NCBI GenBank assembly: GCA_019058275.1
Contig: JAHLVW010000024.1
Location: 1 to 20,136 of the forward strand
Reading direction: 5' to 3'
Source: Candidatus Heimdallarchaeota archaeon
GTDB lineage: Archaea > Asgardarchaeota > Heimdallarchaeia > JABLTI01
Length of the DNA: 20,136 bases
Positions 1 to 20,136 of the stretch are shown here, piece after piece; positions within the stretch are counted from its first letter, which is position 1, and the number at the start of each line of letters is the position of its first letter. Position numbers and translations under genes: made by a program. Below the pieces are notes generated by a model. It saw only the letters and a program-made list of their open reading frames with translations, made no database searches and was not told where the DNA came from.

Positions 1-1
1 G

Positions 2-700
2 AAATATCCTTTTGGAACTGATACACTCGGTCGAGATTTACTCTCTAGAGTTATTTGGGGCACAAAAATCAGTCTTATTGTAGGTATTTTCGCTTCTTTA
101 GTTTCTACACTAATCGGAGTACTTCTAGGAGCGCTAGCAGGATATTATAGAGGATTAACAGAAGAAATTATCATGCGTATTACTGATATGTTTCTTGCGG
201 TACCATTTCTATTGATTGCTATAGTTGCAGTTTCATTTTTACGTTCAGGTAGAATTGAATTTCTACAAAACATGAATCACTCTACAATTATGATTCTAGT
301 ACTTGGCTTATTCGGATGGGCTGGACTTTGCCGTTTAGTAACCGCAGAGGTCAAACGAGTCATGACTTTAGAATATGTACAAGCTGCAGTATGTCTAGGT
401 GCAAGTGATTGGAGAATTATCACAAAGCACATAATACCAAACATCTTAGCCTCAATAATTGTCATAACTACTTTAGGTATTGGTGGAAACATTCTCGCTG
501 AAGCTGGTTTAACCTTCCTTGGCTTTGGCGATCCACAAACAGTCTCTTGGGGAAGAATTGTTAATGATGGTGTCTTAAATCTTCAAACAAATCCAGAACA
601 AGTATTCATAGCAGGATTTGGTATATTCTTCTTGGTGCTGGCCTTTAATATTGTAGGCGATGCATTAAGAGATGCAATGGATCCAAGACTTAAAGAATAG
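2..700 (+). CDS. dppC: Oligopeptide/dipeptide ABC transporter permease (DppC/OppC family), 5'-truncated by the window edge
   Basis: The frame is open from position 2 (KYPFGTDTLGRDLLSRVIWGTKISLIVG...), upstream of the ORF-track ATG at 173. It shows the PFGTD-x-LGRD motif, EAA loop (EYVQAAVCLGAS), AEAGLTFLGFG and the C-terminal GDALRDAMDPR. Confidence 0.95.
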   Translation, partial: KYPFGTDTLGRDLLSRVIWGTKISLIVGIFASLVSTLIGVLLGALAGYYRGLTEEIIMRITDMFLAVPFLLIAIVAVSFLRSGRIEFLQNMNHSTIMILVLGLFGWAGLCRLVTAEVKRVMTLEYVQAAVCLGASDWRIITKHIIPNILASIIVITTLGIGGNILAEAGLTFLGFGDPQTVSWGRIVNDGVLNLQTNPEQVFIAGFGIFFLVLAFNIVGDALRDAMDPRLKE

Positions 701-721
701 ATCTAGAACTAAACTAATCAA

Positions 722-758
722 TGAATTGGTTAAAAATACCAATTCACTCTTTCTTTCT
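722..758 (+). terminator. Hairpin plus pyrimidine tract between convergent dppC and oppD
   Basis: TGAATTGGT (722-730) and ACCAATTCA (738-746) form a perfect 9-bp inverted repeat, followed by CTCTTTCTTTCT. Confidence 0.55.
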
Positions 759-829
759 AATTTAAGCCTAAACAATATTGGATAAAAGAAATAGAAAAGA
801 TTTGAAACTAAATTTCAAATCAAAATTTT

Positions 830-1861
830 TTAGTTGCTTGCTTTTTGTTTAGCTTTATGTTGACCAATAACATCTTCAGCTAAATCACTAAGTTCAACTT
901 CTTCCCAGTAATGACAAGCAACAAAACGACCTTTCTCTTTTTCTTCAATAATTGGTATATCTTTTGAACACTTATCTTTTGCATATTTACATCTTGGATG
1001 GAATCTGCATCCCTTTGGTGGATTGATTAATTGTGGAACGCTTCCAGGAATAGTTGCGAGTCTACCTTTAGCAACATCAAGGGAAGGAATACTCTCAAGT
1101 AATGCAATTGTATATGGATGCATTGGGTTTGTGAAAATATTATATGTAGTAGCAACTTCAGCTACTCTTCCACCATAGAAAATATGAACCCTATCTGTAA
1201 GCTCTGCAACAACACCAAGATTGTGAGTAATCAGCATCAATGCAAGATCATATTTTTCCTTCATATCTTTCATTATTTCAAGTACTTGTGCTTGAATGGT
1301 TACATCAAGTGCAGTTGTTGGTTCATCAGCAATTAGCAGAGATGGTCTTAGGGCTAATGCACGAGCAATTAGTATCCTCTGTCTCATACCACCACTAAAT
1401 TTGTGAGGATATTCATCAATTCTATCTTCTGCATCGGAAAGTCCTACTGCAGCTAATGATTCAATTGCTATCTCTCTTGCCTCGTTCTCAGGAACGTTTC
1501 TATGCATTGCAATTACTTCAATCATTTGGTCTGATATTTTAAGAACAGGATTCAAAGAAGTCATGGGATCTTGAAATATCATGGCAATTTCCTTACCTCG
1601 TACTTGTCGCATTTCAGATTCAGTTAATTGTAAAAGGTCTTTTCCTTTATACAAAACTTGACCATCCATGATTTTCCCGTTTGAAGCAAGAATACGTAAA
1701 ATTGAGTATGCAGTTTGTGTTTTGCCACAACCTGATTCACCTACAACTCCTACAGATTCACTTGGATAGACAGTTAAATTTATTCCATCTAAAGCTTCAA
1801 CAACACCTGATTCTGTGAAAAATTGTGTGACCAGACCTTTAACTTCCAGTATTGGATCCAT
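830..1861 (-). CDS. oppD: Oligopeptide ABC transporter ATP-binding protein (OppD/DppD)
   Basis: Walker A GESGCGKT, MIFQDPMTSLNP, FSGGMRQR, IADEPTTALD and the C-terminal GCRFHPRC...C...C domain. The start is moved from GTG 1870 to ATG 1861 because that GTG is part of a GGTGA Shine-Dalgarno site 5 nt before the ATG. Confidence 0.95.
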   Translation of the reverse strand: MDPILEVKGLVTQFFTESGVVEALDGINLTVYPSESVGVVGESGCGKTQTAYSILRILASNGKIMDGQVLYKGKDLLQLTESEMRQVRGKEIAMIFQDPMTSLNPVLKISDQMIEVIAMHRNVPENEAREIAIESLAAVGLSDAEDRIDEYPHKFSGGMRQRILIARALALRPSLLIADEPTTALDVTIQAQVLEIMKDMKEKYDLALMLITHNLGVVAELTDRVHIFYGGRVAEVATTYNIFTNPMHPYTIALLESIPSLDVAKGRLATIPGSVPQLINPPKGCRFHPRCKYAKDKCSKDIPIIEEKEKGRFVACHYWEEVELSDLAEDVIGQHKAKQKASN

Positions 1862-2091
1862 TAAATTCACCGATTTTTTGCTGTTTGGTATAACAATTTC
1901 TTTTTATTAAGTCTTTTTAGTAGATTCAATATTTTACATCTACTTATGAATTTATTTATAGTTTGTTACACAAAAAAAGGTCTAGTATATTTCATCAAAA
2001 ATCTTTCGTTGATTAACAAAAACACTAGTAGAGATAAAAAAATGATAAGAAAATGAAGTAAATTGATAATTAAATACTGTTTTTACTTTAT

Positions 2092-3096
2092 TTATACTTC
2101 AGGATAATGACATTTAACGAAGTGTTCTGGTTCTATTTCTATCATTGGTGGATCTTCCTTTACACATTTCTTGCCATCGGACTTGTAGCATCTTGGATGG
2201 AATCTACATCCTGATGGAATGTTTATAGGGGAAGGAGGTTCACCTGGGAGAACGATTCGTTTCATTTTTCTTCTAGGGTCTGGTCTTGGAATTGCTGACA
2301 TTAGTGACACTGTGTAAGGGTGACTTGTATTTGTAAATACTTGTCTATTATGACCGTATTCTACAATGGTTCCAAGATACATTACTGCTACTCGATCACT
2401 AACATGCTTAATAACTGACAAGTCATGAGCGACGAAAATATACGTTAAGCTGAAATCTTTCTGTAGGTCTTGCATTAAATTTAATATCTGTGCTTGAACA
2501 GAAACATCTAGAGCTGATACTGGCTCATCTGCAACTACTAATTCAGGATTTACAGATAAAGCTCGAGCGATTCCAATTCTTTGTCTTTGACCGCCGGAAA
2601 ATTCGTGGGGATATCGTAATGCGTGATAATCTTCCAAACCTACTTTATCTAATAACTCATATACGAATTCTTCTCTTTGACTCTTGGGCATTTTTGATTC
2701 ATGGATTTGAAGGCCTTCACCAACAATGTCCATAATTAACATTCTCGGATTCAAAGAGCTATATGGATCTTGAAAGATCATTTGAACATTTCTTTTGAAG
2801 TGCATTTCGTCTTCCTTTGTATGAAAAGCGTAAATATCTTGACCTTTATACAATATTTGACCAGTTGTAGGTACTTCCAGTTTAACAATAACCTTTCCAG
2901 TTGTAGTTTTTCCACAACCACTTTCACCAACAAGACCCAGGGTTTCGCCTTTATAGACAGCTAAATTGACACCATCAACAGCTTTAATATTAGCTACTTG
3001 TTTACTTCCAATAAAACCTTGTTCTTTTACTGGAAACCATTTTCTCAAATCAAGCATTTCAAGAAGAAATTCCCTTTGTTTGGATTCGGATGCCAT
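2092..3096 (-). CDS. oppF: Oligopeptide ABC transporter ATP-binding protein (OppF/DppF)
   Basis: KAVDGV, GESGCGKTT, FQDPYSSLNPR, YPHEFSGGQRQRIGIARAL, DEPVSALDVSVQAQILNL and the C-terminal Cys cluster. Confidence 0.95.
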   Translation of the reverse strand: MASESKQREFLLEMLDLRKWFPVKEQGFIGSKQVANIKAVDGVNLAVYKGETLGLVGESGCGKTTTGKVIVKLEVPTTGQILYKGQDIYAFHTKEDEMHFKRNVQMIFQDPYSSLNPRMLIMDIVGEGLQIHESKMPKSQREEFVYELLDKVGLEDYHALRYPHEFSGGQRQRIGIARALSVNPELVVADEPVSALDVSVQAQILNLMQDLQKDFSLTYIFVAHDLSVIKHVSDRVAVMYLGTIVEYGHNRQVFTNTSHPYTVSLMSAIPRPDPRRKMKRIVLPGEPPSPINIPSGCRFHPRCYKSDGKKCVKEDPPMIEIEPEHFVKCHYPEV

Positions 3097-3512
3097 ATGT
3101 TAATCACGCTCATCAATAAGGATAATTGAAGTGATTTCTCAATACTTCTTTTATCGGTTATTTTTATTATTGTTTATGAATATTTCCTTGGATATTTACA
3201 ATTAAATATGTTCAGATTAATCATCATAAATTTCGCATCTTATTCTAATTATTATTGAAATAAAATCCTTCCTATAATTTGAGAAGAAATAAATACCTGT
3301 TTTAACTAGTTTTGACCCTTTTATTATAAGACTAAGACTGAATTCTTCCTTTTTCCAGAAGAACCTACACTTTTTTTAATGCTATTTTACTTAAATGATT
3401 TGGACTTTAACACATAGAAGTAACTTGGGTAAGTTAAATATTTAATTTCGAAAAACATCACATCCTAAGATACTATCGGTATTATAAAGGCTGTTTAAGA
3501 AGGATCATTCCA

Positions 3513-4352
3513 ATGTCAAAAGTTGTTTTAAGATGTGAAAATGTCTATAAACAGTATGAGCTCCGAGCAGGACCTCTTGAGGTTCTTAAAGGCGTTTCAT
3601 TTGAACTGAATGAGGGTGAGTTATTAGCCATCGTTGGTATTTCTGGTAGTGGTAAAACAACGTTGTTAAACCTCCTATATGGTATTGATGTTGTTACGTC
3701 AGGACAAATTTTGCTTGATGGTAAGATTTTAACTGACCTTTCAAAAGATGAGTTTAGGAATTTTAGACGTGATAATTTTGGTATGATTTTTCAAGAGTTC
3801 TATTTAATTCCCAGTATGACCGCTATTGAAAATGTAATGGTTCCATTAATCATTGCTGGCAAGTCTGAGAAATTAGCTTTAACTAAAGCTTATAAATTGC
3901 TTGAAAGTGTAGAAATGCGTCCTATGGCAAACAAACTGCCTTCACAGCTTTCTAATGGTCAAAAACAAAGAATAGCAATTGCACGAGCTATTGCTAATAA
4001 TCCGAGGATGTTGATTTGCGATGAGCCTTCTCGAGCTTTAGATACTGCCCTCGGTGATGAGATTATGGATCTTATCGAGAATCTTATTGAAAAAGAAAAT
4101 ATCTCTGTTATAATGACAACACATGATCCTGAAATCGCTGCAAGAGCGGATAGAGTGTTGATTATCCGAGATGGCAAATTAGTCGAAGAAAAAATAAAAG
4201 ACAGAGAAGCTTTTGACTTTAAGGCTGCAAAGGAAATTTATCGTAATCCTATTGATAAGAATCAAGATCAAAATGAAAAGGTATCAGAAGTAATTTCTGA
4301 AACTCATAAGAAACCTAAGAAAAAGAAACAAGTGAAAAGAAAGAAAAAATAG
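3513..4352 (+). CDS. ABC transporter ATP-binding protein, LolD/MacB/FtsE type
   Basis: EVLKGVSF, GISGSGKTT, GMIFQEFYLIP, LSNGQKQRIAIARA, ICDEP, MTTHD; Lys-rich C-terminal extension. Confidence 0.92.
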   Translation: MSKVVLRCENVYKQYELRAGPLEVLKGVSFELNEGELLAIVGISGSGKTTLLNLLYGIDVVTSGQILLDGKILTDLSKDEFRNFRRDNFGMIFQEFYLIPSMTAIENVMVPLIIAGKSEKLALTKAYKLLESVEMRPMANKLPSQLSNGQKQRIAIARAIANNPRMLICDEPSRALDTALGDEIMDLIENLIEKENISVIMTTHDPEIAARADRVLIIRDGKLVEEKIKDREAFDFKAAKEIYRNPIDKNQDQNEKVSEVISETHKKPKKKKQVKRKKK

Positions 4353-4392
4353 ATCGAATTGGTTCGTTATTAGTATTACTTCGGTGAATAAT

Positions 4393-7233
4393 ATGAGCAA
4401 AAGAAAAATGAAAACTGGTTACATTTTTTCATTTGCATTCAGTAATATCATGAATCATAAGCGACATATGTTCATCATGATCTTTGGTTTCACAATATCA
4501 ATTACAATGCTTCTTTCAATCAATCTTTGGGCACAAACTTCAGAAGATTTAGCAATCATTGACTTTTTGGAAACACAAGATTTTCAAGCGTATATTTATT
4601 CTGCACAAAGACCTGAAGACATCGACAGTATCATTACTGATTTAGATAAAAACCCATTAGTTGATTTTCATAGGACAGCTTTTGTTTCTTATGCATTATT
4701 TAATACTGAAGATAAGCTTGGCAATTATACTTGTTTACCTGAAGGTTCACAGAATTCTACAAATCCTGTGTCTATTACTAATGCTTTTATTGCTAATCAA
4801 AACACCTTGGATCGTATTAAATTTATCTTTAATGTTGAGGGTAACTTTACTACTGCTAACAATGGGATAATGGTTAGTGTTTCACATATACAAGAACTAA
4901 ATGAGATTTATGATAGAGAGTTTACAATTGGTGATACAGTTAATTTATCTATTGGAAAAAATATTCCTAGGCCATCAAATCTTGAGTATCTCATTAGTGA
5001 TTTTCAGAAAACCTATTTTCAAAATTATACTATACAAGCAGTATATACTGTAAATGATGGAGTCTCAATTCTACAATCATATTTTGGTACTGAAAACTTG
5101 GTTGATTCAATCATTTTTCCTATGGATTCATTAAGCTCAAATGATGTTAGTACTATGATAAGTAATGATGTTCCATATTTACTCTTCGTGAAATTTGAAA
5201 AGGAAGAAATCAGTAAAGATGGAATGGAATTCATTCTCGAAAAGATGGAATTGTTCAAAGAGAAAATTGAATTTGATTATATATATGCTTATGTCTATTT
5301 GTTAGATGCACCAATTATCTCACTTATTAATGCCTATTCAAGAGCTTCTTTAGCTATAGTTTTCATGGTGCCAATAATATTGATTGGTCTGATATTAACA
5401 ATATTTACAATTAACATTATTATTGAGAATCGGCAGGAGCAAGTTGCATTACTTCGAGATAGAGGTGCAGATACTATACAAATTTTGTTAATATTTATCA
5501 TTGAATTTATTTCTGTAGCATTATTTGGGATAATTCTTGGAATTGGTCTATCATTTATTTTTGCAGCTTTAATCCCTTCATTCTCATCCTCAGGATTTAA
5601 TAGTGAAACTTTTAATGTCTTTTTCCACCATTTGAAATTCCCAGTTGGATTTGCTATAGGAATCTCTTTAACAATTTTAGTTACGTTGATAGGATATGCT
5701 TCATTGAAAATTTGGTTGGAAATTTCTTTAAAACAAAAAAGTGCTGAACATGAGAAAAGTGAAAGAAGAAGCATGGAAAGAAATCTTTATGTTGGATTAA
5801 GTATAGGAGCATGTGTTATTATTACTATTGCACTTATATTTTCATTAATTGATACTATTAACAAAGTCAGTGAATCACAGAACTTTACTTTGGCAAGTAC
5901 AACATCAGCTGGTTATACATTTATCCTTTTTTGTTTTTTATTTGTATTTATTGCACAATTTGTTAGCTTTTTATTGACGGATAAATTCCTAGTTTCAATA
6001 AAAGGCATCTATCGCAGATTGGTTTTTAATGATGCATTTTTCTTAATGAATAGCTTCAAAAGAAAAGATAAAAAACTAAGTTCAATGAGTTTTGCGATAT
6101 TGTTGGCTTCAACTATTATTATATTCTCATTGATATCTGCTTCATCTGTTGCTCTGAATCAAGAAATCGAATCAGATTTTAAGAATGGCTCTGATTTACG
6201 GATCTCAACATATCCATATCCACTACATTATTCGTTTAAAAATAATATCTCTGAAGTTGAAGGTGTAAACGAAGTTGTTTCATTTCTCAAAACAGAAGGA
6301 ACGATAGCTTTTGATGATTATACTGTTTATGGTGTTGATGCTGTAACTTATTCAAGAGTGGGAATCTGGGATAAAAGTAGCTTTTCAGGTAATTCTACAT
6401 ATAAAATACTGCAGGAACTACATGAGTTATATGACGGAGTTATCATAAGTGAACCTTTGTCTGAAAGATTGAACTTTACAATTGACGATTTATTACCTAT
6501 AACTTGGTTGCCCGGTGATGTGTTTTATCGAGAGTTTACAATTGTTGGCATTATTAATTCTGCACCCGGACTTGGATTAGCAGATGGGAGAAATGTCGAT
6601 ATGCTACAACCAAATGAAGGTTTCGTATTCATAAATGAAGCTTATATGATAAATGAATTAGAAATAAATTCCAGTCAACTCTTTCTTGCAAGTATATTCA
6701 AAGGTGAAGATTTAGAATCAGTAGAAGAATCCGTTGAAGCTTTACTGCCAAATATAGATGTTAATCTTGAACCAATAAACGCTCAGATAATGGGATCTTT
6801 CATTGAATCATATATACCTAATGTTCAAATTTTCTTCTATATTGAATTAATATCATCTATCTTAATAATCTTAGTATTATTGATTATGTTCACTGATTTC
6901 ACAATTAGCCAAAGATCGCAGGAATTTGCTATTGCATTATCTATTGGTAAATCTAGGAGACGGATAACTAAATTATTATTTGCAGAAATTATAGTGATAG
7001 TATTAACAACAAGCATTTTAGGAATATTACTTGGAATAGCTTTTACCTATTCAACATTCTTTATACTTACTCCAATTTTAACATCACATAACATCATACC
7101 ATTTACAGTGAATCTTCCATTTGTGCAATTCATAGTCTTTCCATTCATCATAACAGCTATGGCTGTATTGGGTACTTTACCTTCAATAATAAAACAAGGA
7201 AAACAAAAAGTAATTGAAGCTCTTAGGATCTAA
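4393..7233 (+). CDS. FtsX/MacB-like ABC permease with duplicated architecture (two ectodomain + FtsX modules)
   Basis: N-terminal TM and large ectodomain, then two FtsX-like motifs (ENRQEQVALLRDRGA; QRSQEFAIALSIG) each followed by TM helices. It sits directly downstream of the ATPase. ATG 4393 is preferred over GTG 4384, which belongs to a GGTGA SD. Confidence 0.85.
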   Translation: MSKRKMKTGYIFSFAFSNIMNHKRHMFIMIFGFTISITMLLSINLWAQTSEDLAIIDFLETQDFQAYIYSAQRPEDIDSIITDLDKNPLVDFHRTAFVSYALFNTEDKLGNYTCLPEGSQNSTNPVSITNAFIANQNTLDRIKFIFNVEGNFTTANNGIMVSVSHIQELNEIYDREFTIGDTVNLSIGKNIPRPSNLEYLISDFQKTYFQNYTIQAVYTVNDGVSILQSYFGTENLVDSIIFPMDSLSSNDVSTMISNDVPYLLFVKFEKEEISKDGMEFILEKMELFKEKIEFDYIYAYVYLLDAPIISLINAYSRASLAIVFMVPIILIGLILTIFTINIIIENRQEQVALLRDRGADTIQILLIFIIEFISVALFGIILGIGLSFIFAALIPSFSSSGFNSETFNVFFHHLKFPVGFAIGISLTILVTLIGYASLKIWLEISLKQKSAEHEKSERRSMERNLYVGLSIGACVIITIALIFSLIDTINKVSESQNFTLASTTSAGYTFILFCFLFVFIAQFVSFLLTDKFLVSIKGIYRRLVFNDAFFLMNSFKRKDKKLSSMSFAILLASTIIIFSLISASSVALNQEIESDFKNGSDLRISTYPYPLHYSFKNNISEVEGVNEVVSFLKTEGTIAFDDYTVYGVDAVTYSRVGIWDKSSFSGNSTYKILQELHELYDGVIISEPLSERLNFTIDDLLPITWLPGDVFYREFTIVGIINSAPGLGLADGRNVDMLQPNEGFVFINEAYMINELEINSSQLFLASIFKGEDLESVEESVEALLPNIDVNLEPINAQIMGSFIESYIPNVQIFFYIELISSILIILVLLIMFTDFTISQRSQEFAIALSIGKSRRRITKLLFAEIIVIVLTTSILGILLGIAFTYSTFFILTPILTSHNIIPFTVNLPFVQFIVFPFIITAMAVLGTLPSIIKQGKQKVIEALRI

Positions 7234-7440
7234 GAATTACTAAAAGTTGTTTTATAGTTATAAATATGACAATTTTCTGGTAATAATCTTAATAAAATAC
7301 TATTAAGAAAGGTAATTTTTTAGCAAATCGTCAAAAAAATACCTATTTATCAAACAAAAAATCAATAAAATTTCAGTCACTTCTAAGTTACTACTTATTT
7401 TATCCTTAAAACTTTTAAATGAGTAAGTTAAATAAATAAA

Positions 7441-7464
7441 ATGTACTCTTAGATTAGAGTACAT
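7441..7464. promoter_or_regulatory. Perfect 9-6-9 inverted repeat downstream of a TATA-like box: candidate operator or 5' mRNA hairpin
   Basis: ATGTACTCT-tagatt-AGAGTACAT; TTTTAAAT at 7413-7420 lies about 20 nt upstream. Confidence 0.5.
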
Positions 7465-7492
7465 ACCTATTCATTGTGGAAGGTAATTAAAT

Positions 7493-9277
7493 TTGATCAA
7501 GAAGGATAATATTAGAAGGATGGTCCTTCCGTTAGCAGTGCTAATGTGCTTAAGCATTATGCCATTTTTAGCTACACCAGCTAAAGCAGCTAACCCACCA
7601 GCCTTCTTTAAAATTAGTATACTTGCGCCCAATACTAATCCAGCAAGAAATCAATGGGCTACTTTAATGGTAGAACAATTGCCAAGAATTGGTATTGGTA
7701 TAGACATATTTGACCATTGTGGTTGGTCCCAAATTTCACCAAGAACATGGGGTCACTCAGGACCATATCCGGTCCCTTCATACGCTGAAGCTGGTTTCGA
7801 CATACTATTTATTGGTTGGAGTTGGGGTCTTGACATAGACTTTAGAGGTCTATTTGATAGTGATGCAATCACACCTGACGGTGACAACCACTACCAATAT
7901 GATAGTCAAGAAATGGATTGGGCTATATATAACTATTCAAACTCATTCGTTTTAGCAGATAGAATTACATGGGCAGAAAAAATACAGAAAATACTTTATG
8001 AAGATGTCCCCGCAGCAACTATTTGTTATCAAACATCTCTCTACCCACATGTTACAGACTTTGATACAGCAAGCTGGGATCCACTATTGTGGGCATCAAG
8101 TTATCAAGATATGAGCAACTGGAGTATTCCAGATCAAACTACATTCACCTATGCATGTCCTGCAGACTTTGAAGATTTCCATACTTACAAGACTGAATCA
8201 GTTTACGATGCTCAATGGACTCAACAAATATATGGTGGAATAGCTGAAAGAGCTATGCCAACCAGAGATTATGTTGAATACGCAGCAGTTGATTACGACA
8301 GTGATAATGGTATTAATTATACCGTAACACTCGAACCAGGTATTGTTTTTGCTGACGGCAATCCAGTTACTTCAGCTGATGTTCAATACAGCTTCCAACT
8401 ACTCATTAATGAGGACTTTGATCAACCAGATCTTAGTTTCTACAAAGTATATATTAGAGACAATACAATCGGTATAGTTAGTGACACTGAATTTACAGTT
8501 GATTTCATTCAACCATATGTGTTCCAAGAAAGTAATCTTGGTGTTGATATCTTACCAATGCACATTTGGGATCCAATAGCTCCAGAACTTCAAGAACAAC
8601 AAGCAGTCGATTGGGCTAAAGATGATACTTTGGATGCTAATCTCTTAGGTATTGGTCCATATATGATGGATGATTATGATGAAACCAATGGTGTTATTAC
8701 ATTAATAGCTAATCCACACTGGACAGATTGGGGTGATCACGCAGCTCAAAAATTCGATAAAATCATCTTTGAATTCTGGTCCAACAAAGAAGGTGCTCTC
8801 TCAGCACTAGCAGGAGGAACAGTTGACATGGTTGATTCACAATTCAGTCCACAAATTGAAGAAGTTCCAGCCGGTGTCGAATACACAATTGTAGAGGATC
8901 CTGGTTCTCAAGAAATGGGCTTCAACATGGAACATCCATACCTTGGTACAGGTGAATTATGTCCTATATCCAGCCCAGAGTCTAGTAAAGCTATTAGAAA
9001 GGCAATTAGCCACATGATTCCAAGAGAGGTCATTGTAGCAGAAATTCTTAATGGACTTGGATCTCCAGGTATTACCCCATTTCCAATGGGTTCAACAGGA
9101 TTTGATGAAACATTAGAAGCATTCGAGTACAGCATTGCTATAGCCAAAGGACTCATGGAAGATGCTGGTTTCGTTTATCTTGAAACAGAAGAAGCCGGTA
9201 TTGGTCTTTACGTAGTAATTGGCATTTTAGCCTTAGCAGGCGCAAGCCAAGTCTTCTTCTTAAAGAGAAGAAAATAA
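7493..9277 (+). CDS. ABC transporter substrate-binding protein, family 5 (OppA/DppA-like), circularly permuted, with signal peptide and C-terminal TM anchor
   Basis: Signal peptide ending in AKA-A. Family-5 motifs: FADGNPVTSADVQYSF, GIGPY, ALAGGTVDM, IRKAISHMIPRE, AKGLMEDAG, EQLPRIGI, QKILYEDVP. C-terminal hydrophobic helix followed by KRRK. TTG start with AAGGT upstream. Confidence 0.9.
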   Translation: MIKKDNIRRMVLPLAVLMCLSIMPFLATPAKAANPPAFFKISILAPNTNPARNQWATLMVEQLPRIGIGIDIFDHCGWSQISPRTWGHSGPYPVPSYAEAGFDILFIGWSWGLDIDFRGLFDSDAITPDGDNHYQYDSQEMDWAIYNYSNSFVLADRITWAEKIQKILYEDVPAATICYQTSLYPHVTDFDTASWDPLLWASSYQDMSNWSIPDQTTFTYACPADFEDFHTYKTESVYDAQWTQQIYGGIAERAMPTRDYVEYAAVDYDSDNGINYTVTLEPGIVFADGNPVTSADVQYSFQLLINEDFDQPDLSFYKVYIRDNTIGIVSDTEFTVDFIQPYVFQESNLGVDILPMHIWDPIAPELQEQQAVDWAKDDTLDANLLGIGPYMMDDYDETNGVITLIANPHWTDWGDHAAQKFDKIIFEFWSNKEGALSALAGGTVDMVDSQFSPQIEEVPAGVEYTIVEDPGSQEMGFNMEHPYLGTGELCPISSPESSKAIRKAISHMIPREVIVAEILNGLGSPGITPFPMGSTGFDETLEAFEYSIAIAKGLMEDAGFVYLETEEAGIGLYVVIGILALAGASQVFFLKRRK

Positions 9278-9310
9278 GCCATTAGGCTTTTTTCTTTCTT
9301 TTTTTTCTTA
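9276..9310 (+). terminator. Hairpin overlapping the stop codon, followed by a long T-tract
   Basis: AAGCC-atta-GGCTT (9276-9289), then TTTTCTTTCTTTTTTTTC. Confidence 0.6.
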
Positions 9311-9574
9311 TTTTCTTCTGATAATTTTGAATTTAGTGCATTCTTCTTTCTATATACTCTTTTCACTTGCTCCTTTTCCCATCCATTTTGTCAGATCTTT
9401 TTTGATTCTTTCCTATTATTATCTCATAACAATAAAATGTGGATTGGGAGGAAAACACTATAAATAGATAATTTTATCTTAATTTCAAGACCACAAAAAT
9501 ATATAAAAGCTATAAATTATTTGATATGCATTAGTTATTGCAATGTTATACTAATTAAAAGATGTGAATTTCAT

Positions 9575-10843
9575 ATGAGAGTGTTCAAAACAAACAAGCC
9601 CAGTTTAATTTTAGCAGTATTGATTCTCGCATTAACAACATTACCAATTATCTCTGTTGTAGGTGAAACCTACCAACTTATGTATATTGATTTTACAATT
9701 CAACCATCTCAACCTGAAATAATTGGGAAAGATAGTTTTTCATTGAATCCTCTTAATGAGTACATTTATGGCATTCCAGAAGTTGATGCTGTTGGTTCCC
9801 GTTCTGACTCAGGAACATACTTTCTAGAAATGTGGTCCACAGGAAGATTGGAGGTCTACATATTAGATTCTTCTGGACCAATTGGGAATAATCAGTATAT
9901 GGATTATGTTGGGGTTTTTGTTGGTAACGCTCCTGATGATTATAACTTTTTATTCATTTGTGATGGTTATTTAAAAGTGGAATTTTATGGTGGTTCAATT
10001 AATCCTAAGTTAGTCATTTTTTCTGATGGAGTTGATGTTACGGGTAATTACCTCTGGACTGCTGGTTTAGACGCAATTATCTATCAACCTTATTATCTTA
10101 GAATTATGGGTTCAGATCGCTCAACAAATGACACTATTCGCATCTTTAATCTTAATGCTACTGTAAGTACTTATTTACTAGACGATGATCAATATAGTAC
10201 TTGGTCACTTATTCCTGGTGCGGAACCTAGTTCCTTCAGTTCAGTAGATTATGATCAGGATGTTACAGAAACTAATCTTACATATACTTCTGAAATAGAT
10301 ATGGATTATCATCTCATTGTTTGGCATGAAGAATTCTATGGAACTGTAAATGGTACTCTAGTCTATGAGTACACTTACTATCCAAGTTTCTTTGAGACTT
10401 ATTGGTCGTTATTTTTAGTAGTTGGTTTGTTAGTTATTTTGATCTTAATGTTCGCATTCCAGAAAGTAGTTTTACCACCAATAGTCTGGACTGGTAATAA
10501 ACTAAAGTATTATCTAATCTCAATTCCTTGGCGCGAATTAAAAGCAACCTTTGCTGATATTGTCGATGAGTTTGGAGCAATCTGGTCACGTGCAAGAGGT
10601 GTTGCAGAAGAAGAAGTATTGATAGATGAAGAAAAATCATCACACAAAAAGTGGTTGTTAACATTACTAGCTGTTATTGGATTCCTAGGTCTTCATAGAT
10701 ACATGGTCGGTAAGATTGCTTCGGGTATAGTTTTCACATGCACTGGAGGATTCTTTATTTTTGGCTGGATAATTGATTTAATAGCTATAATAGCTGGATG
10801 CTTCAAAGATGGTGATGAAAAACTAATCGTGGAATGGAAATAG
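9575..10843 (+). CDS. Membrane protein: signal peptide, ~240-aa ectodomain, TM helix, C-terminal TM2 domain
   Basis: The C-terminus KKWLLTLLAVIGFLGLHRYMVGKIASGIVFTCTGGFFIFGWIIDLIAIIAGCFKD matches the TM2 (PF05154-type) pattern G.lG.HrfY.G...G.....T.G....w..iD. ATG 9575 (GTGA upstream) is preferred over TTG 9521. Confidence 0.8.
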   Translation: MRVFKTNKPSLILAVLILALTTLPIISVVGETYQLMYIDFTIQPSQPEIIGKDSFSLNPLNEYIYGIPEVDAVGSRSDSGTYFLEMWSTGRLEVYILDSSGPIGNNQYMDYVGVFVGNAPDDYNFLFICDGYLKVEFYGGSINPKLVIFSDGVDVTGNYLWTAGLDAIIYQPYYLRIMGSDRSTNDTIRIFNLNATVSTYLLDDDQYSTWSLIPGAEPSSFSSVDYDQDVTETNLTYTSEIDMDYHLIVWHEEFYGTVNGTLVYEYTYYPSFFETYWSLFLVVGLLVILILMFAFQKVVLPPIVWTGNKLKYYLISIPWRELKATFADIVDEFGAIWSRARGVAEEEVLIDEEKSSHKKWLLTLLAVIGFLGLHRYMVGKIASGIVFTCTGGFFIFGWIIDLIAIIAGCFKDGDEKLIVEWK

Positions 10844-10938
10844 ACGAGCCATCATCCGTTTCCACATATTTTATCTTTTTAGAATTTAGTAATGTTTTAT
10901 TAATTTCCAATTCTATTTGACATAAGGATTGTTCTATA

Positions 10939-11427
10939 TTGTTACTCAAAGATGATAGAAACGCTGAAAATACATTTGAAACTGAAAACTCTTCAGATGA
11001 TAACCAAGATACAAAAAGTGATTTTGAATCTTCTGAAGAAGAAATTTCATCTGAAACTTTCGAAGAGTATGAATCAGCGAAGGTAAAACTTAGATGGTCA
11101 AGAGTATTAATTGTCGCTAGTGTTCTAGCACTGTTTTTTGTAGGAGTAACATTACTTGTTTTGTATTTTATAAGTAAAAACAATTCAGTAATTTTTCTCT
11201 ATCTTCCAACCTTTTATCTTATAGAGTGTGGTTTGTTATTGACTTTTGGTGGTTGTGTTGGAACTGTTAGACAATCCTTTACAATTGATGCTATTAAACA
11301 TAGATTAGTAAAAGGGGAAAAAATCACAGGTGCAGATACTAAAATAGCTATCGGTAGTGCTTATACCTATATAATTGCAGGATTCCTAATTGGATTTGCT
11401 TCATTTATTGCTTGGTTGGTAGTTTGA
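10939..11427 (+). CDS. Hypothetical membrane protein (acidic N-terminus, about 3 TM helices)
   Basis: 162-codon ORF with TTG start and AAGGA upstream; D/E/S-rich N-terminus followed by three hydrophobic segments. Family not recognised. Confidence 0.7.
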   Translation: MLLKDDRNAENTFETENSSDDNQDTKSDFESSEEEISSETFEEYESAKVKLRWSRVLIVASVLALFFVGVTLLVLYFISKNNSVIFLYLPTFYLIECGLLLTFGGCVGTVRQSFTIDAIKHRLVKGEKITGADTKIAIGSAYTYIIAGFLIGFASFIAWLVV

Positions 11428-11623
11428 TAATTCTCAACATTTTAACTATTCGATTTTTGAATTTTATAATAATGTATTTTTAACACAATTAGTAAAATAT
11501 ATTCAAGGTTGTTTTGTATTTGAGCGAAGATTTGGATTCAGAACATACAAAAAAATCAATTTCGAAAAAATGTATGAAAAGGATAATTTGAACAAACCAA
11601 ATTATCCACTAAAAAACTTGGAA

Positions 11624-14600
11624 TCACTTTTTGCTTTTCACTAGTTTTAAGTGCAGTTTCATTCCTTGGATAGTTATTATCTCAGTGTTCTTTATACTAC
11701 TTATCAATTCCATTTTTGTTGTCAAAGTTTCAGTACAGATATAGTCTGAGAATTCTGTAAATGCCTTCTTTAGATCTTCACTTGCTTTATAGTAGACTTC
11801 TATTTGGTCATTTACATTCAAATCCAGTTTTTTCCTGAGATTTTGTATATGTCTAACTATATCTCGAGCTATTCCTTCAAGAAGCAATTTCTCAGAGATT
11901 TTTGTATTTAATGCTATGGCAAATCTATGATTGACAGCTATTGTATGAGTTCCTTTTGGTTGAACATCTAAATCTAGATCCTGGTTCAATCTCAGTTTCA
12001 TAGGTTTCATTTCAGGTGTTAATTGTACTTCAAGTAACTGTTCTGAATTATTGTATGCTTCAAAGATTACTTTTTGATTTAGTGTTTTCATCTTATCTTC
12101 AAGAAGCTTTATACGTCCTTTCAATTTTGGACCCAATAATTGATAGTTAGGTTTTAGTTTAAATGTCAAGAGTTTCTCTGGGTTTCTAACGAATCTTAGT
12201 TTTTTTACATTAAGCTCTGTTAATAACTCCATCTCGAATTCTTTCAACACCTTTTCGTTCTCTGTGTTCTTACACCATATGATAACTTCTTCAAGTGGTT
12301 GTCTCAATCTTAAATCAACTTTACTCCTAGCTGCTCTACCTAATTTTACAACCTCAAGTACATCATCCATTTTTTCATTCAATTCTTTTTTCAGGAGTTT
12401 CTTCGTCGATTTTGGATAATTACATAGATGAACACTCATGGGTAGATTTGAATCGAGGTTTTTTGTTAAGTTCTGATACAATAGTTCACCAAAGAAAGGA
12501 GCTATTGGAGCTATTAGTTTACTCATTGTTAGCAATACTGAGTATAGCGTTTCATAACCACTAAGTTTCTCTTCACTATTTTCATGTTTCCAAAATCTTC
12601 TTCTGCTTCTTCGTAAATACCAAGTGGAAAGCAATTCTACAAATTCTTCAAGTTCTAGCACTGTTTTTCTAAAATCCGCTTTATCCAGATATTTACGAAC
12701 TTGTTTAACAAGTAGGTTTAGTCTCGAGAGTAACCACTCATCAAGCAAAGGTCGTGTTCCTTTGGTTAGTTTTTGTTTTGGTTTAAACTGATCTAAATTA
12801 GCAAATGTAGCAAAGAATGAATAAACATTCCATAGTGTGAGAAAGAATTGCTTTAGCTCTTTTACTAAATGGTATCCAAAGTGCATTGTTTGTGTTAATT
12901 GCTGTTTAGCAAATGCCCATCGTAATAAATCTGCACCCATCTTATCTACTGCTTCTTCAAACCATATGGCATTTCCCAAGCTTCTGTGCATAGCTCTACC
13001 ATTTTTGTCATGAACCTTCTCGTGAGCAATTACTCTTTTGTATGGAGCTTTTCCAGTAAGGGTTACTCCCATAAAGAGCAGAGAATAGAACCACAATCTT
13101 ATTTGTTCTCTCATTTCACATATGGATTCTGCTGGGAACCATTTTTCCCAATAGGATGAATCTTCTAAGTATTTTAAAGTGGAAAAGGGAACTATGCCAG
13201 CATCTAACCAGCAATCTCCAACTTCCTGTACTTTAGTTACCTTTTTCCCACATTTAGGGCATTCTATTTGTACATCATCTATCCATGGACGATGCAATTC
13301 CTGTAAATTCTCGAGACCACTTACTGCTTTTTCAAAAAGCTCATCTTTTGATCCTATTACAATTAATTGTCCACAATGTTTGCATTCAAAGAATGGTAAT
13401 GGTAATCCCCAATATCTTTTTCTTGAGATACACCAATTTCCCATATTGTTTAACCAATCTTGCATACGCTTTTCATAAAAGCTGGGTTTCCATTCGACTT
13501 CACCAGTTGCTTTCTTCAGTAGTGGTCGTATTTCTTCACAGTCTATGAACCATTCTTCAACTAATCTAAAAACTAGTTCTTCATGGCATCTCCAACATGT
13601 AGGATATCTATGAGTAAATTCTTCTGTTTTATAAGACAAACCTGATTCCTCAAGCTTATTGAGAACAAGAGTTGAAACATCGGATACAAATACTCCTCCA
13701 AATTCATCATATTCTTTACCAAATATTCCGAATTCATCAATTGGTGATAAGACAGCTAATTTGAAGATTTTACTTAACTCAAAATCCTCTGCACCACATC
13801 CTGGAGCAATATGTACAAAACCTGTACCTTCTTCACCAGATACCTCTACCCATTCAATGACTTTATGGTCTACTCCTTTTTGAGCTGTTAAGTAGTTGAA
13901 AGGTGAATCATACTTCAAAGCAACTAGTTCTTTTCCAGGTAATACCTCTTGAACCTCAAATTCACCTACTAATAATGAAAGTTTACTTTCAACAACATAA
14001 TATACCTCATTTTTTTGCAGCACTTTACAGTAAGTTAAATCGGGATTAACTGCTACAGCTGTGTTTGCAGTAAGAGTCCATGGGGTTGTAGTCCAAACTA
14101 GTAAATTTGTTTTTGGTTGATTGTGTTTCTTAGTTTTTATTGGAAACTTCACAAAAACTGCTGTATGGCTAAGCTCTTTATAAGCATCATGTTGTTCATG
14201 TTGTGATAAAGATGTACCGCATCTAGAACACCATGGCATAGGGAAGTGACCTTTAACTATCCACCCTTTTTCATGGCAGGTTTTAAGAAAATACCAGATA
14301 TAAGAGATATTTGTATCAGTGTGAGTATAGTAGGAATTATCCCAATCCATGAACTGACCAAGTCTTTTGGATTGTTCGATTATTAGACCTGAAAAATGAT
14401 TCAATCTTTCCTTACATTTATTGGAAAAATTTTCCAAGCCATAATCTTCTATTGCTTTTTTGGAATTCAGTCCGAGTTCTTTTTCGACTTCAACTTCTAT
14501 CCAGAGACCTTGACAATCAAATCCATTTTGAAATCTTTGATCATATCCTTTCATTGCCCAATAGCGTTGTATTAAATCCTTTAGTGAACGACCCCAAGCA

Positions 14601-14830
14601 TGATGTAAACCCATTGGATTGTTTGCAGTTATAGGTCCATCTATGAAAGAATAATGCTTGTTTGAGTTTCGGTTTAATTCAACCCTCTGTTCAAAAACTT
14701 TGTTTACTTCCCAAAATTTCAATATCTCTTTCTCATGTTCAATTAAATCTAAGTTTGAACTAACTTCTGGAAATAGAAGCTCTTTTTTATTATTTATTTG
14801 CTTTTTATTGGTTTTAGTTTCGAATTTCAT
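11624..14830 (-). CDS. ileS: Isoleucyl-tRNA synthetase, type 2-like, with non-canonical signature motifs
   Basis: FIDGPITAN, GFDCQGL, CP1 editing motif VWTTTPWTL, GTGFVHIAPG, HRYPTCWRC, WCISRKRYWGLPLP, WYLRRSRRRFW, and a type-2-like C-terminus (EGIARDIVRHIQNLRK). GAGGA SD upstream. Confidence 0.97.
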   Translation of the reverse strand: MKFETKTNKKQINNKKELLFPEVSSNLDLIEHEKEILKFWEVNKVFEQRVELNRNSNKHYSFIDGPITANNPMGLHHAWGRSLKDLIQRYWAMKGYDQRFQNGFDCQGLWIEVEVEKELGLNSKKAIEDYGLENFSNKCKERLNHFSGLIIEQSKRLGQFMDWDNSYYTHTDTNISYIWYFLKTCHEKGWIVKGHFPMPWCSRCGTSLSQHEQHDAYKELSHTAVFVKFPIKTKKHNQPKTNLLVWTTTPWTLTANTAVAVNPDLTYCKVLQKNEVYYVVESKLSLLVGEFEVQEVLPGKELVALKYDSPFNYLTAQKGVDHKVIEWVEVSGEEGTGFVHIAPGCGAEDFELSKIFKLAVLSPIDEFGIFGKEYDEFGGVFVSDVSTLVLNKLEESGLSYKTEEFTHRYPTCWRCHEELVFRLVEEWFIDCEEIRPLLKKATGEVEWKPSFYEKRMQDWLNNMGNWCISRKRYWGLPLPFFECKHCGQLIVIGSKDELFEKAVSGLENLQELHRPWIDDVQIECPKCGKKVTKVQEVGDCWLDAGIVPFSTLKYLEDSSYWEKWFPAESICEMREQIRLWFYSLLFMGVTLTGKAPYKRVIAHEKVHDKNGRAMHRSLGNAIWFEEAVDKMGADLLRWAFAKQQLTQTMHFGYHLVKELKQFFLTLWNVYSFFATFANLDQFKPKQKLTKGTRPLLDEWLLSRLNLLVKQVRKYLDKADFRKTVLELEEFVELLSTWYLRRSRRRFWKHENSEEKLSGYETLYSVLLTMSKLIAPIAPFFGELLYQNLTKNLDSNLPMSVHLCNYPKSTKKLLKKELNEKMDDVLEVVKLGRAARSKVDLRLRQPLEEVIIWCKNTENEKVLKEFEMELLTELNVKKLRFVRNPEKLLTFKLKPNYQLLGPKLKGRIKLLEDKMKTLNQKVIFEAYNNSEQLLEVQLTPEMKPMKLRLNQDLDLDVQPKGTHTIAVNHRFAIALNTKISEKLLLEGIARDIVRHIQNLRKKLDLNVNDQIEVYYKASEDLKKAFTEFSDYICTETLTTKMELISSIKNTEIITIQGMKLHLKLVKSKK

Positions 14831-14944
14831 GATTCCTCATTTTAATTTGTACTCCTAAAATTAGAATAAAAATGAATATAGTATACACTAGGTGAAATGT
14901 AGAATAGGTGACTATTGCTGGGATATAATTTCATGATCCCTCAT
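14823..14944 (-). repeat. Direct repeat of the ileS RBS + start cassette (17/18 nt identical, 104 bp apart)
   Basis: Minus strand ATGAGGGATCATGAAATT (14944-14927) versus ATGAGGAATCATGAAATT (14840-14823). Confidence 0.85.
14912..14944 (-). other. Candidate leader peptide MRDHEIISQQ upstream of ileS
   Basis: GGTGA SD, 4-nt spacer, then ATG AGG GAT CAT GAA ATT ATA TCC CAG CAA TAG with tandem Ile codons. Translation is unproven. Confidence 0.35.
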
Positions 14945-14988
14945 GTTTTCACCATTGTTTTATATTCAATTGACTTTTCCGATGAAAA

Positions 14989-14996
14989 TTTATAAG
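14989..14996 (-). promoter_or_regulatory. Probable TATA box of ileS
   Basis: Minus strand GAAAGCCTTATAAAT (purine-rich BRE-like element + CTTATAAA), about 160 nt upstream of the ileS ATG, implying a long leader. Confidence 0.45.
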
Positions 14997-15072
14997 GCTT
15001 TCTAAAAGACATTTATTAGTAATATCCGTTCAGATCTAAGCTTTTTTATCGAAAATTCTCCATTAGTCTTAT

Positions 15073-15144
15073 CGAAACCTTTTATAAATCATTTATAAGC
15101 GTTCATTTATAAATAATCATTTATAAAGGAAAACTGTTTATAAA
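15073..15144 (+). promoter_or_regulatory. tbp promoter region with an array of five TATA boxes
   Basis: TTTATAA(A) at 15081, 15092, 15106, 15120 and 15137. TCATTTATAA is repeated exactly at 15089, 15103 and 15117. BRE-like CGAAAC precedes the first box. SD AGGAG at 15168-15172. Confidence 0.8.
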
Positions 15145-15182
15145 TAAACCTTAACAAACCCCTTATCAGGAGATCAAAACCC

Positions 15183-15758
15183 ATGGTTAAAATTGAATAT
15201 ACTATTCAAAACTGTGTAGCTTCAGGGAGCGTAGAAACCTCCAGAATAGACCTATATGCACTTGCAGATCGATTAGGTGAGAAACCAGAATATTTTGTAT
15301 CTTACGAACCTGAAAAATTCCCTGGGTTAGTACTAAAAATTCCAAAACCAAAAGTTAGTTCCTTGATTTTTGCCTCTGGTAAAATGGTTATTACTGGAGC
15401 AAAAAGCGCTGAAATGTTGCATGTAGCTGCTGATGAGATTGTCAAAGTCTTAAAAGCTGCTGGTGCTAAAATCACTGGTAAACCATCAGTAACAGTTCAA
15501 AATATCGTTGCTTCTGGAAACATAAATGCAATAATCAATCTTGAGTTAGCTTCAATTATGCTTGAGGGTAGCATGTATGAACCTGAACAATTCCCAGGTC
15601 TAATCTATCGTATTAGAGAACCAAAAACTGTTCTATTGCTATTCCAGAGTGGTGCCTTTGTTTGCACAGGTGCAAAGAAAGAGGAATTTGTTAGTGAATC
15701 CACAAGAAAAACTTACGAGATTCTTAAGGAAGTGGGTGCTTTAGAGGAAGAATTTTAA
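15183..15758 (+). CDS. tbp: TATA-box-binding protein (archaeal TBP)
   Basis: Two TBP repeats: IQNCVAS...YEPEKFPGL...LIFASGKMVITGAKS and VQNIVAS...YEPEQFPGLIYR...LLFQSGAFVCTGAK; short acidic tail. Confidence 0.98.
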   Translation: MVKIEYTIQNCVASGSVETSRIDLYALADRLGEKPEYFVSYEPEKFPGLVLKIPKPKVSSLIFASGKMVITGAKSAEMLHVAADEIVKVLKAAGAKITGKPSVTVQNIVASGNINAIINLELASIMLEGSMYEPEQFPGLIYRIREPKTVLLLFQSGAFVCTGAKKEEFVSESTRKTYEILKEVGALEEEF

Positions 15759-15985
15759 ATTATTTTTCCTATTTAGAACTATTTGTTTGAAAATATTATT
15801 TTAGTCTTCATACTCCTCACTTCTCAATTCTTGGAGATATCAAATTCCGCTTAACAAATTTCATAAGGATTTGATGTTTAAAAATCTACTTTAGAAATTT
15901 AATTTTATAAAATTCTGAATAAAAAAATATGAAATTAATAGAGGAAATAAAATGATAATAAGAAAAAGGAAAAATGATAAAAAAA

Positions 15986-16630
15986 TCATTTTTCTTTTTT
16001 GTAGTCTTTGTACGCTTTGAATAGGAAGTTGAATCCGCCTGTTTCTTCACCTTCGTAAAGAGCAATTGTTTGAGGTGCTTCTCTAAATTCTTTATCAATT
16101 AAATCTGATTTAAGAGCTCCATAGAATTTCTCTTTAGGACGAGCGTTTTTGCCAATCCATGTATAGATCATCATTGCTTCTTCACCCATGAGGCCAGCAA
16201 CAACAAAAACATCATTTGAATCTAATGAATCTCGAGAGAATTTGACTTTCTCATATTCGATTTCATCACCAATTTGTTGTACTCTTATCATTCGGAAATC
16301 AGGTTTAAAGCTAGTGTCTATATGTATCAACATTGAAGGAGTGTCGCCTTCGACAACTTTGAAATCAGACCCCAATGCATCTAATAATTCTTGGTCTTCT
16401 TCACCTTCAAAACAGGAATCCACTCTTGGTCTTCCTCTTCTTTCATAGTCTAGATCTTGTGCAGTTTTTGCTGCAATAAATTTTTCATCAACTTGTGAGC
16501 TCTTGCCAATCCAAATCCAAATGGTTTTCCCGAGATCAATAACATAAGAATCTCCTGTATTAAATATGGGTTCTTTAATTGGAACAAGTTCTCCCTTAAC
16601 GACATGATAAATTATTTTATCTTCGGACAA
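15986..16630 (-). CDS. Two-domain gelsolin-family protein (Asgard 2DGel-like actin regulator)
   Basis: Two gelsolin repeats: FNTGDSYVIDLGKTIWIWIGKSSQVDEK...FEGEE and SLDSNDVFVV...IYTWIGKNARPKEK...YEGEE. TTG start with AGGTGA SD. Confidence 0.92.
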   Translation of the reverse strand: MSEDKIIYHVVKGELVPIKEPIFNTGDSYVIDLGKTIWIWIGKSSQVDEKFIAAKTAQDLDYERRGRPRVDSCFEGEEDQELLDALGSDFKVVEGDTPSMLIHIDTSFKPDFRMIRVQQIGDEIEYEKVKFSRDSLDSNDVFVVAGLMGEEAMMIYTWIGKNARPKEKFYGALKSDLIDKEFREAPQTIALYEGEETGGFNFLFKAYKDYKKEK

Positions 16631-16796
16631 AATTTTTCACCTTTGGAGATATAGATATAACAGTTGTACTCATTACTACTAAAAAAATCTTTCAGTAAAT
16701 GATTTTTTCAGTAAAAAATTGTTAGGATTAGTTTTTTATACAAAGGTCGATATATTAGCGTATTCAAAACTTTGTGTTAAATGGAGGAAGTAAAAA

Positions 16797-17378
16797 TTGG
16801 CTGTAAAATCAATCCGAAGAATTTTTGCATTATATGCTTTAGTCATTTTTATATTACCTACGATACCATTAATGGCCATAACAAATGAGAATGATTTTGT
16901 ATTAACACCTCAAGAGGAATATGACAAATTGCATAAAGGTTTCCTTTATACTAGTGGTTATCTGGCTGCATGGCTTGATACTGATTGGTATCATGTAGAA
17001 TTAAAAACTGATAAGGATTATATTATCTGGACTAAAATAAAAATTGAGTCAGGAGGTTTCGATTTATATATTCAAGGTCCTGGAGGACTTTATTTTGAAC
17101 TTGCCATTTGGGACTCTTCTGCATCTGATAGTGAACGAGTGATTAGCTTCATCTTCCATCCCGATACTGCAGGTGATCATAAAGTCTATGTCAGTACTAC
17201 AACACTTACTGATGGTGGTGATTATCAACTCTAGGTGAATAGAGCACGATTTGCTGGTTATTGGTGGATGATTTTAATTGGAGTAGTGATACTTCTCATA
17301 TTAATTCTATTACCACTATTATTACTTACAAGAACTAAAAAGAAATAGAAGAAGAAACGTAAAGGTAAACGAAAATAG
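16797..17378 (+). pseudogene. Cell-surface protein (signal peptide, PPC-like beta domain, TM anchor, basic tail) interrupted by in-frame TAGs at 17232-17234 and 17346-17348; pseudogene or readthrough
   Basis: GGAGG SD + TTG start. DTDWYHVEL...FDLYIQGP resembles a pre-peptidase C-terminal domain. The frame continues past the first stop: DYQL*VNRARFAGYWWMILIGVVILLILILLPLLLLTRTKKK*KKKRKGKRK*. Confidence 0.7.
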
Positions 17379-17406
17379 TTTTAATTTACCTTTTTTTCTT
17401 ATTTTT
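17361..17406 (+). terminator. Hairpin + T-tract overlapping the third TAG of the interrupted gene
   Basis: AAAGGTAAA (17361-17369) pairs with TTTACCTTT (17385-17393), followed by TTTTCTTATTTTT. Confidence 0.5.
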
Positions 17407-17462
17407 ATAATCAAAATTACAAATAGAATTAGATGAAATTGAAACAAAAATTGGTGTGTATT

Positions 17463-18458
17463 TTGAAAATTAAAGTTAAGACACCTTCAAGACTTCATTT
17501 TGGTTTGATAGACCTTAATGGTGAACTTGGTCGAATTAATGGTGGTCTAGGTGTTGCTTTAGAGAATCCTGGTTGGGAAATACTTGGATCATCACTTGAT
17601 GAAAGAAACTTCAGTAATGTACCAACAGATACTAAAGAAAAAATTTCTCTGATTATCAATAAATTTGATAGTGTCTTTAAAACTAATTCAAAAGAATTCA
17701 CATTCCAAATAAACAAAATTCTACCTCAGCATAAAGGCTTAGGATCAAGCACACAATTCTCATTAGCTATTGGAACGATTTTAGCTAAAATACATCAAAT
17801 TGAAACCTCTGTCATAGAGATAGCTAATGTCGTTAATAGAGGTGGCACAAGTGGAATTGGGGTAGCTTCATTTGAAGCTGGTGGAATCATATTAGATGGT
17901 GGTCATTCATTTGGACCCGGCAAACAAACAGAATCATTTCTCCCCTCTAGTGTTTCACAAGCTCCTCCACCCCCTATAATTTTCCGTTCATACCCACCAG
18001 AGGAATGGCGTTTTGTTTTATTTTTACCAAAAGACTATCAAGGGGTATCTGGTAAAAGCGAGGTGGATTTTTTCCAATCCAAATGTCCTATACCATCACA
18101 AGAGGTTGAGAAACTCTCGAGATTAATTCTAGTGAAAATATTGCCCGCAATTATGGAAAAGGACATTCAAACTTTCGGTGAAGGTATAACCGAAATGCAA
18201 ACACAGTTTACTAAATTTGGGATGAACAACTATGATCAAGGTTTAATTCATGAATTGTTAAATGAATTAAGAAATCAATCTGAGGTTTTTGGTTCAGGTA
18301 TTAGTTCATTTGGTCCCACAGTTTATGCTTTAACAGATTCAGAGGTAAAAAGTAATGCGATTATGAATGACATATCTGAAATATTCTCTGCTGATAAGTT
18401 TGAGTTCATGATCTCATCAAAAATAAATAGAACAGGGGCAAAAATTAAAACACTTTAA
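17463..18458 (+). CDS. Beta-ribofuranosylaminobenzene 5'-phosphate (beta-RFAP) synthase family protein, GHMP-kinase fold
   Basis: KTPSRLHFGLIDLNGELGR.NGGLG, PQHKGLGSSTQ, RGGTSGIGVASFEAGGIILDGGH, GISSFGPT. TTG 17463 with GGTG SD is preferred over ATG 17433. Confidence 0.9.
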   Translation: MKIKVKTPSRLHFGLIDLNGELGRINGGLGVALENPGWEILGSSLDERNFSNVPTDTKEKISLIINKFDSVFKTNSKEFTFQINKILPQHKGLGSSTQFSLAIGTILAKIHQIETSVIEIANVVNRGGTSGIGVASFEAGGIILDGGHSFGPGKQTESFLPSSVSQAPPPPIIFRSYPPEEWRFVLFLPKDYQGVSGKSEVDFFQSKCPIPSQEVEKLSRLILVKILPAIMEKDIQTFGEGITEMQTQFTKFGMNNYDQGLIHELLNELRNQSEVFGSGISSFGPTVYALTDSEVKSNAIMNDISEIFSADKFEFMISSKINRTGAKIKTL

Positions 18459-18461
18459 TAT

Positions 18462-18500
18462 TCCAAAAAATAAAATAAGAAACTGGCTAGTAAACCAGTT
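18462..18500 (-). terminator. Hairpin + T-tract between convergent genes
   Basis: AACTGG-ctagtaaa-CCAGTT (18481-18500); the minus strand continues TCTTATTTTATTTTTT. Confidence 0.45.
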
Positions 18501-18520
18501 GTAAATGTATTTTGATTGCC

Positions 18521-18970
18521 TTATGTCATACCAAGCTTGCTTTTGGATATTTTTTCAACTGCTCCACCAATCTTTGGTGCAAGTTGTTCAAAGAAATATT
18601 GATAACCAAAAACCACTGCTCCTAATTCAGATTTGAACGTAACAAGATCAGAATCCATAGGAAGATCATTTTCACTGTATATATTTCCCTCTGGATCAAT
18701 TGAGTAGGTCACTTCATTTAGATTGAAATTAGCTAATAATAAATTGGCATGAATTACACTTACTAATTCTTGGGGGATTTCATTTGCAGTCATAATTTGG
18801 CAGAATAATTGCATCCATTCAGGAGCAACAACAATTCTTACATTGAATGTTTTATCATCTATTTTGTATGGAAGCATTATTTCAGTTCCACTTTGAGAAA
18901 CGAAATAATTCAGATTTAATTCATCTAACCATCCTTTGACTTTTTCAACAGTTTCAAGAACATCAGGCAT
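18521..18970 (-). CDS. YbjN / type III secretion chaperone (CesT-like) fold protein
   Basis: 149 aa, acidic, with a helix-beta3-helix-beta2-helix pattern including LLLANFNL...YSIDPEGNI. AGGAG SD. Family judged by pattern only. Confidence 0.65.
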   Translation of the reverse strand: MPDVLETVEKVKGWLDELNLNYFVSQSGTEIMLPYKIDDKTFNVRIVVAPEWMQLFCQIMTANEIPQELVSVIHANLLLANFNLNEVTYSIDPEGNIYSENDLPMDSDLVTFKSELGAVVFGYQYFFEQLAPKIGGAVEKISKSKLGMT

Positions 18971-19214
18971 TGTTAACTACTAACTCCTAATTACTTTATA
19001 GAAGTTTTAACTACTATCACAAAAAAACTTTTCCAAACTAGTAAATTACGTAACAATGTTTTTTGTCGAAAAGTATTAAATTGAGTAAGTTTATTTTAAG
19101 TCGGAGTTGCGTATAATGCTTTACTCATTAAGTGTATAAACCATGTACTTTTTAAGTAGGGTAGATACCAGCGTATCGAAGAATATATTGCATGAAAGGA
19201 GTTTAAGTTTAATA

Positions 19215-19382
19215 ATGAAAGACGGTTCCATTAAAGTCTCAGAGAAGTGTCCTTTGTGTGGGGGGAAAACCGTAAAAATCGTGTACCACACGGAAGCAGG
19301 GATTGTACTACTATCTGAATACAATTGTAAAGTGTGCGGTACCTACGTAAGAATGAATTTTCTTGTTGCAGATGAAAAATAA
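19215..19382 (+). CDS. Small zinc-ribbon protein (about 55 aa)
   Basis: Two CxxC knuckles, CPLCGG and CKVCG. AAGGAG lies upstream of ATG 19215; an alternative start is ATG 19143. BRE/TATA-like CGAAAAGTATTAAAT at about 19067-19081. Confidence 0.65.
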   Translation: MKDGSIKVSEKCPLCGGKTVKIVYHTEAGIVLLSEYNCKVCGTYVRMNFLVADEK

Positions 19383-19550
19383 GTAATCTACAATATAATC
19401 AGCCAAATGCTGCAAATTGTTAGTAATGTTACAAAAACCAACAGCAAATAGCTCTCAATATCGCTACCATTTCACCAAAGATATAACCTAGACCCATTTA
19501 AGTCATAGTCTTTAATCTATCATCTAATACTTACTGAATATAGTTTTCAA

Positions 19551-20063
19551 TTATTCCTCATCAATAAGCATTTCTTTGTGTTGAGCTAATTCATTAAAAG
19601 TTTCTTCTAGTGCTTGTGATATTACTCGAGTATTTGCTAATATTGGCATGAAATTTGTATCATTGCTCCATCTAGGAACAACATGGATATGAATATGGCT
19701 TAGCAATCCTGCTCCTGAAACCTTTCCCAAATTAATACCAATATTAAATCCTTGAGGGCTAATTGCCTTTTTTAGAAGTTCAACTGATTTTGTTGTTAAT
19801 TTCCACATTTCGGTACTTACATTATCTGAGATTTCGTTAAGTTCAGAAGTATGCAAATAAGGGGTAACCAATAAATGTCCTGTAATGTAAGGGTACAAAT
19901 TTAACATTACTAATACATTTTTCCCGCGATATAATAATAGGTTCTTGCTGTCATTTTCAGAAGGTTCTTCAATAATTTTACATATAAAACACTCGTCATC
20001 TTTATTTGGTTGCTTAATATATTCAATACGCCAAGGTGCCCATATTTTTTTCACAGTAAACAA
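19551..20063 (-). CDS. HIT-family nucleotide hydrolase/transferase (FHIT / Ap4A phosphorylase-like)
   Basis: IWAPWRIEYI, CFIC, NLYPY.TGHLL, GFNIGINLG and the histidine triad HIHIHVVPRW. The start may be GTG 20054. Confidence 0.93.
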   Translation of the reverse strand: MFTVKKIWAPWRIEYIKQPNKDDECFICKIIEEPSENDSKNLLLYRGKNVLVMLNLYPYITGHLLVTPYLHTSELNEISDNVSTEMWKLTTKSVELLKKAISPQGFNIGINLGKVSGAGLLSHIHIHVVPRWSNDTNFMPILANTRVISQALEETFNELAQHKEMLIDEE

Positions 20064-20136
20064 CTCTCAAGCTCATTATTAATAACATTGTATGGTTAGA
20101 TTTTCTATAAATTCTTTTTTACTATATTAGAAAACA

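Follow-up and report, generated by a model that had tools for sequence, protein, structure and literature searches.

A conserved isoleucine-codon cassette upstream of ileS in Asgard archaea and its probable reading as a programmed +1 frameshift site

The leader of an isoleucyl-tRNA synthetase gene (ileS) in a Heimdall-class Asgard archaeon carries two copies of a short cassette, in which a Shine-Dalgarno (SD) sequence and a start codon open a mini-frame of a few codons with an Ile codon at a fixed place. The cassette is linked to ileS, and its anatomy and conservation are plain from the leaders of the relatives: 83 distinct cassettes lie upstream of ileS genes of both paralog types, in the class of the window (by which we mean the whole stretch of 20,136 nt that was analysed) and in a second class of Asgard archaea. 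The interpretation that we favor, and consider probable, is that the leader consists of two copies of a programmed +1 frameshift cassette, acting at an Ile codon whose charged tRNA is in short supply and coupled to the translation of ileS. The occurrence of the shift, its response to the charging of tRNA-Ile and the resulting coupling are what we infer from the comparison of sequences. The original prediction for this DNA had placed a control element in the ileS leader, read by the ribosome and centred on Ile codons, and the mini-frame with its Ile codon is indeed retained in both of these classes, upstream of either IleRS paralog. The structure-switching attenuator that it proposed as the mode of action is not borne out: the leader folds no better than chance, and the relatives show neither covariation nor a consensus structure that is conserved.

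The window belongs to a genome of 4.1 Mb, 93% complete, which has two IleRS genes. The leader is read on the minus strand and occupies the intergenic stretch between ileS (14830-11624) and a divergent gene for the TATA-binding protein (15183-15758, Pfam TBP); a gelsolin-repeat gene is also present in the window. The IleRS encoded here, with GLHH at the HIGH position and AMHRS at the KMSKS position, is an accessory type-2 enzyme (IleRS2) that shares only ~39% identity with the other paralog of the genome, and its closest non-Asgard relatives are mainly from Chloroflexota, at 46-60% identity; it appears to be horizontally acquired. In bacterial IleRS2, a GXHH motif is associated with mupirocin hyper-resistance (PMC10485003). 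The other paralog, the housekeeping IleRS1 (on contig C101), has an HVGH motif and an ordinary leader with an SD and an ATG and without the cassette. Paralogs of the window type are patchy among the relatives, and nearly all of these carry the other type. A tRNA-Ile(GAU) gene was not found in the assembly, in which only 24-27 tRNAs were detectable with Aragorn, introns allowed or not. The parts of the leader, together with the gene that follows, are these:

14988..14995, minus strand: TATA box TTATAAAT of the ileS promoter, assigned from its sequence and from a CCTTATAAAT-like box retained in the orthologous leaders ~45-50 nt upstream of cassette 1.
14949..14953, minus strand: SD GGTGA of cassette 1, spaced 4 nt from the AUG and conserved in the family leaders.
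14912..14944, minus strand: mini-frame of cassette 1 (0 frame), an ORF reading MRDHEIISQQ with stop TAG, conserved in the family.
14927..14932, minus strand: proposed shift site 1, with GAA for the P site and AUU for the A site, the +1 reading being AAA UUA; proposed from the codon tally over 83 cassettes.
14842..14928, minus strand: +1 leader frame, 28 sense codons and TAA, i.e. the 30-aa ORF of the original prediction minus its first two codons.
14888..14895, minus strand: UCACCUAG, a block that resembles an anti-SD and lies within the +1 frame, conserved and with no compensatory changes.
14852..14856, minus strand: SD AGGAG of cassette 2, 11 nt before AUG 14840.
14814..14840, minus strand: mini-frame of cassette 2, MRNHEIRN with stop TAA, overlapping the annotated ileS start.
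14823..14828, minus strand: proposed shift site 2, GAA then AUU, where the +1 frame is the IleRS frame.
11624..14830, minus strand: ileS, the accessory type-2 IleRS paralog, 1068 aa counted from the annotated ATG 14830.

The elements that had been named on the minus strand, namely the TATA box, the SD GGTGA, the first mini-frame (uORF1) with its adjacent Ile codons ATT (14929-27) and ATA (14926-24), and the overlapping 30-aa ORF (uORF2, 14934-14842), are all present where they had been placed. From the usual spacing of archaeal TATA boxes, the transcript is predicted to start at ~14965. A search for RNA sequencing runs containing this DNA returned none, and contigs from four runs left the leader uncovered. 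The 16S rRNA of this genome ends GGAUCACCUCCU, and its 3' tail includes UCACC, the complement of the SD of cassette 1. The TAA shared by the 30-aa ORF and the +1 leader frame lies one base upstream of the AUG of cassette 2 (a gap of +1 nt, TAA-A-ATG), and the frame of ileS has no stop upstream until TGA 14839-37. The predicted repeat of a ribosome-binding site and start, identical at 17 of 18 positions, was likewise confirmed: the block ATGAGG[G/A]ATCATGAAATT has its second copy at 14840-23, the likeness can be drawn as 21 nt at 90% or as 20/24, and the 18-mer has no further occurrence in the 4.1-Mb genome. No other cassette was found elsewhere in the genome, and a search with other codons at the sensed position gave nothing convincing; an HMGL-family gene, looked for as the host of a citramalate synthase cassette, is absent from this 93%-complete genome. 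The repeated block had been taken for a decoy start, but the comparison with relatives makes of it a second copy of the putative frame-changing cassette.

Among the 11 orthologous leaders of the window's family, whose proteins share 59-94% identity, uORF1 and the two blocks of the repeat are nearly identical in every one, while the rest of the leader drifts. The peptide of cassette 1 reads MRD[HQ]EII[SP].. in 10 of the 11 and MRG.. in the remaining one, and that of cassette 2, MRN[HR][EFQ]I.., is kept in 11/11. In the other families of the window's class, the cassette lies 59-320 nt upstream of ileS, in one to three copies and before both paralog types. The overall consensus can be written as SD, AUG, (R/W), Asp/Asn, x, GAA/CAA/AAA, AUU, and the Heimdall-type cassette as SD - [AGT]TG - (NGG, optional) - GAT - xxx - [GAC]AA - ATT. 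In family f2, the 15-mer ATGGATCRNGAAATT was present in 31/31 genomes, and of the 30 loci fetched 29 had it just upstream of ileS; the pattern reversed as a control gave counts near zero. Genome-wide, the cassette marks ileS almost uniquely in this family. The second Asgard class, of the same phylum, is represented by family f31, where ATG GAT TGY CAA ATY stands upstream of ileS in 22 distinct leaders. The cassette was found in 0/73 leaders of more distant homologues, which are mainly bacterial and chiefly from Chloroflexota, and in none of the 21 ileS leaders with enough upstream sequence in the Asgard family f20, where the leaders are short or plain.

The codon in the putative A site encodes Ile in 83/83 cassettes (ATT in 77, ATC in 6), and leaving this codon free in the same search recovered only two further matches, both with AAA. 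In the putative P site, the codon is GAA in 53, CAA in 24, TTT in four and AAA in two, and never GAG, CAG or AAG; with NAA-A or UUU-A at this place, at least two of the three anticodon pairs would survive a +1 slip. Since the two frames overlap, the conservation of AAAUU would also fit Lys-Phe/Leu in the +1 frame. The emphasis that had been laid on an Ile-Ile pair and on the decoding of AUA does not carry over to the relatives, where only the first Ile codon (AUU/AUC) is general and ATA is limited to one family and one other leader. The middle codon of the mini-frame varies at its third base (CGC/CGT/CGA, CAT/CAC, TGC/TGT). The Asp/Asn codon (GAU/AAU) is invariant in the cassettes, a feature for which the frameshift model gives no reason. 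Just 5' of the proposed shift site lies GAGG-GAUC, at distances of 6 nt (GAGG) and 2 nt (GAUC) from the P-site codon, and this stretch varies between lineages.

The layout of the reading frames is equally regular. The 0 frame opens with an SD at 4-11 nt from an ATG, GTG or TTG, always stops 1-10 codons past the Ile codon, and is 6-14 codons long in 69 cassettes of the window's class and up to 16 in f31. The +1 frame, counted from the Ile codon, stays open for 19-63 codons, with a median of 29 versus 14 for the third frame; in the relatives it is mostly free of ATG, GTG and TTG before the shift site, and in the window's family it begins with TGA. Its stop falls between -20 and +15 nt from the next start in 48 of the 52 distinct leader-type cassettes of the Heimdall type, the typical junctions being ATGnnTAA, ATGA/GTGA, TGAATG and TAAaATG, and in three of the four exceptions the +1 frame runs in frame into the next cassette. 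Among the 22 leaders of f31, 19 have an overlap of -4 or -1, and 20 keep the distance from the AUG to ileS at a multiple of 3, although this distance varies between 84 and 187 nt. Overlaps of -4/-1 between stop and start give termination-reinitiation coupling in archaea (PMC6728339, PMC10666635), and a stop that overlaps a start or lies within a few nt of it is what we find in the window (+1 nt), in the Heimdall-type cassettes and in those of f31. Translational coupling, which was one of the outcomes named in the original prediction, fits these stop/start overlaps. In 12 cassettes, i.e. cassette 2 of 11/11 family loci and a cassette of locus L022, the +1 frame is the IleRS frame itself, and in six of the 11 family loci (L005-L009, L012) the IleRS frame has no start codon at cassette 2. 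The ileS start codons are probably misplaced by annotation in several of these genomes, and mini-frames of the cassette type escape gene callers.

By chance, the +1 frame would be open with a probability of 0.009-0.24 in the single lineages; that of the window, at ~0.16, is short enough for this to happen. The combined figure over 31 lineages, ~1e-10, is overstated because these lineages are related. Taken alone, the window makes a weak case, and the argument for the frameshift comes from the comparison with its relatives. Of the features expected of a +1 frameshift, the short 0-frame ORF, an Ile codon for the A site and a P-site codon able to re-pair are all present in the window, whereas the start-less downstream ORF in the +1 frame is found in most of the relatives: in the window, the +1 frame of each cassette holds an in-frame ATG (14934 and 14830), so that direct initiation could bypass any frameshift there. 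The inner ATG of the 30-aa ORF is missing in 4 of the 10 relatives with a matched first cassette (L005, L007, L012, L013), and the frame is open in all relatives regardless. Translation of the +1 frame is suggested by its openness, its end points and the phase of its indels, and what is selected in it seems to be the transit of the ribosome rather than the peptide. A conserved leader peptide in this frame was considered and dropped, since in genus g7 the variability by codon position in the 29-codon frame is without third-position periodicity (0.68/0.62/0.67 bits), which argues that the +1-frame peptides are not selected. Ile codons make up 3.2% of the +1 leader frames, versus 6.9% and 12.9% when the same bases are read in the two other frames.

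It can be hypothesized that ribosomes initiate at the SD and AUG 14944 of cassette 1 and read four codons, which would bring GAA (14932-30) into the P site and AUU (14929-27) into the A site. When charged tRNA-Ile is ample, AUU would be decoded, mini-frame 1 would be finished at TAG 14914-12 and the ribosome would leave. When charged tRNA-Ile is scarce, the A site would be empty and the P-site tRNA could re-pair one base forward (GAA-A to AAA); the shifted ribosome would then read 28 codons in the +1 leader frame, as far as TAA 14844-42, one base before AUG 14840. Termination-reinitiation would deliver ribosomes to cassette 2, possibly also melting a pairing between UCACCUAG and UAGG. Ribosomes restarting at AUG 14840 or ATG 14830 would meet the second site (GAA 14828-26, AUU 14825-23), where the +1 frame is that of IleRS. 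Those that stay unshifted on mini-frame 2 would terminate at TAA 14816-14 and so occupy the annotated start of ileS, and mini-frame 2 should therefore repress when isoleucine is plentiful. With two sites in series, the output would become steeply dependent on the charging of tRNA-Ile. This logic would suit a spare, inhibitor-tolerant IleRS2, needed once the housekeeping enzyme fails to keep tRNA-Ile charged.

The alternative that survives best, although we judge it unlikely, dispenses with the frameshift altogether. The leader would hold two overlapping uORFs that are initiated separately, the +1 ORF starting from the inner AUG or from a near-cognate AUC/AUU two codons before the Ile codon and being coupled to ileS, while the mini-frame competes with it or occludes it and stalling at Ile alters the access to the second start. 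In the window and some of its relatives, the +1 frame does hold an ATG, preceded at 4 nt by a GAGG-type SD, and every cassette has an AUH codon in that frame (ATC, ATT or ATA, from GAT-C/T/A), which could act as a weak start. Moreover, the two base differences that set the Heimdall-type cassettes apart from those of the f31 type (T/C and C/G) are silent when read in the +1 frame. However, the +1 frame lacks a canonical start in most lineages, and a near-cognate codon would lie only 4-7 nt behind a strong AUG that is served by the same SD and should win. The substitutions themselves also speak against this explanation: the change between ATT and ATC is synonymous in the 0 frame, where it keeps Ile, but in the +1 frame it replaces Phe/Leu by Ser. 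In addition, only ATG, GTG and TTG are used as the start codon, length differs by nothing but one whole codon and the spacing of the SD suits the start, all of which preserves the 0 frame.

Quite unlikely, in our view, is the attenuator of the original prediction, in which stalling at the Ile codon(s) of uORF1 would re-pair the leader (SD1/anti-SD/SD2, GGGAU/AUCCC) and relieve either termination at a U-rich tract or sequestration of the ileS ribosome-binding site, the frame remaining unchanged. The pairings on which it was built, GGTGAAA (14953-47) with TTTCACC (14897-91), GGGAT with ATCCC around the Ile codons, and a second TCACCT copy (14911-06), do exist in the window, but not beyond chance. 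The 5-bp core GGUGA/UCACC is present in 8-9 of the 11 relatives, while conservation in the family leaders does not extend to the outer two pairs of GGTGAAA/TTTCACC or to the second copy of TCACCT. The block UCACCUAG can pair with SD1 or with the UAGG of SD2, for which a role is possible. The leader had also been described as structured, but its 166 nt fold at -23.0 kcal/mol versus -20.7 +/- 3.6 for the shuffles (z = -0.65), and there were no compensatory changes in five candidate helices among the 11 orthologous leaders. Consensus folds for three leader groups came to -5.4, -5.0 and -0.8 kcal/mol, and those of g7 and f31 are regarded as near zero. Aligning the ileS leaders of relatives, the check that had been suggested, upheld a conserved uORF with an Ile codon and revealed no covarying stems. 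As for the U-rich tract, the T5 run at 14872-68 is real, and runs of T5-T7 follow the mini-frame in g7, but no comparable T run was seen by eye in the f31 leaders, so that a general terminator is not supported; in all cases the T runs are codons of the open +1 frame. An attenuator of the ilvL/pheM type has a run of cognate codons and mutually exclusive terminator and antiterminator helices, but here one Ile codon is general, most lineages having a single one, and neither the fold energy nor any compensatory pair points to such helices. Nor would this mechanism account for a +1 frame that is free of stops and ends precisely on the next start, for distances in multiples of 3, or for the fusion to the IleRS frame.

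That the cassette is a binding site for a protein or an RNA (e.g. IleRS or tRNA-Ile), in the manner of the E. coli thrS operator mimicry or of a T-box-like contact and with the frames incidental, is highly improbable: its nucleotides are near-invariant in the family alignment, synonymous positions (GAT, GAA, ATT) included, and the block holds GAUC and GAGG, complementary to the 16S 3' tail, but there is no Rfam match, no tRNA-like or T-box structure and no conserved fold, the third-position variation of the middle codon and the start-codon swaps resemble coding, and the frame architecture would go unexplained. A T-box riboswitch (RF00230) was rejected, in keeping with the original prediction, which had seen no T-box consensus; Rfam gave no match at gathering score in the whole window and nothing relevant at E <= 5 in the leader scan (14750-15200). 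Mimicry of a tRNA anticodon by CAU/GAU in a hairpin loop was rejected because CAT changes to CAA, CAC or CGN in relatives.

If true, the programmed +1 frameshift at the Ile codon would let a cell monitor its tRNA charging in a way that has not been published. It would be a testable archaeal mechanism, the first natural functional hungry-codon frameshift and, among the cellular genes of archaea, the first +1 frameshift with a regulatory role. To our knowledge, archaea are without T-boxes, and we know of no described archaeal mechanism that matches the levels of aminoacyl-tRNA synthetases to tRNA charging; a literature search found none. A full-text search of the literature returned no paper that links frameshifting with ileS or with Asgard archaea. 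What is new here is the distribution in the Heimdall class, the presence before both paralogs, the tandem arrangement and a second site fused directly to the imported GLHH-type IleRS2. As the cassette precedes the native IleRS as well as the imported IleRS with an inhibitor-resistance motif, amino-acid sensing would be tied to a possible antibiotic defence. A wider scenario, which we regard as a serious possibility but advance tentatively, is that a hungry-ribosome frameshift at a sense codon serves as a dedicated tRNA-Ile charging sensor of Asgard archaea, so ancient that at least two classes share it, and was grafted onto the acquired IleRS, where the serial, steep switch would turn on the inhibitor-tolerant IleRS2 only upon failure of the housekeeping enzyme. 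The cassette is ~35 nt long and could serve as a compact, amino-acid-specific translational sensor.

Several known systems share a part of the proposed mechanism. The attenuators of pheM-pheST, ilvL and thrL and the T-box leaders of aminoacyl-tRNA synthetase genes likewise match the expression of a synthetase or a pathway to the supply of charged tRNA, as read by the ribosome or by the tRNA itself; the ileS leader differs in having no cognate codon run, no covarying terminator/antiterminator and no T-box fold, and its read-out would be a change of frame. In the ermC leader, a shift induced by ketolides within a short leader ORF sends ribosomes through the spacer and activates the downstream start (PMC5009743), to which cassette 1 and the single-cassette leaders of the relatives may be compared. 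However, the inducer of ermC is a drug and a defined hairpin is unfolded, whereas in the ileS leader the proposed inducer is the lack of Ile-tRNA, a hairpin is unsupported and the stop/start overlaps point to termination-reinitiation.

With respect to the slip itself, the yeast sites of Ty1, ABP140 and EST3 and the hungry codons of E. coli are alike in that a sense codon in the A site is slow to be decoded, the tRNA in the P site can re-pair (CUU AGG C) and a +1 slip ensues, and such frameshifting increases when the relevant aminoacyl-tRNA is limiting (PMC5009743). In Ty1, however, the ratio is fixed by a constitutively rare tRNA and there is no feedback sensor, and the hungry-codon shifts of E. 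coli are treated as errors, whereas the ileS site is conserved and lies in the leader of the gene for the cognate synthetase. According to a review of recoding, no natural hungry-codon shift with a functional product under starvation is known (PMC5009743), and a review of archaeal recoding names a single proven -1 frameshift in a cellular gene (PMC8211752).

The bacterial gene for release factor 2, prfB, is similar in its layout: the 0-frame ORF is short, starts normally and stops at the shift site or immediately behind it, the P-site tRNA can move its pairing forward by one base, and the functional protein is encoded in the +1 frame (PMC5009743), as would be the case here for cassette 2. It differs in that prfB senses a stop codon and its release factor, while the ileS cassette would sense an Ile codon and the supply of its aminoacyl-tRNA, and in that the SD-like stimulator, at a spacing of 3 nt in prfB, is not clearly present in the ileS cassette. 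Most ileS cassettes, moreover, would feed a coupling ORF rather than a protein, two sites would act in series in the window, and the domain is Archaea. The antizyme gene (OAZ) senses polyamines at a stop codon, with modulators in the nascent peptide and in a 3' structure, and in this it is unlike the ileS cassette; it resembles the proposed sensor in that a +1 frameshift is at once sensor and effector in a homeostatic loop, and in its conservation over large distances (PMC5009743).

The accessory IleRS of the window and the elements around its leader are laid out as follows.

11624-14830, minus strand: ileS, encoding an accessory type-2 IleRS paralog
14862-14872, minus strand: TATA-like CATTTTTATTC within the leader
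15073-15182: repeated array of TTTATAAAT-type TATA boxes, immediately upstream of the divergent TBP gene

In the encoded enzyme, HIGH is replaced by GLHH and KMSKS by AMHRS; the housekeeping paralog of the same genome (G000:C101, from 32339) carries HVGH. Since the nearest non-Asgard relatives of the window IleRS are mostly enzymes of Chloroflexota/Dehalococcoidia, at 46-60% identity, the comparison suggests that the gene was acquired horizontally. The divergent arrangement of tbp and ileS2 is preserved in all 11 orthologous loci of the family.

Within the leader, CATTTTTATTC is TATA-like and sits ~25 nt upstream of AUG 14840, the start of the mini-frame in the second cassette, and for that reason it could conceivably act as an internal promoter, from which a near-leaderless transcript would begin at this mini-frame. 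Two cassettes, with ~150 nt between them, are also found in the leaders of genus g4 (L014, L017, L018, L019 and L021), and in three of these (L017, L018 and L021) the first cassette's forward frame, i.e. the +1 frame relative to its mini-frame, enters the mini-frame of the second in frame. The forward frame of the second cassette in the g4 leaders encodes a semi-conserved stretch, ..W-T-x-H-T-L-F-E-L-V..R-R-K-R.., that terminates 8 nt inside ileS.

Elsewhere in the genome, at G000:C59:4515 (plus strand), ATG GAT CAA AAA AGG TGA is followed by an open +1 frame of 168 codons, peptidase-like and crossing an A6 run. A sequencing error in the homopolymer could account for this, as could a pseudogene or a further slip site.

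The 93%-complete assembly yielded no gene of the HMGL family, to which citramalate and isopropylmalate synthases belong, and the organism may thus lack its own synthesis of isoleucine or leucine. Among the products encoded in the window is an OppA-like peptide-binding protein, as called from sequence in the original prediction.

As for the origin of the leader, a single cassette precedes L116 (G030:C5), a housekeeping-type ileS of another family. The extended block GAAATTATAYCCCAGCAATA occurs both there and at 14932-14912, in cassette 1 of the imported paralog in the window. This common block suggests that the leader was copied from the native ileS onto the acquired one.

Follow-up and report, generated by a model that had tools for sequence, protein, structure and literature searches.

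A 64-bp stretch in front of the only gene for the TATA-binding protein (TBP) in a Candidatus Heimdallarchaeota archaeon is, judged by its conservation among relatives, composed of five consensus TBP recognition sites (core YTTATAAR) under purifying selection. With the confidence of an evenly balanced case, we read this array as an autoregulatory module of the sole tbp gene that would be read by TBP itself. We infer alike the reader, the location of the start site and the sign of the feedback.

The control of the amount of a basal factor that is needed at every promoter is poorly understood in archaea. The array is a compact, strongly selected cis-element made of TBP recognition sites alone, and in these lineages, which lie near the eukaryotic stem, it is tied almost exclusively to tbp. 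Autoregulation by way of site repeats in the regulatory region of the gene itself is already a known kind of system. The novelty, if the reading is true, would be a TBP that reads bare TATA boxes at its own gene, and this would be the first case of direct autoregulation described for TBP in archaea. A literature search with incomplete journal coverage found no description of TATA arrays at tbp. If TBP does read the array, TATA boxes can be regulatory operators besides core promoter elements, and the locus offers a natural system for multi-site TBP binding. The array thereby offers a concrete hypothesis, for whose test recombinant TBP and TFB could be combined with a DNA fragment of 110 bp. It is also a practical marker, as it is often the sole array of its kind in these genomes.

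Five conserved TATA boxes upstream of tbp

The window analyzed here is a whole contig (C10) of 20,136 bp from a 4.12-Mb assembly with 32% G+C. It encodes tbp (15183-15758, plus strand), whose 191-aa product contains two repeats of Pfam family PF00352 (E 5.9e-53). A six-frame search of the whole genome returned one match, which makes this the sole TBP gene of the assembly. The neighbors of tbp are ileS (11624-14830, minus strand), which is divergent and separated from it by a 352-bp spacer, and a gene encoding a two-domain gelsolin, also within the window.

Direct reading and a pattern search place TTTATAA on the plus strand at 15081, 15092, 15106, 15120 and 15137, and the five boxes lie 46-102 bp upstream of the tbp ATG. 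Four of them are the 8-bp palindrome TTTATAAA, namely box 1 (15081-15088), box 3 (15106-15113), box 4 (15120-15127) and box 5 (15137-15144), while box 2 (15092-15099) reads TTTATAAG; all are on the plus strand. The sequence TCATTTATAA recurs exactly at 15089, 15103 and 15117, giving a 14-bp period, and TRF reports a repeat at 15087-15127 with period 14 and 2.9 copies. A BRE-like CGAAAC (15073-15078, plus strand) stands directly 5′ of box 1 and resembles the CGAAAG found at the TATA boxes of tRNA genes in the same genome. Box 5 is a candidate proximal core promoter, located 32 bp before the Shine-Dalgarno sequence (SD) and 46 bp before the ATG. A conserved leader, CCCTTATCA-GGAG (15160-15182, plus strand, with the SD GGAG at 15169-15172), precedes the start codon. 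The initial annotation had listed five TTTATAA(A) motifs in 64 bp, with exact repeats at a 14-bp period among the middle boxes, a clean BRE at box 1 and TCA before the middle three. All of these observations are borne out; the period is confirmed by the three exact copies of TCATTTATAA and by TRF, and boxes 2-4 score poorly for a BRE, by an indicative matrix from 19 tRNA promoters, beside the CGAAAC of box 1.

The upstream region was compared between the focal genome and ten relatives, nine from the same genus and one from a second genus of the same family. Their TBPs are 95-99% identical, the ileS-tbp-gelsolin order is kept in all ten (ileS-tbp synteny in 11/11 genomes), and all ten retain the array. 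In the resulting alignment (A1; 123 bp, 11 genomes), 25 of the 40 box columns are invariant, including 14/16 in boxes 3 and 4 together, as compared with 6/24 columns in the spacers, 0/39 in the flanks and 1/68 four-fold sites of tbp. Such four-fold sites are 35-53% identical to those of the focal tbp, one near relative excepted, and synonymous sites are near saturation. The start-to-start spacing is kept at 11, 14, 14 (15 in the second genus) and 17-18 bp, and many indels occur downstream of box 5.

Conservation is not uniform among the boxes. Boxes 3 and 4 are each invariant at 7/8 columns across the 11 genomes, a near-invariant TTCA lies just 5′ of box 3, and the distance between the two is 14 bp in 10/11 genomes (15 bp in the second genus). 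Box 1 is invariant at 5/8 columns; its variants TTTCAAAA and TTTTAAAA are still TATA-like, and most relatives keep an A-rich RAAAC at its BRE position. Box 5 reads TTTATAAA in eight genomes, CTTATAAA in two and TTTATATA in one, and by alignment it is not recognizable in the second genus. Both box 1, which is linked to the BRE, and box 5, nearest the gene, vary more than boxes 3 and 4. Box 2 is the least conserved of the five (3/8 columns), appearing as TTAATAA, CTAATAA or TTTAAAA in relatives and being lost in one. The box variants TTAATAA, TTTAAAA, TTTCAAAA, CTTATAAA and TTTATATA are all TATA-like and therefore fit the degenerate specificity of TBP. Outside the TATA core, CA or TTCA is conserved before boxes 2 and 3. 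In the leader, 5/17 columns are invariant, with GGAG and the bases around it kept in relatives. Taken as an alignment pattern, the array is clearly a phylogenetic footprint of five separate short sites and not a drifting tandem repeat.

The motif itself is the working promoter element in this genome, because TTTAAAA or TTTATAA with a CGAAAG-like BRE is found at tRNA genes. A recognizable box (TTTAAAA, TTCAAAA or TTTATAA) occurs at 19/24 tRNA genes, 36-46 nt before the mature 5′ end and usually preceded by CGAAAG-like sequence. All five array boxes match the TTTAWAW/TTTATAA type of these promoters, and box 1, with CGAAAC followed by TTTTATAAA, resembles them in both elements. A BRE+TATA position weight matrix (PWM), which was built from just 19 tRNA promoters, is register-sensitive and is only indicative, ranks box 1, box 5 and a further, minus-strand box (box 0, discussed below) above boxes 2-4. 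By the same 19-sequence matrix boxes 2-4 are BRE-poor, and in the focal genome box 5, with a moderate score, is the only plus-strand element to exceed the tRNA-derived threshold. The predicted leader would be 15-18 nt long if box 5 fires, ~33 nt for box 4 and ~73 nt for box 1. TATA-to-SD distances in this genome give a flat histogram that is too noisy to place the start site, and k-mer enrichment upstream of crude gene calls is likewise too noisy for this purpose.

Rarity of the array and its association with tbp

The focal genome contains 839 TTTATAA per strand and 234 copies of TTTATAAA, and the tbp array is the only locus on either strand of its 4.12 Mb with at least four TTTATAA in 64 bp. 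The same is true for at least four TTTATA, TTTAWA or TTTAWAW in 64 bp, counted on the plus strand only. One other three-box TTTATAA cluster exists, in a coding repeat of an 864-aa ORF, and the genome's two further triple-TTATAA loci do not amount to consensus TTTATAAA arrays. TTTATAA is missing from 2813 of 3035 crude 200-bp upstream regions; 207 have one box, 14 have two and a single region, that of tbp, has six. No gene theme shared by the other TTTATAA pairs in the genome was found. In a first-order Markov simulation of the 352-bp spacer, which used the spacer's own box-rich composition, six boxes were reached in 0/200,000 runs and five in 2/200,000. General avoidance of TTTATAA was considered and is unsupported, as its genome-wide count is 0.97 of the maximal-order Markov expectation. 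Neither of the two TFB genes in the genome has an array, so the array is not common to basal-factor genes.

These counts extend an early impression that no comparable cluster is found at other promoters in the window, which holds genome-wide across the 3035 upstream regions. The idea of a tbp-specific element was open to two checks, the occurrence of TTTATAA clusters elsewhere in the genome relative to chance and the presence of the array upstream of tbp orthologs in related genomes. It survived both: comparable clusters are absent, and the array is present and conserved in the relatives.

Beyond the family, a gene-blind search for three TTATAA cores 2-12 bp apart was run on 41 Heimdallarchaeia genomes, and the loci were then compared with tbp coordinates. 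It returned 30 distinct loci; 18 of them directly precede tbp, and these come from two families. With the pattern reversed as a control, 69 matches were obtained. The 18 tbp arrays comprise nine in genus g1 and nine in genus g4 (represented by 14 genomes), the latter belonging to a different family with a TBP that is ~57% identical. Thirteen genomes have no triple-TTATAA array other than that at tbp. Genus g4 arrays consist of three boxes ~100-125 bp before the start codon, with a 9-10 bp period and variable spacers. In a 201-genome Asgard sample, from which 30 array loci were fetched (one per genome), 14/30 adjoin tbp. Three of those 14 come from a third lineage with a TBP that is 40% identical; its arrays contain three TTTATAAA at an 11-bp period plus one more box and end 40 bp before the start codon (for instance G079, contig 4, 7528-7555). 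Across lineages the TTATAA core alone is common, whereas flanks and periods differ.

The association has limits. A control search of 151 Thermoprotei genomes gave 30 loci with 1/30 at tbp, which is that of the seed genome itself, from a Desulfurococcaceae clade with four boxes at tbp. No array is present at those tbp genes of Asgard families f7, f13 and f22 that were inspected. Among 158 tbp loci from many phyla, a sample that did not include the model Sulfolobales with published start-site maps, four have at least three TTATAA boxes in 64 bp and 21 have at least two. A universal tbp array is therefore rejected on the Thermoprotei result and on families f7, f13 and f22. The link between array and tbp is lineage-specific, because the Thermoprotei control gave 1/30, yet strong. 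Since the genomes of one lineage are kin, only about three or four events, rather than eighteen, count as independent.

Simpler arrangements are also found at tbp. Other Heimdall families have a conserved two-box design, AAAAGC-TTTTTAAAT followed after ~21 bp by ATATATAAAGGA, which lies ~25 nt before the ATG. Two-box loci ~60 bp before tbp occur in family f2 (L012, L018, L023-L025, L036 and L039-L041), where the second box coincides with the expected start site of the first and is also at leaderless distance from the ATG. The tbp upstream sequence of Heimdallarchaeota AB_125 (L036), which belongs to the GTDB class of the focal genome, is identical to that of G028 (L018), another member of this class. 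Paired TTATAA boxes ~50-70 bp before tbp are present at seven Bathyarchaeia loci (L131, L132, L135, L142, L143, L145 and L151), with a distance of 10 bp (TTATAAGGCTTTATAAGG) or of 12-18 bp (17-18 bp in three loci), and may be a simpler version of the tbp-array theme. One locus, L031 (G009:C14:366527-370099, DATKZI010000014.1), is titled Candidatus Bathyarchaeia; its TBP is 97% identical to the focal protein and its genome falls in the focal genus. The title is probably wrong (same class as Heimdallarchaeota AB_125). Similarly, locus L091 is titled Methanobacteriota but encodes a Sulfolobaceae-like TBP.

Other repeats were observed as well. In Asgard family f13, G149 and G196 carry the 26-bp palindromic TTATAAAAATTTATAAATTTTTATAA on many contigs (for example G149:C86:7976-8001), often near contig ends, where it could represent a dispersed repeat or a mobile-element terminus. 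At G122:C272:3063-3112, TTATAACGAAT is repeated exactly in tandem, with a period of 11 bp and at least five copies.

Possible functions of the array

If TBP reads the array, transcription of tbp would depend on free TBP, unlike that from ordinary one-box promoters. At low TBP, five sites would capture the protein better than one, and a pre-initiation complex would assemble in a productive register; the candidates are box 1 together with its BRE, box 5 close to the ATG, or both. At high TBP, the BRE-poor inner boxes would fill too and hinder the recruitment of RNA polymerase (RNAP) or DNA opening. The net outcome would be a concentration-dependent switch as for Ss-LrpB, with feedback that turns from positive to negative as the protein level rises. 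In the array, box n+2 lies 25, 28 or 31 bp after box n, which is the expected start-site position of box n, so a filled downstream box would sit over the upstream start region.

The distribution of the array also bears on its reader. Because only the TTATAA core is common across lineages, the reader would be the universal TBP and not a lineage-specific factor. That such arrays are linked near-exclusively with tbp in several Asgard lineages favors a logic particular to TBP over a promoter that is simply strong, and since the TFB genes and all other upstream regions of the focal genome lack an array, it is unlikely to be a general strong-promoter device. More broadly, TBP may set its own level in several Asgard lineages through an array of its own sites that is productive at single and self-limiting at multiple occupancy. 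Such arrays would have arisen or been elaborated repeatedly, in Heimdall families f1 and f3, the third Asgard lineage and one Desulfurococcaceae clade. This wider proposal, with its repeated origins included, is a tentative one to which we give somewhat less than even credence.

Several known systems offer partial parallels. Ss-LrpB is subject to concentration-dependent autoregulation, which is positive while the protein is scarce and negative once it is abundant (PMC2995911). As in that case, repeated sites occupy the control region of the gene itself, here as five TATA boxes before the sole tbp, with arrays in ten relatives and two further Asgard lineages. However, the presumed reader is the basal factor TBP instead of a dedicated regulator of the Lrp type, and the sites of the array measure 8 bp and recur every 11-18 bp, whereas the Ss-LrpB boxes are 13-15 bp long and two or three helical turns apart. 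LrpA blocks RNAP from a site just downstream of the TATA box (PMC2995911), and by analogy a filled downstream box in the tbp array would occupy a blocking position of this type. In Sulfolobus acidocaldarius, TFB2 is reported to bind its own promoter and to feed back, positively, on its own expression (bioRxiv 10.64898/2026.09.06.749720). TFB2 is likewise a member of a general-transcription-factor family acting on its own gene, which in the case of tbp is proposed only. Unlike the sole TBP considered here, however, TFB2 is a specialized paralog with a cell-cycle regulon, and no site array is described there.

Each array box, taken singly, conforms to the box A/TATA consensus of an ordinary archaeal BRE/TATA promoter, and box 1 has its BRE-like CGAAAC. 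The tbp region differs from such promoters in having five boxes in 64 bp instead of one, three of which lack a good BRE, and in placing boxes at the expected start sites of upstream boxes. Haloarchaeal rRNA operons have tandem promoters, which are complete units >100 bp apart; they share with tbp the repetition of promoter elements before one gene, but a bare TATA-box array is found only in the latter. In Acanthamoeba, the TBP gene is controlled at or near its TATA box by TPBF, a separate factor with its own site. This too is dedicated control of a TBP gene, without a bare TATA-box array.

The initial annotation had proposed that box 1 would fire near 15110 and that excess TBP on boxes 2-5 could block RNAP; the sequence comparisons support this interpretation in part. 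Some observations fit the simplest form of negative feedback less well. Archaeal TBP-DNA complexes are short-lived, lasting 0.18 s in M. jannaschii, and S. acidocaldarius TBP requires TFB and a BRE to bend DNA (PMC5501381). The BRE-poor boxes may accordingly be poorly occupied. A simple roadblock would also fit poorly with the conservation pattern, in that the invariant boxes are 3 and 4 and not the BRE-linked box 1. Box 5 may itself act as proximal promoter, given its position 32 bp ahead of the SD, and this is again a poor fit to a simple roadblock. In genus g4, neighboring TBPs probably cannot bind together at a period of 9-10 bp; given this spacing and the distance of the boxes from the start codon, capture of TBP would fit better there than occlusion.

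Alternatively, the array may work without feedback, as a core promoter of the multi-register or tandem type. Every one of the boxes would nucleate a pre-initiation complex, producing a ladder of starts 11-17 nt apart and robust, high tbp transcription. We consider this unlikely, although it is consistent with the tRNA-promoter type of all five boxes. In another lineage, whose arrays have an 11-bp period, the AAA terminus of a box falls in the place of the next box's A-rich BRE, and the two boxes of other Heimdall families, ~33 bp apart, would fit a leadered plus a leaderless start. Such a promoter would nonetheless be expected at other highly expressed genes, whereas tbp is the only such locus in the focal genome and accounts for 18/30 loci in the 41 genomes; moreover, boxes 2-4 lack a good BRE. 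The boxes are also closer together than the footprint of a pre-initiation complex and so cannot act independently. The archaeal complex spans roughly 60 bp, and independent tandem promoters were rejected on the start-to-start spacing of 11-18 bp, which is far below this span. A multi-register promoter would still give tbp an unusual response to TBP dose and therefore shades into positive autoregulation.

The boxes could instead be operators of a regulator other than TBP, in the form of a small dimeric protein that would bind DNA at TTTATAAA and compete with TBP. Palindromic, regularly spaced and conserved boxes are typical of archaeal operator arrays (PMC2995911), and the CA or TTCA kept before boxes 2 and 3 lies outside the TATA core. 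The motif is, however, the exact TATA consensus and its variants are TATA-like, not half-site-like. Three Asgard lineages and one Desulfurococcaceae clade share the TTATAA core only, with differing flanks and periods, and the locus has no regulator gene beside it, its neighbors being ileS and the gelsolin gene. A separate regulator is therefore improbable.

A role at the level of nucleic-acid structure is more doubtful still. Boxes 3 and 4 (or 4 and 5) could pair as an AU hairpin in a long leader starting from box 1, or as a DNA cruciform, and affect translation or stability. An 8-bp pairing between boxes 3 and 4 is possible in 11/11 genomes, including two in which both boxes read TTTATAAG and G-U pairs preserve it, and the focal RNA fold has z = -1.95. 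Yet any repeat of a palindrome pairs in this way, and the consensus energy is just -2.7 kcal/mol, with only A-U pairs and no compensatory change. No Rfam family reaches threshold; the only match, at chance level, is of a vertebrate lncRNA model to the ileS leader (16.4 bits vs a gathering score of 40). Moreover, pairing leaves the number of five boxes and the 9-11 bp-period arrays of other lineages unexplained, which renders this role highly improbable.

A neutral tandem duplication or a functionless chance AT-rich cluster, for which the 14-bp TRF repeat of 2.9 copies and the three exact TCATTTATAA of the focal genome could speak, retains a negligible chance and is already contradicted by the conservation data, as the spacers diverge (6/24 invariant columns) while the boxes are kept (25/40) at saturated synonymous sites, copy number and spacing are stable among relatives, and no simulation reached the observed box count.

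The ileS side of the spacer

The spacer contains a sixth box, box 0, at 14989 within GAAAA-TTTATAAG-GCTTTC (14984-15003, with no strand assigned), which is conserved in 9/11 genomes. It is near-palindromic, with A-rich BRE-like arms (GAAA/TTTC) on either side of the TATA box, and on the minus strand it has the best BRE+TATA PWM score of the spacer. Box 0 is probably the minus-strand promoter of ileS. It is also a candidate bidirectional promoter, its minus-strand reading, towards ileS, being the best-scoring.

Conserved elements are also present in the ileS leader (window 14826-14960, minus strand). GATTCCTCAT (~14832-14841) and TGATCCCTCAT (~14934-14944), both of them SD-like, are invariant in 11/11 genomes. 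The same is true of GGGATATAATTTC and CACTAGG, while the intervening sequence diverges. Because these invariant copies are located between box 0 and the start of ileS, the gene probably has a conserved, structured leader. The focal IleRS (start at window position 14830) has ~17-19 extra N-terminal residues relative to its tblastn matches in relatives. Several relatives have no ATG after the conserved GAGGAATC, and the ileS start codon may vary by species or be miscalled.
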